Shown here piece by piece: positions 1 through 64,000 of a stretch of DNA of 64,000 bases. A program made the translations under genes and the position numbers. How positions within the stretch are numbered: position 1 is the first letter of the stretch; every line of letters starts with the position of its first letter. Source of the DNA: a bacterium HR16 (GTDB lineage: Bacteria > Armatimonadota > HRBIN16); the NCBI GenBank assembly GCA_002898895.1, contig BEHS01000001.1, positions 7,106 to 71,105 of the forward strand. Direction: 5' to 3'. The notes under the pieces are model-generated. The model saw only the letters and a program-made list of their open reading frames with translations, was not told where the DNA came from and ran no database searches.

Positions 1-154
1 ACAAACACCGCCCCTAAGAACAGCACGCCAACCGTGCCCACCCAGGACCAGACCGGTCGGGTGAGAAACTCCGTTACCAGAAACGCCAGCCCAATAAAGG
101 TGAACAGTACGGTAGCATAGGGCGTTTGCAGCCATTGCATGAAGCCTTCGATGC
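1..154 (-). CDS. partial membrane protein. N-terminal 51 aa visible, rest off-window
   Basis: ATG at 154 on minus strand preceded by GGGGTG. Hydrophobic N-terminus MAVSIEGFMQWLQTPYATVLFTFIGLAFLV. Lies 9 nt downstream of the anti-sigma stop. Confidence 0.3.
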
Positions 155-163
155 TCACCGCCA

Positions 164-565
164 TCACCCCTGTGCCGAGCGACCGTAAGCCGGACGCTCT
201 GGCTCCACGATGTAGCGCGATAGCGTGATGGTCAGCTGGTACGTCACCACCTGCAGGAACAGGATGATGCCGTAGCAGACCTGCGATACCAGACGGCTCC
301 ACTGGCGGCGCAGCCGCTGGGCAAAAGGCAACCGTTGCTCGGCGATAATCTCGGCGAGCATCGGCTGAAACTCTCGCCACAGGTCAATCCGGGGCTCCGG
401 CGCTTCCAGCTGCCGGCAGAACTCCACAAACCGGCGCAGTTCCTGATATTCCCGAGAGCACGCTTCGCAAGCGTACAGGTGCTGCAGCACCTGTTCCCGC
501 TCTGTCTGGCTCAGCTGCTCGTCAATCAGCGCGCTCAGTCGTTCCTGTACCTCTTCGCAACGCAT
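164..565 (-). CDS. zinc-finger (ZAS/zf-HC2-like) anti-sigma factor
   Basis: Immediately follows the ECF sigma gene with a 2-nt gap. HxxxCxxC motif (HLYACEACSREY). C-terminal hydrophobic segment. Confidence 0.6.
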   Translation of the reverse strand: MRCEEVQERLSALIDEQLSQTEREQVLQHLYACEACSREYQELRRFVEFCRQLEAPEPRIDLWREFQPMLAEIIAEQRLPFAQRLRRQWSRLVSQVCYGIILFLQVVTYQLTITLSRYIVEPERPAYGRSAQG

Positions 566-567
566 GG

Positions 568-1215
568 TTACTCACCTACCCCCTGCCAGTAAGTTCGATA
601 ATAAGGTTCAAAAAGACGTTTAAAAGCCAATCGGGCACGATGCAAGCGCGATTTCACGTTCGCAATCGTCAAGCCGGTGATGTGACTGATTTCCTCATAG
701 GAGAGCTGCTCGAAGTCACGTAGCACCAGCATTGTCCGGTAGTCTTCGGGCAAGCGCGCCAGCACCTCACGCACTTTCCGTTGCAGTTCCTCGCGCTCCA
801 CGTGTGCCTGTAAATCCTCGTCCGACACCGGCTCATAACCACCGTTTTCGCGCTCCGCCATCTCTTCCAGCGAATCGGTCCTCTCTCGCTTCATGTCGCG
901 CAGGCGATTACAGCACAGGTTGTGCGCGATACGCAGTAGCCACGCGCGGAAGCTGCTGTCTCCGCGGAAGGAGCGGATGTTTTTGAACGCCCGGATAAAC
1001 ACCTCCTGCGTCAGGTCGTGCGCTTCCTCACCGGGCACCATCCGGTACACCACACTGTATACCAGCCTCATGTACTTCTGGTACAGCTTCTCAAAGGCGG
1101 ACGAGTCGCCGTCGCTGCATCGGCGTACCAGCAAGATGTCTTCGTCCAGTGGCGCGATCATGTTGAACGTAATCTCTTGCGTTGCCTCCGTGGGCGTGCC
1201 AGCTGTCAGTACCAT
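568..1215 (-). CDS. ECF-type RNA polymerase sigma-70 factor
   Basis: Region-2 and region-4 signatures (FEKLYQKYMRLVYSVVYRMV; SYEEISHITGLTIANVKSRLHRAR). Paired with the downstream anti-sigma. Confidence 0.8.
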   Translation of the reverse strand: MVLTAGTPTEATQEITFNMIAPLDEDILLVRRCSDGDSSAFEKLYQKYMRLVYSVVYRMVPGEEAHDLTQEVFIRAFKNIRSFRGDSSFRAWLLRIAHNLCCNRLRDMKRERTDSLEEMAERENGGYEPVSDEDLQAHVEREELQRKVREVLARLPEDYRTMLVLRDFEQLSYEEISHITGLTIANVKSRLHRARLAFKRLFEPYYRTYWQGVGE

Positions 1216-1272
1216 TCGTCACCTTCCCCTTGCCAGGCGTTGTGGAAGGCGCGAATGCGCGCCTTCCGATTT

Positions 1273-2199
1273 TTACCGTCCGGGCGCAGGTGGACCGGGA
1301 GGAGGTCCTCCCATCATCTGCTGGAACATCTGCATCCCCTGCTCCATCAGCATCCTTCGCTCTTCGGGCGACATGTTCATGAACATGCGCAACCCTTCTT
1401 GCATCATCTGCATCCGCAGTGACGGGTCCATGTTCATGAACATCTGGATACCCATGCGCATCGCCCTCTGGCGCTCTTCCGGCGACATCTGCATGAACAA
1501 CTGCATTCTCTGCTGCTCCAGCGCCAGGAAGTCCTCTGCGCGTACTTGTCCCTGCCTGCCACGTTGCCCCGCTTGCTGGGCAACCATCGGTTGCTGGTAA
1601 AACACCACGTATACCGGGCGCGTCTTAAACGCCGGAACCATCTCGTCCAGCTGCTGTTCGAAGTCCGACGATACGGTCACGTTGCGCACGAAGGAGGTAA
1701 TCCGGTTACCGGTAGTATCTGCAACAATCAGCCCCTGCGCTTCGAGGTTTACAATGGAGCGCACCCAGTTGACCAGCGTCTCAGAAGCGGGCAACTCCAT
1801 ATCCGCACGCAGGTACACCTTGCGCCAGACTACGCCGGGTATCTGTTTGACGACCGCATCCAGCGCAGACTGAGCGTCCTTTGCCTGCGCGGGCGGCGTC
1901 ACACGTCCCTGCAACAGCGGGTCCACCACCACCTGCAGTCGAAACCGCTGGGCGATGTCTGCCAGAACCTGTCGCACGTCACTACCGGTTTGCCGCGCTT
2001 GCTGAGGCAGTTGCTGCTGGAACTGTGCTGCAGGCGGCTGAAAATCGGCGGGCGGCGGTGGCGGCATCACCGGCTCCGCCGGCACATCCACTGGCGGTTC
2101 CGGTGGGGGTTCAGGCTCACCCGGGGCGGGCTGTGCCCAGAGCGGGATGAGGGCATACACAGATAACGCCACGATAGCCGCTATCGTTCTCCACCACAT
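1273..2199 (-). CDS. secreted protein with Pro-rich linker and C-terminal Met-rich repeats (MFMNMSPEERR-like)
   Basis: N-terminal signal/TM, PEPPPEPP stretch, then 4-5 repeats of MQMFMNM..SPEER. First gene of the sigma/anti-sigma operon. Confidence 0.6.
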   Translation of the reverse strand: MWWRTIAAIVALSVYALIPLWAQPAPGEPEPPPEPPVDVPAEPVMPPPPPADFQPPAAQFQQQLPQQARQTGSDVRQVLADIAQRFRLQVVVDPLLQGRVTPPAQAKDAQSALDAVVKQIPGVVWRKVYLRADMELPASETLVNWVRSIVNLEAQGLIVADTTGNRITSFVRNVTVSSDFEQQLDEMVPAFKTRPVYVVFYQQPMVAQQAGQRGRQGQVRAEDFLALEQQRMQLFMQMSPEERQRAMRMGIQMFMNMDPSLRMQMMQEGLRMFMNMSPEERRMLMEQGMQMFQQMMGGPPPGPPAPGR

Positions 2200-2420
2200 C
2201 TTAAAACGACCTCCTCGTTTCCTTCATTTCTTATTAGACACCGGGCGCGTTCGAAAAGTTGCGCTCCGTGAGGAATTATGCCAGCTATCGCGATTTTCCT
2301 CACTGTGTACATTGTACCCCCTGTTTTTAGCGACGGGCATCGGGCAGGCTGAACGCGCCGACCGTTCGTGCAGGAACCGCTTCTTCCACGAAAGAATCAG
2401 GTGAGATCAGGAGGAACCTT

Positions 2421-4445
2421 GTGATGCCAAGAGCTATTACCATCGACGACCTGTTTCGGCTCCGGCTGGTCAGCGATGCGCAGATTGCGCCCGATGGTGA
2501 ACGGGTGGTCTGTGTGGTGAAGAACGCTGATCGCGAGAAGAACAAATACTTCAGCCATCTGTACCTGTGTGACCTGCGCACGCGCGAGGTGCGCCAGTTC
2601 ACCAGCGGCGAGGTCGCCGATAGCCAGCCACGCTGGTCCCCGGACGGCAAGACCATCGCCTTTGTCAGCAATCGCCAGAAGCCCAAATCACAGATATTCC
2701 TGATACCGGTGGACGGCGGCGAGGCGCGTGCACTCACCTCGCTGGAGGAAGGTAGCATCGGCGAAATCGCCTGGTCGCCGGACGGCACGAAGATAACGTT
2801 TACCTTCCGCCTCACGCCCGAGCAGTGGCGCGAACAGGTGGTGAAAGAGCGGAAGGAGAAAGGCCTGTCTACCCCGCCCCGTATCATCACCCGTCCGTTT
2901 TACCGGCTGGACGGCGCTGGCTACTTCGACGGCGAGTACTATCAGGTGTGGGTAGCGGACGCCCGTACCGGCGAAGCAAAGCAACTTACGAACGAAGCGA
3001 CATCCTGCGGTAGCCTGAGCTGGTCCCCGGACAGCAGCAAGGTTGCCTTTGTGTGCAACCGCAGTGAAGACCCCGACCTGAACCCCAATCTCGAGGATAT
3101 CTGGCTGGTCCCTGCCGGAGGCGGCGACCTGCAACGGGTAGAGACTCCGAAGGGACCCAAGGGCGGACTCGCTTTCTCGCCCGATGGCACGTGCATCGCC
3201 TACATCGGACATACGAAAGTAGAGGACATCTGGGGTGTTACGAATGACCACCTGTGGATAGCCGACCTGAGCAACGGCACAGCGCGAGACATCATGGAGG
3301 GATTTGACCGTTCGCTGGGCAACCTGACGCTCAGCGATATGCGCGACGTGGGCGGAGGTAGCCGTCCAACGTGGACGCCTGACGGCAAACGGCTGCTGTT
3401 CCTCGCCAGCGACAGGGGCAGCACGAAGCTCTACAGCATCTCCGCCGACGGAGGCGAACCCGTTGCTCTGCGTGGAGAGCGTGCAGACATCACAACGTTC
3501 TCTCTCAGCGCGGACGGCAAGTGCCTCGCATGGTGCGAAGGCACTGCTACGCAACCGCATGAGGTATTCACCGGCACGCTGGAAGACGGGGCGATACAAA
3601 ACGCCAGCGCCGTTACCTGCTTCAATGCCGAGTGGTTGGCGGAAGTGCAGGTACAGGCTCCCGAAGAGTTTACCTGTACCTCGCCCGAGGGCAACGAGGT
3701 GCATGGATGGATTCTGCATCCCCCCGACTTTGACCCGGCGAAGAAATATCCCCTCATCCTGGAGATACATGGTGGACCGCACGCGCAGTACGGCTGGGTA
3801 TTTTTCCACGAGTTCCAGCTGCTGGCGGCGCAGGGCTACGTGGTACTGTACACCAACCCGCGCGGCAGCAAGGGATATGGCGAGGCGCACACGGCGGCGA
3901 TTAAAGGCACATGGGGCGGACCCGACTACACCGACCTGATGGCAGCGGTAGATGCGCTGCTGGCACGCGGGTATATTGACGAGACGCGCATGGGCGTGAT
4001 GGGCGGTTCCTATGGCGGCTACATGACCAACTGGGTGGTGTCGCATACCGACCGCTTCCGCGCCGCCATCACCGACCGCAGCGTGGTTAACCTGCACAGC
4101 ATGGCGGGAACCTGCGACTTCCCCCTGCTACCCGGCGGCGACTACTTCCGGGGCAACGCCTGGGCAGAACCGCAAGACCTGTGGGAGCACTCGCCGCTGA
4201 AGTACGCGGATAATATCCACACCCCGTTGCTTATCATCCATAGCGAGGGCGACCTGCGCTGCCCTATCGAGCAAGCAGAGCAGCTGTTCGCCGCGTTGAA
4301 GGTGCAAAAGAAGGAAGCGGTGCTGGTGCGCTATCCGCTGGAGAGCAGCCATGGGCTATCCCGTTCCGGTCCGCCCGACCTGCGCGTGCACCGACTGCAA
4401 CAGATTGTGGAGTGGTGGAAGAGGTATCTGGCGCAGGATGGGTAG
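2421..4445 (+). CDS. S9 family serine peptidase (prolyl oligopeptidase/acylaminoacyl-peptidase-like) with N-terminal beta-propeller
   Basis: TolB-like WSPDG repeats in the N-terminal half. C-terminal catalytic GGSYGGYMT nucleophile elbow plus conserved D/H region. Confidence 0.85.
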   Translation: MMPRAITIDDLFRLRLVSDAQIAPDGERVVCVVKNADREKNKYFSHLYLCDLRTREVRQFTSGEVADSQPRWSPDGKTIAFVSNRQKPKSQIFLIPVDGGEARALTSLEEGSIGEIAWSPDGTKITFTFRLTPEQWREQVVKERKEKGLSTPPRIITRPFYRLDGAGYFDGEYYQVWVADARTGEAKQLTNEATSCGSLSWSPDSSKVAFVCNRSEDPDLNPNLEDIWLVPAGGGDLQRVETPKGPKGGLAFSPDGTCIAYIGHTKVEDIWGVTNDHLWIADLSNGTARDIMEGFDRSLGNLTLSDMRDVGGGSRPTWTPDGKRLLFLASDRGSTKLYSISADGGEPVALRGERADITTFSLSADGKCLAWCEGTATQPHEVFTGTLEDGAIQNASAVTCFNAEWLAEVQVQAPEEFTCTSPEGNEVHGWILHPPDFDPAKKYPLILEIHGGPHAQYGWVFFHEFQLLAAQGYVVLYTNPRGSKGYGEAHTAAIKGTWGGPDYTDLMAAVDALLARGYIDETRMGVMGGSYGGYMTNWVVSHTDRFRAAITDRSVVNLHSMAGTCDFPLLPGGDYFRGNAWAEPQDLWEHSPLKYADNIHTPLLIIHSEGDLRCPIEQAEQLFAALKVQKKEAVLVRYPLESSHGLSRSGPPDLRVHRLQQIVEWWKRYLAQDG

Positions 4446-4488
4446 TCTATCCGACGAATCAAAAACTGATGAAAAGGAGGTGACTTTC

Positions 4489-4869
4489 ATGCGCATCCAG
4501 CAAACTGTGGCGTGTCTGCTGGCGGTGCTTCTCTTGCTGAACATCGCGGCGCAGGCGCAAAAGAGTGCCAAACCCAAGGCGGACAAGAACGTTCCCAAGT
4601 ACGTCTGCCTGATGTGTAAGGTGGGGGCAGATAAACAGGGGAAATGCCCCATCTGCAACCTGCCGATGGCAAAGGCAGGGGTATACGTGTGCACCGAGTG
4701 CGGTGCCATGGCGGATAAAAAGGGCGACTGCCCACACTGCAAAAAGCCGATGGTCAAGCTGTCCAGCCTGGCGAAGAAGTGCAAAGTGTGTGGCTATTAC
4801 AGCGACAAGAACAAGAAAGAGTGTCCGGTGTGCGAGTACCGTAAGAAGATGAAATCGAAGAAGCCTTAG
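4489..4869 (+). CDS. secreted small protein with three Cys4 zinc-ribbon-like repeats (CxxC-x9-CPxC-x-PM)
   Basis: RBS AAAGGAGG 8 nt upstream of the ATG. Signal peptide ending AQAQ. Triplicated C-x2-C ... C-P-x-C unit. Confidence 0.55.
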   Translation: MRIQQTVACLLAVLLLLNIAAQAQKSAKPKADKNVPKYVCLMCKVGADKQGKCPICNLPMAKAGVYVCTECGAMADKKGDCPHCKKPMVKLSSLAKKCKVCGYYSDKNKKECPVCEYRKKMKSKKP

Positions 4870-4902
4870 CCCGTGACGTGCCGATCCTGAGGTGTCTCAT
4901 GT

Positions 4903-5036
4903 GAAGGGCGAGCCTCCCGGTGAGCCAGAACGCCCCACCTGACCTCCCTGCACGCGGGGAGGAGTATGGATATTGTCTCCCTGCAAGCAGGGGGACGAGA
5001 GGGGTGGCTAACGGCTCGGCAGGAGTCTCGCCCTCC
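4903..5036. repeat. MITE-like composite hairpin element (family-2 terminal inverted repeats GGAGGGCGAGGCTCC..CCGAGCC)
   Basis: GAAGGGCGAGCCTCCCGGTGAGCC at the left end and its inverted complement CGGCTCGGCAGGAGTCTCGCCCTCC at the right end. Related copies at 31974-32110 and 39647-39773. Confidence 0.6.
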
Positions 5037-5045
5037 GAATGTTTG

Positions 5046-5071
5046 TCCTGGAGGATCGTGCTCCGTCGCGA
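5046..5071. repeat. family-3 short hairpin repeat (GGAGGATCGTGCTCCGTCGCGACC)
   Basis: Near-identical copies at 39780-39803, 61875-61897 and 61915-61937, and inverted at 23657-23681. Confidence 0.5.
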
Positions 5072-5082
5072 CCAAAAACAGA

Positions 5083-5292
5083 CTACTCTTGCTTTTTCTC
5101 CCCCGGTGCCTGCACGATAACCGGCCCCATGCCCTGATACTGCTTATGGGTGCCGTCGCAGAAGGGGAACTTGCTGGATTTGAAACATCGACACAGCGCT
5201 ACCCGTTCACCGGGCTCCAGCTCTACGACCGTACGTGGTCGTCCTTCAATCTCCTCTGTAGAGTGCTTCGCCATAGCTGTACTCCTCACCAT
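5083..5292 (-). CDS. CDGSH iron-sulfur domain protein (mitoNEET-like zinc finger)
   Basis: Canonical CRCFKSSKFPFCDGTH motif. Confidence 0.8.
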   Translation of the reverse strand: MVRSTAMAKHSTEEIEGRPRTVVELEPGERVALCRCFKSSKFPFCDGTHKQYQGMGPVIVQAPGEKKQE

Positions 5293-5452
5293 ACGAATTG
5301 ACAGTTTTTCTCTACGCTCTCCACGCTTCTATCTCCTGCTATCGGTGTTCGCCAGCGGTTGCGCAAAGGGTTGCCGATATGATATACTTATGTTGGTTGA
5401 GGGTATGATGAGCAGGTAGGGCGGCATAAGGGGGTAGCAATAATCTCGGAAG

Positions 5453-5483
5453 AGAGTGGGCAGGCTCGCCCACTCTTTTTCTT
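5453..5483 (+). terminator. intrinsic-terminator-like hairpin in the nusA leader
   Basis: 9-bp perfect stem AGAGTGGGC/GCCCACTCT, 6-nt loop, followed by TTTTTCTT. Sits 40 nt upstream of the nusA start. Confidence 0.45.
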
Positions 5484-5522
5484 ACCCTGTGAAGAGGTAA
5501 CTAGCTAGGATAGAGGGCAGCC

Positions 5523-6602
5523 ATGAACAGTGAATTCATCGAGATACTGCGTGCGCTGGAACGCGAGAGGGACATCCCGCTGGCGGTGCTCTGGGAGGCG
5601 CTGGAAACCGCTTTGACCAACGCCTACAAGAAGCACTGTGGCGCTGTCGGCGATGTGCGTCTTCGCCTCGATTCCAGTAAGGCGGGGGTTCGGTTGTTCT
5701 GTGAGCGTACCGTGGTGGAAGAGGTGGAGAACCCGCATACCCAGATTAGCCTGGAAGAGGCGCGGAAGTTTAAACCGGAAGCGGAGATTGGGGACACCGT
5801 GTCTGTACCGGTGGACCTGGATGACTTTGGTCGCATCGCTGCGCAAACCGCCAAGCAGGTAATCGTCCAGCGCATTCGTGAAGCGGAGCGGGAGCAGATA
5901 TATCAGGAGTTTCAAGAGCGAGTAGGCGAGATACTCTCCGGCTTCGTGCAGCGCAGGGAAGGTCCGAACGTGATTATCGACCTCGACAGGGTAGAAGCCA
6001 TCCTGCCGCCTGAGGAGCAAGTTCCCAATGAACCGTATCGCCCGCACGACCGCCTGCGCGTGTATCTGTTGCGGGTGGAGCGCACCACGAAGTCGCCACG
6101 CATTATCGTGTCGCGCAGTCACCCCAGCCTCATCCGTCGTCTGTTCGAGCTGGAGGTGCCCGAGGTGCGTGAGGGAAGCGTAGTGATTAAGGCGGTGGCA
6201 CGAGAGCCGGGAGCGCGCTCCAAAATCGCCGTGTGGGCGAAGGAGTCGAACATCGACCCGGTGGGTAGCTGTGTAGGGCTTCGGGGGACCCGGGTGCAGG
6301 CGGTGGTAAACGAGCTGTACGATGAAAAAATAGACATCATCCGCTGGTATCCCGACCCGGCGCAGTTTATCGCGGAGGCGCTGAGCCCGGCGAAGGTTTC
6401 GAGAGTGTATCTGAACGAGAAAGAGAAGAGCGCGCTGGTCATCGTGCCCGACGACCAGCTCTCGCTGGCGATTGGCAAAGCGGGGCAGAATGTGCGGCTG
6501 GCGGCACGCTTAACCGGCTGGAAGATAGATATTCGAAGTGAATCGCAGATCGCCCAGGACGCGCTGAAGACGGACAAAGAGGAACAGGAAAGCGTATCCT
6601 GA
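5523..6602 (+). CDS. nusA: transcription termination/antitermination factor NusA
   Basis: Full-length NusA N-terminal, S1 and KH domains (e.g. GDTVSVPVDLDDFGRIAAQTAKQVIVQRIREAERE). Conserved operon context. Confidence 0.95.
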   Translation: MNSEFIEILRALERERDIPLAVLWEALETALTNAYKKHCGAVGDVRLRLDSSKAGVRLFCERTVVEEVENPHTQISLEEARKFKPEAEIGDTVSVPVDLDDFGRIAAQTAKQVIVQRIREAEREQIYQEFQERVGEILSGFVQRREGPNVIIDLDRVEAILPPEEQVPNEPYRPHDRLRVYLLRVERTTKSPRIIVSRSHPSLIRRLFELEVPEVREGSVVIKAVAREPGARSKIAVWAKESNIDPVGSCVGLRGTRVQAVVNELYDEKIDIIRWYPDPAQFIAEALSPAKVSRVYLNEKEKSALVIVPDDQLSLAIGKAGQNVRLAARLTGWKIDIRSESQIAQDALKTDKEEQESVS

Positions 6603-6628
6603 GCAGAAAAACAGTTCTGGAGTGCACG

Positions 6629-6922
6629 ATGCCTGCACGCAAACATACGCCGATACGGACGTGCGTGGCGTGTCGAACCGCCGCGCCAAAGAGGGGATTA
6701 ATGCGCGTCGTACGCACCCCTGAAGGCGCAGTGGTTGTAGACCCCACCGGTAAAAGGGCGGGGCGTGGGGCATACGTCTGTCGGAATGTGTCCTGCGTGC
6801 AGACGGCACTGAAGGCGAAAAAGCTGGAGCGGTCGCTGAAAGTACCGTTGCCAGCGGATACTGCGCAGGAGCTGCTGCAGCTGGCTGCGCAGGCAGAAGA
6901 GGAGGAGGTGACTCGCTCGTGA
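6629..6922 (+). CDS. ylxR: YlxR/DUF448 family RNA-binding protein
   Basis: RTCVACR...GRGAYVC motif. Located between nusA and infB. Confidence 0.8.
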   Translation: MPARKHTPIRTCVACRTAAPKRGLMRVVRTPEGAVVVDPTGKRAGRGAYVCRNVSCVQTALKAKKLERSLKVPLPADTAQELLQLAAQAEEEEVTRS

Positions 6923-8883
6923 ACCGGATTCGCGTTGGTGATTTGGCAAAAGACCTGCAGATGAGTGTTGCCGAGCTGCTCAGCACGCTGACCGACCTGG
7001 GCGTGGAGGTGCGAAACGCTGATAGTCTGATAGATATCTCCACAGCGCAGGCGGTGCGCGAGGTGCTCGACAAAGGGCACCCGGTGGTGGAACTACCACC
7101 GTCACTGACCGTGCGCGAGCTGGCTCAGGCACTGGGCGTGCAGTCCACGCAGGTGCAGCAAAAGCTGATGAAAGTAGGCATACTGGCGGGGCTGAACCAG
7201 CAGCTCTCCGCCGACCAGATCGAGCGAGTTGCCTACGAGCTGGGCTACAGTGTCCGCTGGACAGAGGCGAAAGAGCCGGAAGTGCCCGAAAGCGCACGCC
7301 CCCGCACCGCATCGTCAGGAGGGCCGCAACCCCGCCCGCCGGTGGTGACCATTCTCGGGCACGTAGACCACGGAAAGACCACCTTGCTGGATGCCATCCG
7401 GCGCACCAACGTGGCAGAAGGCGAATACGGTGGTATTACCCAGCATATCGGCGCGTATCAGGTAGAGGTGGAGCATGCCGGCGAGAAGGCAAAAATCACC
7501 TTCTTGGACACCCCCGGACATGAAGCCTTCACCGCTATGCGAGCGCGAGGCGCGCAGGTCACCGACATCGCGGTGCTGGTGGTTGCCGCCGACGACGGCG
7601 TGATGCCCCAGACCGTGGAAGCGCTGAACCACGCCAAAGCTGCCAATGTGCCTATCATCGTTGCCATCAACAAGATAGACAAACCCGAAGCCAACCCCGA
7701 CCGGGTGAAACAGCAGCTGGCGGAGCTGGGCGTGATGCCGGAGGAATGGGGCGGTGACACCATCTTCGTGCCCGTATCGGCGAAACAGCGCATCGGGTTA
7801 GGCGACCTGCTCGAGGCCATCCTGCTGGTCGCCGAGGTGCAGGAGTTGAAAGCCGACCCCAACGCTCCAGCCCAGGGGGTGGTCATCGAGTCCAAACTGG
7901 ATAAGGGCAGAGGTCCTGTTGCCACGATTATCGTTCAGCAAGGAACCTTCAAGCAGGGCGACGCGGTGGTAGCAGGGGAAGCTTATGGGCGCATCAAGGC
8001 ATTGCTGGACGATAGAGGCAACCGCGTGCCCAAAGCGACACCGGCTATGCCCGTAGAGGTCATCGGCTTGTCGGCAGTGCCCAATGCAGGCGAAAAGATG
8101 GAAGTGGTGAAAGATGAGCGCACCGCCCGACAAATCGCTATGGAGCGCGAGCAACGCCACCGCCAGGAGAAGCTCGCCAGCCAGCGTGCCCGTGTGACCA
8201 TGAAAGACCTCAGCCGGCTGATTAAGGAGGGCGAGATCAAGGAGCTGCTGGTGGTGCTGAAGGCGGACGTGCACGGCTCGGTGGAAGCGGTGCGCAGCTC
8301 GCTGGAGCGACTGGAACATCCCGAAGTGCGCCTGCGGGTTCTGCACGCGGCTGTGGGTAACATCACCGAGTCCGACATTATGCTGGCGTCGGCATCCAAC
8401 GCACTGGTTATCGGCTTTAACGTGCGGGTGGAACCGGAAGCACAGCGCGTTGCGGAGCAGGAGCGCGTGGAAGTGCGCACCTACCGCATCATCTACGAGC
8501 TGGTAGAGGACATCAAGGCGGCGATGCTGGGTATGCTACAGCCGGTTCTGGAGGAGTTTCCGCTGGGTAAAGCGGAGGTGCGTGCGGTGTTCAATCTGCC
8601 GCGTGGCACGGTCGCAGGGTGCTATGTTACCGAGGGCAAGATAGTGCGCAACGCCGAGGCGCGCATCTGGCGCAAGAAGGAGTTGCTGTATACCGGCAAA
8701 ATCGTTTCCCTGCGCCACCTGAAGGAGGACGTCCGCGAAATCGCTCAGGGCTACGAATGCGGTATCATGGTGGACGGTTTCTCGGACTTCGAGGAGGGTG
8801 ACACCATCGAATGCTTCGAGAGGCGGGAAGTCTCTCGCGCCGGACATACGATTACCCAGCGGAGCGCAACAGCGGTTTCGTAG
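6919..8883 (+). CDS. infB: translation initiation factor IF-2
   Basis: GTPase G1-G4 motifs ([24 protein letters not shown]). Typical IF-2 C-terminal domains. Confidence 0.95.
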
Positions 8884-8893
8884 AAGATACTGA

Positions 8894-9193
8894 ATGACAG
8901 CAGGTGCAATGATGGTCGTCGGCGTGCTGACGGTAGAATTGCATCTTTACGAAGCGACCTCTCTGAAAGAGAAGCGTCACGTGGTGCGTAGTACTTTGGA
9001 CACCCTGCGCAACAAGTTCAACCTCTCTGCTGCCGAGGTAGACCATCTGGACGAATGGCAGCAGGCAACGCTGGGCTTTTCCTGCGTGGGCAACGACAAA
9101 CAGCACGTGAACAGCGTGCTGAACAAGGCGCTGGACTTTTTATACGCCGACCCACGCATTGAAGTGATCGCAGTCAATATGGAGTTGTGGTGA
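8894..9193 (+). CDS. DUF503 (YlxP-like) family protein
   Basis: Size and position between infB and rbfA. SLKEKRHVVRSTLDTLRNKF motif. Confidence 0.7.
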   Translation: MTAGAMMVVGVLTVELHLYEATSLKEKRHVVRSTLDTLRNKFNLSAAEVDHLDEWQQATLGFSCVGNDKQHVNSVLNKALDFLYADPRIEVIAVNMELW

Positions 9194-9196
9194 AAA

Positions 9197-9541
9197 ATGA
9201 GCAGCAACAGAGTATCCAAGATAGAGAGCTTGCTGGTTAGCGAAATCAGCGACATCGTACGACACGAGTTGAAGGACCCGCGTCTTGCGGGAGTGACCAT
9301 CACCCAGGCAAGGGTATCGCGCGATTTAAGCCACGCCAAGGTGTATGTGAGCGCGCTGGGGGGCGTGGAGGCGCGAGACAAAGCGCTGGAAGTATTGCGC
9401 GCGCTTGCCGGGCGTATTCGAGGCGAGTTTGGTCGTCGCGCGCACCTGCGTATTGTGCCGGAAATCCAGTTCGAGCCGGATGAGGGCATCGAGGCAGGAA
9501 TGCGCGTGCACGAACTGTTGCGACAGCTGGAACAGGGATGA
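9197..9541 (+). CDS. rbfA: ribosome-binding factor A
   Basis: RbfA signature (KDPRLAGVTITQARVSRDLSHAKVYVS). Confidence 0.9.
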   Translation: MSSNRVSKIESLLVSEISDIVRHELKDPRLAGVTITQARVSRDLSHAKVYVSALGGVEARDKALEVLRALAGRIRGEFGRRAHLRIVPEIQFEPDEGIEAGMRVHELLRQLEQG

Positions 9542-10533
9542 TTCGCCGCCATCTACAACAGGTTGCTCAGGTGTTGCGGGAGGCAAAGAGCGTGGTTCTT
9601 GCCTGCCATCTCAACCCCGACGGCGATACGCTGGGATGCGCGCTGGCTCTTCAGGCGACGCTGGAGGGGTTGGGCAAGCGAGTAATCACCCTGAGCAGTG
9701 ACGGCGTGCCGGAGATATATCGCTTCTTGCCTGGCGCGGAAAAGATACTCACCTCCACCGAGCAACGCGGCTTCGATGTGGCGGTGGTGTGTGATACCGG
9801 TATGCCCGAGCGCATCGGGAAGGCGAAAGATGCGGTGTTCTCGGCGCGAATCGTCGTGGATATCGACCACCATGTCACCGAAGGCGCGTTCGGCGACATC
9901 CGTATCCAGCAGCCCAAAGCTGCCGCCACTGCCGAAATCGTCTACCGCCTGCTGAAAGTGATGGATGTACCGATTACGCCCGCCATCGCCACCTGTCTGC
10001 TCACCGGCATCATCACCGATACCGGTCTCTACCGTTACATGAACGTCTCGCCCACCACCTTCCGCTTAAGCGCAACCCTGATGGAGGCGGGGGCATCGCC
10101 TGCGCAGATTGCCGAAGAGGTTTTTGAACGACGCTCCTTCCCCAGCGTGAAACTGCTGGGGCGCGCCCTCGAACACATCCGGCAGGAAGAGGATGGACGG
10201 CTGGTGTGGTCCTACCTGAGCCACGAGGATTTCGCCGAGCTGGGCGCCACAGACGAAGACACTGAAGGCATCATCACCCAGCTGCGAGCAGTGCGTGATA
10301 GCGTGGTGCTGGCGCTGTTGCGGGAAGTGAAGCCCGGGCGTGTGCGCGTGAGCGTGCGCAGCCGCGACGAGCGTATCGACATGGCAAAGCTGGCAGAGAA
10401 GTTCGGAGGGGGCGGGCATCGGCTGGCGGCAGGGTTCTGGGTGGAAGGTAACATCGCCGAGGTGAAACAGAAAGTGATTGAGACACTGCGAGAATGGATG
10501 CACTGCTCAACCTCTACAAGCCAGCGGGCATGA
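9538..10533 (+). CDS. nrnA: DHH-family phosphoesterase (NrnA-like oligoribonuclease/pAp phosphatase)
   Basis: DHH motifs (HLNPDGDTLGCALAL, VDIDHH) and DHHA1 C-terminal GGGH. Confidence 0.8.
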   Translation: MIRRHLQQVAQVLREAKSVVLACHLNPDGDTLGCALALQATLEGLGKRVITLSSDGVPEIYRFLPGAEKILTSTEQRGFDVAVVCDTGMPERIGKAKDAVFSARIVVDIDHHVTEGAFGDIRIQQPKAAATAEIVYRLLKVMDVPITPAIATCLLTGIITDTGLYRYMNVSPTTFRLSATLMEAGASPAQIAEEVFERRSFPSVKLLGRALEHIRQEEDGRLVWSYLSHEDFAELGATDEDTEGIITQLRAVRDSVVLALLREVKPGRVRVSVRSRDERIDMAKLAEKFGGGGHRLAAGFWVEGNIAEVKQKVIETLREWMHCSTSTSQRA

Positions 10534-11432
10534 CCTCGCGCGAGGCAGTAGACGCCGTACGCCGAATACTGGGTGTACGACGGGCTGGACACACCGGCAC
10601 GCTGGACCCCGGTGCGGAAGGGGTGTTGCTCATCTGTCTGGGCAAAGCCACCCGCCTGAACGAGTTTCTGCAATGGCTCCCCAAAACCTATCGCGCGACG
10701 ATGGTGCTGGGTGTGCAGACCGATACGCAGGACATGGAAGGGAAGGTGATTGCCAGCACCGATGCCGGCGGTATTACGCGCGAGATGCTGGAAGCTGTGC
10801 TGCCCCGCTTCACGGGAGAGATCGAGCAGATTCCGCCCATGCACTCGGCGGTACACCACGAGGGAAGGCGGCTGTACGAGCTTGCTCGAGAAGGGAAGGT
10901 GGTGTCCAGAGAGGCTCGTAAGGTGCAGGTATATCGTCTGGAGCTATTGCGCTTCTCGCCCGGCGAACACCCTGAAGCGGAAATCGAGGTGGAGTGTTCC
11001 ACCGGAACCTATATCCGCACCCTGTGCGCGGACATCGGTGACGCGCTGGGCGCAGGAGGAGCCATGAAGTCGTTGGTGCGCACCGCAATCGGTGCCTTCC
11101 GCGTTGAAAACGCGGTGACCCTTCAGCAGCTGGAAGCGGGCGACGCTGCAGACCATCTCATCCCGATGGCGAAGGCGGTGGAGGATATTCTTCCTGTCTG
11201 GACACCTCATCCTCGCGTGCTGCGCCTGTTTCGGCTGGGTAGATTCGTGAAGCCGAAACCTTTTCCACCTGTGCCTCTGCCGGAAGATAAACCTCCTTAC
11301 ATCGCCGTACTGGATGCGGCAGGCGATTTGTTCGCCATCGCAACCGTACGCCGTGATGAGGTATGGCCCTACAAGGTCTTCGGTGAGCATGTGCTGTATC
11401 ACCCACGTAGCGTGGAGGAGGATTTGGGGTGA
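10494..11432 (+). CDS. truB: tRNA pseudouridine(55) synthase TruB
   Basis: LYKPAGMTSREAVD...GHTGTLDP catalytic Asp motif and PUA-like C-terminus. True start may be a later in-frame codon. Confidence 0.9.
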   Translation: MDALLNLYKPAGMTSREAVDAVRRILGVRRAGHTGTLDPGAEGVLLICLGKATRLNEFLQWLPKTYRATMVLGVQTDTQDMEGKVIASTDAGGITREMLEAVLPRFTGEIEQIPPMHSAVHHEGRRLYELAREGKVVSREARKVQVYRLELLRFSPGEHPEAEIEVECSTGTYIRTLCADIGDALGAGGAMKSLVRTAIGAFRVENAVTLQQLEAGDAADHLIPMAKAVEDILPVWTPHPRVLRLFRLGRFVKPKPFPPVPLPEDKPPYIAVLDAAGDLFAIATVRRDEVWPYKVFGEHVLYHPRSVEEDLG

Positions 11433-12349
11433 GAGGCTCCGACCCGCGCCCGTTGAGCCTGCGTGCCAGCGTCGTGACCATCGGCTCTTTCGACGGGGTG
11501 CACCGGGGACATCAGGCAATTATTCGTGTGGCTATCCAGCGCGCGCAGGAACTGCATATACCTGCTGTTGCGGTCACCTTTGACCGCCATCCACAGGAAG
11601 CCATTCAACCCGATAACGCGCCACCCTATTTAACCACCCTGACCAGTCGTCTGCGCCTGTTACTGAACACCGGGCTTCACGATGTGCTGGTTCTACGCTT
11701 CGACCGCGAGTTTTCCTCACTGCCTCCCGAAGCGTTTTTGCACTCGGTTCTGCAGAAGCACCTGAACGCGCGTCGTATCGTGGTGGGCAGGGATTTCCGC
11801 TTCGGGCATCGGCGGATGGGCAGTGTAGACTATTTACGGGAAGTGCAGGCGCGTTTCGGCTTCGAGGTGGAGGACGTACCGGACGTGCTGTACCGCGGCG
11901 AGCGCATCAGCAGTAGCCGAATCCGCCAGGCGTTGCTGGACGGCGAAGTGCAGGAGGCATCGGCTATGCTGGGCAGGGCGTATGTACTGGAGGGGATAGT
12001 GGTGCGCGGGAAACAGCTGGGCAGGAAACTGGGCTATCCGACGGTAAACCTGAGCCTGCGCGCGCCCCAGCTGGTACCGAAAGATGGAATCTACGCAGGA
12101 AAACTACTACACCCGCGTACGGGCAACAGCTACACGGCGGCGATTAGCATCGGCGTGCGCCCTACCGTGGACGGCACGAAGCGCACCATCGAAGCGTACC
12201 TGCTTGGTTTTTCAGGCAGTCTGTATGGTGAGGAGGTGCACCTTGCCTTCTTTCACCGCCTGCGTGACGAACGCAAGTTCGAGTCTTTACAGGCGCTGAG
12301 GGCGCAGATGGATAAAGACGTGCAACAGGTGGTGGAGCTGATGGGGTAA
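11429..12349 (+). CDS. ribF: bifunctional riboflavin kinase / FAD synthetase
   Basis: GSFDGVHRGHQ nucleotidyltransferase motif. Riboflavin-kinase C-terminal domain. Confidence 0.9.
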   Translation: MRGSDPRPLSLRASVVTIGSFDGVHRGHQAIIRVAIQRAQELHIPAVAVTFDRHPQEAIQPDNAPPYLTTLTSRLRLLLNTGLHDVLVLRFDREFSSLPPEAFLHSVLQKHLNARRIVVGRDFRFGHRRMGSVDYLREVQARFGFEVEDVPDVLYRGERISSSRIRQALLDGEVQEASAMLGRAYVLEGIVVRGKQLGRKLGYPTVNLSLRAPQLVPKDGIYAGKLLHPRTGNSYTAAISIGVRPTVDGTKRTIEAYLLGFSGSLYGEEVHLAFFHRLRDERKFESLQALRAQMDKDVQQVVELMG

Positions 12350-12363
12350 GAGTTCACCACATG

Positions 12364-12388
12364 GAGGGCGAGGCTCCGTCCGAGCCGA
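12364..12388. repeat. family-2 hairpin repeat (GGAGGGCGAGGCTCCGTCCGAGCCG), solo copy
   Basis: Same 25-mer at 46616-46640 and inverted at 62025-62052. GGCTC/GAGCC stem. Confidence 0.55.
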
Positions 12389-12409
12389 CATACGGGCAAG
12401 AATAAAGGG

Positions 12410-14935
12410 GTGATAAGCATGAGAAAGCAACCTGTCTTCGTCGTTTTACTATACATACTTTTCGTTTCTCTGTCCTGGGGGCAAGCACAAAAGCCCCCTG
12501 CTGCGCCTCCGCAGCTCTCCGAGAAGGACAAAAAGATTATCGCCCTGTTTGAAAAGGCGGTCTCGCTGCAGCGAGCAGGCAAGGCAAAGGAAGCAATTGC
12601 GGCGTATCAGGAGCTGCTCAATCTGCAACCCAACACGCCGATGGCGCGTTTCAATCTGGGCGAGATTTACATGGCGCAGGGGGACTTCTCAGCCGCCGAG
12701 GCGCAGTTCCGGCAAGTGGTAAAAGCCCTGCCTAAACTGCCGGAGGGCTATTTCCGGCTTGCAACCGCCCTTGCCCAGCAAAAGAAATGGCGTGAGGCGA
12801 CACAGATGGCACAGAAGGGCGTGCAGCTTGCCCCCAAAAGCGCGGAAGGGCATTTCGTGCTGGGAGTAATCTACCTCTCTCAGAAGCGTTTTGCGGAGGC
12901 GGAGAAAAGCCTCCTGCGCAGCAGCCAGCTGAACCCCAAAGCGACCAACACGCAGTTTAACCTTGCTTACGTGTACCTGCAGATGCGCCAGCCGCGCAAG
13001 GCTATACCCATTCTGAAAAAGATTACCGAGCAGGAGCCGAAAAACCCCGCGGCGTGGGCGGGGCTGGGAATGGCATGCGACATTGCGGGTGATTTACTCC
13101 AAGCACGCGATGCCTACCGCCGCGCTCTGTCTTTGCAACCCCAGAACGAGGACCTGACCCTGCGCCTGGCGATGGTACTGGGGCGCATGAATCAGCATAA
13201 GGAGTCACTGCAGCTGCTGGAGAGGTTGGTGAAGGCACACCCCAACGATGCCGGACTGTGGTTTGCCATCGGGCAGACGCATTTCAACATGCGGCAGTAT
13301 CGCGAGGCGGAAATCGCCTTTCGCAAGGTATTGCAATCGCAGCCGAAAAACGTGGCCGCGCAGGCAAACCTTGCGTTGTGTCTGCTGAATCAGAACCAGC
13401 TGGACAACGCCAAGCGTGAGTACGAAAAGCTGCGCCAGATGCGCCCGCAGGACGTGAACGCGCTGATGGGGCTGGCATACATTGCCGAAATGCAGGGACG
13501 CTGGGATGATGCCCTGAAGGAGTATGAGCAGTGGCAAAAGCAGGAGCCAAACAACCCCGAGCCGTTGCTGCGCAGTGCTCGTGTATGGCTACAGCGGGAT
13601 AAGGTCCCGCAGGCGATCAGCGTGCTGGAGAAGGCAGAGCGTCAGTTCCCCAGTAACGCGGGCGTGCTGATGCAGGTGGCAGATGTGCTGGCGCAGGCGA
13701 ATCAGTATGAAGAGGCACTCAAACGCTACCAGCGCATTCTGAAAATCGACTCCAAACATCTGGGCGCGCTGAACGGCGCAGGGCTGATGTGTGCTCGACT
13801 GAAGCGCAGCAAGGACGCGCTCGGCTACTACCGGCAGGTGCTGGATATTCAGCCCGACAACTCACAGGTGCTGTTCTTCATTGCCGACCTGTACGAGCAG
13901 GATAAAGACTACGCCGGGCTGGCAACCGAGATGCGTCGGGTGGTGCAGAGGAACCCCAAAAACGTGGTGGCGTGGTGGCGGCTGTCCATCGCTCTGGAGC
14001 GGCAAAACAAGATGGATGAAGCGCTTGCAGCGCTTCGGGAGATCGAGAAGCTGACACCCAACGATATGTTCTATCTGGTCAACATCCCCCGCCTGCTGGA
14101 CAATCAGGGTAAAACCGAGGAGGCGGCGAAAGAGTACCGCAAGCTGATTGCCCGCCAGCGCAAGGAGCCGCGCCTTTACGGGATGCTTGCCGCCCTGTAC
14201 AAAAAACATAACCGCCCCGACGAGGCGATAGCGGTGTACCAAGAGGGAATCAAGGAGCTGCCCAAGGACACCTACCTGCGCACTCTGCTGGCACGCACCT
14301 ACGAAGAACAGCAAAAGTGGGAAGAGGCAAAGCAGGTTTACGGACAGATTCTGCAGGTCGCGCCCACCGAACCCGGGGCATACAGCGGTTTGCAGAGGTG
14401 TCTTGTGCAACTGAAGCAAGAAGAGCAGTTCTCCGCTCTGGTTATGCCCATTATCGAACGCGATGCTTCGAATGAGGCGGCGGTGCGCGCTCTGGCGAAC
14501 TTTTACCGCGACCGGGGCAAACCCGCCGATGGAATACCACTTCTGGCTTCGCTATCGCAGAAGCACCCGAAACAGAAGGGCATATGGTTGACGCTGGCTC
14601 AGCTACAGCAGGAGGCAGGCAAAGAGGAGGACGCCCTCAAGAGCTACGAGCAGGTACTGCGGATAGACGGCACCGACCTGCAGGCGCTGCGCAGTATCGC
14701 GCAGATACATGAGAAGCGCAACGAGATCCTCAAAGCCGCAGGCATCTACGAGCGCATTCTGGCGGGCTATCCGCAGGACATCCCTACCCGCCTGCGTCTG
14801 GCGGGGATGTACGAGCAGGCAGGGCAAAAGCAGAAAGCTATCGAGCAGTATCGCGAGGTGCTCAAGCGCGATGCGAACAACACTATCGCGAAGGAGAGCC
14901 TGCAGAGATTAGGAGCCTCTTCTGCAGGAGGATAG
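12410..14935 (+). CDS. secreted tetratricopeptide (TPR) repeat protein
   Basis: Signal peptide followed by about 20 consecutive 34-residue TPR units. RBS AAAGGGGTG. Confidence 0.8.
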   Translation: MISMRKQPVFVVLLYILFVSLSWGQAQKPPAAPPQLSEKDKKIIALFEKAVSLQRAGKAKEAIAAYQELLNLQPNTPMARFNLGEIYMAQGDFSAAEAQFRQVVKALPKLPEGYFRLATALAQQKKWREATQMAQKGVQLAPKSAEGHFVLGVIYLSQKRFAEAEKSLLRSSQLNPKATNTQFNLAYVYLQMRQPRKAIPILKKITEQEPKNPAAWAGLGMACDIAGDLLQARDAYRRALSLQPQNEDLTLRLAMVLGRMNQHKESLQLLERLVKAHPNDAGLWFAIGQTHFNMRQYREAEIAFRKVLQSQPKNVAAQANLALCLLNQNQLDNAKREYEKLRQMRPQDVNALMGLAYIAEMQGRWDDALKEYEQWQKQEPNNPEPLLRSARVWLQRDKVPQAISVLEKAERQFPSNAGVLMQVADVLAQANQYEEALKRYQRILKIDSKHLGALNGAGLMCARLKRSKDALGYYRQVLDIQPDNSQVLFFIADLYEQDKDYAGLATEMRRVVQRNPKNVVAWWRLSIALERQNKMDEALAALREIEKLTPNDMFYLVNIPRLLDNQGKTEEAAKEYRKLIARQRKEPRLYGMLAALYKKHNRPDEAIAVYQEGIKELPKDTYLRTLLARTYEEQQKWEEAKQVYGQILQVAPTEPGAYSGLQRCLVQLKQEEQFSALVMPIIERDASNEAAVRALANFYRDRGKPADGIPLLASLSQKHPKQKGIWLTLAQLQQEAGKEEDALKSYEQVLRIDGTDLQALRSIAQIHEKRNEILKAAGIYERILAGYPQDIPTRLRLAGMYEQAGQKQKAIEQYREVLKRDANNTIAKESLQRLGASSAGG

Positions 14936-15027
14936 ACTGCTTGCGCTTTTGTGGTGTTTGTAATATACTTTTGATACCGGTGGTATAACCATAGCATTCT
15001 CAATCCCGAAAGGAGGAGGTACTCAGG

Positions 15028-17064
15028 ATGTCTCGTGTTCCTCGTTTGGTCGCGGGTCTACTGAGCTGGGCGTTTATCGTGTTTGTTGTTGCTCCCGCGC
15101 TCGCACAGATTAACTACCCCAACTTCAGCTCCTCAGCGGGGCTGAATCTGGTAGGCAACGCGCAGGTCACGGCGAACAGGCTCCGCCTCACCGAGAACCG
15201 TATGAGTCAGCAAGGGGCTGCGTGGTACGCCACCAAGCAGAACCTGACGAATGGCTTCTCGACCACCTTCCAGTTCCAGTTGCATGGGCCGTCCCCTGAG
15301 GATGGTCTGGGCTACGGATTGGGGTTCCACATTCAGAACGTCTCGGCGACCCTGAACGTCAATGAGACGGGCACTACCGGAACCGTCACCGTGAGCTTCG
15401 CCACCTTCTACCAGACGCCGGAGGGCGACTTCCCCAACGTAGTAGCGGTTTACGTGAACGGCACGCTGACAGGCGCCACCAGCCTCTTCCCCAACACCAT
15501 TAACATCAATGACGAAGGCGTGCACACCGCACGCATTGACTACGCAGGGGGCTGGCTGACCGTCTCCGTGGACAACGAAGCGGTGCTTTCGCTGGCTGTT
15601 GACCTCGCAGCCGCCGGCGCGATCGATAGCTCCGGCGCTGCATGGGTAGGCTTCAGCGGACGCACGGTATACGCTTACGAGAACACCGATGTGCTCAACT
15701 GGACGCTGACTCCGTTCATCTCGCCCGCCCGCACGTTGATTATTCTGGGCGACAACCCGTATGAGGGAGCAAACGTCACCGTATCGCCCACCGACCTGGT
15801 AAACACGGGCGACGGAGTGACCCCCTTCGTGCGCGTGTATCCTGCAGGTACACCCGTTACGTTGAACGCAGCAACCCTCGCGCCTGATGGCAACGAGTTC
15901 GAGAAATGGCAGATTGACGGCGTCGACTACTCCGGCGACCCCGAACTGCAGATAACGCTGGATGACAACCACATCGTGACGGCGGTGTACGAGTCCACCA
16001 AAGCCCCTGTGTGGGATACCGGCGCGCCGAAGACGGTCATCTTCAACAACCAGGAAGTGTACCTGGGCTACGTCTCCGGCAACTATTCAGCGACGCTACC
16101 CCAGCGGTGGTCCGCCATTCCCTTCCGTATCCCGACAGGCGGTGCGCTCGTCAGCCAGGTAGATGCGGACTGGTTCGTGGTGGATGGCTATCAGGGCGCG
16201 AACGTACGCTACATCATCTGGCGACGTACCGGCTTGAACCGACCGGTGGATGGAGACCAGGTGGCGCAGGGCGTGCTGGGTGCATACTCCGCAGGCATGG
16301 ACGACCCACGCGTCCCGGGTGGCGAGGACTGGCTGCACCGCTACTCTAACCTGAACATCCTCCTGCCGGAGGGCGATTACTACCTGACCATCTACGCGGA
16401 CGGCATCGGAGCCGGAAACACAACCGGTTTTAACGCGCTTGCGTGGCTGACCGGTGCCGACCTGCAGCCCTCAGAGGTGGAGCAGGACTTCATGTGGCGG
16501 TCGCGTTACTTCCCCAACCCCGGCTTCGAAGTGTACGCGCCAAACGCTATCCAGCCCAAAGCAGGACAAGACCCGAAGGACCGCTGGAACTGCGCCTTTG
16601 TGCTGTACGGCAAGCTGGCGGTCATTCGTGGAAACGTGGCGCTGGGCGACTACGGCGGCGACCCCTCGCTGGTTCCCATCTCCGTGCGCCTGCGTAAAGA
16701 GGGCGGCGGCGAGGAGACCCGCACCGTCTTCACCGACCGCAACGGCAACTACTCGCTGTGGGTAGAGCCGGGCACCTACGAGGTTTCCTTCAAAGCCAGC
16801 CACTGGCTGCGCGTGAATCTGACGGATGTCACGCTTGGACTGGCGGAAGAGGTCACCGGACAGAATGCCACGCTGACCAACGGCGACATCGACGGCGACA
16901 ACGAGGTCACGCTGTTCGACTTCGGTGGACTGGTGGCAGCGTTTGGCTCGATGCCCGGCGATAGCAACTGGAACCCCGATGCCGATCTGGACGGAGATTT
17001 AGAGGTCACCCTGTTCGACTTCGGCATCCTGGTTCGCAATTTCGGCGCGATTGGAGACGAGTAA
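15028..17064 (+). CDS. secreted protein: legume(L)-type lectin-like domain, carboxypeptidase-regulatory-like domain and C-terminal dockerin-like double repeat
   Basis: Signal peptide. N-terminal lectin-like segment. C-terminus TLTNGDIDGDNEVTLFDFGGLV...DADLDGDLEVTLFDFGILVRNFGAIGDE, near-identical to the C-terminus of the 35417-36916 product. Confidence 0.6.
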   Translation: MSRVPRLVAGLLSWAFIVFVVAPALAQINYPNFSSSAGLNLVGNAQVTANRLRLTENRMSQQGAAWYATKQNLTNGFSTTFQFQLHGPSPEDGLGYGLGFHIQNVSATLNVNETGTTGTVTVSFATFYQTPEGDFPNVVAVYVNGTLTGATSLFPNTININDEGVHTARIDYAGGWLTVSVDNEAVLSLAVDLAAAGAIDSSGAAWVGFSGRTVYAYENTDVLNWTLTPFISPARTLIILGDNPYEGANVTVSPTDLVNTGDGVTPFVRVYPAGTPVTLNAATLAPDGNEFEKWQIDGVDYSGDPELQITLDDNHIVTAVYESTKAPVWDTGAPKTVIFNNQEVYLGYVSGNYSATLPQRWSAIPFRIPTGGALVSQVDADWFVVDGYQGANVRYIIWRRTGLNRPVDGDQVAQGVLGAYSAGMDDPRVPGGEDWLHRYSNLNILLPEGDYYLTIYADGIGAGNTTGFNALAWLTGADLQPSEVEQDFMWRSRYFPNPGFEVYAPNAIQPKAGQDPKDRWNCAFVLYGKLAVIRGNVALGDYGGDPSLVPISVRLRKEGGGEETRTVFTDRNGNYSLWVEPGTYEVSFKASHWLRVNLTDVTLGLAEEVTGQNATLTNGDIDGDNEVTLFDFGGLVAAFGSMPGDSNWNPDADLDGDLEVTLFDFGILVRNFGAIGDE

Positions 17065-17067
17065 CCC

Positions 17068-18045
17068 TCATCCCCGTGCCCCCTCTCCCGAAGCTTCAGG
17101 AGAGGGGGCTACACCTGCGCTGGCAATCAGCGTGCGTGGGGGGATAAAAGCGATGTCCTCCCGGGCGGTCTCCAGTGTCTGCACGGGAACATGCTCATGC
17201 CCCTTCAGCAGTTCACCGATGATTGCCTCCACCGAGCTTTCCGGCGTGGAGGCGCCACTCGTGATACCCACCGAGCGGTAGTCGGTGCGCCATTCGGGAA
17301 GCACCTCTTCGGGCTCCAGCAGCAGGTATGCGGGCACACCCGCCTCCTGTGCCACCTCGCGAAGCCGGTTGGAATTACTGCTGGAGCGGCTGCCGATGAC
17401 CAGTATCAGGTCGCATACCTTCGCCAGCTCCTTCACCGCGTTCTGGCGGTTGGTGGTCGCGTAGCAGATGTCCTCTTTGGGAGGCGTTTCGAGGTGCGGG
17501 AAACGTCGTCTCAGCACCGCCATGATACGCTCCACCTCGTATACGCTCAGGGTGGTCTGCGTGGCAACCGCAAGTTTGCCGTCCGGTACCTGCACGCGCT
17601 CGGCATCCTCTACCGTCTGCACCAGCGTGATTTGCCCGGGTGCGTGTCCCATCGTGCCTAAGGCTTCTACGTGTCCGGCGTGTCCGATGTAAATAATGTG
17701 GTAGTCCTGCGAAGCGAAACGCTGTACCTCGCGGTGCACCTTGGAGACCAGGGGACAGGTAGCATCGATTACCCGCAGGTTGCGCTCCGCCGCCGCCTGT
17801 CGCACTGCGGGCGACACACCATGTGCGCTGAAGACCACCGTCGAGCCCGGCGGGATTTCCGATACCTCTTCCACAAAGATAACCCCGCGTCGCTCGAACG
17901 AGTGCACCACATGCTCGTTATGTACAATCGCGTGGCGCATGTATATCGGTGTGCCGTACGCCTTAATCGCCAGGTCCAGTACTTCTATCGCGTACGACAC
18001 GCCGGCGCAAAACCCGCGCGGCGAAGCCAGAACGATACGCTCCAT
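17068..18045 (-). CDS. ispH: 4-hydroxy-3-methylbut-2-enyl diphosphate reductase IspH/LytB
   Basis: SPRGFCAGV, ATCPLV and conserved Cys ligands. About 15-residue C-terminal tail (SPEASGEGARG) encoded by the hairpin. Confidence 0.9.
   Translation of the reverse strand: MERIVLASPRGFCAGVSYAIEVLDLAIKAYGTPIYMRHAIVHNEHVVHSFERRGVIFVEEVSEIPPGSTVVFSAHGVSPAVRQAAAERNLRVIDATCPLVSKVHREVQRFASQDYHIIYIGHAGHVEALGTMGHAPGQITLVQTVEDAERVQVPDGKLAVATQTTLSVYEVERIMAVLRRRFPHLETPPKEDICYATTNRQNAVKELAKVCDLILVIGSRSSSNSNRLREVAQEAGVPAYLLLEPEEVLPEWRTDYRSVGITSGASTPESSVEAIIGELLKGHEHVPVQTLETAREDIAFIPPRTLIASAGVAPSPEASGEGARG
17080..17107. terminator. GC-rich hairpin (CCCCTCTCC-N10-GGAGAGGGG) between convergent genes
   Basis: Perfect 9-bp stem. 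The same CCCCTCTCCC...GGGAGAGGGG hairpin follows the paralogous dockerin gene at 36928-36956. No U-tract. Confidence 0.4.
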
Positions 18046-18104
18046 TGCGTCCTTTCCCTTTGCTCTATGTTTACTCTGGGCGAATGCGCATTGCCGTCCA
18101 TTTT

Positions 18105-18245
18105 GTTATGCTGAACGAAGTGAAGCATCTCCGAGATTCTTCGCTTCGCTCAGAATGACAACCTTTTACTGTCGTGCTGAGCGTCAGCGAAGCATCTCAG
18201 CGTGACGATAAAACGAGATTCTTCGCTCCCCCTCAGAATGACAGG
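18105..18245. repeat. family-1 hairpin repeats (GTCATTCTGAGCGAAGCGAAGAATCTC paired with GAGATGCTTCGCT..CTCAGCATGAC), two units
   Basis: Imperfect inverted 27-nt arms. Further clusters at 22157-22294, 23423-23603, 38174-38250 and 46481-46592. Confidence 0.65.
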
Positions 18246-18398
18246 GAAATTAAACCCGTCATCCTCTACACACTTCACCCGCTGATACTCAGATTGTACC
18301 TCAATCAATACTTTTTGGTGAGCAATATTTGCGCATTCTTAAACCTCGATGTATAATGGAAATGCTTCAAGCACGCAACCTTACTGGTGGGGGAAAGC

Positions 18399-19049
18399 AT
18401 GGCTATCGCAGCAGCGCATCGTACATCGGTCATTGCAGCCGACAATCATATCCTGCACAGGCTGCACTCGTTGTCCGGTATTGTGCCTGTTGGTATCTTT
18501 CTGGTTCAGCATTTGACGCTCAACTCCTTCGCGCTCGCCAGTCCTGCGCACTACAACGCGGTGATTGACTTCTTCAACGAGACGATGCCCCGCCATCTGT
18601 TGCATATCCTGGAATGGGGCTTCATCTTTATCCCCATCTTGTTCCACGCGCTGTATGGGCTGGTAATCACCGCGCATGGACAGGTGAACGTGGGACGGTA
18701 CGGCTACTGGCGCAACTGGATGTACCTGTGGCAACGCATCACGGGTATCATCCTGGTCATCTACATCGCGGCGCACGTATGGGGCACCACCATTAGCCAC
18801 CGGCTATACGGTACGAACCTCCACTACGACGGTATGGTTCAGTATTTTGGCAACCCATGGGTGGTGGCTTTCTACCTGCTGGGAATTACCTCTGCAACTT
18901 TCCACCTGTCCAACGGCATCTGGAACTTCTGCATTCGCTGGGGCATTACCATCAGCGAGCGGGCGCAGCGCGGGTGTGCGAAGGTGTGTGCGGTCATTTT
19001 TGTGCTGTTGACCGCGCTGGGGTGGTCGGCACTGTTCGCATTTCGCTAA
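18399..19049 (+). CDS. sdhC: succinate dehydrogenase / fumarate reductase cytochrome b subunit
   Basis: Five predicted TM helices with conserved His. RBS GGTGGGGGAAAG. Upstream of sdhA and sdhB. Confidence 0.8.
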   Translation: MAIAAAHRTSVIAADNHILHRLHSLSGIVPVGIFLVQHLTLNSFALASPAHYNAVIDFFNETMPRHLLHILEWGFIFIPILFHALYGLVITAHGQVNVGRYGYWRNWMYLWQRITGIILVIYIAAHVWGTTISHRLYGTNLHYDGMVQYFGNPWVVAFYLLGITSATFHLSNGIWNFCIRWGITISERAQRGCAKVCAVIFVLLTALGWSALFAFR

Positions 19050-19070
19050 AGGCTTAAGAGGTGATACTCG

Positions 19071-20960
19071 ATGGCAAAGCAACGTGCAATCGTCGTCGGC
19101 GGCGGGCTTGCCGGACTGATGACGGTCATCAAAATCGCCGAGCAAGGGCTGCCGGTAGACCTGTTTTCGCTGGTTCCGGTGAAGCGCAGTCACTCGGTGT
19201 GCGCGCAGGGAGGCATTAACGGCGCAGTAAATACCAAAGGTGAGGGCGATAGCCCCGAAGAGCATTTTGACGACACCGTTTACGGCGGCGACTTCCTCGC
19301 GCACCAGCCTCCTGTCAAAAGCATGTGCTACCGCGCTCCGGGCATTATCTACCTGCTCGACCGCATGGGCGTGCCCTTTAACCGCACACCGGAGGGCTTT
19401 CTGGACTTCCGTCGCTTCGGAGGAACCAAACACCACCGTACCGCCTTCGCCGGCTCTACCACCGGTCAGCAACTGCTGTACGCGCTGGACGAGCAGGTGC
19501 GTCGCTTTGAGGTGGAAGGGTTGGTTAATAAGTACGAAGGCTGGGAGTTTCTGGGCATCGTGCGCGATGAGGAGGGCAGGTGCCGGGGCATCGTGGCGCA
19601 GAACCTGCACACGATGGAGATTCGCGCCTTCCGTGCGGATGCGGTGGTGATGGCGACAGGTGGACCGGGATACCTCTTCGGTAAGTCCACCAACTCCATC
19701 ATCAACACCGGTTCCGCAGCGAGCATCTGCTATCAGCAGGGGGCGTACTACGCGAACGGCGAGTTTATCCAGGTGCACCCGACCGCCATTCCGGGCGAGG
19801 ACAAGCTGCGCCTGATGTCGGAGGCGATTCGCGGCGAGGGCGGACGTGTCTGGGTACCCAAAGACCCTTACGACAAGCGACCGCCTCGCGAAATCCCTGA
19901 GAGCGACCGCTGGTACTTCCTGGAAGAGAAGTATCCCGCATACGGCAACCTGGTGCCGCGCGACATCGCCACGCGGGAGATATTCGAAGTGTGCGTTACC
20001 CAGAAGCGTGGCATCATGGGACGCAACGAGGTGTATCTGGACATCACGCACCTGCCTCGTGACCTGATAGAGCGCAAACTGCTGGGCATCATCGAAATCT
20101 ACACCAAGTTTGTGGGCGATGACCCGCGCGAGGTGCCGATGCGGGTGTTCCCGGCAGTGCACTACTCGATGGGCGGACTGTGGGTGGACTATGAGCGCAC
20201 GCCTGACGGCTTCCTGCACCCCGAGAGCACGCGCAATCAGATGACCAACATCCCCGGTCTCTACGCAGCGGGCGAATGCGAGTATCAGTATCACGGCGCG
20301 AACCGCCTGGGCGCGAACGCCCTGCTATCGTGCATCTTCGGCGGTGAGGTGGCGGGCAACGCGGTGGTGCGCTATGTGCAGGGGTTGGAGAGCTCCGCCG
20401 ATAGCCTGCCGGCATCGCTGTATGAGAGCGAACGCCAGCGCCATGAGCAGGACTATCAGCAGCTGCTGAAGATGACCGGCGACGAGAACCCGTACAAACT
20501 GCATCAGGAGCTGGGCGAGTGGATGACCGACAACGTCACCGTGGTGCGCTATAACGACCGGCTCCAGAAGACCGAAGAGAAGATACTGGAGCTGATGGAG
20601 CGGTGGAAGCGCATCAACATCAACGACTCGTCGCTGTGGACGAATCAGATTGTGCCGTTTACCCGCGCCCTGCGCAATATGCTGATACTGGCGCAGGTGA
20701 TTACGCGCGGCGCGTTGTTGCGCAACGAGAGCCGGGGTGCCCATTACAAACCCGAGTATCCCGAACGCAACGATGCGGAATGGCTCAAGACCACGATGGC
20801 CAGCTACACGCCTGACGGTCCGCACATCTTCTATGAACCGGTGGATACCTCGCTGATTCCGCCGCGCATCCGCAAGTACGACGTGGACAAGAAAGTGACC
20901 ATCACTACCGCAGCCCAACCCGCCGAACTTGTCGGCGTAAAGGATGATAAGGGAGAATAG
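19071..20960 (+). CDS. sdhA: succinate dehydrogenase / fumarate reductase flavoprotein subunit
   Basis: FAD-binding GGGLAG fold, SHSVCAQGGING and HYSMGG motifs. Confidence 0.95.
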   Translation: MAKQRAIVVGGGLAGLMTVIKIAEQGLPVDLFSLVPVKRSHSVCAQGGINGAVNTKGEGDSPEEHFDDTVYGGDFLAHQPPVKSMCYRAPGIIYLLDRMGVPFNRTPEGFLDFRRFGGTKHHRTAFAGSTTGQQLLYALDEQVRRFEVEGLVNKYEGWEFLGIVRDEEGRCRGIVAQNLHTMEIRAFRADAVVMATGGPGYLFGKSTNSIINTGSAASICYQQGAYYANGEFIQVHPTAIPGEDKLRLMSEAIRGEGGRVWVPKDPYDKRPPREIPESDRWYFLEEKYPAYGNLVPRDIATREIFEVCVTQKRGIMGRNEVYLDITHLPRDLIERKLLGIIEIYTKFVGDDPREVPMRVFPAVHYSMGGLWVDYERTPDGFLHPESTRNQMTNIPGLYAAGECEYQYHGANRLGANALLSCIFGGEVAGNAVVRYVQGLESSADSLPASLYESERQRHEQDYQQLLKMTGDENPYKLHQELGEWMTDNVTVVRYNDRLQKTEEKILELMERWKRININDSSLWTNQIVPFTRALRNMLILAQVITRGALLRNESRGAHYKPEYPERNDAEWLKTTMASYTPDGPHIFYEPVDTSLIPPRIRKYDVDKKVTITTAAQPAELVGVKDDKGE

Positions 20961-20963
20961 CGT

Positions 20964-21734
20964 ATGGACGGCATCCAGAGCGTGGTACTGAAGATAAAGC
21001 GACAGGCGAACCCCCAGAGCTCACCCTACTGGGAAGAGTTCGAGGTGCCCTACACGCCTCGCATGAACATCATCTTCTGCCTGATGCAGATTCAGCGCAA
21101 CCCGGTCAACCGTCAAGGGAAACCTACCACCGCCCCAGCATGGGAAGCCGCCTGTCTGGAAGAGGTATGTGGTACCTGCACGATGGTGATTAACGGCAGG
21201 GTACGCCAGGCTTGTTCTACGCTGGTGGACGAGGTGGGTAAGCGGGCCGGTGAACATCTCGAAATCACCCTGGAGCCCATGACCAAATTCCCTGTGGTGC
21301 GAGACTTAATCGTAGACCGCAGCGAGATGTTCGAAACGCTCAAGCGCATTCGGGCATGGGTTCCTATCGATGGCACACATGACCTGGGACCCGGTCCGCG
21401 CATTCCCGACAGCATCCGCGAGCTGCGCTACGAGTTCGCCCGGTGCATGACCTGCGGCTGTTGCCTGGAAGCCTGCCCGAACGTGAATTCACACTCTGGC
21501 TTCATCGGTCCCGCTGCGCTGGGACAGGTGAGATTGTTCAATCTGCACCCGGTGGGGGCTACTCTGGAAGATGAGCGGTTTGACGTGCTGGCAGGACCCG
21601 ATGGGTTGACCGGTTGTGGCAACGCCCAGAACTGCGTGCAGGTCTGTCCGAAAGAGATTCCATTGACCCGTGCCATCGCCGAGCTGAACCGCGACATCAC
21701 CATTAACCGGCTGCGCAAATGGTTGGCGAAGTAA
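20964..21734 (+). CDS. sdhB: succinate dehydrogenase / fumarate reductase iron-sulfur subunit
   Basis: 2Fe-2S and CxxCxxCxxxCP 4Fe-4S/3Fe-4S cysteine clusters. Confidence 0.9.
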   Translation: MDGIQSVVLKIKRQANPQSSPYWEEFEVPYTPRMNIIFCLMQIQRNPVNRQGKPTTAPAWEAACLEEVCGTCTMVINGRVRQACSTLVDEVGKRAGEHLEITLEPMTKFPVVRDLIVDRSEMFETLKRIRAWVPIDGTHDLGPGPRIPDSIRELRYEFARCMTCGCCLEACPNVNSHSGFIGPAALGQVRLFNLHPVGATLEDERFDVLAGPDGLTGCGNAQNCVQVCPKEIPLTRAIAELNRDITINRLRKWLAK

Positions 21735-21736
21735 AC

Positions 21737-22063
21737 ATGCAAGCGGGGGGAATACAGGAAGATCCCCCCGCTTCTATTACCCACCAGGAGTTCTATACCG
21801 CCACCGACGGCAGTCAGTGGCTGATGGAGGTTGCTGTACAGTGGTCTCCGTATTTTGAGAGCCATGTGCGCTTGCTGAAAATGCCGGACCGTGCCCCTGT
21901 CTATCTTCCCTCGAATCTACCCTATCTGGATGTGGTTCCCCAGAACATCCGCGAAGCGGCACTGGACGGTCGCTTTGACCTGCAGGCGATCACGCGCTAT
22001 TGCTTGCAACGTTGCCTCGTCATGCTACGGGAGTACGTGGAACGCTTCGGTAACACCCTGTAA
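21737..22063 (+). CDS. hypothetical protein
   Basis: ORF immediately after sdhB. No recognisable motifs. Confidence 0.35.
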   Translation: MQAGGIQEDPPASITHQEFYTATDGSQWLMEVAVQWSPYFESHVRLLKMPDRAPVYLPSNLPYLDVVPQNIREAALDGRFDLQAITRYCLQRCLVMLREYVERFGNTL

Positions 22064-22156
22064 GTAAACTGTCCATCTTCCGATAATATAAGATGTCGTG
22101 CCGAAGCGACCGCTGGGTGTTTGTAGCGTTACACCTGTGGTGCGGCAGAATCTATC

Positions 22157-22294
22157 TTGTCATGCTGAGCGTTGGCGAAGCATCTCGCTCTTTTTGTCAT
22201 GCTGAACGCAGTGAAGCATCCCGGAGATTCTTCGCTCCGCTCAGAATGACAGGGAAACCAGCCCATCGTGCCATGCTGAGCGAGGCATCTCATT
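22157..22294. repeat. family-1 hairpin repeat cluster (four arms)
   Basis: TTGTCATGCTGAGCG..GAAGCATCTC and GAGATTCTTCGCTCCGCTCAGAATGACAGG. Confidence 0.6.
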
Positions 22295-22307
22295 ATCTCG
22301 ATCGGGA

Positions 22308-23408
22308 ATGGGAAGTCTAATGAAAACCGCTATTGCAACTCAATCTCGCGTGCTGGTTGTGGACGACGAGCCGCTGGTGGTTGAAGCCATCGAGCGTACC
22401 CTGCGCTCGTACGGCTATGCGGTTAGCACAGCGTACAGTGGTCAGGAAGCCTTGCAGGTACTGGCGCAACAGCGAGTGGATTTATGCTTGTCAGACCTGC
22501 ATATGCCCGGCATCGGAGGCAAAATGCTCGCCAGGCAGGTGCGCCAGCAGTATCCTGAAATCCCGATTGTTATCATGACCGGAGATGATTCGGTCGAGGT
22601 GCTACGCGAGGTGCTTGATAGCGGAGCCAGTGACTTCATCACCAAGCCGTGGCGCGCGCACGAACTGCCCATCGTGATAGAGCGCAACATCCGCCGCCAC
22701 AGTATCTGGATGGAGGAGCAGAAGCTGTATCTACGCAAACTGAACGAAGCGTATTCCGACATGCTGGAGGCGCTGTTGAGTGCGCTCGAGACACGTGAGC
22801 GAGAGATAGAGGGACACTGCGAGCGCGTCACCACCTACACGATGATACTTGCCGAAGCCATGGGCGTTCCACACCAGCAGCATCCCAACATCGAGCGCGG
22901 TGCCTTATTACACGACGTGGGCAAAATCGGCATCCCCGACAGCATTCTCTTCAAAAACGGTCCGCTGAACGCCGCCGAGTGGGAAATTATGCGCCAGCAC
23001 CCCGTTATCGGATATCGAATGTGTATGAAGGTGCGTTCTCTGCAAGACGCGGCGCGCGAGGTGGTACTGTGCCACCACGAGCAGTGGGACGGTAACGGTT
23101 ATCCCCAGGGTTTGCGCGGCGAGGAGATTCCGCTCGGCGCACGCATCTTCGCCGTCGCGGACGCGCTTGATGCCATGACCTCCGACCGTCCCTATCGCAA
23201 GGCTCTCTCTCTGGAGGAGGCGTCCGCCGAACTGGAGAGATGCGCGGGCACGCAGTTCGACCCTCAGGTGGTCAAAGCGTTTCTCAGCATTCCCGCCGGT
23301 GTGTGGGAGATGGTGATACAAAACCTTCAAGCCACATCCAGAACGAGCGCGCCGGACGATGACATTTTCTCCCTCCCCGCTCAGGAACCGCTGAGAAAGG
23401 CAGCGTAG
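22308..23408 (+). CDS. response regulator with HD-GYP domain (probable c-di-GMP phosphodiesterase)
   Basis: N-terminal REC domain (LVVDDEP...DLCLSDLHMPG). HD-GYP motifs (HDVGKIGIP, HHEQWDGNGYP). Alternative start at 22320. Confidence 0.85.
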   Translation: MGSLMKTAIATQSRVLVVDDEPLVVEAIERTLRSYGYAVSTAYSGQEALQVLAQQRVDLCLSDLHMPGIGGKMLARQVRQQYPEIPIVIMTGDDSVEVLREVLDSGASDFITKPWRAHELPIVIERNIRRHSIWMEEQKLYLRKLNEAYSDMLEALLSALETREREIEGHCERVTTYTMILAEAMGVPHQQHPNIERGALLHDVGKIGIPDSILFKNGPLNAAEWEIMRQHPVIGYRMCMKVRSLQDAAREVVLCHHEQWDGNGYPQGLRGEEIPLGARIFAVADALDAMTSDRPYRKALSLEEASAELERCAGTQFDPQVVKAFLSIPAGVWEMVIQNLQATSRTSAPDDDIFSLPAQEPLRKAA

Positions 23409-23422
23409 TAATCCACCATTTC

Positions 23423-23603
23423 CCTGTCATTCTGAGCGCAAGCGAAGAATCTCGCTCCATCGCCACAAAAAGATGCTTCGCTCACGCTCAGCATGACAGT
23501 AAACGGTTGTCATTCTGAGCGAAGCGAAGAATCTCCAAGATGCTTCACTTCGTTCAGCATGACAAAAAGGCGGGATGCCGAGCGTCAGCGGAGCATGACA
23601 AAA
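23423..23603. repeat. family-1 hairpin repeat cluster (five arms)
   Basis: CCTGTCATTCTGAGCGCAAGCGAAGAATCTCGC ... GATGCTTCACTTCGTTCAGCATGACAAA. Confidence 0.6.
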
Positions 23604-23623
23604 AACACGCCGAACCTGCTTGG

Positions 23624-23720
23624 GAGGGTGAGGCTCCTGCCGAGCCGTTCGATTTCGGTCGCGACGGAGCGCGATCCCTCCAATCCAGTTGCGGGGAGGG
23701 CGAGGCTCTTGCCGAGCCGA
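23624..23720. repeat. family-2 / family-3 / family-2 composite hairpin repeats
   Basis: GGGAGGGTGAGGCTCCTGCCGAGCCG, inverted GGTCGCGACGGAGCGCGATCCCTCC, then GGGGAGGGCGAGGCTCTTGCCGAGCCG. Confidence 0.55.
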
Positions 23721-23772
23721 TTTCGCCTGAAGCCGTTCCCCTGCAGACGAAGCCAGCCTGCGCTGGCTGTGT

Positions 23773-23801
23773 AACCCTGCGAAGGCAGGGTTTGGTTTGA
23801 A
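23773..23801 (+). terminator. hairpin AACCCTGC-GAAG-GCAGGGTT followed by TTTGGTTTG
   Basis: 8-bp stem with GNRA-like loop and T-rich tail in the convergent intergenic region. Confidence 0.35.
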
Positions 23802-23883
23802 GAGGTGCGGCTTCAGCTGCAGGTTTGGTGCGCGATGTGCAGCTTGCGATAGATGCGTTGAACATTCCGTGCGCACCCACGGA

Positions 23884-25344
23884 TTACCTGCTCACCAGAC
23901 TAAGCTGCACCTGCAGCTGGCGTTGCTGGTAGCTCCACAGAATGCGTGGCTGGATGCAGTGCGCCGGTAGCGATAAAGCAACCTGCCAGTCGCGCCAGCG
24001 GTGGTGTTCGATATCCCATATCCCGAGAACGTCCACGCCCCAGCGTTCGGTCAGGCGTAAACGGAAGCGTGCCTCTCTTCGCGTCTCCAGCCGGTCGAAT
24101 ACAAACGGGCTATTACCCCTTGTGGCGGCAAGGGCTAATCCCGCTCCCATCTGTGCGCCTTCTCCCGCATTCCAGTAAACGCCCCACTGCGCCCGCACCC
24201 AGCCGTACATCTCAGAGCCGGAGTACGCGCCCGCTCTCGCCTCCAGAACAATATCAGAGCCAACCTGCCTGCCTATCTCCAGCGTCCGGGATTGCCAGCG
24301 CAGCAGAGCAAGCGCACGACTGGCGGTAACCAGAGTGGGGCTTTCCTGCAGTCGCCCCAGCTTCCACTCTGTTTCCAGCAATCCGCCGCCCACGGGGTGA
24401 ACGGTCTGGTAACCCAGTTCCGCACCGCGCAAATAAAGGTCGGTGCGCTGGAGATTCTCCACTGGTGAATTCGCCTGCACAGAGAGGAACGCACCTTGCT
24501 TCATCTCTCTGTCCAGCGATGTACGCCAGCTGTAAGTGCCGATAGTCTCCAGAAAAGACACTCCGGGTCGCTCGGTGGGTTCCAGACGACGCAGGGGTTC
24601 TTGGTCACCGGCACGGTCCAGCCTGCGCAGCAGGTCCACTCGTATCTCGGGGTCATGTCGGGTGAATACCCGCAACCTGTAGCGCACCTGTCCCCACCTC
24701 TGCGGCAGCAGGTCGCCATAGTACACCATCAGCCCGCGCCGGCGCGAATAGCCTATCTGCGGTAACAGCGGTTCGCCCGGCTCGCGCCTGCCGATCCGCC
24801 GGCTCAGGTACGGCACGGTGACCCACCGATGCCCCCACGCCGACAGTGACACCTGGCGGGCACGCAGCCGCAAAGCAGGGCTCAGACTCAGGCTGCGCGC
24901 GGACAGCAGGAAATCGGGGGTCTGCTTGTCGCAGGTGGTCAGCGTCACCTCTTGCATGGTCAACATGCTGCCATCGGAGCGCAGCGACTCGGCGGTGATG
25001 AAGATGCCCTCTATCTCACCGCGGACATCGGACAGGTCGCCTTCGCGTGTCTTTAAATTAAAGCGCATCTGCGAGGCGCGAAGCGTTCCACGCTCATCTG
25101 CTAAGAACACATCGCCTGTGGCTGTAATCCAGCCGCTCTCCATATCGCCCTCGATGCGCTGCGCCCGCACACGCCGGCTGCCCCACTGCACCTCGGCATC
25201 CCCTTCCGCAGTGAAATGGCGGAACTGCTGAGCCTCTACACGACGCGCCAGCAGTCGCCATGCGTCGTCTTCCGAGGGGGAGGGAGCTGACCTTGCACCG
25301 CTGACCAGCATCCCCAGCAAGAGCAGCACGGCAAACCGGCACAT
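23884..25344 (-). CDS. LptD/OstA-like outer-membrane protein (LPS-assembly related)
   Basis: Signal peptide MCRFAVLLLLGMLVSGARSA. OstA-like N-terminal beta-jellyroll signature (AEGDAEVQWG...ATGDVFLAD...TLTTCD). Adjacent to gmhB. Alternative upstream start at 25383 would overlap gmhB. Confidence 0.5.
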   Translation of the reverse strand: MCRFAVLLLLGMLVSGARSAPSPSEDDAWRLLARRVEAQQFRHFTAEGDAEVQWGSRRVRAQRIEGDMESGWITATGDVFLADERGTLRASQMRFNLKTREGDLSDVRGEIEGIFITAESLRSDGSMLTMQEVTLTTCDKQTPDFLLSARSLSLSPALRLRARQVSLSAWGHRWVTVPYLSRRIGRREPGEPLLPQIGYSRRRGLMVYYGDLLPQRWGQVRYRLRVFTRHDPEIRVDLLRRLDRAGDQEPLRRLEPTERPGVSFLETIGTYSWRTSLDREMKQGAFLSVQANSPVENLQRTDLYLRGAELGYQTVHPVGGGLLETEWKLGRLQESPTLVTASRALALLRWQSRTLEIGRQVGSDIVLEARAGAYSGSEMYGWVRAQWGVYWNAGEGAQMGAGLALAATRGNSPFVFDRLETRREARFRLRLTERWGVDVLGIWDIEHHRWRDWQVALSLPAHCIQPRILWSYQQRQLQVQLSLVSR

Positions 25345-25349
25345 GCGCG

Positions 25350-25943
25350 CTATTCTGAACTGTTCAGCTGGTTTAGAATCCACTCCGTCGCCCCTTTAAG
25401 GTCCGGCGCAATGTGGTCGGGTGGGTGGTTCGTCACTTCGGGGGAATCGAGCATCTCCGGCTTCACGTGTCCGCTCAGCACCAGCACGGTCCTTACGCCC
25501 GCTGCGCGTCCCGCAATGATGTCCCTCCATGAATCACCCACGAACACCGATTTCTCCAGCGCGATAGCGTGTTCCCTCGCCGCTCGAAGTAGCAGACCCG
25601 GTTTGGGCTTCCGGCAGTCGCAGTTGTCCGCGTCATCGTGCGGGCAATAGTAGAAGGCGTCGATATGCGCATGGTAATCGCGCAGCATCTCCTGTAGCCG
25701 TTCGCTGATTTGTTTCAGCGCCTCCAGCGTGTACAGCCCTTTTGCCACTCCTGACTGGTTCGAGCAAACAATCACCGGCACGCCCAGCGCATTGAAATGC
25801 GCTATCGCCTCCGCCGAGGAAGGCAACAGATGCAGCTCCTCCGGTTTGGTGACGAACTCTACCGGATCGGCGTTAATCACACCGTCTCTGTCCAGAAACA
25901 GAGCGGGGCGGGTTGTTTTCTCGCTCAAGCGTTCACCTCTCAT
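25350..25943 (-). CDS. gmhB: D-glycero-D-manno-heptose 1,7-bisphosphate phosphatase (HAD family)
   Basis: FLDRDGVIN HAD motif I. CxHxxxDxCxCRKP zinc-binding loop typical of GmhB. Confidence 0.8.
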   Translation of the reverse strand: MRGERLSEKTTRPALFLDRDGVINADPVEFVTKPEELHLLPSSAEAIAHFNALGVPVIVCSNQSGVAKGLYTLEALKQISERLQEMLRDYHAHIDAFYYCPHDDADNCDCRKPKPGLLLRAAREHAIALEKSVFVGDSWRDIIAGRAAGVRTVLVLSGHVKPEMLDSPEVTNHPPDHIAPDLKGATEWILNQLNSSE

Positions 25944-26019
25944 GACATTCTCTAAAAGGACTATATCGGAGCTGAGGACGAATCGTCAAGAGGATACCGT
26001 ACACAGGAGGTGGCTTCGC

Positions 26020-26769
26020 ATGGCACCGCGTGTGCTTATCGGCACTTCCGGCTGGAGCTACGATCACTGGCAGGGTATCTTCTATCCACCAGAACTGGAA
26101 CGCGAAGGGTGGCTTGCCTTCTACGCACGAGCGTTTCCTACCGTCGAGATTAACAGCAGTTTTTACCGTCTGCCCTTTGAGAACATGGTACTCAGCTGGC
26201 ACCGGCGGACACCGGAGCACTTTGTGTTTGCTGCCAAGTTCTCCAGACAGGCAACGCACGTGCAACGCCTGCATGACTGCCAGACGGTCGTACAGCGATG
26301 GATGGAGCGCCTGAGGTTGCTGGAGGAAAAATTGGGCGTGGTTCTGGTGCAGCTGCCGCCCGGACTGCACAAAGATGTGCCGCTGCTGGAAGGATTCCTC
26401 CGGTTGTTCCCCGAGGGCGTGCGCGTGGCGGTGGAGTTTCGCCATCCATCATGGGAGTGCGACGAGGTATACGAGATGCTCCGCGCGCTGGGGGTGGCGC
26501 ACTGCACCATCAGTTACCCACGCTATCCGGTAAACTGGACGGTGACCGCCCCGTTTGCCTACATCCGTTTGCATGGGGTAACGCAGGCGTATGACTACTG
26601 TTACAGCACAGAGGAGCTGCACGACCTCGCCGCACATATCCGCGCTCTGCTCCAGCAGGTACAGCAAGTATACGTGTACTTTAACAACGACACCAACGGC
26701 TACGCTCCCGACAACGCTCGCCAACTGCAAACCATTCTCTCGCTCGACCCCGAGATTGCAGGAACCTGA
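26020..26769 (+). CDS. DUF72 (YecE-like) family protein
   Basis: IGTSGWSYDHWQGIFYP N-terminal signature. RBS GGAGG upstream of ATG 26020. Confidence 0.75.
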   Translation: MAPRVLIGTSGWSYDHWQGIFYPPELEREGWLAFYARAFPTVEINSSFYRLPFENMVLSWHRRTPEHFVFAAKFSRQATHVQRLHDCQTVVQRWMERLRLLEEKLGVVLVQLPPGLHKDVPLLEGFLRLFPEGVRVAVEFRHPSWECDEVYEMLRALGVAHCTISYPRYPVNWTVTAPFAYIRLHGVTQAYDYCYSTEELHDLAAHIRALLQQVQQVYVYFNNDTNGYAPDNARQLQTILSLDPEIAGT

Positions 26770-26813
26770 GCGGCGGAGGCGAATAGCCATATCAACAACC
26801 GTAAGGAGGAAGG

Positions 26814-29800
26814 GTGAAGTTGCGAACGGATTGGCCGCTTGTTCTTGTGCTTTTATTGGTGTTTGCGCTACCGGGCGAGTCAAAGCGTCGTCTTAGCGTC
26901 ACACACCTTCTCACGGAATGGCTGGAAAACCCTCTGGGGATAGATGCTCCACAGCCGCATTTCTCGTGGCAGATGCAACATCAGGAGCGTGGTGCCAGCC
27001 AGAGCGCGTACCAGATTCAGGTCGCTAGTAGACCGGAGCTGCTTCGTGATGGCAAAGCGGATATGTGGGACAGCGGGAAGGTCGTATCCTCGCAGAATCT
27101 GCACATCCGCTATGAGGGCAAACCTCTGCAGAGCAGAACCACTTACTACTGGCGTGTGCGGATATGGGACCACAACGACGTTACCAGCGCGTACAGCCAG
27201 CCTGCCACCTTCGAAACCGCCCTTCTGCACCCTGACGAGTGGCAGGCGAAGTGGATTGCAGTGCCCCGAGCGGGTGGAAACGGCTGGCACTCACAGTTCG
27301 CGGACAGCGTGGACGTGACCAAATGGGTGCAGCTAGACCTGCGCCAGCCGGTGGAGTTCCGACGGGTGGTGCTTTACCCCGCCCGCCCGCATAACTGGGT
27401 GCGTGACGAACCCGGCTTTGGCTTTCCTGTGCGCTTCCGCCTCGAAGCCAGCGATGAGCCCGACTTCACCCACTCGCGCGTTCTCGCCGACTACACGCAA
27501 GCCGACGTGCCCAACCCGGGCGCGAAACCGTTCTCCATCGACGTGGGCAATCAGAAGGCGCGCTATGTGCGACTGGTGATTACAAAACTACACCATCCCG
27601 CCGATACGCGCCCGCTGGCGGCGCTGGCGGAGATGGAGGTGCAGGACGCTAAAGGCAATAACCTCGCTCTCTACGCCACCGTAACCACCGACGGCTGGAA
27701 CATGGATAGCATCGAGGAAAACGACTGGGGTCGGGCGATGCTCACCGATGGGGTGCGCGAATCCCGTCCGTCGGATACATACGCCCCTATGCTGCGACGC
27801 GAGTTCAGAGTGGCAGGCAGGGTAAAACGCGCCCGCGCCTACGTCACCGGTTTGGGTTATTACGAGCTCTATCTCAACGGACAGAAGGTAGGCGACCGCG
27901 TGCTGGATCCGCCCTACACGAACTTTCATAAGCGCATCTACTACAGCACCTACGATGTGACTCCCTTGCTTCGTCGGGGTGACAACTGTGTGAGCGCACT
28001 GCTGGGCAACGGCTGGTGGAAGGGCAAACCCCATCTCCTGTTGCAGATGCATATCGAATACACCGACGGCACCGAGCAGACTATCCTCAGCGACGGCGAG
28101 TGGCGCTGGGCAAAGAGTCCAATTCTGGACAACAGCCTGTATCACGGCGAGACGTACGACGCCCGGCTGGAGCAATCCGGCTGGTGCGAGCCCGGCTTTG
28201 CCGAGCAGCAGGGGGAATGGCAACCGGTGCTGGTTAGCGAACTGTCGGGCGTGACGCTTTCGGCGCAGATGATGCCGCCTGTCAAGGTCACGCAAACCCT
28301 CAAGCCCAGATGGATTTCCGAGCCGCGCCCCGGTGTGTTTGTGGTGGATTTCGGACAGAACTTCTCCGGCTGGTGTCGGCTGAAAGTGAAAGGTAGCGCA
28401 GGCACTACCGTGACGCTCAAACATGCCGAAGTGCTGTTCGAGAACGGGCTGGTGAATCAGCAGAACCTGCGCTCCGCCAGAGCTACCGACACCTACATCC
28501 TGAAAGGCGAGGGGGTGGAGGTTTACGAGCCGCGCTTCACCTATCACGGCTTCCGCTACGTGCAGGTGGAAGGCTATCCGGGAACCCTGAAGCCAGAGGA
28601 TATTGAGGGAAGAGTGGTTCATACCTCCTTCACACAACGCGGGCAGTTCGAGTGCTCTAACGAGCTGCTCACCCAGATTCAGCGCAACGCGCAATGGGGC
28701 TACCGCACCAACTGGCATAGCATTCCAACCGACTGCCCCCAGCGCGACGAACGACAGGGCTGGATGGGCGACGCCCAGATGACCGCCAACATGGGCTTGT
28801 ACAACTTCACCGCCGAATCCGCCTACGTGAAGTTCCTGCGCGACATCGCCGACGCCCAGGGTGAGGACGGGCGTATTCCCGACACCGTGCCCCACGTGTG
28901 GGGAACCAACCCGGGCGACCCGCAGTGGGCAGGGGCATACCTCTTTATCGCTTGGGACATGTACCGCCATACGGGGGCGAAGCATCTGCTGGAAGCGCAC
29001 TACGAGGGCTTCAAGCGCTATGTGGAGATGCTGCGTCGGGAGGCAGGAGAGAGCTACATCCTCACCCGCAACAACTACGGCGACTGGGTGGCGGTGGTGG
29101 AAACGCCCAAAGACCTTATCTCCACAGGCACGTACTACCTGAGCGTGAAGGTGCTGGCAGACATCGCGCGCGTGCTGGGCAAACACACCGACGAGCGAGA
29201 GTACCGTGCTCTGTGCGAACGCATCGCTGACGCCTTCAATAAACGCTTCTGGAACGCGCAGACCGGTCAATACGGCAACGGCAGTCAATTCTCTAATATC
29301 TTCCCGCTCTATCTGGGCATTGTGCCGGAGGAACACCGGCAGAAGGTGCTGGATAATGTGATACACGACATCACCGTGAACCACAAAGGACACCTCAGCA
29401 CAGGGTTCATCGGCACACGCTATTTGCTGGATACGCTGACCATGCTGGGGCGTGCCGACATCGCCTATCTGGTCGCCTCACAGGACACCTACCCGAGCTG
29501 GGGCTACATGGTGCGTATGGGAGCAACCACGATATGGGAGCTGTGGAAGTACGAGGTCGGCCCGGGCATGAATTCACACAACCACCCTGCGTTTGGACTG
29601 GTTAGTGGGTGGTTCTATGAGACACTGGCGGGTATTCAGCCCGATGCTTCGCGAGGCGATTGGGAGCATTTCATCGTGCGCCCGCATCCTGTTGGCGACC
29701 TGCGCTGGGCGCAAGCCTCCGTAGATACCGTTCGCGGCAGGGCAGGGGTACGCTGGGAGAGGCGCCCCGACGCTTTTCTGCTGAGCGTCATCGTGCCCGC

Positions 29801-29999
29801 CAACAGCTCCGCAACAGTATACATCCCCAAGCTGGGCATCGCCAACCCCGTCCTGACAGAAGCGGAAGGCAGAGTATGGCGCAACGGCGCGTTTATACCC
29901 AGAGTACCCGGCGTGAAAAGTGCACGTGATGAGGGCGACTGGATGATAGTGGAAGTCGGCTCCGGCGACTATCATTTTAAGCTACAGGCAGACAGATGA
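26814..29999 (+). CDS. alpha-L-rhamnosidase (GH78) with N-terminal carbohydrate-binding domains
   Basis: GTG start with RBS AAGGAGGAAGG. Signal peptide. GH78 N-domain, concanavalin-like and (alpha/alpha)6 catalytic regions (e.g. GLGYYELYLNGQKVGDRVLDP, DCPQRDERQGWMGD). Confidence 0.9.
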   Translation: MKLRTDWPLVLVLLLVFALPGESKRRLSVTHLLTEWLENPLGIDAPQPHFSWQMQHQERGASQSAYQIQVASRPELLRDGKADMWDSGKVVSSQNLHIRYEGKPLQSRTTYYWRVRIWDHNDVTSAYSQPATFETALLHPDEWQAKWIAVPRAGGNGWHSQFADSVDVTKWVQLDLRQPVEFRRVVLYPARPHNWVRDEPGFGFPVRFRLEASDEPDFTHSRVLADYTQADVPNPGAKPFSIDVGNQKARYVRLVITKLHHPADTRPLAALAEMEVQDAKGNNLALYATVTTDGWNMDSIEENDWGRAMLTDGVRESRPSDTYAPMLRREFRVAGRVKRARAYVTGLGYYELYLNGQKVGDRVLDPPYTNFHKRIYYSTYDVTPLLRRGDNCVSALLGNGWWKGKPHLLLQMHIEYTDGTEQTILSDGEWRWAKSPILDNSLYHGETYDARLEQSGWCEPGFAEQQGEWQPVLVSELSGVTLSAQMMPPVKVTQTLKPRWISEPRPGVFVVDFGQNFSGWCRLKVKGSAGTTVTLKHAEVLFENGLVNQQNLRSARATDTYILKGEGVEVYEPRFTYHGFRYVQVEGYPGTLKPEDIEGRVVHTSFTQRGQFECSNELLTQIQRNAQWGYRTNWHSIPTDCPQRDERQGWMGDAQMTANMGLYNFTAESAYVKFLRDIADAQGEDGRIPDTVPHVWGTNPGDPQWAGAYLFIAWDMYRHTGAKHLLEAHYEGFKRYVEMLRREAGESYILTRNNYGDWVAVVETPKDLISTGTYYLSVKVLADIARVLGKHTDEREYRALCERIADAFNKRFWNAQTGQYGNGSQFSNIFPLYLGIVPEEHRQKVLDNVIHDITVNHKGHLSTGFIGTRYLLDTLTMLGRADIAYLVASQDTYPSWGYMVRMGATTIWELWKYEVGPGMNSHNHPAFGLVSGWFYETLAGIQPDASRGDWEHFIVRPHPVGDLRWAQASVDTVRGRAGVRWERRPDAFLLSVIVPANSSATVYIPKLGIANPVLTEAEGRVWRNGAFIPRVPGVKSARDEGDWMIVEVGSGDYHFKLQADR

Positions 30000-30003
30000 A
30001 CAG

Positions 30004-30032
30004 TTGCCCTCCCGCGGAAGGTGTGATATAAT
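30004..30032 (+). promoter_or_regulatory. sigma-70-type promoter with extended -10 (TTGCCC-N17-TGaTATAAT)
   Basis: Near-consensus -10 TATAAT at 30027-30032 with TGn. 17-nt spacer. 26 nt upstream of the ATG at 30058. Confidence 0.5.
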
Positions 30033-30057
30033 CGGTGACACTGCTGGGGGTGCTGAG

Positions 30058-30375
30058 ATGGAGGAGCAGCAGCCACAATCTGAACAAGCCACGCAGGAAG
30101 AACAGGCTCAAAAACAGCCTGTAGATGTGGTGACCTTCGTCTTGTGGCTGATCGATGAGCTGCAGGCCCAGGCATGGATTAAAATGGGCTTGTGGAAAGA
30201 CCCCATCTCGGGGGAGTTGCATACAGACCTGCCACAGGCGAAGATTGCTATCGATGGTGTGGCGGCGCTGGCAGAGGTACTGAAACCCCACATAACAGAC
30301 TCACAGCGTCGCGATTTGGAGCGTTTGCTGACCGACTTACGGCTCAATTTTGTGCAGCGCAGTGCGGGTGGCTAG
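30058..30375 (+). CDS. DUF1844-like acidic protein
   Basis: Acidic Gln/Glu-rich N-terminus then FVLWLIDELQAQAWIKMG signature. Confidence 0.55.
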   Translation: MEEQQPQSEQATQEEQAQKQPVDVVTFVLWLIDELQAQAWIKMGLWKDPISGELHTDLPQAKIAIDGVAALAEVLKPHITDSQRRDLERLLTDLRLNFVQRSAGG

Positions 30376-30414
30376 TTATCTGCACTGCGAATCGAAAGAG
30401 AGAAGGAGGCGACC

Positions 30415-30981
30415 ATGCATCGTTCGCAAGAAAGCGCTGAGGTTCGCTGGCTACGTGCGCAGTGGGCGCGCTATTATTTTGTCCGACGCTGTTATCTATG
30501 GGCAGTACGGGGGGTCAGGGCGTTTACCGCGTGGGTACAGGACGGGGTGTCTCTGGTGGCGCACTGGATTCTGGAGCGCACCGACCCGCTGGCACAGTAC
30601 CGGCGCCAGCGCGAGCAGTTTCTTGCTTTCTACGAACAGTATGAGCAGCTGGTAGACGTGTTGTGCTGGGCAGCGCGTGACACCGTGCACGACGGTTGCG
30701 ACGAACAGTATCAACAGGTGCGAAACTGGTTCACAAAGCACTACGCCCCCGTGCGCCGCGCGATGGCTCCCTTTATCCGACAGGTGCTCTCCGAGGGGGA
30801 CGGCAACTCGCAAGAAGACCCCTTCGAGAAGCTGTTCGCACCGGCGCATGTGATGCAGGTAATCGAAGGCGATGAGGGTGACCTGCTGGGGCGCATTATC
30901 CTGACGCGCGAGATCGTGGCTCGCTATGATGCCCATTTACGAGCGCAAATAGATAAATACGGGCAAAGAGCGGGACACTGA
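30415..30981 (+). CDS. hypothetical protein
   Basis: ORF with RBS GGAGG upstream. No recognised motifs. Confidence 0.4.
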   Translation: MHRSQESAEVRWLRAQWARYYFVRRCYLWAVRGVRAFTAWVQDGVSLVAHWILERTDPLAQYRRQREQFLAFYEQYEQLVDVLCWAARDTVHDGCDEQYQQVRNWFTKHYAPVRRAMAPFIRQVLSEGDGNSQEDPFEKLFAPAHVMQVIEGDEGDLLGRIILTREIVARYDAHLRAQIDKYGQRAGH

Positions 30982-30983
30982 AG

Positions 30984-31961
30984 ATGCAGATACGCCTTTT
31001 GCGCGCGGGAGACGAACCTGCGGTTTTGACACTGTGGGACCGGTGTATGGGGGAGCAGTTCCCGCTGGATTCCGCTCTGTTCGAGCAGAACGTGCTGAGG
31101 GACGCTCACTTTGACCCGGAGGCGGTTTGGGTAGCGGAAGACAATGGGGGAAACCTGCTTGCGTATGCGCACGCGAAGGTGTGCAGAGAACCGCTGGGTT
31201 CGGCGGGTATGATGCCCGAGCAGGGGTGGATCGGCGCACTTGCTTTCCTGCCCAATGAAGAGGGCTTACAGGCGGCTCGCCTGCTCCTGCAAACTGCGCT
31301 GGAGTGGCTGAAAGCGAAGGGGAGAAAGCGGGTAAACTATGGTTCCGACCCTGCCCACTTCTTCCCCGGCGTTCCCACCGAGCAAACCCTCCATCAGCAG
31401 CTCTTGCGGGAGGCGGGGTTCACCATCGGCGAACATGTGGCGGTGGACCTGGTGCGTGAACTGGCGGACTATCGCGTGCCTGAAGAGGTGGAAGCGAATC
31501 TGCAACGCCTGCACGAGGAATACGCCATACGCTCCTGCACCCCCGATGATGTGCCTGCCCTGCTCCGCTTCTTACAGCAGGAGTTCCCCGGCAGGTGGTA
31601 CTACGAGACCGCAAAGAGGCTGGAGGTAGAGGACACCCCTCGCGACATCCTTATCCTCACGCATGGGGACGAGGTAGTGGGATTCTGCCACACTTTTCAT
31701 CGCGGCTCCAAGCGCATTGGGCCATCCATCTACTGGCGCAAGTTGTTGGGTGAAGCGTACGGCGGATTGGGACCCATCGGTCTTGCAGGGAGCACGCGGG
31801 GGAAAGGGTTGGGACTGGCTCTGCTCTGCAAAGGCGTGGAATATGTCAAGCAGCAGGGTGCACAGCGCATGGCGATTGACTGGACCGACCTGGTGGACTT
31901 CTACGGCAAAATCGGCTTCCGCGTGTGGAAGCGATACCATCCGGCGTCTCGACGGATTTAG
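30984..31961 (+). CDS. GNAT family N-acetyltransferase (tandem GNAT domains)
   Basis: Two acetyl-CoA binding Q/RxxGxG/A-like segments (LKAKGRKRV, RGKGLGLALL). Confidence 0.7.
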   Translation: MQIRLLRAGDEPAVLTLWDRCMGEQFPLDSALFEQNVLRDAHFDPEAVWVAEDNGGNLLAYAHAKVCREPLGSAGMMPEQGWIGALAFLPNEEGLQAARLLLQTALEWLKAKGRKRVNYGSDPAHFFPGVPTEQTLHQQLLREAGFTIGEHVAVDLVRELADYRVPEEVEANLQRLHEEYAIRSCTPDDVPALLRFLQQEFPGRWYYETAKRLEVEDTPRDILILTHGDEVVGFCHTFHRGSKRIGPSIYWRKLLGEAYGGLGPIGLAGSTRGKGLGLALLCKGVEYVKQQGAQRMAIDWTDLVDFYGKIGFRVWKRYHPASRRI

Positions 31962-31973
31962 CACATCCGCGTG

Positions 31974-32110
31974 GAGGGCGCACCTGCCGGCAAGCCGGTT
32001 TAGCCCCCACCCCAGCCCTTCCCGCGAGCGGTGAGGGAGCGGTTCCTCCCCCGTCCACGGGGGAGGTCAGGAGGGGGCTTCACACGGCTCGGCAGGAGCC
32101 TCGCCCTCCA
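31974..32110. repeat. MITE-like composite element (137 bp) with about 25-bp terminal inverted repeats and central CCTCCCCC-GTCCAC-GGGGGAGG hairpin
   Basis: About 85% identical to 39647-39773. TIR GGAGGGCGCACCTGCCGGCAAGCCG / CGGCTCGGCAGGAGCCTCGCCCTCC. Confidence 0.65.
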
Positions 32111-32117
32111 TGCGGGC

Positions 32118-32837
32118 TTATATTGTTATCCGCCGCCTCAACAGTCTACCCGTACCCAGCAACCCGGCTAGCATCAGCGAGAGCGTCCCTCCTTCAGGAA
32201 CCGCTTGAGGGGTAAATCCCCCTTCCGGCGTCAGGATGAAATCCTGCGAGCGTGTGCCGTTGCCGGGCAAGGGCGCGTCGTACAGAACACCGTTGAGAAC
32301 GCCCAGGCCGTTCCATGCCTGCAGATAGCTCTGCGCCAGCGTAAGGGTCAGGCTATCGATAGAGCTGCGGTTTGTGCCGTTGAACACGTTCGTCACGCGA
32401 AAGCGTCCGCTGCCGAACGGGTCCGCCCCAAAGCCATCATACAGAGCCTCCCAGATGGCTAACTGCAGGGCGGCACGACCGCGTGCATCCGTAGCGGATG
32501 GACGGTTCTTCCACAACGCCCCCATCGCCCAGTCCGCGCGGCGCCCGTCGTCCAGCGCAGTAGCAGCGGTGTTCTTTTGCACAGCATCCCACGAACCACT
32601 CGCCACCGCCTGCTTCAGGTCTACACACCATGCTTCCTTTGGCAAGGGGTATCCCCCAACATTCAGGCGCACTGCGCCGATATATACCCAACGGGTGCTA
32701 CCGTCCAGAACGGTATCGGCGGTGTAGCTGTTATCGTAATTGTGCAGGCTGATAGTAACTGCGCTGGCGCTACTGGCGAGCACAAACCCAATCACCAGGC
32801 TCAAAATCCATCTCCTCATCAGACACTCCTCCTTCAC
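32118..32837 (-). CDS. PEP-CTERM sorting-domain secreted protein
   Basis: Signal peptide. C-terminal VPEGGTLSLMLAGLLGTGRLLRRR (PEP-like motif, TM helix, Arg-rich tail). Probable start at 32819. Confidence 0.6.
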   Translation of the reverse strand: MKEECLMRRWILSLVIGFVLASSASAVTISLHNYDNSYTADTVLDGSTRWVYIGAVRLNVGGYPLPKEAWCVDLKQAVASGSWDAVQKNTAATALDDGRRADWAMGALWKNRPSATDARGRAALQLAIWEALYDGFGADPFGSGRFRVTNVFNGTNRSSIDSLTLTLAQSYLQAWNGLGVLNGVLYDAPLPGNGTRSQDFILTPEGGFTPQAVPEGGTLSLMLAGLLGTGRLLRRRITI

Positions 32838-32931
32838 GGTGTACTGGCACCCATATATGCTGCAAGAGGAGTGCCATACCTGTTGCGCACTTTGCGGGGA
32901 TTGAACGAAAAACGGTAAAGTAACGGGGATA

Positions 32932-34026
32932 CTACTCCTCCTCTACGTCCCTCTCCACCCACACGAATCGCGGCGTTTTCGCGTCGGCGAAGTTCAGCTC
33001 CACCAGCCGACGGAACAGCTGCTCCTCCATCACCTGCTCTGCGAGATCCCTTCGCAAGACGCGAAAATAGAGCTGCATCACGCGATAGTGCACCTTGCCT
33101 AACGCCAACGACCCCGTGCGCATCCCCTCGTCGGTCGCCAGCGTCTGCCCCAATACCGCCCGCGCAATCTCCTTGTTATGAAACTGCACCGCCTGCAGAT
33201 ACGCCGCGCCAACAGGTGACTTGCCCTCTAACAACTCGATCTGCACGTCCTCCGGCAGCACTACCGCCGTCTCCTGCTGGATACGGTCCAGCACCTCCAG
33301 CAGCTCTCGCCGTTCGGCTTCGGGCACATGGCGCGGAACCACCCCCTTCACCGTCGGCGCACCGAACTTCTCCAGCGACAACAGCCAGAACTTCAGCAGC
33401 AACCCCTTCGCCCACCAGTGCTTGTACGCCGCGCGCAGGTCACTGCGCCCCGTCGGCGATTCGTAACTGCCGTTGTAGGAATACACCACGAACTTCTCGG
33501 CGGGCAGAGGCTTCTCCTCACCCGCAGGCGTGCGCAGGTACAATGCCTTCAGGTTTCGGAACTCATCTGTCTCCAGCCGGAACAGGCGGGGCGGTTTGCT
33601 CTTGATGCTCTGCCATATCACCATCCCGCTCCACGGCTCCTGCTCGCACAGCGTGTAGTTAATCTCCTGCACCGAGTAGCCGTGCGCTAAGGCGTCCAGC
33701 GCGTTCAGCAGGATGCGGATCACCGAACCGCGCAGCTGCCCCAGCGCAAAGCGCACCAGCTCCGCCGCCCGTTGTGATGGCGCGTCTTCGCCACCGGGCA
33801 CGATTTGCCAGTCCGCGTCCAGCACGCCGAACTTCTTGGTGGTGAGCGCAGACTGCACCTGCGCATCGGTGAGCATCTCCTCGTACACCCGCTCTCCGCG
33901 CGTGCGAAGCAGGTCGTTCGCATCCCCTGCGCCACCAAAACGAAGGGCGGCGATGGGTTCCACCGCCGCCTGCTCCCGGTCCAGTCCGCGCCGCCTCACG
34001 CGACGCCATAGCTGCGAAAACACCAT
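32932..34026 (-). CDS. hypothetical protein, possibly phage portal-like (DUF935/Mu gp29-like)
   Basis: Weak recollection-based similarity (KFWLLSLEKFGAPTVKG region). Prophage head genes are nearby at 36978-41976. Confidence 0.3.
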   Translation of the reverse strand: MVFSQLWRRVRRRGLDREQAAVEPIAALRFGGAGDANDLLRTRGERVYEEMLTDAQVQSALTTKKFGVLDADWQIVPGGEDAPSQRAAELVRFALGQLRGSVIRILLNALDALAHGYSVQEINYTLCEQEPWSGMVIWQSIKSKPPRLFRLETDEFRNLKALYLRTPAGEEKPLPAEKFVVYSYNGSYESPTGRSDLRAAYKHWWAKGLLLKFWLLSLEKFGAPTVKGVVPRHVPEAERRELLEVLDRIQQETAVVLPEDVQIELLEGKSPVGAAYLQAVQFHNKEIARAVLGQTLATDEGMRTGSLALGKVHYRVMQLYFRVLRRDLAEQVMEEQLFRRLVELNFADAKTPRFVWVERDVEEE

Positions 34027-34051
34027 ACGCTGCCTCCTGTTACCACCGAAG

Positions 34052-35308
34052 TTATCCCAACACCACCAGCGCGTCCTCCGGCGTGGTGACCACCTGCGCC
34101 CCGCTTGCCTTCAGCCGCTCTATGATTTCCATCGCCTGCCCGCTGGTGAAGTCGCGCTCCTGCCAGTTGCAGTCCGCCAGCAGCACCCGTTTGCCCGCCC
34201 GTTGCGCCTCCTCTACCGCCTGCAGGTTCGCCAGGTTGCCGTATCCAAACGCCACCGGCGCAACGAGTATCGCATCCGCCCTCGCCAGCGCGTCGCGCAG
34301 TAGGGCAAGGCTCTCGGCTGAGATGGGCGTGAACGGCGCCTCCGTGATGACCTCTGCGCCCAGCTCCTGCGCTACCTCCTCGTCGCTATCCAGCAGGTGC
34401 AACACCCCCACCGAAAGATGCCATCCCGCCCGCGCCAGCGCGCCAATCCATCCCGCGCCCGTCCCTCCACCGCAGATCACGTGCACACGCCTGCCGTTGC
34501 CCGCCTGCGACTCCACGTGCTGTAACGTGCGTGGCAACACATGCGGACGCCCCGTCGCCGGATTCACCCGTACCCACGCATCCAGACCGAACACCCGCGC
34601 CAGCAGGGAGGGGGTAATCACCTCCGACGGCGCACCGTCCGCCACCAGCTGCCCCTGTCGAAGCACAACCAGCCTGTCGCAGAACTCTGAAGCGAGGTTG
34701 ATGTCGTGTAGCGCCGCCAGCACCGTCAACCCCTCTTCGCGATTGAGCTGGCGCAGTAGCGAAAGCGTGCCCACCTGATGCGCTACGTCTAGGTGCGTCA
34801 ACGGCTCGTCCAGAAACAGCAAGGGCGTCTCCTGCGCTAACCCACGCGCCAGCACCACCCGCTGACGCTCGCCACCGCTGAGCGTGCCGAAAGCGCGTTC
34901 CGCCAGCGACAGGCTGTCCGTGCGCTCCATCGCCCGCCGAGTCGCCTGCATGTCCTCCGCGCGCTCTTTGCCCCACCAGCCGATGTACGGCGCGCGCCCC
35001 AGCAACACCACCTCCCACGCGGTGAAACCGAACGCCACGTCCTCACGCTGGGGCACAAACGCCAGCCTCTGCGCCACATCCTTCGCCCGCAGCTGAGCCA
35101 GCGGTTGTCCGTCCAGCCACACCTGTCCCTTTTGCGGCTTTAACACTCCGCTGAGCACGCGCAACAGCGTGGACTTGCCGCTGCCGTTCGGTCCCAGCAA
35201 GCCCACAAACTCACCGCGCGAGATACACAGGTTGATGCCCTTCAATACAGGCGTTGCACCGTATCCCGCCCAGATATCTTCAGCACGTACGATTTCTGTA
35301 TTCACCAT
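34052..35308 (-). CDS. ABC transporter ATP-binding protein (FecE/BtuD-like) fused to a C-terminal about 170-aa domain of unknown function
   Basis: Walker A GPNGSGKST, ABC signature LSGGERQR, Walker B LLFLDEP, H-loop. C-terminal extension with GGGTGAG Gly-rich loop. No adjacent permease or substrate-binding genes. Confidence 0.75.
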   Translation of the reverse strand: MVNTEIVRAEDIWAGYGATPVLKGINLCISRGEFVGLLGPNGSGKSTLLRVLSGVLKPQKGQVWLDGQPLAQLRAKDVAQRLAFVPQREDVAFGFTAWEVVLLGRAPYIGWWGKERAEDMQATRRAMERTDSLSLAERAFGTLSGGERQRVVLARGLAQETPLLFLDEPLTHLDVAHQVGTLSLLRQLNREEGLTVLAALHDINLASEFCDRLVVLRQGQLVADGAPSEVITPSLLARVFGLDAWVRVNPATGRPHVLPRTLQHVESQAGNGRRVHVICGGGTGAGWIGALARAGWHLSVGVLHLLDSDEEVAQELGAEVITEAPFTPISAESLALLRDALARADAILVAPVAFGYGNLANLQAVEEAQRAGKRVLLADCNWQERDFTSGQAMEIIERLKASGAQVVTTPEDALVVLG

Positions 35309-35311
35309 TGC

Positions 35312-35340
35312 TTGACAATCCGCTTGTCCGGTGCTATGAT
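35312..35340 (+). promoter_or_regulatory. sigma-70 consensus promoter TTGACA-N17-TATGAT
   Basis: Perfect -35, 17-nt spacer, -10 TATGAT. About 75 nt upstream of the HAF-protein start. Confidence 0.5.
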
Positions 35341-35416
35341 TGCTCCGCCAGCTCGGCATAAGTTTCGCCCGTTCCCACCCGGGCGAGCCTCACTGTGAGA
35401 AAGGAGTGGAAACGAA

Positions 35417-36916
35417 ATGGTTCGCCTATCAACCCTTTACGTTTTCGCCTGCGCGTTCTCCTTCGCGCTGAGCCTCTCTGCCGTCCACGCTCAGTATACC
35501 ATCACCGACCTGGGCGCGATCACCGCTAACGGGCAAAGCCGCGGCTACGGCATCAACAACCTCGGCGAAGTCGCCGGATGGTCGGATGGACACGCCTTCT
35601 TCTGGACAGGCGGTGTGCTCATAGACCTCGGCGTGCTGTCGGGTACCGCCAGCGAAGGGCGCGATGTCAACGACCTCGCACAGGTGGTCGGCTGGAGCGA
35701 TGCCGCACAGGCGCGCCATCCCTTTATCTGGAAAGACCTCAACGGCAACCGCCTCGCCGACCCGGGCGAGATGGTGGACCTGCGTCCCATCCCCAATACC
35801 TGGCAGGGCAGAGCGTACGGCATCAACAACGCCGGGCACGTGGTAGGGTGGTCTGCTATCAACCCCGATGGGGTGTACCACGCCTTCCGCTGGAGTTACA
35901 ACACAGGCGGCTGGTGGGACTGGTTTGACCTCGGCAACATCACCGGCAATCCCGACGAAATCAGCCTCGCTAACGACATCAACAACCTCGGACAGGTGGT
36001 GGGAGGCTCCGGCTCGGCGGGCAGCCGACGCGCTTTCCGTACACAACCCTACGCCGCTATCAACCCGCTCACCGATGCCCTGCCCTATCTGCCCAACGGC
36101 ACAACCGCCGAAGCCTTCGGCATTAACGACCGGGGTCAGGTAGTGGGCTTCTCCAACACGCGCGTGGGAACCAGCACCCTCACCCGTCCCGTACTGTGGG
36201 AGGGCAGTTCTGTTATCGATCTGGGCACACTGGGAGGCAATATCGGACGCGCGTACGGCATTAACAACCTCGGGCACGTCGTGGGACACTCCTATCTGTC
36301 GGACAACATCTCCTTACGCGCCTTCCTGTGGGTGAACGGTGTGCTTCGCGACCTCAACGACCTCCTGCCGCCAGGTTCCGGCTGGGTGCTCAACGAGGCG
36401 CGCGCCATCAACAACTTCGGACAGATTACCGGCTACGGCGCACACAACGGCATTACTCGCGCGTTCCTGATGACACCTGTGCCTACCACCGTCACCGTAA
36501 ATCTGGACGGCTACACGGGCGATTACTCCAGATTGCCCCTGCAGGTGGAGGTGCGCTCGACAACAGGGGAGACTCTGCTTACGTTCAGCCCAGCACTGAA
36601 CGCCGACGGTACGTTTCCCCTCACCCTCACGCCGACGACCTATACCCTCGCCTTCAAGGCAGACCGCTCCCTGCGCCGCGTGCTGACAGGCATCACCGTG
36701 CCGGCGGGAACCCTGGCGGTGAACCTCGTCAACGGCGACGCCGACGGCGATAACGAGGTCAGCCTGTTCGATTTCGGTAAACTGGTCGGCGCGTTCGGTA
36801 AGCTGGATGGAGAGGAGGGCTTTGAACCCACCGCCGACTTCGACGGCGACGGCGAAATCAGCCTGTTCGATTTCGGCATCCTGGTGCGTAACTTCGGGGA
36901 AGTAGGAGATGAATAA
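35417..36916 (+). CDS. secreted HAF-family repeat protein with C-terminal carboxypeptidase-regulatory-like and dockerin-like domains
   Basis: Signal peptide. Six or more GINNxGxVVGWS HAF repeats. C-terminus NGDADGDNEVSLFDFGKLV...DFDGDGEISLFDFGILVRNFGEVGDE paralogous to the 15028-17064 C-terminus. Confidence 0.7.
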   Translation: MVRLSTLYVFACAFSFALSLSAVHAQYTITDLGAITANGQSRGYGINNLGEVAGWSDGHAFFWTGGVLIDLGVLSGTASEGRDVNDLAQVVGWSDAAQARHPFIWKDLNGNRLADPGEMVDLRPIPNTWQGRAYGINNAGHVVGWSAINPDGVYHAFRWSYNTGGWWDWFDLGNITGNPDEISLANDINNLGQVVGGSGSAGSRRAFRTQPYAAINPLTDALPYLPNGTTAEAFGINDRGQVVGFSNTRVGTSTLTRPVLWEGSSVIDLGTLGGNIGRAYGINNLGHVVGHSYLSDNISLRAFLWVNGVLRDLNDLLPPGSGWVLNEARAINNFGQITGYGAHNGITRAFLMTPVPTTVTVNLDGYTGDYSRLPLQVEVRSTTGETLLTFSPALNADGTFPLTLTPTTYTLAFKADRSLRRVLTGITVPAGTLAVNLVNGDADGDNEVSLFDFGKLVGAFGKLDGEEGFEPTADFDGDGEISLFDFGILVRNFGEVGDE

Positions 36917-36927
36917 CTGACTGAACG

Positions 36928-36956
36928 CCCCTCTCCCGTCTGCGACGGGAGAGGGG
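36928..36956. terminator. GC-rich hairpin CCCCTCTCCCGTC-TGC-GACGGGAGAGGGG
   Basis: 13-bp perfect stem with 3-nt loop 11 nt after the stop. Same stem sequence as the hairpin at 17080-17107. Confidence 0.45.
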
Positions 36957-36977
36957 GCAGCCGACGAGGGCAGCTTC

Positions 36978-37295
36978 CTACCGGCTCCACACCGCCACCT
37001 TCACTGCGGGGGCGTTTCCTATTTTCAGCGTGACCACCCTCCGCACCGTGTAGCCTGCTCCGTCGCGGGAGATACTGTCGCCCTCGTTCAGCACCTCGTC
37101 TGCCGCTGTGACCCCTGCCCACATCGGACGGCTGAAACCCAGCAGGTCGTTGTCGGTAAACAGACTGCGCAACAGCCCGCTCGTCGCCACAAATACCACC
37201 ATGCGCACCGTGCGCGTGCCGTTCACTGTCACATCCTCACCGTGCCGCTTCACCAGCGACCTCAGCCGTTCTGCTCGCGTCGACATCTGCCTCAC
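36978..37295 (-). CDS. phage head-tail adaptor-like protein
   Basis: Size and position at the distal end of the head module. Weak recollection-based similarity. Confidence 0.3.
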   Translation of the reverse strand: MRQMSTRAERLRSLVKRHGEDVTVNGTRTVRMVVFVATSGLLRSLFTDNDLLGFSRPMWAGVTAADEVLNEGDSISRDGAGYTVRRVVTLKIGNAPAVKVAVWSR

Positions 37296-37715
37296 CTACC
37301 AGCCCAGCATCGACTGCTCAGAAACCTGCCGCTCCCGATGGCGCGTGGTGGATTGCGTGTATATCGGCTTCAGGAACGGCATGAGCCTCGCCCATCCACG
37401 CTGAATCAGACCGTACGGGTCGCCCAAATCGGCACGCGACTGAGGGCTTTCACCCACTCGTACACCGCCCGCCTCGAACGCCTCTGTTGCTCCTTCCTCG
37501 CGCAACCGCTGTGCCAGAAACTCACCCGCGATAATCTCCGTCGCGCCCCGACTGAGCACCGTATCCAGCGTGCTATCCGCCAGCGCGTCCGATGACAGCG
37601 TGTACTCTATCACAGGAACCAGGTCGGCAATGAGCGCATCGATCTGCGCGTCGTAAGCGGTGGACGATACCGCTGCCGTGCGCTTCACCGCCTCTCGTGT
37701 GACCGTAATCGCCAT
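37296..37715 (-). CDS. phage gp6-like head-tail connector protein
   Basis: Typical size. N-terminal MAITVTREAVKRTAAVSSTAYDAQIDALIADLVPVIE pattern resembles gp6-like connector proteins. Confidence 0.4.
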   Translation of the reverse strand: MAITVTREAVKRTAAVSSTAYDAQIDALIADLVPVIEYTLSSDALADSTLDTVLSRGATEIIAGEFLAQRLREEGATEAFEAGGVRVGESPQSRADLGDPYGLIQRGWARLMPFLKPIYTQSTTRHRERQVSEQSMLGW

Positions 37716-37728
37716 CTGCCACCTCCCC

Positions 37729-37932
37729 CTACGCCTGCTGCACTACCTGCCACTTGCGGAAGTTCTCGGCGATGTCGTCCAGCTTAACGGCGCGGAAGTC
37801 CCATACGTCGCCTTCCTGCACGGCAACCCCGAACAGCTTCTGGATAGCTGTAGCGGAGACAGATACTCGCTCTCCGGTGTCTATGTCCACGAAGACGATG
37901 TTCGTTCCAGCGGTCTTCACGTATGCTCTCAT
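37729..37932 (-). CDS. hypothetical phage-module protein
   Basis: Small ORF co-directional within the phage block. Confidence 0.3.
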   Translation of the reverse strand: MRAYVKTAGTNIVFVDIDTGERVSVSATAIQKLFGVAVQEGDVWDFRAVKLDDIAENFRKWQVVQQA

Positions 37933-37935
37933 GGC

Positions 37936-38244
37936 TCACCACTCCTGTACTTGCTTGATGATGTGTTCACGTATCGCTTCTTCGATGGCGTAAACGAGCG
38001 CAACGTCCACCTTCAACCTGTCCGCTAACCTCTCTCTCGTAGCCTGCGGTAACCGTAGCGCCCGCTCTTCCAGCCATCGCAGTACCAGCTGTTTCAGAAC
38101 TCTCTTCACCGTTGTCTCTCCTGATAGTCTGTCAGGTGTGATTCTCGTGGCTGTGGCGAGGCGGTCTTGCCTTGCTGTCATTCTGAGCGAAGCGAAGAAT
38201 CTCGTGTTATCGCCACTCCGAGGTGCTTCGCTGATGCTCAGCAT
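37936..38244 (-). CDS. hypothetical phage-module protein (N-terminal part of ORF overlaps a family-1 repeat, so true start probably internal)
   Basis: First about 30 codons are the translated family-1 repeat (SISEAPRSGDNTRFFASLRMT). Likely starts near VKRVLKQLV. Confidence 0.25.
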   Translation of the reverse strand: MLSISEAPRSGDNTRFFASLRMTARQDRLATATRITPDRLSGETTVKRVLKQLVLRWLEERALRLPQATRERLADRLKVDVALVYAIEEAIREHIIKQVQEW

Positions 38245-38250
38245 GACAAG
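38174..38250. repeat. family-1 hairpin repeat unit
   Basis: GCTGTCATTCTGAGCGAAGCGAAGAATCTCG ... AGGTGCTTCGCTGATGCTCAGCATGACAAG. Confidence 0.6.
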
Positions 38251-38305
38251 GGTGCCAAACTACTCTGCCTGCATCTAAACAATCAGGTTCGACGCGCTCG
38301 CGTCA

Positions 38306-39379
38306 CTAGAGTTGAGTCGCTACCAGCGTGCCCCTGAAGGTCCCCGCAGCAGCGCCAGTGTTCTTCACCTTCACGCGGAAGTTACGAGAACCGTATATCT
38401 GCATGATAGGCGACGACACATAGTACCGAACCACAGCATCTGTCGTGGCATCGGTGCTTGTGCCGTACCACACTACCTGCCAGTTGCTGCCGTCTACCTG
38501 CGCTTCTACCCATGCACTGAACGGCTGGTCTCCCATGAAGTGCGCCTGGATGTGACACTGCTCGGTGTAGAATGCGCGGCTGCTTCCTGTACCCACCGAA
38601 CCCGCAGCGAGAGCGGAGAAGGTGTCCGTTACGCTCTGGATGGAACCCAGGCTGGAAGTGCTGGGGACAGAAGCGAACGGCGTATTCGTGAGCCTGACGG
38701 GAAGTGCCATTGCGTCCACATGATGCCCCAGTGCCCCAGGTGGAATGATATCCGCCAGCTGATATGCGGTCACACGATGCACCTTCAGCGTACTGGTTCC
38801 CGCAAGACCAGCAAGCCGAACGCGGAACGGTCCATCGGGAATACCGCTTTCCACATACCGATACACTTCATTGCGGGTGTTCAGGCTGTTGATAGCGCGA
38901 TACGCCCAGATGGCTTCACCAAACCCGACGTAGATGGTCGCCAGCCTGTAGGTGTTGTTGGCTGCACCGACGCTCATGCTGGTCTGGTCTGAAACCACAC
39001 CACCAGCACTCATCCGCGCATCCATGTAGCTGCTGGTGGTACCTGTTGCGCCCCACTCCACCAGGTTGCCGTCGTCGGTATAGAAACCGAAGCGGAAGTT
39101 ATCGGTAGATGCGCGGGCAGTCATGGTCTCCACCACTTCTATCAGGCAGGGCGGCTGGAAACTCTGCTTGCTGAGCAGCACGACGCCGCTGGTGATGGAT
39201 AGCTCGCCGTTCAACGGAATGGGACTGCCTGATACCACTTCCCACTTGTCGGCGTTCAGCGCACCGTTGAAGTCGTCACTCAGCCAGTGCAGAACCTGTC
39301 CACCCGCTACCGGAAAGGGCGTGTCACTCCGCACCGCCTGCCATCGCCCCATCGTATCTGTGAAGCGCAACCTCCTCAC
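38306..39379 (-). CDS. phage-module structural protein of unknown function (357 aa)
   Basis: Large ORF immediately downstream of the major head gene block. No recognisable motifs. Confidence 0.4.
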   Translation of the reverse strand: MRRLRFTDTMGRWQAVRSDTPFPVAGGQVLHWLSDDFNGALNADKWEVVSGSPIPLNGELSITSGVVLLSKQSFQPPCLIEVVETMTARASTDNFRFGFYTDDGNLVEWGATGTTSSYMDARMSAGGVVSDQTSMSVGAANNTYRLATIYVGFGEAIWAYRAINSLNTRNEVYRYVESGIPDGPFRVRLAGLAGTSTLKVHRVTAYQLADIIPPGALGHHVDAMALPVRLTNTPFASVPSTSSLGSIQSVTDTFSALAAGSVGTGSSRAFYTEQCHIQAHFMGDQPFSAWVEAQVDGSNWQVVWYGTSTDATTDAVVRYYVSSPIMQIYGSRNFRVKVKNTGAAAGTFRGTLVATQL

Positions 39380-39621
39380 TCCTTTCTGCTTGTCGCCCGG
39401 CGTGCATGGTTCAACTTCACGCAGGCAAGAGTTTCTTTCAGAGCCTGAAGTGCCTCAGTGTTTCCCCGCACCGCCTGCTCCAGCCGTGTCAGATGCTCCC
39501 GAAGCGTCTGCTCCTGTGCCTGAATGATGCGCTCCAGCGCGCGCAGCGTCAACCGCGCAAACGCCCATTGCGCCGACACCATCGCCCCGATGAGCGTCAA
39601 AACCTGTACTCCGATCTCCAT
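39376..39621 (-). CDS. small membrane-anchored coiled-coil protein (phage module)
   Basis: ATG at 39621 (MEIGVQVLTLIGAMVSAQWAFA TM helix, then heptad-like region). Longer track ORF upstream is translated MITE repeat. Confidence 0.35.
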   Translation of the reverse strand: MEIGVQVLTLIGAMVSAQWAFARLTLRALERIIQAQEQTLREHLTRLEQAVRGNTEALQALKETLACVKLNHARRATSRKE

Positions 39622-39646
39622 GATGCACCTCCTCTGCCCCCTGTCT

Positions 39647-39773
39647 GGAGGGCGAACCTGCCGGTGAGCCGATTTAGCCCCCACCGCGCGCAGGGAGAGA
39701 GCGGTTCCTCCCCCGTCCACGGGGGAGGTCAGGAGGGGATATTTCGTACGGCTCGGCGGGAGCCTCGCCCTCC
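39647..39773. repeat. MITE-like composite element (second near-identical copy)
   Basis: About 85% identity to 31974-32110 including TIRs and the central GGGGGAGG hairpin. Followed by a family-3 repeat at 39780-39803. Confidence 0.65.
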
Positions 39774-39835
39774 CCCATTGGAGGGTCGTGCTCCGTCGCG
39801 ACCACAAACGCACCCGACAGGTTCACCGCGAATCG

Positions 39836-40762
39836 CTAGCTCGCGTTACTGCCGTAAGCAGTCTGCCACAAACCGTAGCCCACGCCGTAACGCGCTCGCG
39901 CGCCGTAATACACCACGTCCCGCAGGAACACACTCTCGCTCACCGACGGGTCCTCCAATGCCGAGAACTCCACCGGCACATCCGACCGCTCCTGCAGAAT
40001 CACCGCACGCACCGCCCGGCTGGTGTCCAGCACAAACCACTGATTGCCTGTGATATACGGGCTGACCACCAGCCTCAGCGCACCTTGCAGCACGTTGCGA
40101 TACGGTGTGTTGTCACCCGTGCCCGCTTTGACCACCACCACCTGCGACTCCAGCAGCTCCATCGCCGCCCAGCGCAGGCGTGGACCCACCAGCAACGTAT
40201 CCGGCAGGATGCCCAGCGGCACGCCCTGATCGTCCTTGAACAGCATCATGCTGGAGATAGCGCTCTGCAGGCTGTCGGGATTCAGCGGTTGGGTGGTGAC
40301 GTTGCTCTGTGTGCCGCTCTCGCCCTCCGAGTGTGCGCTGGAGAAGAGCGGTTGACCGTCGTAGCACGTCTGGCTGAACCCGTCCAGTAACGCTTTCACC
40401 ACCAGATAGTCCTTGTGCCGTGCCGCCTCGCGCCCCAAATCCTGCACCCGCAGTCGGATGGCTCCAATCTGTTCGTCCTCCAGAGCGCGTCTCTCTACCG
40501 CTATTGTGCTCTCCCACACCGTGTCCTGAATGGTGTAGTTATATGCCCGTAAGCCCTTCGGCATGCGCTCGTCCACAAACTCGCGCATCGCAGGCACACT
40601 GCCCAGCCACCCGTACTTCTGCACAGGCAGCTCGGTCTGAATCACCGTTGCAATCTGCGGATAAATCGCCGACTCCACCTGCCGTCGATACGCCTCAAAA
40701 AAGTCTGCACGCAAACCCGCCTCCAGCAAGGCGCCCATTTCGCTCCGTGTAATCGCTGGCAT
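39836..40762 (-). CDS. Mu-like prophage major head subunit (gpT family)
   Basis: Length about 305 aa and conserved gpT-like blocks (YPQIATVIQTELPVQKYGWLG..., QGVPLGILPDTLLVGP, NQWFVLD). Confidence 0.7.
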   Translation of the reverse strand: MPAITRSEMGALLEAGLRADFFEAYRRQVESAIYPQIATVIQTELPVQKYGWLGSVPAMREFVDERMPKGLRAYNYTIQDTVWESTIAVERRALEDEQIGAIRLRVQDLGREAARHKDYLVVKALLDGFSQTCYDGQPLFSSAHSEGESGTQSNVTTQPLNPDSLQSAISSMMLFKDDQGVPLGILPDTLLVGPRLRWAAMELLESQVVVVKAGTGDNTPYRNVLQGALRLVVSPYITGNQWFVLDTSRAVRAVILQERSDVPVEFSALEDPSVSESVFLRDVVYYGARARYGVGYGLWQTAYGSNAS

Positions 40763-40776
40763 TGTCTCTCCTCCTC

Positions 40777-41190
40777 TTACCGCACCGCGTTATCGATACG
40801 AATGCGTGCTTGCGTCGCCGAAAGCACCTCCACCACGTAACCCACCAGCTGGTTGTTGGTGGAAGTGGTGGTCAGCGTGTTGTCGTCCGCTGCGTACATC
40901 GCCTGCCCCACGCTTGCCTGCGTGAAGCCGCTCCCGTTATACACGTAAGTGCCACTCTTCCACACGCGCACCGACCTCGCGCCCGCCGCACCGCCTGTGT
41001 TGTCCACACCTTCAAACGCTACTCCCACGAACACATCGCTGCTTGTGCCGCTGCGCGATGGGTAGGCGTAACCGTCACTGCGCACGCTCACCAGCGCACC
41101 TTTGTAAATCACCGTGTTCGCGCCCACCTTGTAACTCACCAGCTCGCCCGGCTTGTCCTGTGGGTCGTACGCGCTCGTCAACGCTGCCAT
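40777..41190 (-). CDS. phage head decoration/cement-like protein (DUF2190-like)
   Basis: Gly/Ala-rich 137-aa protein directly upstream of the major head gene. Typical GALV..G..Y motif pattern. Confidence 0.4.
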   Translation of the reverse strand: MAALTSAYDPQDKPGELVSYKVGANTVIYKGALVSVRSDGYAYPSRSGTSSDVFVGVAFEGVDNTGGAAGARSVRVWKSGTYVYNGSGFTQASVGQAMYAADDNTLTTTSTNNQLVGYVVEVLSATQARIRIDNAVR

Positions 41191-41193
41191 CTC

Positions 41194-41976
41194 CTATCGC
41201 CTCCTTCCTTCCGACAGATAACGGGCAATCTGCTCGGGGGACAGGTCGCCCCAGTACTTGCGCAGGAACGCCTCCTCTTCCACGCTCAGCGTGTGCTCCT
41301 GCTCGCCTGCAGGTGCGATCTCGCCAAAACGCACAGTCGGCGGCAACGCCTCCACAAAACGGGCGAACACCTCCGCCACGCTCGCGCTACCGCCTGCAAA
41401 GGTCACTGCCTGCGTGCCCTGCAGGAGCAGTGTCTTCGCCATCTCGCGCGTCGCCGGCGTCAGCTTCCCCTGCCTAAGCCATCGCTGCAACGTCTCCTCT
41501 ACCTGTCGCTCGCGCAGGGCAAACTCTGCCGCCTCCGCCCGCCGACGCAACGCCTCCATGTCCTGTTCCAACGCGGTCACCTCCGTCAAAAGTATCTCGC
41601 CCGAAAAAGCCACCGCGCCCGCACTCAGCAGGCGCGCATCCGCCACACGCGGAGTCGCGGTCACCGACACCTCCACAATCCGCTTCAGGTCGGGCGTCAC
41701 CGCCACGCTGATGCCGCGAATGCCCAGCCGTTTCAGCAACGCCTCCGCTTCCGGCAGCAGGGTCAGCCGCCCGAACAGCTCCTTGCCCCGTCGCCACAAC
41801 CGCTTCAGCTCTCCAATCTGCCATCCCTGCGACAGGTGCTCCACCATCAGCGGAACCGGCGCGGTGAAGCCCTCCACCAGCGATTGCAACTGCTCCTCGC
41901 CCACTTCCAGCCCCTTGTCGGGATAGGAGCCGGCTTCAAACAGCTTCGCCTCTCGCTCCACTTCCAACGCGCTCAC
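41194..41976 (-). CDS. Mu-like prophage protease/scaffold (gpI-like)
   Basis: Position directly upstream of decoration and major head genes. Central coiled-coil (ALEQDMEALRRRAEAAEFALRERQVEETLQRW) typical of scaffold. Confidence 0.45.
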   Translation of the reverse strand: MSALEVEREAKLFEAGSYPDKGLEVGEEQLQSLVEGFTAPVPLMVEHLSQGWQIGELKRLWRRGKELFGRLTLLPEAEALLKRLGIRGISVAVTPDLKRIVEVSVTATPRVADARLLSAGAVAFSGEILLTEVTALEQDMEALRRRAEAAEFALRERQVEETLQRWLRQGKLTPATREMAKTLLLQGTQAVTFAGGSASVAEVFARFVEALPPTVRFGEIAPAGEQEHTLSVEEEAFLRKYWGDLSPEQIARYLSEGRRR

Positions 41977-42195
41977 CTCCTTCCACCCTGTACAGCAGAA
42001 AAGCAGACATTTGTCAACCTTTTTCTAATCGAAGGGCGAGGATCCCCCAATCGCCTGTCTTACGGTTCAGACTTTGAATAACCAGGCGATTTGCAGGATT
42101 GCGGGAAAAATCGGCGAAAAAACCGTCAAGTGATGGTACAATGATTGTGCATATATAACGTGGGACAAAGCGCGTCGGGTTGAGGCTATAGAAGC

Positions 42196-42978
42196 ATGGA
42201 GGAGCTGACAGTAACAATCGGAGCAGGAGGGGAACAGGTTGACTTAAATGACATCAGTCAACTTGCGAACCATTTCTGCAAGGCGATACGGGAATTGGCG
42301 CGCGAGCTCACAGGTCAGGAAAAACCCCGTGTCGACATACCTGTCGTACGGGTCGCATCTGGCAGTGTTGCAATGACAATAGGGCCAATGTCCCGTACGC
42401 AAAGCAGTGAGAGCCTCCCGCTGGCGAAATACGTGTTTGAAGACCTGTCTGGCATTCTCGCCCAAACACCGCGTCCTACTATGTCCGTCGACCTGTACAG
42501 GGCTTACACCGAAGTTATTCGTGCACCCCGCAATACCATACCGTACTCCGTGCTGTACGGGAAACGCTTTATCGAAGTCAACGAGCAGGTCAGGCAGCAG
42601 GTGCATCAGATGTCCGAGTACATTCGCGTTCCGCATGCTTCCGTGGTCGGCACTATCGAGAGTGTAAACATTCACAGGATGCCTTATGTTTTCATGCTTT
42701 ATACAAAAGTGGAGCCACGCCAGCACGTCGAATGCCGATTCAGAGACGACGAGTTCCTTCCTGCGGTCACCGACATCCTGAAATCCAGAAAGATGGCAGA
42801 GATAAAAGGAACCGCATACTATGCTCCTGTAGGCATCTTTCCTCTCAGGATAGATGTAGAGGAGCAACCCATGAAGCTGGAATATTCCCCTGAAGACCTC
42901 CTGAGCTATGTGGGACGATTACACATTGTCCCCGAGGGCGTGACAGTGGAGAAATATCTGGAACGAGAGTGGGAGTAA
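42196..42978 (+). CDS. hypothetical protein (260 aa), partner of downstream PIN-domain protein
   Basis: ORF in a lower-GC segment preceded by an extended -10-like TGgTACAAT at 42134-42142. 8-nt gap to the PIN gene. Confidence 0.5.
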   Translation: MEELTVTIGAGGEQVDLNDISQLANHFCKAIRELARELTGQEKPRVDIPVVRVASGSVAMTIGPMSRTQSSESLPLAKYVFEDLSGILAQTPRPTMSVDLYRAYTEVIRAPRNTIPYSVLYGKRFIEVNEQVRQQVHQMSEYIRVPHASVVGTIESVNIHRMPYVFMLYTKVEPRQHVECRFRDDEFLPAVTDILKSRKMAEIKGTAYYAPVGIFPLRIDVEEQPMKLEYSPEDLLSYVGRLHIVPEGVTVEKYLEREWE

Positions 42979-42985
42979 CCTATCG

Positions 42986-43501
42986 ATGCCAGAAGGTTCT
43001 GATAATAAACCTCGCTATTATTGGGACACTTGCTGTTTCATTCACGTTCTGGACGTTCACAGCAGGAAACGGGCAGCGCAAGATGAGCAGGCGCAGCAGA
43101 TGGTCTTTTTTCTGGAGCAGGCGTTCCGCGAGGCTGTGGAAGGCAAGGTACAACTGGTCACGGCTGAATTGCTTCTGGCAGAGATCCTACCTGTAGATGA
43201 TGACCATAAGAACTTTCTGAAACAGGTTAAAGCCTGCCCCTACATCGAGCTGTTAGCGGTAAGCAGGCAAGTTTTTGAACTGGCTGGACGTCTACGTGCG
43301 GAGTGGCGCACGCACAGCAGGAGCGACCTCAAAACGCCCGATGCCGTTCACATTGCTACTGCGCTACTCTTTAAGCCCGATGAGATGTGGACTACTGATG
43401 ACCGCATCTTGAAATTGTGTAATCCGAGCGAGGGCACATACGGAGAATTGCGGATTGTGCGCCCCCATGCCCTTCCACAAATGCGTCTCCCTGACCTATA
43501 G
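42986..43501 (+). CDS. PIN-domain protein (VapC-like ribonuclease)
   Basis: Acidic PIN residues in YYWDTCCFI, DAVHIATAL and TTDDRIL motifs. Confidence 0.8.
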   Translation: MPEGSDNKPRYYWDTCCFIHVLDVHSRKRAAQDEQAQQMVFFLEQAFREAVEGKVQLVTAELLLAEILPVDDDHKNFLKQVKACPYIELLAVSRQVFELAGRLRAEWRTHSRSDLKTPDAVHIATALLFKPDEMWTTDDRILKLCNPSEGTYGELRIVRPHALPQMRLPDL

Positions 43502-44307
43502 GAGGTGCGTGGCGGATGAACACCCTCTACTACGGCGATAACCTCGACATCCTGCGTAAACACCTGCAGGATGAAACAATAGACCTCATCTACCTCGACC
43601 CGCCCTTCAACAGCGCACGTGACTATAACGTGCTCTTCCGCGAGCAGTCGGGTGAACCCGCGCAGGCGCAAATCAAAGCCTTCACCGACACATGGCAATG
43701 GAGCGAACGCACCTACGTGCAGTTCTGCGAGGAGTGTCCCAAACCCGCCCTTGTGGAACTGCTACAGGGCTTCGTCAAAACACTGGGGCGCAACGATGTC
43801 ACCGCCTATCTGGTGATGATGGCGCCCCGACTGGTGGAACTGCACCGCGTGCTCAAACCCACCGGAAGCCTCTACCTGCACTGCGACCCCACCGCCAGCC
43901 ATTACCTCAAGGTGATGCTCGACGTCATCTTCGGAGCGCGTAACTTCAAAAACGAGATCGTGTGGAAACGCACCAGCGCACATAGTGGGGCAAAAAGATG
44001 GGGACCTGTTCATGACACCGTTCTGTTCTATACAAAGAGCGATACATACACGTGGAACAAAGTTTTCAGCCAGTTTGATGCTAAGTACGTCGAGGAGTTC
44101 TACAGATACGAGGACGATAGAGGCAGGTATCAGCTGGTAGACCTTACAGGAGCGGGAGTTCGCTATGGGGAGTCAGGTCAGCCTTGGAAAGGGGTGAACC
44201 CCACTGCTGTTGGCAGGCATTGGGCAGTTCCGCAAAAGCTGGTAGAGGAAGTGGTTGGGAGGGAACGCGCGTCGCAATTAAGTGTGCAAGAGAAACTGGA
44301 TGCACTA

Positions 44308-45492
44308 GTACTTGACCTCTCATCAATCTTGTGGTATAATCTCGCTAATTTGCTAACAGGAGTGCAACCATGCGAAAATACAGCGTCCAATTGACCGAGC
44401 AAGAACACGAGCAACTGACCGACATCATCCGCAAAGGCAAAGCACCTGCCAGACAGATCACCCGCGCCCACATCCTGCTCAAAGCACACAACGGCGAACG
44501 CTACGCCGACATCGCCCACGCTGTGGGGGTCAGCGAGGTCACCGTCACCACCGTCTGTCGGGAGTTCCAGACGCTGCGCACCGACGCCATCTATCGCAAA
44601 CGCCCCAATCGCGTGTATGCCCGCCGACTGGACGGCGCAGCAGAAGCGCAGTTAATTGCTCTGGCTTGCAGTGCGCCACCGGAGGGACGGGCTTCGTGGA
44701 CGATGCAGTTGCTGGCAGACCGGATGGTGCAGTTGGAGGTGGTGGAGACCATCTCCGCCGAGACAGTGCGTCGTACGCTGAAAAAAACGACCTTAAGCCT
44801 TGGCAGAAGCGTTTCTACTGCATCCCCCCAGAGGCAAACGCGGCGTTTGTAGCGGGGATGGAGGACGTGTTAGACGTGTATCAGCGTGCTTACGACCCCC
44901 ACAGACCGGTGTTATGCCTGGATGAGTTGCCGGTGCAGTTAGTGGGTGAAGTGTTCACGCCGTTGCCGATGGAGCGAGGCAAGCCGAAGCGCGAGGATTA
45001 CGAGTATAAGCGGGAGGGCACAGCGAGCGTGTTCATGGTGTTTGAGCCGCTGGCAGGCAAGCGTTATCTGTTTGTGCGCTCCCGTCGCACAGCGTGTGAT
45101 TGGGCGGAGGTGATGCAGCAGATAGCAGACGAGTTATATCCTGAAGCGGAGCGGATAGTGATGGTGATGGACAATCTGAACACGCACGATGTGGCGTCGC
45201 TGTATAAGCGTTTTGTGCCTTCGGAGGCGTGGCGATTGCGTCAGCGTTTTGAGATACACCACACACCGGTTCACGGTAGTTGGTTAAACGTGGCGGAGAT
45301 CGAGTTAAGCGTGTTAGTGCGTCAGTGTTTGGAACGTCGGATAGGGGATATAGGGGCGTTAGACCGGGAGGTACAGGCGTGGGCGCGGTTGCGCAATGAG
45401 GCGTGCGCTTGTGTGGACTGGCAGTTCACGACGGCGGACGCCCGCATCAAGTTGAAGCGTCTCTACCCAAAGATTGAGGAGAGGTGATGTAC
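44308..45492 (+). mobile_element. IS630/Tc1-mariner family insertion sequence (1185 bp) with TA target-site duplication
   Basis: Imperfect 23-bp terminal inverted repeats GTACTTGACCTCTCATCAATCTT / AAGATTGAGGAGAGGTGATGTAC flanked by TA (44306-44307 and 45493-45494). Two overlapping transposase ORFs. Confidence 0.85.
44370..45487 (+). CDS. IS630-family transposase (orfA HTH plus orfB DDE, joined by programmed -1 frameshift)
   Basis: Slippery A7 run A_AAA_AAA_C at 44782-44788. orfA ...LKKTTLSLG in frame 0, and -1 frame continues [18 protein letters not shown]... with the DDE region. Confidence 0.75.
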
Positions 45493-46480
45493 TAGAAGAG
45501 GCAGGCTATATTGTATGGCCCGAGAAAGGGCGAGTGCCCCGCTACAAACGGTATCTGGACATGAACCCCGGTAACCTCATTCAGGACGTTATCACCGACA
45601 TCAACCCGATTTCCTCTCAAGCCCGTGAGCGTCTTGGCTATCCCACACAGAAACCTATCGCCCTGCTGGAGCGAATCATTCTCGCGTCCAGTAACGAGGG
45701 CGACGTAGTGCTGGACCCCTTCTGCGGATGCGGAACCGCCATCGTCGCCGCCCAGAAGTTGAAACGCCACTGGGTCGGCATCGACATCACTCATCTTGCC
45801 ATTGCGCTCATCAAATACCGTCTCGCCGACATGTTTGACCTGCGTGAGGGCAAAGACTACCTCGTTGTCGGCGAACCCACCACCGTCGAGGACGCCCGTG
45901 CCCTTGCCCATCATGACCGCGACGAGTTTCAGCGGTGGGCAATCGGGCTTATCCCCCGTGCCCGTCCCTATCAAGACAAAAAAGGCGCGGACACCGGCAT
46001 CGATGGCGTGCTCTTTTTCAAAGACGACCCAGACGACCCCAAGAAGGTGGTGATTCAGGTCAAAAGCGGGCACGTGGGTGTGAAGGACATTCGCGACTTT
46101 CGTGGGGTGATGGAGCGCGAGAAAGCCACTCTCGGCTTGTTCGTTACCCTTGACGAACCCACCCGCGCCATGCAGACCGAAGCGGAGAGCGTCGGCTTCT
46201 ACGTCACCCCGCTGGGCAAACTGCACCTGCCTCGCCTGCAGATTCGCACCGTCGAGCAGCTCCTGCGCGGCGAGGGTTTCCAGATACCCGGTGCGGCGAT
46301 GCTGATGGGCGTCTCCCGTGCCGAGCGCGTGCAAGAACAGTTCCGCCAGGGCGAGCTGGAGATGTAATCACGCGGACAGTGTTCACCTGCCCTGTCTTGT
46401 CCGGCAGCCGATGCTATAGACCCTGTACTGTAGAGCGCCAAGGCACGACTGCTTGAATGGGAGCAGACCGTTTCCACTTA

Positions 46481-46592
46481 CTTGTCATTCTGAGCGAAGC
46501 GAAGAATCTCGTTGTATCGCCACCCTGAGATGCTTCACTTCGTTCAGCATGACAACAAAATCCTGTCATTCTGAGCGAAGCGAAGAATCTCA
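46481..46592. repeat. family-1 hairpin repeat cluster (three arms)
   Basis: CTTGTCATTCTGAGCGAAGCGAAGAATCTCG / GAGATGCTTCACTTCGTTCAGCATGACAAC / CCTGTCATTCTGAGCGAAGCGAAGAATCTC. Confidence 0.6.
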
Positions 46593-46615
46593 AATGGCAA
46601 CGCGACCATCCTTCT

Positions 46616-46640
46616 GGAGGGCGAGGCTCCATCCGAGCCG
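46616..46640. repeat. family-2 hairpin repeat, solo copy
   Basis: GGAGGGCGAGGCTCCATCCGAGCCG. Confidence 0.5.
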
Positions 46641-46930
46641 TTGAGGGCATTGTGTTCGGCTGTAGCCGCAGGCTTATGGACTTTGAAAAAATAAAGCGAT
46701 TTAACCTCTCCCCCGGCCCCTCTCCTACAAGGAAAGGGGGGCCTCGCGTCGAATGCCCCCTTCCCTCGTAGGGAAGGGGGACAGGGGGTTAGGTTGAATA
46801 CACCTCGCCTCCAAGACCCTTCCCGAAGCTGCGGGAAAGGAGATGAGGGGATAAATACGACTATTTTTCAAAACTCATTAGCCTGCGCTTCTCCAAACAG
46901 AAGACGACTATTAGCGCACGCGCCCCCTTG

Positions 46931-47611
46931 CTACTTATTCCTTATCCGAAACAGCCTCTTCGTCGCCTGAGCAGGAGCACGCCCGTCCAGCAGGATGCGG
47001 GCGATATCGGCGTACATACGCAGGCGAGCCATCGTGCCGCGCAGTCGCCCCAGCTTCTCCTCCTTCATCGGATGGGTGACGCCATACAGCGCGACGTACT
47101 TTACCCGCCACCGCTGGCGCACCGCCCAGCGCGTGATTTGCGTCTCCACGCCAAAGCGGGCGAACTGCACGTTGGGCACCTCAAGGAACAGCTCCCGCCG
47201 GATAGCCCTCTGCCCGCTCACGAAGGGAAACAGCTTCTGCGCGAGGTCGGTAGCACGTCTGCCACCACGAAACACCCCAAGCGTCATATCCGCATCGCCA
47301 CAGCGTACCGGTTCCACAAGGCTATCCACGTGTTCAGGAGTCAGCCCGATCAGGTCGGCATCCAGAAACACAATCACAGGCGACTCGGTGTGGCACGCCC
47401 CAACGTGCATCGCTCCCCCCTTGCCAAGATTCTGAGGAAGCTGTAGCGCACGCACCCCGTCGAACCGGCGAGCAACCTCGTAAGTGCCGTCCAGAGAACC
47501 GTCGCTGACCACCACAATATCGTCCACCAGCGACGCTGCGCGCACCGCCTCCAGCACCCGGGGCAGGCGTGTCTCCTCGTTATAGGCGGGGATAATGGCG
47601 GTAACTCTCAT
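46931..47611 (-). CDS. GT2 family glycosyltransferase
   Basis: IPAYNEE...VVVSDGSLDGT...LDADL motifs (DxD). Last gene of a minus-strand operon. Confidence 0.75.
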   Translation of the reverse strand: MRVTAIIPAYNEETRLPRVLEAVRAASLVDDIVVVSDGSLDGTYEVARRFDGVRALQLPQNLGKGGAMHVGACHTESPVIVFLDADLIGLTPEHVDSLVEPVRCGDADMTLGVFRGGRRATDLAQKLFPFVSGQRAIRRELFLEVPNVQFARFGVETQITRWAVRQRWRVKYVALYGVTHPMKEEKLGRLRGTMARLRMYADIARILLDGRAPAQATKRLFRIRNK

Positions 47612-48384
47612 TGCCCCGGCGTCGCGCTCGGAGATTGCCGATTAGGCAACTGAGCAATCAGCTTCTTCGCCCGCAGGATGCGGTTCTCTGTTAACGGGTG
47701 GGTGCGCAAGTTCGCCAGCAGTCCCTTCATGGGGCTTTTCTCCAGCTTCTGCAGCTTCTCGAAGAAGCGCACCAGCCCTTCCGGGTCGTAACCGGCGGCA
47801 TGGGTGTACAGGATGCCTCGACGGTCGGCATCGTACTCGTCGTCGCGGCTGTATTGTAGCATCACCAGCGAGGTAGCAATGCTTGCCACCTTCTGTGCGC
47901 TGCCCTTTGTGCCCAGCGAGATAGCGATGTCCGCCAGGATACTGCTGGAAATCTGCTTCGCTGCATGATGCGCCACGATGTGCCCCACCTCGTGCGCAAC
48001 TACCGCCGCCAGCATATCTTTGTCATCGCCAACCTGCTCCATCAGCCCACGAAAAACGTACACCGGACCCCCTGGCAAAGAGACCGCGTTGATCTCCTTG
48101 GTATCGAGCACCTTGAAGGTGAAGGGGAAATCCGGTGCGCGCTTGCCCTCCGTCTGGCGCATTCCCTGTAGCACACGCTGCCCGATTTCCTGCACCAGCG
48201 CCACGCGCTCGGGGTTGGTGTCCAGCCTGTACTCCTTCTCAATCGCCGCCGAGCCCTCTTTACCGATTTGAATCTCGTCCTGCTTGCTCAACAGGTTCGT
48301 GCCGCGACAGCTCATTAGCGAGAGCATCGCCGACACGACGAGAAAAAGCAACCCGATCCGCCCGAACCATATTGTGCGTGTCAT
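47608..48384 (-). CDS. M48 family zinc metallopeptidase (lipoprotein-like)
   Basis: HEVGHIVAHH zinc-binding motif. Signal peptide/lipobox-like LSLMSC. Confidence 0.8.
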   Translation of the reverse strand: MTRTIWFGRIGLLFLVVSAMLSLMSCRGTNLLSKQDEIQIGKEGSAAIEKEYRLDTNPERVALVQEIGQRVLQGMRQTEGKRAPDFPFTFKVLDTKEINAVSLPGGPVYVFRGLMEQVGDDKDMLAAVVAHEVGHIVAHHAAKQISSSILADIAISLGTKGSAQKVASIATSLVMLQYSRDDEYDADRRGILYTHAAGYDPEGLVRFFEKLQKLEKSPMKGLLANLRTHPLTENRILRAKKLIAQLPNRQSPSATPGQ

Positions 48385-48749
48385 GGCGTTTTCTCCTGTT
48401 TGCCTGACCAGAAGCGCGCCAGCTCCTTGCGTGCGCTCTCCATCATCTGTTGCAGCTGCTGCAGGGTGTGCTGGGTATCGCCGTTTCGGTTGGCGACCTC
48501 CGCAAGCGCTTTACCGCCCTGTTCCAGCTCCCTCTTCGCCTCATCCAGCTTCCCTGCGCTCATCAGCTGCAGAGCACGTTGCAGATGCTGTTTCGCCTCG
48601 GCGATGCCTGCAGGTTCTGTGCCCTTTTGCTGGCTGGCAAGCTTCACCTGTATCTGCTCCACCTGCTGGCGAAGCTCGCGCAGCTGCTGGTAATTATACA
48701 CTACCCCCACACACGCTGCCACCGCCAGCAGGAACGTGATAAACCGCAT
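48381..48749 (-). CDS. membrane-anchored coiled-coil protein, hypothetical
   Basis: N-terminal TM helix, then Gln-rich coiled-coil. Confidence 0.4.
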   Translation of the reverse strand: MRFITFLLAVAACVGVVYNYQQLRELRQQVEQIQVKLASQQKGTEPAGIAEAKQHLQRALQLMSAGKLDEAKRELEQGGKALAEVANRNGDTQHTLQQLQQMMESARKELARFWSGKQEKTP

Positions 48750-49865
48750 CTACGATGCCCCCTTCCCGTGCAGACGCGCCTGTAACCACCACCACAACCG
48801 GGTTTCCCAGTCTACCCGTTTGCGCCATGCCCATGCAAGTGCACCTCGCGCAGAGCACGCCCGCCGATGCCACTGTATGCGCGGCTTCCACCGATACTTG
48901 TACGGTTCGTCGCCGCGCAGGAAGTCGAACACCACACACCCCTCTTCTATCGCCCGACGGATGGCGTAGGCGGTCAGTACCGTGCCCATGCTATAGCGAG
49001 CCAGCGCGGGGTCAAAGCCTCCCAGATAGTAATACGCACGCCGCCCAAAATGAAACACGTACAGCACCGCCCGAACCGCCCCGCCCGCCCGCAGCGTGTG
49101 AAGGCGCAACCAGCCATTTTGCAAAGCACACTGCGCCCATTCACGATGGAACTGCCGCACGCGCGGATGAAAGAACCCGCCGGGCAACATTCTCTGTCGC
49201 CACCGGCGCGTGTGCAGGTCGAACAGCGCCTCCAGCACGGCTGGTAACTCCTCTGGATCGGCGGTATCCAGGCGCACGTCACCCAAATCTCGCTGCATCT
49301 GCCTCTGGGCATAGCCGATGTTGAAGCGCGTCTTTTTACTTAAAGACCCCCAGTAGGCATCCCACGTTTCGGGCAACACCACATACGGACACTTCTCTTG
49401 CCCCACCACGTGCCAGCCTCGCGCCTCCGCAACACGAGCCATCCACGAGCCGTCTGCCATCTGGTGCAGGTCGGCGCAGCATCGGCTTTCCAGCCACTCC
49501 GCCACCCGCTCGGCGACAGTTCGTTCAGATTCGGGCGCCGCGATGATGCCCAGCCTGTCCGAAATGCCAGTGCCCATCCAGCGCAGCACTTTACCCATGC
49601 CCGTCCGGCTGGCATACAACGGGGCAACGCCTGCCACTTCGCCGTCCTCCTGCACGCACAGCACCTGTGCCCTTTTGCCCTTGCCAAAGTGCTTCCACCA
49701 CAGGCTCGTCCATTCCCACGTCTGAAAGGGCGAAACCTGCAGGTTTACCGCCTGTAGCTCGCGCCACGCGGAGCACAGGCTCTCCTCCCAATCCTCACCA
49801 GCAACGACGACTCGAATGCCAGCCTCCTCCTCCTGCCGAGTGATTATAACCTGCCACCGGGCAGG
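48750..49865 (-). CDS. CelD/BcsL-like GNAT protein (FemAB-like, Acetyltransf_6-type)
   Basis: Open frame continues upstream of the track ORF to the stop at 49869-49871. N-terminal SPFQTWEWTSLWWKHFG motif typical of the family. Start codon uncertain. Confidence 0.55.
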   Translation of the reverse strand, partial: PARWQVIITRQEEEAGIRVVVAGEDWEESLCSAWRELQAVNLQVSPFQTWEWTSLWWKHFGKGKRAQVLCVQEDGEVAGVAPLYASRTGMGKVLRWMGTGISDRLGIIAAPESERTVAERVAEWLESRCCADLHQMADGSWMARVAEARGWHVVGQEKCPYVVLPETWDAYWGSLSKKTRFNIGYAQRQMQRDLGDVRLDTADPEELPAVLEALFDLHTRRWRQRMLPGGFFHPRVRQFHREWAQCALQNGWLRLHTLRAGGAVRAVLYVFHFGRRAYYYLGGFDPALARYSMGTVLTAYAIRRAIEEGCVVFDFLRGDEPYKYRWKPRIQWHRRACSARGALAWAWRKRVDWETRLWWWLQARLHGKGAS

Positions 49866-49883
49866 GCGTCAACCATTATCCGT

Positions 49884-50165
49884 TCATACCCCCGTCCGCA
49901 GCAGAAGATACAGCGACACCATCAACCACACTCCACCCACAAAACCCATCACCAGCCCCGCAATGCCCAGTACGTCCAGTCGCGTTGCTGTGCCCGTCAT
50001 CCCCAGCGCATAGCCGAGCAATACCGTCACACCCGACGCTACTACCTGCCTCTGGTATCGCTTGCGCTGGGGATGTTCGATCACATAACCGCATTGCGGA
50101 CACGGTTGCGTGGGGTCGCTGACCTCTGCCGCACATTTCGGGCAACGCACACTCTGATCCATCAC
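49884..50165 (-). CDS. zinc-ribbon membrane protein
   Basis: CPKC...CPQCG ribbon followed by two TM helices. Confidence 0.45.
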   Translation of the reverse strand: MMDQSVRCPKCAAEVSDPTQPCPQCGYVIEHPQRKRYQRQVVASGVTVLLGYALGMTGTATRLDVLGIAGLVMGFVGGVWLMVSLYLLLRTGV

Positions 50166-50972
50166 TCAATACCTTTCCAAAAACTCTCGCCCCTGCCGTA
50201 GAGACTCTACCACATCCTGCCCGCTTTCGTCTTCCACCGCGTACCACCCATCGTAACCGATGGACTTCAGCAGGGAGATATACTCATTCCAGGGTACTGC
50301 TCCTTGCCCGACAGTGGGTCTGCCTGTTTCGGGATGGCGGTCCTTGGCGTGCGTATGCACGATGTGTGGAGCCAGCTCGCGCACACCTTCCAGCACGCCA
50401 TACCACAGCATGTTCGCCGGGTCGTAATTTACCCTCAGCGCAGGGCTGCCGATGTCCTCGATAAACTGCCTCAACACGGGCGCAGGTTCCATGCCCGTCT
50501 CGATGCAGAAGATACCTCCTACCTTCTCGGCGTGTTTGGCTATCTGCTCTATCGCGTCGCGAATAATGGGGTAGACAGGGTCGCTCTTGTGCTCGGGGAT
50601 AACGCCCGGATGCGTCGTGACGATAGGCGAGCCCATGTCCACCGCCAGTTCGATACACCGTTGCGTCTTTGCGATGCGTTCCTCAATGCCTTCCGCCTCA
50701 TCGAATCCGCCAAAGCGCGTGGGGCCGGACATTTGCGCACAGAATCCGCTGATTTGCAACCCGAACGATTCTACCCGCCTGCGCCACTCGGCGCGCTGTG
50801 CGCCTTGGCACACATCGGGGTCTAACACACAGGGTCCGTAGCTGGCAACGTTCCACATCTGCACGCCCTGAAAACCCAGCTCAGCTGCCGTCTGCAGAGC
50901 GTTCATCAGCCTCTCCTCCGTCTCCCCTGCCGACAGCGACCACAATGCAACTCCAATCTTCAATGAACCCAT
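50166..50972 (-). CDS. sugar phosphate isomerase/epimerase (xylose-isomerase-like TIM barrel)
   Basis: RBS GGAGA then ATG at 50972 (MGSLKIGVALWSL). Conserved E/H/D metal ligands pattern. Confidence 0.75.
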   Translation of the reverse strand: MGSLKIGVALWSLSAGETEERLMNALQTAAELGFQGVQMWNVASYGPCVLDPDVCQGAQRAEWRRRVESFGLQISGFCAQMSGPTRFGGFDEAEGIEERIAKTQRCIELAVDMGSPIVTTHPGVIPEHKSDPVYPIIRDAIEQIAKHAEKVGGIFCIETGMEPAPVLRQFIEDIGSPALRVNYDPANMLWYGVLEGVRELAPHIVHTHAKDRHPETGRPTVGQGAVPWNEYISLLKSIGYDGWYAVEDESGQDVVESLRQGREFLERY

Positions 50973-51091
50973 TCTCCTGCTCCTCGCTGGCAAAGTGTGT
51001 ATGGATATAGTTTCACAAAAGGCAAGAGAGTTCCTGTTTGGCAGGATTCACCACCGCCTGACGGGGAAAAGAATTCCGTCAGGGAGTACCG

Positions 51092-52690
51092 ATGGTTGAG
51101 CAGCAAGCGACAGAGAGCGTATCGCAACAAGTGCTTCGTCATCCTGTACCTGCCGGCGCGTGGTGGGTGCTGATGATTGCGCTGAGCATTCAAATTGCCT
51201 TCATCCAGAAACCCTTTCACGTCGACGATACGGTGGTACTGCATATCGCCCAGCAGGTGCTGCAAAACCCGCTGAATCCGCTGTCCGGCGAGCTGGACTG
51301 GGACGGCATGGTCAAACCCACCTTCCACGTCACCACCAACCCGCCCCTGCTCAGCTACTATCTCGCCCTGTGGATGCTCGTGGGCGGAGAGCGCGAGTGG
51401 CTGATGCATACCGCCATGCTGATATGGCAGATTCTGCTCTGGTGGGGTGTGGTGCTGCTGGCGCGGCGTTTCGAGGTCAATGAAACCCTCGCCACCGCAC
51501 TGGTCATGCTGAATCCGGCAACCATCGTCTCACCCAACCTGATGCGCGACGTGCCGATGGTCGCTCTGTGGACGCTGGGTACGGCGGTGTTCTTACTGGG
51601 AAGTGGCGCAGAAGATGCCAGACGTATGGGCTGGGGCGCGCTGGTGACCGGTTGCGCCGCGCTGATGAAGTACTCAGGCCTGGGAGCAGTGCTGCTACTG
51701 GGGGCGTACGCGCTCCTGCAGAGACGCCCTCGCCATCTGTGGTGGGTGTTGCTCGCACTGCTGCCTTTCGCTCTGTGGTGTGTGCAGAATCTGATAGTGC
51801 ACGAACAGCTGCACTTCTGGGCAACTATGCAGCGCGTCGATATCAGCACTCCAGTGAGCGACCGCCTGTGGGGCACGCTGGCAGCGCTGGGCGGAGTGTG
51901 GCTACTGTGGCTGTGGGCGGGTATCGTTTGCAGGCGGTGGCAGGTGGTCTCCATTGCGCTGATAACCGCTCTTGCCGTCGGCTGGTGGCGAGGGCAGCAG
52001 TTTATGCCTGCAGGGGATGCGGAAGCCGCCTTCTGGAGCGCGGCGGGGGCGTTCCTGCTGGTGTTGACCCTCTTCCGCGCGTGGGAGGCTTGGCGAGAGC
52101 AGGCTTTTCCTGTGCTGTGGACGGGGTGGGTGCTCCTCGCGATTGGTATCGGCGCGCCCTTCGCGGCGGCAAGGCATCTCCTGCCCGCCATTGCACCGCT
52201 GGTGTCGCTGTGGCTTCCCAAATGGCAGCTGCGCTGGGGCAAACGGCAGGCTCTCTCGGCGGTAGTAGCGGTGCAAACCGCCTTTGGCATCTATGCGGGC
52301 TGGTGCGACATGCAGATAGCGGACGTTTACCGACGCGGAGCGCGGTTACTGGCGCAGGAACACGGCGCACAGGCGTTTGTGGGGCACTGGGGGTGGATGT
52401 ACTACGCCCGAGCTGCCGGATTACAGCAGGTGAGCGCAAACCGCCTGCCCCACGAAGGTACTCTGGTGGCGATACCCACAGAGGGCGGTGATGCGACAGT
52501 GCCTCCCTCGCTGGTGCCGCACCTGATGTACGAGGACAGTGTGGAACTGAGTGTCCCGGCGCATCTGGCGACTCTTCCTCCCAGAGCGGGCTTTTACGCC
52601 TCGCTCCGAGGTGCGCCCCCGTTCCGATGGCTACCCGACGGCTATCGCGAGCAGTTTGACCTCTTCCGTGTGGAGGCGAAGCCGCAATGA
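51092..52690 (+). CDS. GT39/GT83-like integral-membrane glycosyltransferase (PMT/ArnT-like)
   Basis: About 12 TM helices. First-loop acidic motif (HVDDTVV). Translationally coupled to a polyprenol-phosphate glycosyltransferase. Confidence 0.7.
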   Translation: MVEQQATESVSQQVLRHPVPAGAWWVLMIALSIQIAFIQKPFHVDDTVVLHIAQQVLQNPLNPLSGELDWDGMVKPTFHVTTNPPLLSYYLALWMLVGGEREWLMHTAMLIWQILLWWGVVLLARRFEVNETLATALVMLNPATIVSPNLMRDVPMVALWTLGTAVFLLGSGAEDARRMGWGALVTGCAALMKYSGLGAVLLLGAYALLQRRPRHLWWVLLALLPFALWCVQNLIVHEQLHFWATMQRVDISTPVSDRLWGTLAALGGVWLLWLWAGIVCRRWQVVSIALITALAVGWWRGQQFMPAGDAEAAFWSAAGAFLLVLTLFRAWEAWREQAFPVLWTGWVLLAIGIGAPFAAARHLLPAIAPLVSLWLPKWQLRWGKRQALSAVVAVQTAFGIYAGWCDMQIADVYRRGARLLAQEHGAQAFVGHWGWMYYARAAGLQQVSANRLPHEGTLVAIPTEGGDATVPPSLVPHLMYEDSVELSVPAHLATLPPRAGFYASLRGAPPFRWLPDGYREQFDLFRVEAKPQ

Positions 52691-53541
52691 GTGTGCCGCA
52701 GGTAAGCGTTATCGTGCCCATGTACAACGAGGAAGCGAACCTCCCCGAGCTGCACGCCCGTCTGACGAAGGTGCTGACCGGCATAGACGCCTCCAGCGAA
52801 ATCATCTATGTGGACGACGGCAGCACCGACAGCACGCCGGACCAGCTGGAGATGCTGTTGCAACAGCCTCAACCGGTGTGCGTGCGCGCGGTGCGGTTGC
52901 CTCGCAGGCGTGGGAAGACCGCCGCGCTGTCCGCCGGTTTCGCCATCGCGCGGGGAAGCATCCTGGTGACCACAGACGCCGACCTGCAGGAACCTCCCGA
53001 AGTGCTACCCATGCTTCTCTCACGAGTGCGGTCCGGCGAGGCGCATCTGGTGGTGGCGTGGCGACAACAGAGGCAGGATACCCTCTTCCGTGTGCTTGCC
53101 TCGCGCCTGTTCAACACCACCCTGCACTGGCTGACCGGTCTCTCCCTGCACGATGTGAACTGCGGCACCAAAGCCATGAAGCGCGAAGTGGCGGAGAACC
53201 TGGAAGGCTGGATGATTTCCGATATGCACCGCTACCTGCCTGTTCTGGCAGCGCGAATGGGATACCGTGTCGCGGAGGCTCCGGTGCCTCATGTGGCGCG
53301 TCGTCGCGGGCACAGCCGCTTTGGAGCCAGTCGGTACCTTCGAGCAATAGTGGACCTGTTGCCTGTCTCGCTGATGTGGTGGCGCGGATGGCAGGTGTGG
53401 CTGACGCTGGTGGCGGTATCCATCTGGCTGACGGCGACGCATCATCCGGTCGGCTGGCTCGGTCTGGCGATGGCGGTGGCATGGGCAGGAAGCGCACTGG
53501 CGTTCTGGTGGAAGTATGACTTTCCATCACCGGGGCGTTGA
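52687..53541 (+). CDS. GT2 polyprenol-phosphate glycosyltransferase (Ppm1/GtrB/ArnC-like)
   Basis: VSVIVPMYNEE...IYVDDGSTD...DADLQ motifs plus two C-terminal TM helices. ATGA overlap with upstream gene. Confidence 0.85.
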   Translation: MSVPQVSVIVPMYNEEANLPELHARLTKVLTGIDASSEIIYVDDGSTDSTPDQLEMLLQQPQPVCVRAVRLPRRRGKTAALSAGFAIARGSILVTTDADLQEPPEVLPMLLSRVRSGEAHLVVAWRQQRQDTLFRVLASRLFNTTLHWLTGLSLHDVNCGTKAMKREVAENLEGWMISDMHRYLPVLAARMGYRVAEAPVPHVARRRGHSRFGASRYLRAIVDLLPVSLMWWRGWQVWLTLVAVSIWLTATHHPVGWLGLAMAVAWAGSALAFWWKYDFPSPGR

Positions 53542-54111
53542 CGAGGACGACGCGCCTGGCGGGCGCACCAGCTTCCTTTCGCCCGTTATGATGCTCTGCG
53601 TATAGTACCCCGGCACGCCGTAGCGTTCCGCCACTGTCCAGTACGAAGGCGCTCTGTTGTCCAGGCGGTAGGTCAGCGCATTCATCACCGCCATCATTTG
53701 GCTCAAAGAGAGATACCACCGGCCATCCTCGGTCTGATAAACCGGGATGACAAGGTCCGGTTTCTGCGACAGAGGCACGAGCCAACGGAGCTGGTCGCGA
53801 GGCTGTGGTTGTGGCAACACCGGTTCGCCCCGAGGTTTGGGGTAGCCTTTGTACCAGACGCCGGTTCGCAACAGGGCGTCTATTGCCTGCGGGGTCAGGT
53901 TCAAAGAGCGTATCTCTTCAGGGTGGGTGAGGCGATACAGCGTCTGTACGTCTCCTCTTTGCAGAGCGATCAAGGTGGCACGCATTACCTCCTCTGCCGA
54001 TGGAGGCGATAGCCACCTGTAGAGAAAGTAGCCCAGAACCAGTATCCCCACGCCTGCGAGTAGCGCATGAACCTTGTGCTTACGTAGATACACAGAACAT
54101 CTCGCCAGCAT
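53527..54111 (-). CDS. membrane-anchored hypothetical protein
   Basis: N-terminal TM helix. Last gene of the 55196 to 53527 minus-strand block. Confidence 0.4.
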   Translation of the reverse strand: MLARCSVYLRKHKVHALLAGVGILVLGYFLYRWLSPPSAEEVMRATLIALQRGDVQTLYRLTHPEEIRSLNLTPQAIDALLRTGVWYKGYPKPRGEPVLPQPQPRDQLRWLVPLSQKPDLVIPVYQTEDGRWYLSLSQMMAVMNALTYRLDNRAPSYWTVAERYGVPGYYTQSIITGERKLVRPPGASSSSTPR

Positions 54112-54119
54112 TGTACACC

Positions 54120-54581
54120 TCAGTGATAAGGCTCGCTGGAGATGTTGTCCCCAGCAAGCCGGTTTTTAGCATTAAGAACGTAAATAGGAGGCGGTGGCGG
54201 CGGAGGTGGCTGTGGTTCTATGCACTGATTGGAACTGCACACCCCTCCAACCAAGGCTGAGGCAAACGTACAAATCACCCACTGCACATTCTGGCATTCG
54301 GGTGCTGTCCCTATCAGCGTCCATGTTCTGCAGCCATACTGGCAACATCCGCCTTCACGTGTGGCACAGGCGGGCCAGACGCCGCTAACAGTGAAGCCAC
54401 ACTGATTGGGGATTGCAGGAGGGCAGGGGTTGGTTCCCACACAGGTTTGTGCGGGACAGGTAAGAACCTGAGGTACACCCAATGCCTGAAAGAAGATGAG
54501 GAGCGTAGCCACGAGTATACCGGCATCCAGCATCCTCAGAATGTGTTGTTCGCGAATGCTCATATTCAATACCCTCCTCAT
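54120..54581 (-). CDS. Cys-rich secreted/membrane-anchored protein with poly-Pro tract
   Basis: TM helix then about 20 Cys in 100 residues and a PPPPPPPPP run. Confidence 0.4.
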   Translation of the reverse strand: MRRVLNMSIREQHILRMLDAGILVATLLIFFQALGVPQVLTCPAQTCVGTNPCPPAIPNQCGFTVSGVWPACATREGGCCQYGCRTWTLIGTAPECQNVQWVICTFASALVGGVCSSNQCIEPQPPPPPPPPIYVLNAKNRLAGDNISSEPYH

Positions 54582-54590
54582 GTAGCGATA

Positions 54591-55196
54591 TTACCAACTC
54601 TCCACCTCCACGACGGTGGAGCGGAGTGGCACCCACTTTGATTCCACTTGCTGGCTGAGACGCAGGATGTTCACGCGCTTGCGCGCGGTACTTGGGGCAT
54701 CAAGGGATGCCGGAGGATTATGCACCTCGCAAATGCACACCACAACCCGGTCTCCCATTCTGGCGACCCTCTTCGCAAATCGATACTCCTCAGGAACAGG
54801 CATGTCCTCACTTTCCACGCACCACTGGTAGGTGTTGACACGTTGCAAGGGCAACCCTGCATAGGTAAAAGGGTCTATCCAGCCGAAATAGCCCGGGCAA
54901 TGGAATACCCCATCGTCCTTCACGTACTGCCTGCGAAACTGTTCAAACTGAGAGAAAGAAGGTACGCCCAGCTGCCAGTATTCCATCTCTTGCCCGGAGA
55001 CGGCATCCGCCCCGTTATAGTCTTGCCGGTAGAGGGCGAGAGCCATTCCAATTTGCCTCAGGTTGGAGAGACACGTGGTGACCTTGGAGCGTTCTCTGAC
55101 GGTGTGGAATGCTGCCAGCAAAATACCTGCGAGCACCCCGATAATAGCAACCACGATAAGCAGTTCTAAGACGGTAAATGCCCCCGATCGCTTCAT
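54591..55196 (-). CDS. DUF1559-type protein with prepilin-type N-terminal cleavage/methylation domain
   Basis: GAFTVLELLIVVAIIGVLAGILL prepilin motif. RBS GGAGAG then ATG at 55196. Confidence 0.7.
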   Translation of the reverse strand: MKRSGAFTVLELLIVVAIIGVLAGILLAAFHTVRERSKVTTCLSNLRQIGMALALYRQDYNGADAVSGQEMEYWQLGVPSFSQFEQFRRQYVKDDGVFHCPGYFGWIDPFTYAGLPLQRVNTYQWCVESEDMPVPEEYRFAKRVARMGDRVVVCICEVHNPPASLDAPSTARKRVNILRLSQQVESKWVPLRSTVVEVESW

Positions 55197-55533
55197 TGGT
55201 TTCTCTCCGGCATCCTCGCGTTCGTCCGCGATGTCTGAGGAGGGATAGTGACGATGAAAGTCGCGCACGGCTGCTCTCACCACCCGTCCACATAAAGAAG
55301 ATGATAAGTTGTCATGCTTACACATATCTGCATCTCCATTACACATCACGGTAACGTCGTAAGAACCTTTTTACGTGTTGTTACCCGCATTATAAATCAC
55401 CACACGAAAAGATGCAATATACCCCCCGCACCTCCAGAAAACCAGCGGTTCTGCCCTCTGTCCCGCGCAGACAGGAGACTTTTGCTTCGTCGCGAATACA
55501 ATTTGCACTGCTTGTCTTTCCGGTGATGCAACC

Positions 55534-57078
55534 ATGACCCGTGTGAGCGTGTGGGACGGCGCAGGTTGTGTTGGAGGCAATAAAATCCTGCTACAGGATG
55601 ACGACCTGACTCTGTGGCTGGACTTCGGGCAGAACCTCAGCCGCCTGATGGACTATTATGAGGAGTACCTGAAACCCCAGAAGGGGCGCGGGCTGTACGA
55701 GCTGTTTGTAATGGAATTACTGCCCCCCGTGTACGGCATCTATCACGAACGCTTTCTGGACGATTATCCCTTCGACGACTGGCGCGTCCGACTGGATGGG
55801 GTGGACAGTGTACTGCTCTCGCACGCGCATTCCGACCATGCGGGCGACCTGCAATACCTCCTGCCTGACATCCCGCTGGTCTGCTCCGCCGAGAGCGCGC
55901 TGTTACTGCGCGCCCTGCAGGACTGCAGCAGCCTCGACGACGGCACGATTTACGTACGCCGGTTCGAACTCAAGGAGGGCGAGTTCAGGAAGCTGGCGTG
56001 GAACCGCAGAGAGTCGCCCCTCGCCACTTTCCGCCCCGTACTGACCGCCGACGGCGACACGGAAGCGATGCAATCCTTCTGGAGCGAACTGCCCGGCGGA
56101 CACCATGACAAATGCGACCTGCAGCCGCTGGAGGCGTTCAACGGGCGGATAAAGGACTACGAGGTGCGCTTCTTCCCATTAGACCACTCCATCCCCGGCG
56201 CGGGTGCGTGGGCGGTGCAGACGAGCGCGGGATGGGTGGTATATACAGGCGACCTGCGCTTTCGAGGCGAGCGCAAACACCTCACCGAGCGATTTATGGA
56301 AGAGGCAGCACGGCTACAACCGGTTGCACTCATCATCGAGGGCACGCGCATCACGCGCACCGGCTCCGGCCACACCGAAGACGATGTGCAGGAAGAGTTC
56401 GCCAGACTGCTAAAACAGCACGCCCAACGGCTGGTGAGTGCAAACTTCTCGATGACCCATCTGGAACGTCTGAAGCGGTTCTGGCATACCGCCCGCGAAT
56501 GCGGCAGGCAGGTGGTGGTGAACCCCAAAGACCTGTACCTGCTCCATGCGTGGCGCCAGAGCGGATACGAGCTGCCGTTAGACGACGGCTCCTTGCGCGT
56601 GTATCAGGGCGTGGGCAAACCGCCTTCCGAATCGTGGGAGAAGGCTCTGCACGAACTGTATGGCAACCTGTGCATCACCGCACAGCAAATCTCGCGCCAT
56701 CCCGACCAGTACCTGCTCTGCTTCGGCTACTTCGACCTCAACGAGCTGCCGTACCTGAAGGTTTCAAATGGGTTATGGATACAATCCTTCAGCGAGCCGA
56801 TGACGGAGGAACAGCGTATCGACGACCGACGGCTCAACCGGTGGCTACAGCACTTCGGTTTCACACGCGAACCACCGCAGGGCGACCCGGACGATGAAAG
56901 GGTGCCCCTGCACGTGTCAGGACACGCCTCCGGCGAGGAGCTGGCAAGGGTGATAGAGACCATCCGCCCGAAGACGCTGATTCCGGTGCACACTACCGAA
57001 CCGGCAGCTTTCGTGGAGCGGTTCTCGGGTATAAGTAAGGTGATACTCCCTGAAATCGGAGAGGAGATACGCTTATGA
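55534..57078 (+). CDS. MBL-fold beta-CASP ribonuclease (RNase J-like)
   Basis: HAHSDHAGD metallo-beta-lactamase motif and beta-CASP HVSGHASGEEL motif. Confidence 0.7.
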   Translation: MTRVSVWDGAGCVGGNKILLQDDDLTLWLDFGQNLSRLMDYYEEYLKPQKGRGLYELFVMELLPPVYGIYHERFLDDYPFDDWRVRLDGVDSVLLSHAHSDHAGDLQYLLPDIPLVCSAESALLLRALQDCSSLDDGTIYVRRFELKEGEFRKLAWNRRESPLATFRPVLTADGDTEAMQSFWSELPGGHHDKCDLQPLEAFNGRIKDYEVRFFPLDHSIPGAGAWAVQTSAGWVVYTGDLRFRGERKHLTERFMEEAARLQPVALIIEGTRITRTGSGHTEDDVQEEFARLLKQHAQRLVSANFSMTHLERLKRFWHTARECGRQVVVNPKDLYLLHAWRQSGYELPLDDGSLRVYQGVGKPPSESWEKALHELYGNLCITAQQISRHPDQYLLCFGYFDLNELPYLKVSNGLWIQSFSEPMTEEQRIDDRRLNRWLQHFGFTREPPQGDPDDERVPLHVSGHASGEELARVIETIRPKTLIPVHTTEPAAFVERFSGISKVILPEIGEEIRL

Positions 57079-57560
57079 AGATAGGCATCATGGCGGACAG
57101 TCACGATAACCTGCCCAAAATCCGCGCGGCGATGGAGCTGTTCGAGCGCGAGGGCGTGGGGCTGATACTGCACGCGGGCGATTTCGTAGCGCCCTTTGCG
57201 GTGCGGGCGATGCACGACGCGCCCTGCCGGGTGGTGGCGGTGTTCGGCAACAACGATGGCGAGCGCATTGGGTTATCCAGAGCCTTCGAGCCCATCGGCG
57301 AGGTGCATCCCCGAATCGCCGTCGTGGAGGCGGACGGCAAGCGGGTCGGCGTGGTGCATCAGGACGAGCTGGTTGCGCCCATCGCGGCGGGCAATGCGCT
57401 GGACATGCTGGTGTACGGACACACCCACCGGCTGGACATCCGCCGCGAGGGTCAGGTGCTGGTGGTCAATCCGGGCGAAGTGGGCGGCTGGCTCACGGGC
57501 AAGTGTACGGTGGTTATACTGGATACGCAAACGATGGAGCCGAGGGTGTGGGAGGTGTGA
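57075..57560 (+). CDS. YfcE/MJ0936-family metallophosphoesterase
   Basis: MADSHDN, GDFV, GNND, GHTH motifs. ATGA overlap with upstream gene. Confidence 0.8.
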   Translation: MKIGIMADSHDNLPKIRAAMELFEREGVGLILHAGDFVAPFAVRAMHDAPCRVVAVFGNNDGERIGLSRAFEPIGEVHPRIAVVEADGKRVGVVHQDELVAPIAAGNALDMLVYGHTHRLDIRREGQVLVVNPGEVGGWLTGKCTVVILDTQTMEPRVWEV

Positions 57561-57573
57561 GCAGAGGCGAGGT

Positions 57574-60352
57574 CTACCAGAAGTGCATGCGCCTGCGGCA
57601 ACGCTCGGCGTCTGCGGTCGACCCTGCTTTCTCATAGTTCAGTATGGCTAAGTAATACAGTCGTGCTCGCTCGTAGCACCGAGCAGCCTCCAGAGGCATA
57701 TCAGCCTTTTCAAACCACTGCCCAGCCTCTGACCAGTTTCCCTGTTGCATGTTCCACACCCCCCCAACACCAAAAAGAGTCTCTCCCTCTGCCTGCTTGT
57801 CCGTAGCACTGAGCCGCCTTCGCGTAATCTTCCGCTCGTACGTAGCAGCTGGCCGCCTTTGCGTAATCCCCTAACCGCTGATAGCAACCGGCCGCCTTCG
57901 CGTAATCCCCTGCTCTTATATAGCAACTAGCAGCATCTGGAAGCAAATAAGCTTTTTCAAACCACTGCCCTGCTTCTAACCAGTTGCCTTGTCCTTCGTA
58001 AAACTTCCCCCAACACTGTGCGGCATCCCTTGTCCTGCTGGTTTGCTCGTAACATCTTGCAGCATTGGAGTAGTCCTTCGCTTGCTCATAACACCGACCC
58101 GCGTTGGAGTAGTCCTTCGCTTGCTCATAACACCGACCCGCGCTGGAGTAGTCCTTCGCTTGCTCATAACACCGACCCGCGTTGGCATACTGCCTTTCCT
58201 TCTAGTACAACTCCGCAGCTTCCTCGAGACGTCCAGACCATTCCATCCGCCGTGCCCTAGTCCAGATAGCTGGGTTTGTTGTCAATGCCTCATAGCTCCT
58301 CACCACCACCCTCTCCGCCGCCTCCCACGCGCTCAGCCATTGCTTGCTCAGCTTCGGCAGCGAAGGGGGCAAGCTCTGGGGGGTGTCTTCCACAACCACC
58401 AGCCCCCTCCGCGCTCGCGTCAGAGCCACATACAGGCGCGAGAAAGCCTGCAGACGGAGCACCGGAGACCTTCGCACCTGTTCGTGCATCCGGGAATAGA
58501 TGTTGAACAAAATGACCCGGTCGAACTCCAGGCCCTTTGCCTCTTCCACAGAACACAGCAGCGCGCCGTGCTGACCCAATTGCTGTGCTATGGGAATGTT
58601 TTTATCGCTTTCATCCCACACGATAACCGCTCCCTGGTCGCCAAGCCACTCCGCCAGCTGTTGCGCGCTGAGGGCAGGTGAATCGAGCGTTGCAGCAGCA
58701 GGAGGCAGTCCATCTAACAGCGCCGTCACATGGTAATCCGGCATTTCATCGAGGTCGTATTCCCTCTTGATCCGTTCGAGCTCCCCCTGCACGAACAGGG
58801 CAATCTGTCGGCTGTTGCGCAGGTTCAACTTCAGCGAGCCTTCCAGAACCGTTACCTCTTGCGAAAGCCTCCTGACAAGCCTGTTCCAGTGGAAACCGGA
58901 CGGACGCAACGCCTGGAAGGGGTCACCGGTGAGGAACAGCCCCGCGGGATGCCGTACCAGGCGCATGAGCAACATCCACTGCACTTCGCACAGGTCCTGA
59001 ATCTCGTCCACATATACGCCGTCGTATGAAGCGACGACCTTTTCGGGTTGTTCCCACAGCTTACGGCTCAGGTCCAGCTCGTCCGATCCGCCGATTGGGA
59101 ACCAGGTTTGGATGGCAGCAAAGATTGCCTCGCGCTCTTGCACAGAGAAGTCACTCGCCGCATTGTGCAAATAGCCTTCGCGGTCCAGTAATTGGCGCGT
59201 TTGCCAGTTGAGCTGACCTTTGATGACGTCCCAGTATTCTGCCCACAATGTCTCCTCATCCCAGGGGAACTCCCTGTGGCGACGCTTCCACGACCTGAGA
59301 GGCTCTTTCAGGTTCCCCATCTTCCAGACCTCTTTGACACGCTGGTACGCCTCATGAAACTGCCTGCGCATCTCGGTGTAGCTCTCTATCCGTACGTTGG
59401 GGAACCAGCGGCTTAACATATCTTCGTAGCTGAGAATATCTACCCTCTCCAGTAACTCCCGTCCTCTCGGTAAGTGCTCAAAGAGCAGCTGACACAGGGA
59501 GGTTAACGTCGGCGAATAGGTGACCACCAGATACCTGCCGGCGGGGTTCGCTCGAGCCTGACGATATAAGTGATAGAGCAGGATGGTGGTTTTGCCGCTA
59601 CCTACCGTTCCGCTCAGCAGTAGCGGACCCGGCTTCCGCACGAACTCCATCTGCTCCGGCAAGAGGTGCAGCAGGAAATCTTCGTCGCTCTGCGCGAGAT
59701 GCTCGATATCCTGCTCAATACGGTCCAGGCCGATCTCCAAAAACTCCTGCGCGTCATACAGGCTCTCCTGCTCCACCGATGACGCTTGCTCCAGCCACCA
59801 TTCCTCACCCCTGTAGTGCGGGCGGATGTACTGGTTGAGCACACTCTTACCTGTCTTAACCTCCCTTTCCACTATCGAGAGAGGCACGGTAGGATACTCG
59901 GGCAGTTTGCTGATGCCTATTTCCTCCAGTATGCCTTGTTCGTGCAGGCTGCTCGCAAGGCACAGCTCTTCCGCCTGATGGAGCGAATCATACGAGATAC
60001 GGCGGGCGGCGCTCAGGGCATCGTCATGATGGTCTACGTCCCACACAACAATACGGTCGCGCAAGTGGTTGCCATCCGAGCGACCTGTCCCTCCGTTTGC
60101 ACCGCCGTACTCGTGGGCGGGTTGTATGGTGAAGATGAGGCGCACATCACGGTTGACTCGCGCCTCGAACACGGGACGGTCAACACCTTTGAGACGTTTC
60201 ATGCGCAAGCCGAGGTGGTCGGTTTGCCCTTCGCAGAGCAAACGCACGCATTTGCTCACCTGGTCGTGTGGTAAAGCCTTTTCTCTCAGTTTCTTCTGTA
60301 CCCTGCGATGGAGGACGACGCTGCGCTTCATGAGCACCCTCTCTGGAGACAA
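57574..60352 (-). pseudogene. UvrD-like SF1 helicase with RelE/ParE-like N-terminal domain and C-terminal 13-residue repeat array, interrupted by in-frame TAG (58202-58204) and a frameshift (about 57740)
   Basis: Walker A GTVGSGKTT, motif II DEIQD, motif VI VALTRARRGL. After TAG the same frame continues KERQYANAGRCYEQAKDYSSAGRCYEQAKDYS... to 57710, then a shifted frame continues to 57574. Confidence 0.6.
58067..58183. repeat. perfect 39-bp tandem repeat x3 (GGAGTAGTCCTTCGCTTGCTCATAACACCGACCCGCGYT), coding for 13-aa units
   Basis: Three head-to-tail copies differing at one position. Degenerate 39-bp units continue to about 57780. Confidence 0.85.
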
Positions 60353-60552
60353 ACTCTTGTCACATCATAGCATATCCCTTAAACACTTTGCAAGCGGTTC
60401 GTGAACAAAAAGGCAGGATTCTCGCACTCCTACAGGAACTGTGCTCTCCGCCACGAAAAGAGTAGCCGCAGGCTTCAGCCTGTGCCAGTGATACGCAACC
60501 TGAAGGTTGAGGCTGCGTTTGGAATCACATTTGATGCTCTAGGAGGGCGGGC

Positions 60553-61869
60553 ATGAGCGTTCTGTTTGTCCTACTCCCCGCGCTGGCGATGTGCCTGGGG
60601 TGGGGTATTCGTGGACAGTTTGGTGGCGAGACGGGCGCGATGGTGCCCGGCGCGATGGTGGGGCTCGCGCTGGCGATGCTGGCAGGCTGGAGGGGCAAAG
60701 AGGCAGCGCGTCTGGCAGCGGTAGCAGCCTTCGCCTGCTCGTTGGGCGGAATGATGACCTACGGGCAGACCATCGGGCTGGTGCAAAACCAGTACCCCTC
60801 ACCGACCTACTGGTGGGGGCTGCTGGGATTGGCTATCAAGGGTGGCGTGTGGATTGGCATTACCGGTGCGTTTCTGGCGATAGCCACCAGTGACCGCTAT
60901 CGTCCGGGGGAACTGCTGGCGATGATTGTCGGCATGTTCGTGCTGGGCGCGATTGGCATGCAGCTGCTCAACCGCCCGCATAACCCACCGGAGCAGTTGC
61001 CCCTCATCTACTTCTCCGCGCGGAACGACCCCAAGCCGCGTGTGGAGTGGTGGGGTGGACTGTGGTTCGCGCTCATCGGCTTGATGGCGTACACCGGCGC
61101 GTTCAAGAAGCACCGGCAGGCGGTGGCGATGGCGCTATGGGGCATCGTGGCGGGAGCCATCGGTTTCAGCTTCGGCGAGGTGCTGCAGGCATGGGGAACG
61201 CACCAGAAACCCTTCGGCGAGGCGGTTCAACGCTGGATGGACTGGTGGAAGGTAATGGAGATGACCTTCGGCTTCATCGCAGGCGCAGGGCTGGGCATCG
61301 GCTGGAAGGTTACCGGACTATCGGCTACTCCGCCCCCCAAACCCCAAACCTGGCACCGCCGCTGGGACGACCTCACCATCTTGCTCTGGCTGATACCGGT
61401 GCTGGCGGTGGAACTGGGCATCGGCTGGGCGAAAGGATGGGAAAAACTGCCTGCGATATGGATGCTGATTGGACTGCTGGGCAGTCTGGCAGGTAGCGGC
61501 TGGGCGCCGTTCGGCACGGGCGTGGCGGTCACGCTGGTTTCTGCGAGCAATACGGTGCTTTATCTGGTGGACGAGCGCAAACTGCTCGCCTTCGGCTGGG
61601 GCTTCGCCGGTTTGGTGGTTCTGTTGTTCATCACCGCCTACCTCTCCGCGCTCTGGCATCGGCGGGAGGTGCCTGCGCGCACCTGGTGGCTGTGGACGGT
61701 ATGGATGCAGACGGGGCTGACGTGGGCGAAGTATCTGCCGGAGGTACTTTTGAAACCCGACGAGCGCAACTGGTTCGTGCGCTGGGGTTCGGGAGGCGTA
61801 GTAGAGATGAGTTTTGTGGTGCTGGCGGTGATACTTACCCTGCTGGTCTCCACACGCAAGGAGGTTTAA
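60553..61869 (+). CDS. polytopic integral membrane protein, unknown function
   Basis: About 12 predicted TM helices, Trp/Gly-rich. No soluble domains. Confidence 0.5.
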   Translation: MSVLFVLLPALAMCLGWGIRGQFGGETGAMVPGAMVGLALAMLAGWRGKEAARLAAVAAFACSLGGMMTYGQTIGLVQNQYPSPTYWWGLLGLAIKGGVWIGITGAFLAIATSDRYRPGELLAMIVGMFVLGAIGMQLLNRPHNPPEQLPLIYFSARNDPKPRVEWWGGLWFALIGLMAYTGAFKKHRQAVAMALWGIVAGAIGFSFGEVLQAWGTHQKPFGEAVQRWMDWWKVMEMTFGFIAGAGLGIGWKVTGLSATPPPKPQTWHRRWDDLTILLWLIPVLAVELGIGWAKGWEKLPAIWMLIGLLGSLAGSGWAPFGTGVAVTLVSASNTVLYLVDERKLLAFGWGFAGLVVLLFITAYLSALWHRREVPARTWWLWTVWMQTGLTWAKYLPEVLLKPDERNWFVRWGSGGVVEMSFVVLAVILTLLVSTRKEV

Positions 61870-61874
61870 CCCGT

Positions 61875-62052
61875 TGGAGGGACGCGCTCCGTCGCATCCG
61901 CAAAATCAACCTGTTGGAGGGACGCGCTCCGTCGCGTCCTGAATACAGCGGTCACGATGGAGCGTGACCCTCCAGCAGGGCAATCGGTGAGAGTACAGTT
62001 ACAGCCGCAGATACCTGATCGGATGGACGGCTCGGACGGAGCCTCGCCCTCC
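61875..62052. repeat. cluster of family-3 (x2 direct, x1 inverted) and family-2 (inverted) hairpin repeats
   Basis: GGAGGGACGCGCTCCGTCGC at 61875 and 61915. GGTCACGATGGAGCGTGACCCTCC at 61950. CGGCTCGGACGGAGCCTCGCCCTCC at 62028. Confidence 0.55.
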
Positions 62053-62059
62053 GTCAGCG

Positions 62060-62296
62060 TTACGTTGTCGCAGGTTTCTCGCCTTGCGAGGTTCCTCCCT
62101 CCTTCAGCGTACGGATGCCCAGCACTTTATACAGCGGGCAGAAAGCCACAATGCTCGTTACCAGCAGTATCAGCGCGATGATGCCGAGCACCCACGCCGC
62201 AATCGCTTTCACCGTGCCCAGTGCAATGAGCACGGCGAGCACGACCGCAATCACTACCCGAATCACGCGGTCCACAACGCCCATGTTCTTTTCCAT
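62060..62296 (-). CDS. DUF2892 (YgaP-like) small membrane protein
   Basis: D-R-x-I-R motif, two TM helices and conserved FCPLYKVLGI. Confidence 0.6.
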   Translation of the reverse strand: MEKNMGVVDRVIRVVIAVVLAVLIALGTVKAIAAWVLGIIALILLVTSIVAFCPLYKVLGIRTLKEGGTSQGEKPATT

Positions 62297-62356
62297 AGAA
62301 GCACACCTCCTCCCAGAGGATGTATTCCCGCTCCCCTCTTTATATACGGTGTATCC

Positions 62357-63175
62357 CTACACCGGCGTGCCCACCTCCAGCTCTTCGGGATTCAGTGCGC
62401 CCTTGCCGAAGATAATGGGAAAGGTTCCACCGTCGCTCAGACGGCGCGTGCGCCCATCCATATAACACACGCTGAACGCCCGTCGCGGGATGTCTATGGT
62501 GTTGACGCCGGAACCGTGCAACAGCCAGTTATGCAACAGGATGGCTTCGCCCGCTTCCGCCTCCAGATAGACCACTTTCTCCTCCGGGCAGTACATCGCT
62601 TCCTGCTCAGGGGTAATCGTGTGCCCCCACTCGCTGAGCAAGCCCAGCCGATGCGTGCCCGGCACCACGCGCACACAGCCGTTTTCTTTAGTAGCCGGGT
62701 CCAGCGCGGTCCAGATGGTCACGACCGGGTCGCGGTCCAGACCCCACTGTAGCCCTGCATCCTGGTGCCAGGGCAGAATCGTTCCCTTCTGAGCGGGCTT
62801 GTTCATGAACATCGCACGATAGCAGGCGATGGGCGCGTGCGCTCCGTAAACGGTTGCGCAAATCTCGCGAAAGATGGGCTTCTGCATGTAGCGCAGGAAC
62901 ACGGGGTCGTACTCCAGATTCTGAATCTTGCGGTAGCTGAGTGTGGGCCCCTTAAAGCCCAGCGTCTGTTCGGGCAGGTCCTCGTAACGCCCCGTTTCGC
63001 CATCCAGCTGCATTAACAGGCGGTCGTAGTTGATGTTCGCCTTGCCCAGCATGATGTCGTCGATGCGCTGGCGCATCTGCTCCAGCTCCTGCTCGGTCAT
63101 TACCTTGCCCAGGCGCAGGTAGCCGTTTTTAAAGTATTCGCACCACTGCTCGTCGGTAATGAAGGTATTGAACAC
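62357..63175 (-). CDS. phytanoyl-CoA dioxygenase (PhyH) family Fe(II)/2-oxoglutarate oxygenase
   Basis: HQD...H 2-His-1-carboxylate pattern (LPWHQDAG, LLHGSGVN) and family-typical length. Confidence 0.8.
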   Translation of the reverse strand: MFNTFITDEQWCEYFKNGYLRLGKVMTEQELEQMRQRIDDIMLGKANINYDRLLMQLDGETGRYEDLPEQTLGFKGPTLSYRKIQNLEYDPVFLRYMQKPIFREICATVYGAHAPIACYRAMFMNKPAQKGTILPWHQDAGLQWGLDRDPVVTIWTALDPATKENGCVRVVPGTHRLGLLSEWGHTITPEQEAMYCPEEKVVYLEAEAGEAILLHNWLLHGSGVNTIDIPRRAFSVCYMDGRTRRLSDGGTFPIIFGKGALNPEELEVGTPV

Positions 63176-63413
63176 GCTGAACCCTCCTCCTCGTACAGTG
63201 CGTTTATTGATGCTAAATTATACGTTGGCAGGCACCCTTTGTCAACCGTTCGAGGGGGCAACGTTGTTTGAGCGATAGAGTACAGCGTGCGCGGGAAAAT
63301 CCTCAAGAATTTTTCAAAAAATTCCGAAAACTCTTGCAATTTTTATGAGGATATGCTAGGATATAACTAGCGTAGCAAAACACTCCCGTGCGGGACCATG
63401 GTGGAGGTTAGCC

Positions 63414-64000
63414 ATGAAGCACACTGACAAAGGGCTTCTGCTCGCAGTGTGGGCAATTATCACCATGTTGCTCACCGGTACAGCGCTACTGCCGGCGCAG
63501 GCGAAGAAGAAGCCTCCTTCCCACACCCAATCGGCAGTTACCCTCTTAGGCAAAGCGCGTGGGGAGCCAATTCCCGGCTATCAGTTTCCCCTGCGGTATG
63601 AGACCTCTGTAGCACACACCCGTCCTGAGAAAGCCAACTCTGGTTTCCTTACCGGTCCCCAATACCTGCGGGAAGGGCAGGTTCTGGGCAATGAGGGCGT
63701 GGTGGAGGCAGGTCGCTTCATCCTCCCCTTCGGCACCAAGGGCGAGAAGGTCGCGCTGGCTTTCCTCAGCGGAGAATACGTGCCACCACAGGGCGAAAAA
63801 CTGCAACCCGCGCTGGCACAACTGGCGCAACAGCGCGCCGCGCAACTCTCCACGCAAGGCTCCAGCGCCAGACCAAGCGTGTACGCGCTCATCCTGCTCA
63901 ACGGCAGGCTGGACGAAGGCTTGCAGGCGTGGCTGGCAGAGCGCGGAGTGGAACTGTTTGGCTTTTACCCGTATACCGCCTATCAGGCGCGCATCCCCGT
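63414..64000 (+). CDS. secreted protein, partial (continues off-window)
   Basis: RBS GGAGG 6 nt upstream of ATG 63414. Signal peptide LLTGTALLPAQA. Confidence 0.4.
   Translation, partial: MKHTDKGLLLAVWAIITMLLTGTALLPAQAKKKPPSHTQSAVTLLGKARGEPIPGYQFPLRYETSVAHTRPEKANSGFLTGPQYLREGQVLGNEGVVEAGRFILPFGTKGEKVALAFLSGEYVPPQGEKLQPALAQLAQQRAAQLSTQGSSARPSVYALILLNGRLDEGLQAWLAERGVELFGFYPYTAYQARIP

Follow-up and report, generated by a model that had tools for sequence, protein, structure and literature searches.

How an ECF sigma factor can be made responsive to the cell envelope when its anti-sigma factor offers almost nothing to the periplasm, and what is contributed by a secreted, methionine-rich protein encoded ahead of the pair, are the questions raised by an operon of 'bacterium HR16', an uncultured thermophilic hot-spring member of the Armatimonadota. 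The operon lies on the minus strand of the 64,000-nucleotide stretch of DNA that we analyzed (hereafter the window; Table 1). Its genes are tightly packed, with gaps of 57 nt between gene 1 and the sigma gene (1216–1272) and 2 nt between the sigma and anti-sigma genes (566–567), as a preliminary description of the locus had recorded. The identities given there (ECF sigma factor, ZAS-type anti-sigma, secreted protein with Met-rich repeats) agree with Pfam matches, a signal peptide and the tail sequence, and the placement of gene 1 at the head of the transcription unit is borne out by a conserved ECF-type promoter that lies 5′ of gene 1 and not of the sigma gene. The resemblance to metal proteins and the sensor role also proposed for gene 1 were not supported, such that the earlier interpretation survives in part. 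It had overlooked an NfeD cistron, the promoter upstream of gene 1 and a hairpin after it; the order behind the promoter reads gene 1, hairpin, sigma, anti-sigma, NfeD.

Table 1. Features of the operon in the window (position 1 is the first letter of the window).
Feature	Position	Strand	Basis or remark
Invariant GGGTACAAT box	2311..2319	minus	~50 nt upstream of the ECF promoter; invariant in 9/9 aligned upstream regions
ECF-type promoter, GCAAC-N18-GTCTAA	2234..2262	minus	phylogenetic footprint; 34 nt separate its end from the start codon of gene 1
Shine-Dalgarno of gene 1, GAGGAGG	2210..2216	minus	invariant block GGAAACGAGGAGGTCG; precedes the ATG (2199-2197) by 10 nt
Gene 1, secreted protein	1273-2199	minus	ORF list; 308 aa
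STN/secretin-N0-like alpha/beta domain of gene 1	1597..1992	minus	aa ~70-201
Met-rich four-helix tail of gene 1	1309..1539	minus	aa 221-297
GC-rich hairpin, GGAAGGCGCG-CATT-CGCGCCTTCC	1244..1267	minus	conserved; 5 nt past the stop codon of gene 1
ECF (group IV) sigma factor	568-1215	minus	ORF list and Pfam; 215 aa
ZAS-type anti-sigma	164-565	minus	ORF list and Pfam; 133 aa
NfeD start, first 54 codons	1..164	minus	similarity to an ORF of locus L001; rest beyond the window edge

The sigma factor belongs to ECF group IV, carrying no domains other than Sigma70_r2 (PF04542, E = 4.4e-21) and Sigma70_r4_2 (PF08281, E = 1.6e-17) and scoring 120.1 bits against the TIGR02937 sigma70-ECF model (cutoff 42.9); its nearest equivalogs are SigW- and RpoE-like, every one of them below cutoff, and a literature search on ECF classification in Armatimonadetes found nothing relevant. 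The anti-sigma (identical to the HRbin16_00009 protein of 'bacterium HR16', with relatives labeled RsiW by JGI) is of the ZAS type, with 34.5 bits against zf-HC2 (cutoff 22.2). The zinc ligands C3, H29, C33 and C36 lie in its N-terminal domain (H29-x3-C33-x2-C36), in agreement with the HxxxCxxC motif reported earlier, and their C-to-H spacing of 26 is the same as in RsrA. The RsrA equivalog itself (TIGR03988) is matched at 31.2 bits against a cutoff of 62.5, placing the protein outside the RsrA type. All four ligands are lost in the anti-sigmas of two loci (L028 and L029), so that a ZAS redox switch is probably not the common mechanism of the group.

The protein likewise departs from the RsiW/RseA type, which combines a clear transmembrane helix with an extracytoplasmic proteolysis domain. 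Its C-terminal helix (aa ~96–115) is moderately hydrophobic, the maximum 19-residue Kyte–Doolittle mean being 1.62 (borderline transmembrane) in the window protein and 0.47–1.68 in relatives; in most group members this segment is far weaker and clearly sub-threshold, and the tail past it is not conserved. Because the segment is borderline and at most ~18 residues follow it, the anti-sigma would give a periplasmic partner little to contact. Homolog searches with the anti-sigma returned only relatives of at least 74% identity; distant orthologs were reached via the sigma factor.

The gene that follows suggests where control may instead reside. The ATG of NfeD overlaps the anti-sigma stop codon (TGATG), which implies translational coupling, and its 54 codons inside the window share 94.5% identity with the beginning of an ORF of 226 aa in locus L001 that matches both NfeD_membrane (PF24961; 51.4 bits, cutoff 26) and the NfeD OB domain (PF01957; 35 bits, cutoff 29.1). 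Through this ortholog the window gene can be assigned to the NfeD family, with its membrane region and C-terminal OB domain. The usual partners of NfeD are flotillin and stomatin; no SPFH gene of either kind stands beside NfeD in L001 or in the distant loci (L025–L034). In these 10 loci, where the sigma factor is 44–54% identical to that of the window, the triad of sigma factor, small anti-sigma and NfeD is present without exception, the same promoter type accompanies it in every locus examined, and eight of the 10 have no gene 1 relative. The NfeD partner takes several forms (short; long NfeD1b with a protease domain; fusion of NfeD_membrane to PspA/IM30), of which the PspA/IM30 fusion points to membrane stress. 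Judged by gene neighborhood, the invariant partner of the sigma/anti-sigma pair (10/10 distant loci) is thus NfeD and not a periplasmic protein. Gene 1 had been put forward as the likely sensing partner of the anti-sigma; this assignment loses its footing, since hardly any of the anti-sigma would reach the periplasm and NfeD is the invariant partner instead. A literature search found no link of NfeD to ECF or anti-sigma control; the NfeD OB domain is cytoplasmic, and in the flotillin system it binds a helical region of the partner (PMC11222466).

The promoter was delineated by alignment of close loci, which reveals an invariant GAGCGCAACTTTT, 13 variable nt and an invariant GGTGTCTAATAAG. It occurs once in the window (0 matches expected) and precedes gene 1 in 9/9 close loci, as opposed to 0/10 loci of homologs that have no sigma gene. 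The pattern GCAAC-N17/18-[GT]TC is found once in each of 11/11 operon upstream regions, the 10 distant loci included (chance rate 1.35% per upstream region); it lies 5′ of the sigma gene in eight loci, and in the window clade, L025 and L032 it precedes the STN-family gene. We infer from this distribution that the operon promoter is autoregulatory, of the ECF AAC/GTC type. When further copies (regulon members) were sought in the window, strict patterns matched only the operon's own site, and a loose match at 54851 was discarded as a regulon site, being at chance level. Searching a metagenome collection for the promoter in its exact form (GCAAC TTTT N13 GGTGTCTAA) was uninformative, because the five matches all fell in unrelated low-GC contigs without operon homologs. 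The GGGTACAAT box may be a housekeeping −10 element (TACAAT) for basal transcription; a sigma-70 consensus scan found no full promoter there.

No promoter was found in the 57-nt gap between gene 1 and the sigma gene, which contains a hairpin and a Shine-Dalgarno sequence. The hairpin is kept in 10/10 sequences (consensus energy −20 kcal/mol; z-score −4.0 against shuffles), with covariation in the form of one compensatory AU-to-GC pair (L004, L005) and G-U variants; L004 and L005 are closely related to each other. The operon strand lacks a U-tract, and we rejected a classical intrinsic terminator, the only T-run being on the opposite strand and not conserved; the hairpin could be a stabilizer rather than an attenuator.

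We turn to gene 1 itself, whose secretion and Met-rich C-terminus had been described correctly. The N-terminus (MWWRTIAAIVALSVYALIPLWA, followed by QP) is a signal peptide of residues 1–22 with no lipobox Cys, after which a Pro-rich linker (residues 23–69) leads into two parts that are both confidently folded in an AlphaFold2 (AF2) model built from 85 sequences (mean pLDDT 83.7; a 17-sequence model was poor, at 60.6, and was set aside). The central domain has the secretin-N0/STN fold (beta-alpha-beta-beta-alpha-beta), with similarity to N0/STN profiles that places it in the STN superfamily. Its top structural neighbors are the C-domains of FecR/PupR and the signaling domains of FecA/PupB, and FecR_C matches occur in four gene 1 family members. 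The tail (...MQLFMQM-SPEERQ-RAMRMGIQMFMNM-DPSLR-MQMMQEGLRMFMNM-SPEERR-MLMEQGMQMFQQMMGG) forms helices at 221–237, 240–256, 259–275 and 278–295 (pLDDT 91–94), each N-capped by an S/D-P-E/S-E/L-R motif. The Met-rich SPEER repeats first described are therefore a real pattern, of which the individual strings needed correction: IQMFMNM and not MQMFMNM is present, SPEER occurs twice and DPSLR is a third variant. The tail holds 20 Met in 77 residues (26%, versus 2.3% in the remainder of the protein), with nine MxM and six MxxxM motifs as candidate soft-metal sites, and Cys and His are absent from the entire protein. Met residues cover a wide arc of each helix, and therefore many should be solvent-exposed.

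A fold search with the tail found no structural neighbors. The gene 1 match to DUF3106 (PF11304) is weak, at 18.3 bits below a Pfam gathering threshold of 24.3, but 17/85 family members also match weakly (best 1.1e-5), so a remote relationship is possible; DUF3106 itself has no known function, and our literature search on it found nothing relevant. Resemblance to copper proteins and to the LTxxQ proteins CpxP, Spy and ZraP, both suggested previously, found no support: gene 1 has no CopC, CusF, LTXXQ or Metal_resist match in Pfam at E ≤ 1 and no Spy/CpxP structural match, and just 1/85 family members matches Metal_resist, weakly. It shares neither folds nor copper-resistance neighbors with Met-rich copper proteins, for a motif scan of the 64-kb window found no P-type ATPase, CPx-ATPase, multicopper oxidase or Msr motifs (the scan is crude, and such genes may lie elsewhere in the genome). 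Neither finding that had been named as counting against the earlier interpretation was made, for the central domain is no enzyme and orthologs retain the Met-rich tail.

The gene 1 family comprises 305 sequence clusters at E ≤ 1e-3 and is unnamed and undescribed: secreted, with an STN/N0 domain and a DUF3106-like helical tail. The helical repeat positions of the tail are conserved and common to members that are not Met-rich, and across the family the Met positions are also occupied by L, F, W, I and V. Met-richness is kept in all close relatives (19–27% Met) and in relatives of ~30% identity (15–26%). Most homologs are stand-alone genes; a promoter-proximal position before the sigma gene is found in two separate lineages, the window clade and one other only. 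Since Met-rich relatives in Chthonomonadales have no sigma gene nearby and the sigma-linked homologs of L025 and L032 (~22% identical) have tails of 7–8% Met, Met-richness and sigma linkage are separate traits. We read the Met enrichment as a trait of a subfamily and not as a metal-sensing device. A purely hydrophobic role does not account for an enrichment as extreme as 26%, conserved in the window clade.

These observations can be assembled into a working model, to which we give about an even chance, in which the locus would be an autoregulated envelope- or membrane-stress module with the anti-sigma and NfeD as its sensing side and gene 1 as its periplasmic output. The zinc-finger anti-sigma would keep the sigma factor inactive, its short hydrophobic C-terminal helix being anchored to the polytopic NfeD or under its control (as synteny and gene overlap suggest). 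With that helix tied to NfeD and the OB domain cytoplasmic, it would be within or at the membrane that the anti-sigma–NfeD pair detects a perturbation of membrane or envelope. The released sigma factor would then transcribe its own operon from the promoter ahead of gene 1, making gene 1 the first product of the response and, given the hairpin after the gene, probably the most abundant. In the periplasm its STN/N0 domain may dock to an envelope partner, with the four-helix tail offering a pliable, hydrophobic and incidentally oxidizable surface. In our interpretation gene 1 is an output or effector that might feed back on the system, rather than its primary sensor. RseB and CpxP are negative regulators encoded within operons under their own control; given this precedent, and because the top structural neighbors of the STN domain signal to ECF anti-sigmas, gene 1 might yet act as a sensor or co-regulator.

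Two alternatives would give the methionines themselves a function. In the first, a metal or redox stress module as originally proposed, the tail would be a binding site for Cu(I)/Ag(I) or a sensor of periplasmic redox state, from which the secreted protein would signal to the ZAS anti-sigma; this reading draws on the density of MxM and MxxxM motifs, on the missing Cys and His (which fits Met-only Cu(I)/Ag(I) sites), on the persistence of the tail in orthologs, on the HxxxCxxC motif and on a secreted Cys-rich CxxC-repeat protein encoded 2.2 kb from the operon. We hold it to be decidedly unlikely, as gene 1 lacks homology to Metal_resist, LTXXQ, CopC and CusF, the motif scan of 64 kb yielded no copper-efflux, multicopper oxidase or Msr genes, and the Met residues take hydrophobic helix positions (swapping with L, F, W and I) within a folded four-helix unit and not a flexible loop; moreover, sigma-linked homologs (L025/L032) are not Met-rich while Met-rich ones elsewhere have no sigma, almost no part of the anti-sigma reaches the periplasm, and its zinc ligands are dispensable in the group, with an RsrA score of 31 against 62.5. 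The methionines of a sigma-induced gene 1 protein might, by contrast, be sacrificially oxidized by hypochlorite or peroxide and re-reduced by a periplasmic Msr, in parallel to SigF/NrsF-MrpX-YedYZ. A periplasmic protein of 20% Met under ECF control is established in Azospira suillum (PMC4436054), and Met oxidation is reported to matter for the periplasmic chaperone Spy (PMC12503329); gene 1 is comparable in being secreted, in the Met content of its tail, in the ECF promoter directly upstream and in Met residues spread round the helices, many presumably exposed. The absence of msrP/msrQ or msrA/B motifs from the 64 kb, a length of 308 aa with a folded docking domain in place of a small charged peptide, the conservation of the helical repeat in members that are not Met-rich, and the low (7–8%) Met content of sigma-linked homologs in the other lineage leave this oxidant sink a fairly unlikely account.

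A different role for gene 1 would be that of a split FecR- or RseB-like co-anti-sigma, its STN domain shielding the anti-sigma tail or an NfeD loop from proteolysis until titration of, or damage to, the gene 1 protein led to regulated proteolysis and sigma release. The arrangement recalls FecR-type anti-sigmas that, after autocleavage, consist of two fragments associated non-covalently; the best structural neighbors are FecR-like/PupR periplasmic domains and the transducer signaling domains that bind them, the FecR_C matches in four family members agree, and a promoter-proximal gene 1, in two lineages, within the operon it would regulate follows a negative-feedback logic. We nevertheless regard this as unlikely, for the anti-sigma segment is at best borderline membrane-spanning (in the window) and sub-threshold in most of the group, the ≤18 aa past it are not conserved, 8/10 distant triads do without a gene 1 relative, and docking in the periplasm is a generic use of the STN/N0 fold. 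That gene 1 and the sigma module have no functional connection, their adjacency being synteny inherited within a narrow clade, seems to us very improbable: close loci are at least 70% identical, such that simple descent could account for them, most family members are stand-alone and a strong hairpin separates gene 1 from the sigma gene, but the sole ECF-type promoter lies 5′ of gene 1, the 57-nt gap has none, and the arrangement recurs in a second lineage with gene 1 homologs of ~22% identity.

As a headline the operon is ordinary, since ECF sigma/anti-sigma pairs are commonplace. What the preferred reading, of anti-sigma–NfeD sensing with gene 1 as output, offers is a testable idea, grounded in the invariance of NfeD, for how an anti-sigma without a sensory domain is controlled; the triad also hints at what 'orphan' NfeD proteins, those with no flotillin partner, may do. 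In the gene 1 family, one subfamily reaches 20–30% Met in the tail, and provides a model for periplasmic Met-rich helical surfaces in client binding, oxidant buffering or soft-metal binding. It is conceivable, though we doubt that all of it would hold together, that the locus represents an undescribed ECF architecture in which NfeD is a dedicated sensor or tether (and, as NfeD1b, the protease) for a minimal anti-sigma, a free periplasmic STN protein feeds in envelope information as a 'soluble' form of cell-surface signaling in two lineages, and the helical domain of the HR16 clade has been turned into a Met-based oxidation or metal sensor.

Known systems each share a part of this design. In cell-surface signaling (FecA/PupB-FecR/PupR-FecI/PupI) the STN domain belongs to a TonB-dependent transducer that acts through a FecR-type anti-sigma; the window has neither, with no transducer gene adjacent, an anti-sigma of zf-HC2 type without a periplasmic domain, an STN domain that is a free secreted protein, and a sigma factor that is SigW/RpoE-like and not FecI-like. 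NfeD-flotillin/stomatin operons (PMC11222466) have the same membrane plus C-terminal OB architecture and tight coupling to a presumed partner gene; here the coupled partner is a small anti-sigma with no SPFH gene adjacent, and some distant loci fuse the NfeD membrane domain to PspA/IM30 or add to it the protease domain of NfeD1b. DUF3106 and LTxxQ proteins (CpxP, Spy, ZraP) are, like gene 1, secreted helical-hairpin repeats with [LM][ST]PE[EQ][RQ]-like caps, from which gene 1 differs in its sub-cutoff 18.3 bits to DUF3106 and in matching neither LTXXQ nor Metal_resist at E ≤ 1. MrpX is a small peptide, almost all Met and charged residues, encoded with its reductase YedYZ (MsrPQ) (PMC4436054). 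The SigF-NrsF-MrpX system shares with the window a Met-rich periplasmic protein with a signal peptide and an ECF-dependent promoter (predicted, in our case); gene 1 lacks an Msr partner and is not a small unstructured peptide, its Met-rich part being a conserved four-helix domain fused to STN with no Msr motif nearby, and NrsF is polytopic and not ZAS, unlike the window anti-sigma. A similar overall plan is found in the envelope-stress modules RpoE-RseA-RseB of E. coli and SigW-RsiW of B. subtilis, where an autoregulated ECF sigma factor is followed immediately by its anti-sigma gene behind the same AAC...GTC/TCTAA-type promoter, and where RsiW carries HxxxCxxC as here; rseB is an accessory gene in the same operon, and the sigma-W regulon includes NfeD genes. 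Relative to both, the window operon is set apart by an anti-sigma of just 133 aa without an extracytoplasmic domain, by the translational coupling of NfeD to it and by the STN-domain gene ahead of the sigma gene.

The minus-strand operon comprises the three open reading frames that a preliminary description had placed at 164-2199, with gaps of 57 and 2 nt between them, and a fourth cistron absent from that description. The sigma and anti-sigma are of known kinds, an ECF sigma (120 bits with TIGR02937, whose cutoff is 42.9) and a zf-HC2 class anti-sigma; the closest named models of the former are SigW- and RpoE-like, each under its equivalog cutoff, and in the latter the HxxxCxxC motif noticed beforehand belongs to a zf-HC2 domain with C3 and H29-x3-C33-x2-C36. 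The fourth cistron begins at 164 with an ATG that shares bases with the anti-sigma stop (TGATG), and extends past the window edge; its counterpart in L001, a 96%-identical locus, encodes a 226-aa NfeD protein whose NfeD_membrane (51.4 bits) and NfeD OB (35 bits) domains both exceed their cutoffs. The anti-sigma matches HRbin16_00009 of "bacterium HR16" exactly, and all operon genes have close relatives in hot-spring MAGs of Armatimonadota/Chthonomonadia.

Around the operon, a divergent S9 peptidase gene is syntenic with it in most close loci, its product having no evident signal peptide. Directly past this gene, 2.2 kb from the operon, a 172-aa protein is encoded that resembles a secreted zinc- or metal-ribbon protein, with three C-x2-C...C-P-x-C units (YVCLMCK...CPICNLPM, YVCTECG...CPHCKKPM, CKVCGY...CPVCEY) and a Lys-rich tail; its start is possibly internal, at MRIQQTVACLLAVLLLLNIAAQA, a signal peptide, and its Pfam matches are weak zinc-ribbon ones only. 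In L001, about 1 kb beyond NfeD (left of the window edge), lies a heat-shock cluster of ORFs named by eye only.

Coordinates of the operon, its signals and neighbours, and of related features in other loci (L026-L034 are distant loci)
Feature	Sequence	Positions	Strand	Remarks
Gene 1	window	1273-2199	-	308-aa ORF
ECF sigma	window	568-1215	-	215-aa ORF; Sigma70_r2 E=4.4e-21, Sigma70_r4_2 E=1.6e-17
Anti-sigma	window	164-565	-	133-aa ORF; zf-HC2 34.5 bits, cutoff 22.2
GC hairpin	window	1244-1267		10 bp, 5 nt past gene 1 stop
(E/P)-rich stretch	window	2059-2133	-	EPEPPPEPPVDVPAEPVMPPPPP; gene 1 residues 23-47
Upstream box	window	2311-2319	-	GGGTACAAT
S9 prolyl-oligopeptidase/acylaminoacyl-peptidase	window	2421-4445	+	N-terminal PD40 beta-propeller; Peptidase_S9 E=1.9e-54
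172-aa protein	window	4351-4869	+	
Heat-shock cluster	L001	10704-14588	opposite	MerR/HspR-like regulator, DnaJ, Hsp20, DnaK
NfeD_membrane-PspA/IM30 fusion	L026	5996-7231		third gene
STAS and two-gene set	L026	1421-3448	sigma's	
STAS and two-gene set	L030	3825-5820	sigma's	
STAS and two-gene set	L034	3845-5820	sigma's	
NfeD1b subgroup	L028	6701-8358		
NfeD1b subgroup	L029	6675-8527		
NfeD1b subgroup	L033	6735-8466		

The four genes are syntenic in 9/9 close loci (at least 70% identity), which could be simple descent. The converse look-up, from ten sigma homologs of 44–54% identity, showed one gene order in all ten loci, a sigma followed by a small anti-sigma (111–143 aa) and then by an NfeD-type membrane protein; the conserved module is therefore sigma plus anti-sigma plus NfeD. 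The NfeD itself varies among these loci, from a short form to the membrane domain alone (L030, L034) and to the long NfeD1b form with a protease-like N-domain (L028, L029, L033). In this last subgroup the anti-sigma has no zf-HC2 match and may be controlled by NfeD proteolysis; its locus lies between an upstream PDZ/radical-SAM DUF512 gene and a downstream PDDEXK_1 gene. The NfeD_membrane-PspA/IM30 fusion of L026 ties the module to membrane-stress biology. Three loci carry, before the sigma, a STAS-domain protein and two genes without Pfam match (~200 and ~270–285 aa), which may form an alternative group of accessory genes for this core module.

Zinc ligands are kept in six of eight aligned anti-sigmas (that of L033 lies outside the alignment) and all four are lost in L028 and L029; the zinc site is thus structural and dispensable, not the group's common sensing device. 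The C-terminal hydrophobic segment of the window anti-sigma has a 19-residue Kyte–Doolittle mean of 1.62, level with the usual transmembrane threshold (0.47–1.49 in most relatives, 1.68 in L029), and is followed by at most 18 poorly conserved residues. On this sequence evidence the anti-sigma is essentially without a periplasmic part, and may not span the membrane at all. NfeD displays five clear hydrophobic segments with a positively charged stretch after the last. This fits published work that places the OB domain in the cytoplasm, where it binds a helical region of flotillin (PMC11222466). NfeD has no SPFH gene beside it, either in this operon or in the ten distant loci; from synteny, gene overlap and analogy, we infer that the C-terminal helix of the anti-sigma may take the place of the SPFH partner.

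Alignment of the nine close loci reveals a bipartite footprint 5′ of gene 1—an invariant GAGCGCAACTTTT, 13 variable bases and an invariant GGTGTCTAATAAG—followed by an invariant Shine–Dalgarno block. The arrangement GCAAC-N18-GTCTAA reads as a typical ECF promoter and occurs once in the 64-kb window (none expected); such a promoter precedes gene 1 in 9/9 close loci and in none of ten loci with a sigma-less gene 1 homolog. Some 50 nt further upstream, the GGGTACAAT box is invariant in 9/9 close loci and may provide gene 1 with an additional -10 element of the housekeeping type. The hairpin past the gene 1 stop is kept in 10/10 sequences (consensus energy about -20 kcal/mol, z-score -4.0, one compensatory AU-to-GC pair) and has no U-tract on the operon strand; together with the sigma Shine–Dalgarno sequence it occupies the 57-nt gene 1–sigma gap, which holds no promoter.

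All ten distant loci have GCAAC-N17-[G/T]TC once upstream (chance rate 1.35% per region), immediately before the sigma in eight, and in L025 and L032, of a Capsulimonadales-like lineage, before an extra gene that separates the promoter from the sigma. This inserted gene belongs to the gene 1 family (hhalign 99%, E=2.5e-18; hmmsearch E=3.8e-25). Two lineages thus have an STN-family gene next to the promoter, and this recurrence speaks for a genuine functional tie to the sigma. Met-richness is not the trait that makes this tie, since the L025/L032 tails hold only 7–8% Met, and equally Met-rich homologs of ~30% identity in ten Chthonomonadales genomes have diverse neighbourhoods and no sigma in their flanks.

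Gene 1 falls into the STN/N0 superfamily by profile and fold, and scores under the DUF3106 curated threshold. As the preliminary description held, it encodes a signal peptide (ending …IPLWA|QP, without Cys) and Met-rich repeats; the repeat pattern was rightly seen, the strings quoted for it slightly misread, the C-terminus being MQLFMQM-SPEERQ…GIQMFMNM-DPSLR…LRMFMNM-SPEERR…GMQMFQQMMGG. A Pro-rich stretch is also present; this EPEPPPEPPVDVPAEPVMPPPPP, right after the signal peptide, resembles TonB's rigid Pro-rich spacer and is confined to the close clade, being missing in distant homologs. Met makes up 20 of the 77 tail residues (26%) versus 2.3% of the rest, and the whole protein contains neither Cys nor His; tail Met content is 19–27% in close and 15–26% in ~30%-identical relatives, and the richest 70-residue window holds 2 to 22 Met across the family. 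Single tail Met positions interchange with L, F, W, I and V, and the helices are weakly amphipathic with Met over a wide arc, so the methionines fill the hydrophobic sites of a helical repeat that is folded, and many of them are probably exposed. We take such a tail to be closer to a "methionine bristle" surface than to a disordered Met/His/Asp copper tract. Two-module family members (450–550 aa; P0038, P0042 and P0044 among them) end in a conserved LPxMAGMMAVWFPRxAKE, missing from single-module proteins, which possibly serves for C-terminal anchoring or sorting.

These features bear on what gene 1 does. It had been proposed as the metal- or redox-sensing partner of the anti-sigma, with likeness to CopA/CusF/PcoC-type and LTxxQ proteins; it shows no homology to LTxxQ, CopC or CusF proteins, a crude scan of the window found no metal genes, the anti-sigma offers no periplasmic domain, and Met-richness is independent of sigma linkage, all of which make a sensor quite improbable. 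Unlikely, too, is a sacrificial oxidant sink like MrpX, for which there is good precedent (PMC4436054) and which matches the tail composition, but which has no neighbouring Msr and leaves both the folded conserved repeat and the Met-poor sigma-linked homologs unexplained. The structural neighbours of gene 1 and the operon logic suggest a split-FecR or RseB-like co-anti-sigma; the anti-sigma offers almost nothing to bind, however, and we consider this role decidedly unlikely. That gene 1 is merely adjacent to the sigma module is contradicted by its promoter position in two lineages, and we give this very little credence.

The picture we prefer, to which we assign even chances, is an autoregulated envelope- or membrane-stress module with gene 1 as its periplasmic output, set around the observed parts, gene order, promoter footprint and triad conservation. 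The anti-sigma would sequester the sigma, and NfeD would hold or control the anti-sigma at the membrane; membrane or envelope perturbation, hinted at as the signal by NfeD variants elsewhere that carry a PspA fusion or a protease domain, would act on this pair, and the freed sigma would transcribe its own operon. Lying between the promoter and a stable hairpin, gene 1 should yield the earliest and most abundant product, the periplasmic STN/Met-rich protein. This protein would dock through its STN domain to a partner, and hydrophobic or non-native clients would bind to the pliable helical surface that its Met-rich tail provides; the protein may also feed back on the system.

We found no paper tying NfeD to ECF anti-sigma control in open-access text (supplements of the ECF group catalogue may list such a context). 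Set against known systems, the anti-sigma is not an RsrA, whose model scores it far under cutoff, nor an RsiW/RseA, lacking the extracytoplasmic domain, and the sigma/anti-sigma pair falls outside the FecIR systems. NfeD is a true member of its family by domain content, yet without the defining SPFH partner. In essence this is a commonplace ECF module; what merits pursuit in it is the coupling to NfeD and the unnamed family that joins an STN domain to Met-rich helices.

Follow-up and report, generated by a model that had tools for sequence, protein, structure and literature searches.

A probably exported protein of bacterium HR16 with three tandem Cys4 units, related by sequence to the metal-binding domain HMBD

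HMBD (PF19335) is a domain of wide occurrence among efflux proteins for copper and silver, and the only experimental structure that we found for it is that of LpCopA (PMC11970713). The MBD core of LpCopA (PDB 8OVL) has a rubredoxin-knuckle fold, binds Ag+/Cu+ and resembles Zn-binding domains, the ligands of which align with its residues C42, H45, C56 and C59 (PMC11970713). In LpCopA the domain is single, cytoplasmic and regulatory within a P-type ATPase, while the N-MBD of SilB, which resembles the LpCopA core, is periplasmic (PMC11970713). On plasmids, canonical HMBDs occur in Cu P-type ATPases and in RND adaptor subunits. A free-standing form is also encoded there: the 95-aa protein WP_257791745.1 from a Pontibacter actiniarum plasmid consists of a leader, one HMBD and a Lys-rich tail, and its gene lies between multicopper oxidase and DUF305 genes and the gene for a Cu P-type ATPase (CopA). 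We found no experimental characterisation of free-standing secreted HMBD proteins in the literature. Another paper that cites PF19335 (PMC13254101) deals with an MXCXXC ferredoxin-like chaperone of different fold and was set aside. Small exported envelope metal-binding proteins of other kinds, such as CusF, CopC and ZraP/ZinT, are usually encoded in metal-regulated operons.

Here we describe a gene for a small Cys-rich protein in a 64,000-nucleotide stretch of the genome of bacterium HR16, which was analysed as a whole and is called the window below. The features of the locus are as follows.

2421-4445, plus strand: S9 prolyl-oligopeptidase-family peptidase (Pfam) with a PD40/Tricorn_N propeller and without signal peptide, ending 43 nt 5' of the gene
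4476-4480, plus strand: Shine-Dalgarno sequence GGAGG, 8 nt 5' of the ATG, read directly from the sequence
4489-4869, plus strand: coding sequence with its stop codon; the encoded 126-aa protein matches HRbin16_00013 of bacterium HR16 at 100% identity
4489-4557, plus strand: predicted Sec/SPase-I signal peptide, aa 1-23, MRIQQTVACLLAVLLLLNIAAQA, from n/h/c-region features and conservation, with cleavage after A23
4558-4599, plus strand: Lys/Pro-rich linker at the N-terminus of the mature protein, aa 24-37, from the alignment, of low pLDDT
4600-4680, plus strand: unit 1, aa 38-64, YVCLMCKVGADKQGKCPICNLPMAKAG, an HMBD-like knuckle with Cys replacing the canonical His
4684-4764, plus strand: unit 2, aa 66-92, YVCTECGAMADKKGDCPHCKKPMVKLS, an HMBD-like knuckle and duplicate of unit 1
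4774-4842, plus strand: unit 3, aa 96-118, KKCKVCGYYSDKNKKECPVCEYR, a Cys4 ribbon that has diverged further and has a spacer of 10 residues
4843-4866, plus strand: basic C-terminal tail KKMKSKKP, from sequence and alignment, including the end of an AF2 helix at 113-123

As an earlier note on this DNA had stated, the reading frame runs from the ATG at 4489 to the stop codon at 4867-4869, encodes 126 aa and is preceded by a good ribosome-binding site. The exact database match HRbin16_00013 is annotated as a hypothetical protein. An in-frame 5' extension to 4351 would run into the 3' end of the gene for the S9 peptidase; none of the homologs uses it. The 126-aa protein has 16 homolog clusters at 57-86% identity, all of which retain the Cys; in the clade alignment every full-length homolog has 12 of 12. 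P59 is peculiar to the 126-aa protein, the other 15 homologs having Q at this position. Against four orthologs dN/dS is 0.07-0.18, with synonymous sites saturated. The ORF is a real, conserved gene under strong purifying selection.

All 12 Cys belong to six CxxC pairs, grouped as three units (aa 40-56, 68-84 and 98-115) that correspond to the three tandem Cys4 units of the earlier note. When the mature sequence was shuffled 200,000 times, six CxxC arose in just 41 cases; in the protein the six pair up into three regularly spaced, invariant two-knuckle arrangements. The units were thought to be near-identical, which does not hold: units 1 and 2 share 14 of 27 residues, and unit 3 agrees with unit 1 at 7 and with unit 2 at 10 of 27 positions. 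At the DNA level a direct repeat links units 1 and 2 (4626-4674 and 4710-4758, 73% identity over 49 nt, 84-nt period). The proposed nine-residue spacer is right for units 1 and 2 and is 10 residues in unit 3. The tail motif, given as CPxC-x-PM, has to be corrected to CPxC-x2-PM for units 1 and 2; unit 3 lacks the PM. The first knuckles CLMC, CTEC and CKVC of units 1, 2 and 3 are all of the form C-x-x-C, and a Met as third residue is confined to unit 1 and not conserved in the clade. As second knuckle, unit 1 has G-K-C-P-x-C, unit 2 G-D-C-P-x-C and unit 3 E-C-P-V-C. AF2 models the units with a pLDDT of 81-87 and short strands or hairpins flanking each knuckle; structure searches gave results too weak to be informative. 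Unit 3 is conserved in the alignment of the sister clades. A DsbA-like CPHC redox motif in unit 2 was considered and rejected, the middle two residues varying freely in the clade. The window holds no paralog, and its sole other ribbon is in an unrelated 93-aa membrane protein (49884-50165).

Searches of Pfam, NCBIfam and PDB sequences with the whole protein and with single units returned nothing at cut-off. The Pfam gathering cut-offs are 23.6 bits for HMBD, 25 for Zn_ribbon_6 (PF07191) and 26.5 for RUBY_RBDX (PF21349). HMBD falls short of its cut-off: the complete protein scores 16.2 bits, and unit 1, searched singly and with HMBD as its best Pfam match, 17.7 bits. Zn_ribbon_6 likewise stays below with 21.2 bits. 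The relatives of the protein link it to HMBD more closely. Exhaustive phmmer gave 104 matches at E<=1e-3, and 64 of the 104 match PF19335 at E<=0.001 (best 8.7e-37). The search thus ties the protein to about 100 clusters of small proteins in which a leader precedes 1-4 such units. P0017, the nearest relative outside the clade (46% identity), reaches 30.4 bits with HMBD and so passes the cut-off, as do the CxxC-type relatives P0034 (28.4 bits) and P0029 (37.2 bits). BLASTP aligns the 126-aa protein with P0050, a protein of three HMBDs, at E=4e-11 and in register across the leader and units 1 and 2. In P0046, P0063 and P0077 canonical CPMHP units stand beside CxxC or CxMD units within a single chain. 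In hhalign comparisons with canonical HMBD units, units 1 and 2 reach probabilities of 96.3% and 95.8% and unit 3 just 23.5%, and unit 2 aligns with unit 1 at 96.9%. The HMBD matches of 64 of 104 relatives, the mixed chains and the score of P0017 above the cut-off together mark units 1 and 2 as Cys-for-His variants of HMBD. Unit 3 is, by the same comparisons, a more generic Cys4 ribbon. On sequence evidence the 126-aa protein is thus homologous to the HMBD family and is an all-Cys variant that was previously unlabelled.

Short Cys-rich motifs can match by convergence, since a broad family profile, which matches PDB 8OVL at E=2e-5, also matches C2H2 finger arrays through the motif GKCPxCGK. The units could accordingly be generic zinc ribbons without HMBD descent, in which short CxxC and CPxC motifs arose by convergence in a Lys-rich background. 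The sub-cut-off HMBD score fits such an origin, as do the failure of a profile built from the narrow clade to match 8OVL and the many relatives that also match Zn_ribbon_6 and DUF7129, some of them above the Zn_ribbon_6 cut-off (P0043 43.3 bits, P0049 35.6 bits). However, the agreement extends over the whole architecture, that is a leader followed by tandem units of 28-31 aa that start with Y-x-C and continue with D-K-x-G-K-C-P-x-C, a hydrophobic residue and Lys. Canonical and variant units also coexist in single chains. With a canonical-unit profile, units 1 and 2 reach 12-20 and 6-14 bits in those clade members that were scored, whereas generic cytoplasmic ribbons mostly stay at or below 4 bits and P0068 alone reaches 9.0. 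We therefore regard convergence as unlikely and retain the descent of units 1 and 2 from HMBD.

Compared with LpCopA, the 126-aa protein has the same knuckle mini-domain of about 28 residues starting with Y-x-C, the second knuckle D/S-K-P-G-x-C-P-x-C followed by hydrophobic and Lys residues, and four Cys per unit at the positions of C42, H45, C56 and C59. The first knuckle differs, being C-x-x-C instead of the C-P-M-H of canonical sequences such as TCPMHPE, and units 1 and 2 have a spacer shortened by one residue. Unlike the LpCopA domain, the units are predicted to be exported, are triplicated and form a free-standing protein. In this they resemble the small secreted HMBD protein WP_257791745.1 and the metagenomic tandem forms P0050, P0046 and P0077, which have a signal peptide, 1-4 tandem units, a Lys-rich tail and no other domain; those proteins, however, contain canonical CPMHP units and pass Pfam strongly. 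SilB offers a periplasmic metal site of the rubredoxin-knuckle type and indicates that such domains work outside the cytoplasm. SilB is, however, a large RND adaptor with a trigonal sulfur Ag+/Cu+ site that includes Met instead of four Cys. Zn_ribbon_6, represented by E. coli YfgJ (PDB 2JNE), and PF21349 share the Cys4 arrangement of two CxxC knuckles and give weak sequence matches. Unlike the 126-aa protein, YfgJ-type ribbons and the rubrerythrin domain are cytoplasmic and without leader, and its scores with them are below cut-off. CusF, CopC and ZraP/ZinT are functional analogues only: in fold, ligand set and sequence they bear no relation to the 126-aa protein, the gene of which stands outside any metal-regulated operon.

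The leader was judged by rule, which asks for a positive n-region, a hydrophobic core of 7-15 residues and a polar c-region with small residues at -1 and -3. By this heuristic, rule-based reading, all features of an SPase-I signal peptide are present: R2 provides the positive n-region, the 11-residue core VACLLAVLLLL is followed by the polar N18, and the c-region IAAQA leads to the predicted cleavage site AQA|QK. Across the 16 homologs A23 at -1 is invariant and position 21 at -3 is A or V. AF2 places the leader in a separate helix (2-23) that is followed by a disordered stretch (21-31); within the linker of aa 24-37 the part QK-x2-KPK is invariant in the clade. Library-wide, a hydrophobic leader stands at the N-terminus ahead of the first unit in 91 of 104 relatives, and the remaining 13 are mostly fragments, mis-started ORFs or unrelated ribbons. 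Because the leader features are conserved and leaders are so common among the relatives, the 126-aa protein most likely leaves the cytoplasm, and we infer that the pre-protein is exported and cleaved. The signal peptide ahead of the units, which the earlier note had read from the sequence, is thereby confirmed as a prediction. The homologs of the 126-aa protein did not turn out to be cytoplasmic rubredoxin-like or ribosomal ribbon proteins, the outcome that would have spoken against its export. The view that an exported ribbon is unusual finds no support, since HMBD-type knuckles are routine in proteins with a signal peptide and in the periplasmic adaptor subunits of RND systems. A lipoprotein was rejected, as the clade does not conserve Cys9 and no lipobox surrounds it, and so was a Tat substrate, no twin-arginine motif being present.

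The charge distribution leaves room for another topology. The early mature region has a net charge of +3 to +4, which is unfavourable to translocation by the positive-inside rule. In the eight clade members scored, the net charge is +1 to +2 ahead of the hydrophobic segment and +2 to +4 behind it, so that the same rule favours a C-in orientation. This and the uncharged stretch of 18-21 residues would fit an uncleaved reverse signal-anchor (N-out/C-in) that leaves Lys-rich zinc ribbons in the cytoplasm. The 93-aa membrane protein of the window, a cytoplasmic ribbon fused to membrane helices, is an example of such a design. Against an anchor stand the hydrophobic core of just 11 residues, followed by a conserved polar residue and A/V-x-A with the invariant Ala at -1, and the leaders of 91 of 104 relatives. 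In relatives from other phyla these are textbook leaders (e.g. MKKLIVLTAFLG...FAQ), some of which precede acidic early mature regions. Membrane anchoring is thus distinctly improbable, and we proceed with an exported, cleaved protein. Its mature form would have 103 aa with 24% Lys, in agreement with the Lys-rich background noted before, a net charge of about +18 and a pI of 9.5.

For the metal site, the residues that bind Ag+/Cu+ in LpCopA are informative. In the alignment, the positions of M44 and M61 correspond to M/A/L/I/V and Leu in unit 1 and to E/G and Lys in unit 2, so that of the trigonal S3 site (M44, C59, M61) the C59-equivalent Cys alone is conserved. The G-M of the canonical second knuckle G-x-C-P-x-C-G-M-x-L is replaced by N-L, K-K and E-Y in units 1, 2 and 3, and in units 1 and 2 a Met is displaced two residues downstream relative to it. 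Since M44 and M61 are not conserved, the canonical Cu(I) site is absent. A further reading is an exported rubredoxin-like iron protein, in which at least one unit carries an Fe(Cys)4 centre and serves as electron carrier in the envelope. Unit 3 has the rubredoxin-like domain of rubrerythrin (PF21349) as its best Pfam match (23.2 bits, E=4.5e-5; 18.4 bits for the whole protein), some sources label relatives as rubrerythrin, and the best PDB sequence match of the whole protein is a rubredoxin (E=0.03). Yet every one of these scores is under cut-off, and units 1 and 2 are nearer to HMBD than to rubredoxin. The two knuckles of rubredoxin are roughly 25-30 residues apart, for which spacers of 9-10 residues are too short; the Fe-binding rubrerythrin centre has a longer spacer as well. 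Neither a redox partner gene near the 126-aa gene nor the Tat signal expected for exporting a pre-loaded redox cofactor was found. We consider an iron centre highly improbable.

Family-wide, the second ligand position is C in 167, H in 23 and D in 21 of 222 units (211 of 222). As all three residues are metal ligands, this exchange is best read as favouring a metal site over a disulfide, and we infer one metal per unit in tetrathiolate coordination. The competing view is that of a small basic exported protein without metal, whose six CxxC pairs would be oxidised to disulfides in a thermophile's envelope and which acts through its basic surface, for example by envelope-polymer binding or protease modulation. 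As an unfolded Sec substrate the protein would arrive in a compartment that generally oxidises thiols, and no clade member has metal-homeostasis genes within +/-10 kb, unlike the Pontibacter gene. Furthermore, the gene adjoins that of the PD40-propeller peptidase, a neighbour retained in all clade members examined, and the distant relative P0043 adjoins a Tricorn-like protease gene. The S9 peptidase is a probable operon partner, no terminator-like site being found in the 43-nt gap. However, this peptidase has no signal peptide and should reside in a different compartment, and peptidase adjacency occurs in just two of the seven lineages examined. Exchange at ligand position 2 for His or Asp alone keeps a metal site and would break a disulfide, and the homologous domain binds metal by NMR (PMC11970713). 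A purely disulfide-stabilised protein therefore appears improbable next to one that binds metal.

The remaining neighbours contribute little. Homolog synteny, proposed as a check, is borne out for the S9 peptidase within the clade and not for the other two genes in the sister clades. A link to the CDGSH gene is not upheld, since this gene is convergently transcribed and absent beside sister-clade relatives. The same applies to the Met-rich gene, which belongs to a divergent ECF sigma operon, is lost near the most divergent clade member and is absent in the sister clades. Gene contexts of the sister clades bear no relation to one another. An Rfam scan of 4200-5600 gave only chance-level microRNA matches on a hairpin, and tblastn of the 126-aa protein and the CxxC-type P0029 against plasmids gave no match. 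Scanned with an alignment of a sister clade, the genome contigs yielded a single short contig, from a Chloroflexi MAG. A scan of metagenome contigs gave 14 loci, mostly of close relatives, including two sister-clade loci without informative neighbours.

We propose, with a probability of about 0.5, that the protein is exported by Sec and carries three tetrathiolate metal sites in a row, with which it acts as an envelope buffer or chaperone of a thiophilic metal. The Sec pathway would export the small pre-protein unfolded and signal peptidase I would cut it after AQA (A23). The mature 103-aa protein would then be a string of three knuckle mini-domains of about 27 residues with two CxxC turns each, units 1 and 2 being diverged HMBD copies in which the C-x-M-H first knuckle was turned into C-x-x-C. 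In each unit, four thiolates are predicted to coordinate a single thiophilic metal ion about which the unit folds, by default Zn(II), with Cu(I), Cd(II) and further soft metals as alternatives. As the protein lacks a Tat signal, it would acquire the metal outside the cytoplasm. The strongly basic surface and the tail may retain the protein on anionic envelope components, where its three sites could buffer, store or chaperone metal in the envelope or periplasm. Of the metal-binding or chaperone-like role suggested in the earlier note, metal binding is thus the best reading, given the HMBD homology and the C/H/D ligand position, whereas the identity of the metal and a role as buffer or chaperone are speculative.

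More doubtful is a wider proposal, that all-Cys, leader-bearing tandem units form a distinct unnamed HMBD branch in which the Met/Cys sensor site for Cu(I)/Ag(I) became a tetrathiolate. Its members would be constitutive envelope metal stores or release metal by a redox switch, would be encoded outside metal-resistance islands and in some lineages would be tied to PD40/Tricorn-type propeller peptidases. For the HMBD fold, the clade of the 126-aa protein indicates that it tolerates a swap of His to Cys, elsewhere to Asp, at one ligand position, that it can shed the Met ligands and that several copies can be joined into an exported protein with three sites, the gene of which lies among housekeeping genes. 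The metal and its stoichiometry, if measured, would tell whether the family spans envelope handling of zinc or soft metals beyond copper sensing. Current profile libraries overlook such all-Cys proteins, and some sources mislabel relatives as RNA polymerase subunit or, as mentioned above, as rubrerythrin.

The gene studied here encodes a Cys-rich protein of 126 aa (Cys-protein), and it is almost certainly real:

4476-4480, + strand: ribosome-binding site GGAGG, 8 nt 5' of the ATG
4489-4869, + strand: coding sequence of the Cys-protein, 126 codons, ATG at 4489, stop codon at 4867-4869

The product matches "hypothetical protein HRbin16_00013 [bacterium HR16]" at 100% identity. With orthologs from four other assemblies, dN/dS was 0.07-0.18, synonymous sites being saturated. 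A longer reading frame starting at 4351 was rejected, since its additional codons would overlie the S9 peptidase gene at the 3' end and are used by no homolog. The protein and its close homologs form a narrow clade of 16 clusters with 57-100% identity. Metagenomes or MAGs are the source of all of them, and one close homolog is labelled Armatimonadota.

The N-terminus is built like a signal peptide, with a positive n-region (MRIQQ), a hydrophobic core of 11 residues (VACLLAVLLLL) and a polar c-region (N IAAQA) before the predicted cleavage site at QK. Across the 16 homolog clusters position -1 is always Ala, with Ala or Val at position -3. A hydrophobic leader also precedes the first unit in 91 of 104 relatives, the remainder being mostly fragments, mis-started ORFs or unrelated ribbons. 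The main caveat on export is the net charge of +3/+4 directly after the cleavage site, which by the positive-inside rule could favour a membrane anchor in N-out/C-in orientation with cytoplasmic ribbons. Such an anchor seems quite improbable to us: the short hydrophobic core, the A/V-x-A site and the polar residue, the last two conserved, tip the balance towards cleavage and export. Export, as proposed in the earlier note, is thus likely on the basis of these leader features. The N-terminus contains neither a lipobox nor a twin arginine; since a Tat motif is absent, any metal would be acquired after export. The predicted mature protein has 103 aa, 24% Lys and a pI of 9.5. Its N-terminal motif Q-K-x-x-K-P-K (window 4558-4578, aa 24-30) abuts the predicted cleavage site and is invariant or nearly so in the clade, while the following seven residues vary freely.

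All 12 Cys residues are arranged in six CxxC pairs that form three units (C40-C56, C68-C84, C98-C115), a number of pairs reached by 41 of 200,000 shuffles, and each full-length homolog retains 12 of 12. The three Cys4 units of the earlier note stand, but they are not near-identical: units 1 and 2 share 52% identity (73% for the DNA repeat, with a period of 84 nt), and unit 3 only 26-37% with either. The proposed CPxC-x-PM tail is in fact CPxC-x2-PM and is missing PM in unit 3, whose spacer has 10 residues instead of nine. Unit 3 is kept as the third unit, with a basic tail, in sister clades (P0018, P0021-25, P0034, P0038, P0116). An AF2 model from a 16-sequence alignment (mean pLDDT 74, pTM 0.51) shows a helix at 2-23, a disordered stretch at 21-31 and three compact units with pLDDT of 81-87.

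Neither the whole protein nor single units reached a cut-off in Pfam or NCBIfam. Unit 1 matched best the domain for heavy metal binding (HMBD, PF19335; 17.7 bits, cut-off 23.6), unit 2 assorted ribbons below cut-off, and unit 3 the rubredoxin-like domain of rubrerythrin (23.2 bits, cut-off 26.5). An exhaustive phmmer search against 1.84 billion cluster representatives retrieved 104 proteins with E<=1e-3; for 15 the E-value was 1e-10 or lower. Nearly all of the 104 have 90-150 aa, with a leader and between one and four tandem units following the pattern Y-x-C-x-x-[C/H/D]-x9/10-C-P-x-C, followed by hydrophobic and Lys residues. Pfam HMBD was matched by 64 of the 104 at E<=1e-3 (best 8.7e-37). 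Four relatives (P0046, P0062, P0063, P0077) combine the canonical CPMHP with CxxC or CxMD units in one chain. P0050, whose three HMBDs are all canonical (Pfam score 117.8 bits), aligns with the query at an E-value of 4e-11 and in register across the leader and units 1-2. Outside the clade the closest relative is P0017 (46% identity); it scores above the HMBD cut-off, as do the CxxC-type P0029 and P0034.

When profiles of the clade units were compared with those of canonical units, unit 1 gave 96.3%, unit 2 95.8% and unit 3 23.5%. In the clade members scored, a canonical-unit profile gave 12-20 bits for unit 1 and 6-14 bits for unit 2, versus mostly <=4 bits for generic cytoplasmic ribbons from the same search (P0068 reached 9.0). 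This test is partly circular, since the profile was built from query-retrieved proteins, a dependence that the Pfam model does not share. A broad family profile found the HMBD of LpCopA (PDB 8OVL) at E=2e-5. It matched C2H2 finger arrays as well, and the narrow clade profile did not recover 8OVL, which speaks for convergence of generic ribbons. We regard such convergence as unlikely; it bears on descent alone, so this reading is compatible in part with the others. Homology to HMBD is well supported, and units 1 and 2 are likely diverged HMBDs with His replaced by Cys, while we read unit 3 as a more generic Cys4 ribbon. By Pfam criteria the query falls outside the family twice, by score and by its lack of the C-x-M-H knuckle. 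What is new is the all-Cys, triplicated, free-standing exported form of HMBD, which current libraries miss. Ligand plasticity is seen in the nearest relatives P0017, P0020 and P0022 (L014 8001-8387, L016 8001-8360): in P0017 and P0020 unit 1 reads C-T-T-D or C-T-K-D and the second knuckle of unit 2 has collapsed to K-C-P-C-G or K-C-S-C-G, and unit 2 of P0022 is C-M-K-H.

As described in PMC11970713, the core of the LpCopA domain (residues 35-68) is a sheet of three strands and includes a CPxCG turn of the rubredoxin-knuckle type. Its ligands for Ag+, and by inference for Cu+, are M44, C59 and M61. It is similar in fold to zinc-binding domains, the ligands of which fall at C42, H45, C56 and C59 in the alignment, and a copper-sensing, autoregulatory role was proposed by the authors. 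Histidine-rich P1B-1 ATPases share the motif TCPMHPEIR (PMC6387184). The four Cys of the query units align at the C42, H45, C56 and C59 positions, whereas the positions of M44 and M61 hold M/A/L/I/V and Leu in unit 1 of the clade, and E/G and Lys in unit 2. Since these positions are unconserved, the canonical trigonal Met/Cys site is gone, and a tetrathiolate site would be its natural replacement. Over 222 family units the second ligand position is Cys in 167, His in 23, Asp in 21 and another residue in 11. Such swaps among metal ligands argue for metal binding there and against an exported protein with disulfides only, which is unlikely. Together with the HMBD homology they favour the metal-binding role suggested earlier, and the Cys-protein is probably a metal-binding protein; that it is an exported Fe-rubredoxin-like protein appears very improbable.

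The earlier note took an exported ribbon to be unusual. This premise is weakened, since extracytoplasmic knuckles are normal for HMBDs: plasmid-borne canonical HMBDs occur in heavy-metal P-type ATPases, RND periplasmic adaptor subunits and 'heavy metal-binding domain-containing' proteins, and in a 95-aa plasmid protein a leader is followed by a single HMBD and a Lys-rich tail, its gene adjoining multicopper oxidase, DUF305 and copper ATPase genes. Plasmids of Thioclava (L035 5119-7569) and Nitratireductor (L036 4572-6407) encode larger proteins of ~610-820 aa that are annotated as 'heavy metal-binding domain-containing' and carry tandem HMBDs; their genes lie within a complex-I-related or Mrp-like cluster, between its nuoA-like and its nuoH/J/K/L/M-like members, and one of these clusters has a CopD family gene nearby.

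We propose, with a probability of about 0.5, that the Cys-protein would be exported by Sec and trimmed by SPase-I, that the basic mature form would carry three HMBD-derived tetrathiolate metal sites, and that it would act in the envelope as a metal buffer, store or chaperone. A specific buffer or chaperone role is more tentative.

As the earlier note had placed it, the gene lies between those of the S9 peptidase and a CDGSH protein:

2421-4445, + strand: S9 peptidase with PD40/Tricorn_N propeller, without signal peptide
5083-5292, - strand: small protein with a CDGSH iron-sulfur domain (Pfam E=9.5e-12), without leader, converging on the Cys-protein gene

The S9 peptidase gene precedes it in every clade member examined, with a gap of 43-46 nt that widens to 574 nt in the most divergent one. 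The CDGSH gene is convergent in most members; two genes intervene in one genome. Its orthologs were called at 62-80 aa, so the start codon is uncertain. On opposite sides further out lie an ECF sigma/anti-sigma/NfeD/Met-rich operon, kept in most clade genomes and missing near the most divergent member's gene, and a nusA-infB operon. No metal-homeostasis genes were found within 10 kb in the clade members examined. Synteny does not extend to the more distant relatives, whose contexts are unlike each other, without recognisable neighbours around P0020 or at sister-clade metagenome loci:

P0017: neighbour a cupredoxin-domain protein
P0023: YtkA-domain gene two genes upstream
P0024: neighbours BON and DUF5666 proteins
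L020 10001-10378: P0043, three units, same strand as the Tricorn-like protease
L020 10521-13715: Tricorn-like protease, 1064 aa, 143 nt downstream of P0043 (Tricorn_N, PD40, PDZ_Tricorn, Peptidase_S41)

This protease echoes the PD40/Tricorn_N S9 peptidase of the window. A propeller-peptidase neighbour in 2 of 7 lineages is a weak lead, not a finding.

Elsewhere in the window only one more Cys4 ribbon was found, in a 93-aa ORF (49884-50165, - strand) where an N-terminal CPKC-x10-CPQC zinc ribbon precedes two predicted membrane helices; it was rejected as a paralog. The gap between the convergent Cys-protein and CDGSH genes contains a long GC-rich hairpin (4943-4995; CCUCCCUGCACGCGGGGAGG...CUCCCUGCAAGCAGGGGG), possibly a terminator for both directions. 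It lacks a U-run; the 135 nt as a whole folded with a z-score of only -1.35, and in Rfam the only matches were microRNA-like and at chance level. The Met-rich gene (1273-2199, - strand) is the first of an operon that also encodes an ECF sigma factor and, with a zf-HC2 motif H-x3-C-x2-C, a membrane anti-sigma factor (568-1215 and 164-565, - strand); NfeD follows in related contigs. The 308-aa product of the Met-rich gene, for which Pfam gave only a weak match, to DUF3106 (E=0.0034), has a leader and a Pro-rich linker, and its Met-rich region at the C-terminus contains three repeats of M-x-x-F-M-x-M-[SD]-P-(E-E-R), namely QLFMQMSPEERQ, QMFMNMDPSLR and RMFMNMSPEERR.

Follow-up and report, generated by a model that had tools for sequence, protein, structure and literature searches.

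Two secreted proteins encoded in the stretch of DNA analysed here (64 kb in all, called the window below) resemble each other only at their C-terminal ends, and each gene is followed closely by a hairpin. The locus raises the questions of what the shared tail is, what it does for the proteins that carry it, and whether tail and hairpin travel together. The genes concerned are:

15028–17064, + strand: ORF A, 678 aa, lectin-like, from the ORF listing
about aa 1–26 of ORF A: putative Sec-type signal peptide, judged by eye
aa 37–183 of ORF A: L-type-lectin-like domain (Pfam Lectin_L-type_dom, E 9e-8, under the gathering score)
17068–18045, − strand: convergent ispH/lytB ORF (PF02401 LYTB, E 5e-93)
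35312–35340, + strand: sigma-70-like promoter match 5′ of ORF B (TTGACA-17-TATGAT, 11/12, with TG), a consensus match only
35417–36916, + strand: ORF B, 499 aa, HAF repeats, from the ORF listing
about aa 1–25 of ORF B: putative signal peptide, judged by eye
within ORF B: six HAF repeats (TIGR02913 HAF_rpt, E 7e-49, 6 stretches), with the C-terminal module after them

The middle region of ORF A has no family match in Pfam, and the C-terminal module comes after it; Pfam also finds CarboxypepD_reg (E 5e-7) and Dockerin_1 (E 0.006) in this protein. Both ORFs are real, and the only part that aligns by BLASTP is residues 537–678 of ORF A with 361–499 of ORF B (approximately 146 aa, 48% identity, E 1e-27), in which the dockerin part of 63 aa is 68% identical. 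The original prediction that two otherwise unrelated secreted proteins carry the same C-terminal module is thus upheld, and the alignments show that the C-terminal motif quoted for both was correct. No third copy of the tail was found in the window by tblastn. The module consists of an X-module followed by a dockerin (XDoc):

16624–16875, + strand: X-module of ORF A (module residues 1–84), in the AF2 model a β-sandwich of seven strands, transthyretin/CarboxypepD_reg-like
16876–17061, + strand: dockerin of ORF A; its repeats, DIDGDNEVTLFDFGGLVAAFG and DLDGDLEVTLFDFGILVRNFG, both consist of a DxDxDxxxxxxD loop and a helix
36476–36913, + strand: XDoc module of ORF B, with the X-module at about 36476–36724 and the dockerin at 36725–36913

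ORF A ends in GDE. The module of ORF B belongs to a divergent subtype (GKLDGEEGFEPTADFDGDGEISLFDFG). The tail had been described as double dockerin-like; a dockerin is indeed present, but it is a single one, with two calcium loop/helix repeats as dockerins always have.

A dockerin of the PF00404 type comprises two repeats of about 22 residues, each with a 12-residue EF-hand-like calcium loop (D/N at positions 1, 3 and 5, D at 12) and then a helix. The tail has the loops DIDGDNEVTLFD and DLDGDLEVTLFD, with a predicted helix after each, and the calcium loop pattern and both helices are invariant across the module alignment, where nearly all of the 27 invariant columns fall within the dockerin half. 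Binding of Ca2+ is predicted from this loop pattern and from homology. The Dockerin_1 scores are 17.2 and 18.5 bits, under the Pfam gathering cut-off of 22.9. A profile of the module matched the PDB chains 2b59_B, 4wi0_B, 4u3s_B, 5k39_B, 3kcp_A and 5g5d_B with E values of 4e-12 to 5e-11, and the match spans both halves in five of these six XDoc chains, that to 5k39_B beginning at query position 29. The free type II dockerin 2y3n_B was matched at E 1.8e-5. Sequence identity to known XDoc dyads is only 17–23%.

The AF2 model of the module is confident (pLDDT 96.5, pTM 0.88), with strands within residues 2–84 and helices at 97–106 and 130–139. Its ten best fold matches in the PDB are all XDoc dyads (149–158 columns, TM 0.73–0.77, rmsd 2.6–3.9 Å). 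The X-module half of the model superposes on the X-modules of CipA and ScaA XDoc, and the whole predicted dyad on 2b59_B, 5k39_B, 4wi0_B and others. In the model the X-module lies directly N-terminal of the dockerin and is rigidly packed against it, which is what defines an XDoc dyad. As judged from the profile matches and the predicted fold, the tail is an XDoc dyad, that is, a β-sandwich packed against one two-repeat dockerin, and is homologous to the XDoc of scaffoldins.

The known cellulosomal examples are CipA of C. thermocellum (PDB 2B59, 3KCP, 4FL4, 5G5D), CipB (5K39, 5M0Y) and ScaA of Acetivibrio cellulolyticus (4U3S, 4WI0). They share with the tail a C-terminal β-sandwich followed by a dockerin with two calcium loops, packed against the sandwich. 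Their hosts are Clostridia and they are found on a scaffoldin, whereas here the host is a hot-spring-type member of the Armatimonadota and the tail is found on many ordinary secreted proteins. The type II dockerins are asymmetric, while the two repeats in Armatimonadota are nearly identical (EVTLFDFGxLVxxFG twice) and in this respect resemble symmetric type I dockerins. To our knowledge, the XDoc dyad has so far been structurally described for clostridial scaffoldins only, and a literature search for an XDoc or dockerin tail in Armatimonadota, or for XDoc outside cellulosomes, found no relevant report. The present matches show that recognisable homologues of the dyad occur in this distant phylum.

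It had also been predicted that further genes would end in the module, as opposed to there being no additional copies. At least 213 copies were confirmed in GTDB genomes, of which the best 80 all lie in nine Armatimonadota MAGs, and the sampled MAGs have 5–17 copies each. The named protein homologues among the 120 matches listed are all proteins of Armatimonadota-type MAGs. Some Armatimonadota proteins with the tail already have the NCBI name "dockerin type I domain-containing protein". Among 79 genes, the N-terminal parts fall into at least 21 unrelated clusters; by Pfam the passengers include lectin-like and HAF proteins, LVIVD and NHL propellers, a subtilase, PA14 and CBM/fn3 proteins, and many without a known family. 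Of 91 tblastn matches, one runs off its contig, and in 84 of the other 90, which have a downstream stop codon, the tail ends at that stop with no extra residue; most copies end in GD(E/D). There are also relatives in which the dockerin comes first, directly after the signal peptide, and is followed by an X-like module. Because the best copies are in nine Armatimonadota MAGs, with up to 17 per genome and at least 21 N-terminal architectures, we regard the tail, on these comparisons, as a separately evolving, lineage-expanded tag on unrelated Sec-exported passengers.

This is not a cellulosome, in which dockerin-bearing carbohydrate-active enzymes sit on a cohesin-repeat scaffoldin: no scaffoldin was seen, and carbohydrate-active passengers are scarce, a single CBM4_9 being found. 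Dockerin-like modules reportedly occur also outside cellulosomes, on adhesin-like proteins or proteins of no known kind. The tail resembles these in that it is a dockerin in an organism without a cellulosome, but differs in that the dockerin is joined to an X-module as one unit, is nearly always terminal, and numbers as many as 17 per genome in our sample.

In clostridial cellulosomes, scaffoldins are held at the cell surface by pairs of XDoc and type II cohesin. Given the homology of the module to this anchoring dyad, surface anchoring is, of the two roles originally proposed (anchoring or sorting), the best reading of the tail, which is probably a calcium-dependent surface anchor. The passenger would be exported by the Sec route with the tail at its extreme C-terminus; after export the dockerin would bind Ca2+ and fold, and it may then dock the passenger non-covalently on one common cohesin-like surface receptor. 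Sharing one receptor would account for a dockerin half that hardly changes across paralogues, in contrast to the variable passengers and X-module. Passengers in Armatimonadota, unlike those of cellulosomes, are mostly not carbohydrate-active enzymes, and the clostridial analogy may therefore not carry over. An outer membrane is generally attributed to the Armatimonadota. The tail proteins would have to cross it, and this was counted against the anchoring model.

The cohesin-like partner that had been suggested was searched for in several places. The genes called around three XDoc genes of MAG GCA_026003175.1 include no cohesin (PF00963), and Pfam showed none in ten window ORFs scanned individually or among the top 25 families listed for 52 window ORFs. 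A phmmer search of 7,627 ORF segments (1.9 Mb) with a cohesin sequence of CipA as query, of low sensitivity, also gave none. The tail differs from cellulosomal XDoc also in that no partner was found in the loci and ORFs scanned. Two candidates were considered and rejected. The proteins with an N-terminal dockerin might have been dockerin–cohesin adaptors, but the domain that follows the dockerin in them is a further X-like module, with a KASHWLR motif; and a protein of about 800 aa that is conserved 5′ of a 228-aa XDoc gene looks fibre-like.

A different possibility is that the tail serves in export or sorting, as a signal to an outer-membrane translocation or attachment machinery, comparable to the T9SS CTD or PEP-CTERM, and possibly removed afterwards. 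The T9SS CTD, PEP-CTERM and LPXTG are likewise lineage-specific C-terminal tags on many unrelated Sec-exported proteins, and the extreme C-terminal position of the tail, its varied passengers, its restriction to one lineage and the outcome of the cohesin searches would all suit such a signal. It is nevertheless unlikely, because the tail is significantly related, in sequence and in fold, to a protein–protein docking dyad already known. The tail has no similarity to these signals and no hydrophobic or transmembrane end, and the dockerin-first relatives are incompatible with a strictly C-terminal signal. The repeat faces also appear to be conserved in the manner of cohesin-binding dockerins within one organism. 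If the anchoring reading is correct and extends to general surface display, XDoc would be an anchoring device of general use and ancient origin rather than a speciality of clostridial scaffoldins. The role of cohesin–dockerin pairs outside cellulosomes is a long-standing question, for which this lineage offers a clean case: in each genome some twenty unrelated secreted proteins end in the same highly conserved XDoc tail, and the partner should therefore be findable. The tail could also be used as a thermostable display tag.

The two copies in the window were proposed to have arisen by module shuffling through recombination. The idea finds support elsewhere, in the 21 or more N-terminal clusters and in one clear swap: in the HAF-repeat protein L002 (MAG RSWS16), the last 149 aa match the module of the lectin-like protein at 87% identity, and homology to that protein begins sharply at "AVIRG". 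On this evidence the module has moved between genes over evolutionary time. The window copies themselves show no recent exchange. The shared region of ORFs A and B has 57% nucleotide identity, and identical residues have identical codons at 38 positions, against 29.1 ± 4.0 expected from codon usage (z 2.2). Recent gene conversion between them is not supported by these values; with synonymous sites close to random, the two copies are, by this comparison, old paralogues.

It remains to consider the hairpins. Downstream of each stop codon, starting 11–13 nt past it, is a hairpin of the form CCCCTCTCC(C)/(G)GGAGAGGGG:

17065–17110, no strand given: REP-like element A, with leader CCCTCATCCCC, spacer GTG and a palindromic hairpin at 17078–17109
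36928–36956, no strand given: hairpin B, CCCCTCTCCC-GTCTGCGAC-GGGAGAGGGG (N9 between the arms), beginning 11 nt past the TAA
46817–46848, − strand: degenerate REP relative (CCTCATCTCCTTTCCCGCAGCTTCGGGAAGG) inside a multi-hairpin REP array, adjoining no XDoc gene

Hairpin A has a fully paired stem GCCCCCTCTCC/GGAGAGGGGGC, begins 13 nt past the TAA of ORF A and lies within the final 13 codons of the convergent ORF, ispH/lytB. The stop codon of that ORF, TGA, is read from the REP leader as its reverse complement. The 3′ arm of hairpin A, GGAGAGGGG, is one base away from a perfect palindrome; contig L133 (98.8% identical) has the perfect form, one arm base having decayed in the window. These two are the only such hairpins in the 64 kb, and none occurred in 100 shuffles. 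The RNA folds have minimum free energies of −29.6 and −35.7 kcal/mol (z −3.1 and −3.9). Hairpin B shares its stem family with A; it lacks the CCCTCA leader and has a different loop. The claim that the same hairpin follows both genes is therefore correct in that the hairpins are real and closely placed, but only their stems are shared, spacers and loops being different.

Outside the window, the exact 28-nt palindrome occurs in at least 85 copies in at least 80 metagenomic contigs (47–69% GC). The flank CCCTCACCCC, which is the leader, is one-sided in 71 of the 85 exact copies listed, and only five of them adjoin an XDoc gene. Relatives sit in REP arrays, some in the window and others in related loci, and the stems of the family are polypyrimidine/polypurine. 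Hairpins were classed by their core motif; pure C/T arms are unsuitable for this, because the loop is itself palindromic and the stems reach into it. Like REP and other bacterial interspersed palindromic elements, they are short, GC-rich, intergenic, often between convergent genes, and dispersed in many copies, sometimes in arrays, with an asymmetric flank. Because there are many near-identical copies in unrelated contexts with a one-sided flank, the hairpin is on present sequence evidence a promiscuous REP-like palindromic element, separate from the module. No match to the repeat sequence was found in the literature, and the stem family is not known to have a name there.

The REP reading alone leaves one observation unaccounted for. 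In related genomes the hairpin follows 14 of 89 XDoc genes compared with 9 of 879 others, an approximately 18-fold enrichment (odds ratio 18, p 5e-10), and in 1.14 Mb of these genomes 14 of 23 CCCCTCTCCC/GGGAGAGGGG hairpins are no more than 60 nt away from an XDoc stop. This is what would be expected if module and hairpin were a single recombination unit, copied as a cassette onto the 3′ ends of different genes, as first proposed. The flank TAR-CCCTCAYCCCCTTGCCCCCTCTCCCGAAGCTTCGGGAGAGGGG is 89–96% identical among three paralogue groups, against a synonymous codon identity of 0.25–0.81 in their modules, and the swapped module of L002 retains the same 3′ flank. The cassette is nevertheless very improbable, being largely refuted by the REP census just described, by the orthologue groups and by module clustering. 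Orthologues differ in 7 of the 21 N-terminal clusters, some having the hairpin and others unrelated ones, and modules with and without it do not cluster (mean identity 0.64 vs. 0.61–0.63). In addition, A and B share no more than stems, next to coding parts that are saturated at synonymous sites, and there is no trend in synonymous identity as the 3′ end is approached. The lack of a gradient also disposes of gene conversion of the 3′ coding end as the source of the conserved flank. As a caution, palindromes that paralogous genes have in common past their stop codons may be dispersed elements of the REP type; they are not necessarily a sign of common descent.

The enrichment, the very stable fold and a flank better conserved between paralogues than synonymous sites could also point to a functional 3′ RNA element of this gene family (for mRNA stability, localisation or regulation) under selection at the nucleotide level. 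We give this little credence. The same element occurs in many unrelated contexts and organisms, 75 of the 89 XDoc genes are without it, and a search of the 3′ region against Rfam gave only a chance miRNA match (E 0.68). The hairpin is also palindromic, and therefore holds no strand information.

Tail and hairpin together are, with moderate likelihood, best explained by an XDoc dyad that multiplied within the lineage and docks its passengers, with old paralogues in the window and hairpins that are separate REP-like copies. A more elaborate version can be offered only tentatively: thermophilic Armatimonadota would have a cohesin–dockerin display unrelated to cellulose, in which a symmetric XDoc anchors up to a few dozen passengers on one receptor, and a REP-like element would spread preferentially at the 3′ ends of the family, by ectopic conversion or stop-codon insertion.

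Both window hairpins sit in convergent intergenic gaps, where they may stop transcription or stabilise the 3′ end of the mRNA. They have the stem of an intrinsic (Rho-independent) terminator but differ from such terminators in that neither is followed by a U-tract or T-run, and a terminator scan calls neither. Some copies of the hairpin in other genomes have T-rich tails.

The window (59.6% GC) contains two genes for secreted proteins, each followed by a palindromic hairpin:

15028-17064, +: ORF A, lectin-like protein, 678 aa
17078-17109: paired stem of hairpin A, 13 nt 3' of the ORF A stop
35417-36916, +: ORF B, HAF-repeat protein, 499 aa
36928-36956: hairpin B, 11 nt 3' of the ORF B stop

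Inspection by eye predicts a Sec-type signal peptide at both N-termini. The N-terminus of ORF A gives a weak L-type lectin match, and ORF B carries six HAF repeats (TIGR02913, E 7e-49). As originally predicted, these otherwise unrelated proteins share a C-terminal module: BLASTP aligns residues 537-678 of ORF A with 361-499 of ORF B (48% identity, E 1e-27; 68% over the final 63 residues), and finds no further similarity outside the C-termini. No third copy was found in the window by tblastn.

When 22 module sequences are aligned, 27 columns are invariant, nearly all within the dockerin half; they make up two DxDxDxxxxxxD loops, and (T/S)L(F/L)DFGxLVxxFG comes after each loop. The AlphaFold2 model made from this alignment (pLDDT 96.5, pTM 0.88) predicts a seven-strand sandwich (residues 1-84) followed by helices at 97-106 and 130-139. 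The top ten Foldseek matches in the PDB are exclusively X-module-type II dockerin (XDoc) dyads from the cellulosomal scaffoldins CipA, CipB and ScaA (149-158 columns, E 6e-10 to 1.5e-7, TM 0.73-0.77), while transthyretin-like carboxypeptidase domains appear only from rank 11 onward and cover the sandwich alone. Searching with a sequence profile of the module retrieves these XDoc chains too (E 4e-12 to 5e-11), in most cases covering both halves. Together, the model and profile matches indicate that the module and the XDoc dyad are homologous. The β-sandwich first described as carboxypeptidase-regulatory-like does exist but is the X-module of this dyad, and the supposed double dockerin is a single one. 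Its two repeats are nearly identical to each other, as in symmetric type I dockerins, and in this it differs from the type II dockerin of CipA, among the closest structures.

A protein search returned 125 module relatives, and those that are named come nearly all from Armatimonadota or Chthonomonadetes MAGs (HR16, KatS3mg022/023 and others), with several per genome. The proposed check for more genes ending in the module was positive, with 213 copies confirmed in GTDB species genomes; the best 80 of these 213 are all within nine MAGs. The related loci contain 89 genes with the module at or adjoining the stop codon, with 5-17 copies per genome in this sample of loci. By their N-terminal regions these genes fall into at least 21 unrelated clusters. 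Passengers with a family include subtilase with Big_3_5, PA14 with CARDB, fn3 with CBM4_9, and LVIVD and NHL propellers; several match none. Metagenome contig L133 is 98.8% identical to the window, and MAG KM4338-44 88-92%.

A conserved gene pair was observed in at least three genomes, in which a protein of 226-233 aa, composed of a short N-terminal domain and the XDoc module, is immediately preceded by a secreted fibre-like repeat protein of ~800 aa:

L080, 7299-10687
L079, 7277-10441
L077, 8006-10441
L070, 2541-4201

At L082 8831-10354 (GCA_026003175.1), a 356-aa ORF is followed on its own strand, after 100 nt, by a 117-aa gene call that contains only XDoc; an XDoc gene may have been split or frameshifted here.

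Judged by homology, the most likely role of the XDoc tail is Ca-dependent docking to a shared cohesin-like surface receptor, which would hold many passengers non-covalently. The dockerin faces are near-invariant across paralogues, which fits a single common partner. The proposed search for a cohesin-like partner found none in the limited sequence examined, and the tail is therefore a candidate member of a cohesin-dockerin system. That the tail is purely a C-terminal export signal is less probable: in some relatives (proteins P0100-P0111, P0114, P0117 and P0120) the dockerin comes directly after the signal peptide and is followed by an X-like sandwich with a KASHWLR motif. One of these has an fn3-like stretch, and several look truncated or frameshifted.

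Dockerins are reportedly already known outside cellulosomes (Peer et al. 2009, cited in PMC10066038 and PMC5244752), and some of these proteins are already labelled dockerin-containing by NCBI. The literature searched contains no description of full XDoc dyads homologous to scaffoldin anchors in these proteins, of such dyads on the non-cellulolytic passengers found here, or of one Armatimonadota lineage in which XDoc has multiplied into a general-purpose C-terminal tag.

The original prediction attributed the shared tail to module shuffling, and this holds elsewhere but, as a recent event, not for the window pair. The two window modules have 57% nucleotide identity, and share 38 codons at identical residues against 29.1 ± 4.0 expected from the codon usage of the window; they are old paralogues rather than recent recombinants. 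Shuffling between genes has nevertheless taken place, as in L002 (MAG RSWS16), a HAF-repeat protein whose final 149 aa are 87% identical to the ORF A module, a level also seen for true orthologues of ORF A. The similarity to ORF A sets in abruptly at AVIRG, and the upstream part resembles the HAF region of ORF B.

Hairpins of the form CCCTCTCC...GGAGAGGG occur in the 64 kb only as hairpins A and B, and not at all in shuffled sequence. Folding energies are -29.6 kcal/mol (z -3.1) for A and -35.7 kcal/mol (z -3.9) for B. They are the same hairpin, as had been claimed, in their stems and proximity to the stops, but their spacers and loops differ. Both lack a U-tract, the terminator scan calls neither of them, and the element has no Rfam match. 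Hairpin A lies within the final 13 codons of a convergent ispH/lytB ORF (17068-18045, -); the palindrome (element 17065-17110) encodes this stretch (APSPEASGEGARG). Read in reverse complement, the REP leader CCCTCA supplies the ispH/lytB TGA stop, which lies 3 nt from the ORF A TAA. The KM4338-44 orthologue (L001) has CCCTCG as its leader, so that this stop is lost and the ORF would continue into dockerin antisense.

The related loci (1.14 Mb) contain 23 hairpins of the window type, 14 of them no more than 60 nt from a module stop codon; this amounts to 14/89 module genes against 9/879 other genes (odds ratio 18); some strong hairpin follows about half of the module genes (45/89). Three paralogue groups share a 43-nt flank, TAR-CCCTCAYCCCCTTGCCCCCTCTCCCGAAGCTTCGGGAGAGGGG, at 89-96% identity although their synonymous codon identity is only 0.25-0.81, which at first sight favours the proposal that module and 3' hairpin are inherited as one unit. 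However, the hairpin is sporadic inside orthologue groups (7 of 21 N-terminal clusters, usually one or two members, the remaining members having unrelated hairpins), modules with it do not group together, and synonymous identity is flat toward the 3' end. The decisive evidence comes from an unbiased metagenome scan with the 28-nt palindrome alone, which gave at least 85 copies on at least 80 contigs (47-69% GC). The flank CCCTCACCCC is present on one side in 71 of the 85 copies listed, and a module gene adjoins only 5 of them. Relatives of the palindrome also occur in multi-hairpin REP arrays, in related loci and at window 46480-46850. These copies and arrays mark the element as a promiscuous REP-like palindrome. 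It is concluded that the module is real, while its inheritance as a cassette with the hairpin is not supported. Candidate causes of the hairpin's enrichment after module genes are the convergent, monocistronic gene setting, insertion at the TAR stop codon, and ectopic conversion that starts from the conserved 3' coding end.

Some metagenome contigs carry tandem copies of the palindrome and its flank, repeating every 367, 149 or 219 nt:

L111, 6927-7688
L099, 3810-4204
L136, 4145-4321
L141, 2615-2861

ORF B, together with its hairpin and promoter-like site (window 35296-36980), is absent from the corresponding locus of MAG SRR5214706_bin.3, where ~180 nt (L039 4841-5020) replace it between an ABC-ATPase gene and phage-like genes. 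The comparison indicates that a complete XDoc gene was inserted or deleted here, in a segment of 1.7 kb. ORF B is followed immediately by a Mu-like phage gene cluster (36981-about 46364) with Portal_Mu, a Mu-like gpT major head and two N6/N4 methylases. Another species (L039) has the first of these phage genes in synteny, at ~72% identity, so the cluster may be an old or domesticated prophage. Other intergenic repeat families, for example TGTCATTCTGAGCGAAGCGAAGAATCTC and GGCTCGGCAGGAGCCTCGCCCTCC, often form hairpin arrays:

5006-5079, 18100-18200, 22158-22255, 23425-23720
31972-32110, 39646-39810, 46480-46850, 61868-62052

Finally, 39-nt periodic direct repeats (families D1/D3) run at window 57797-58185, just downstream of the 3' end of a UvrD-like helicase ORF (58205-60352, -).
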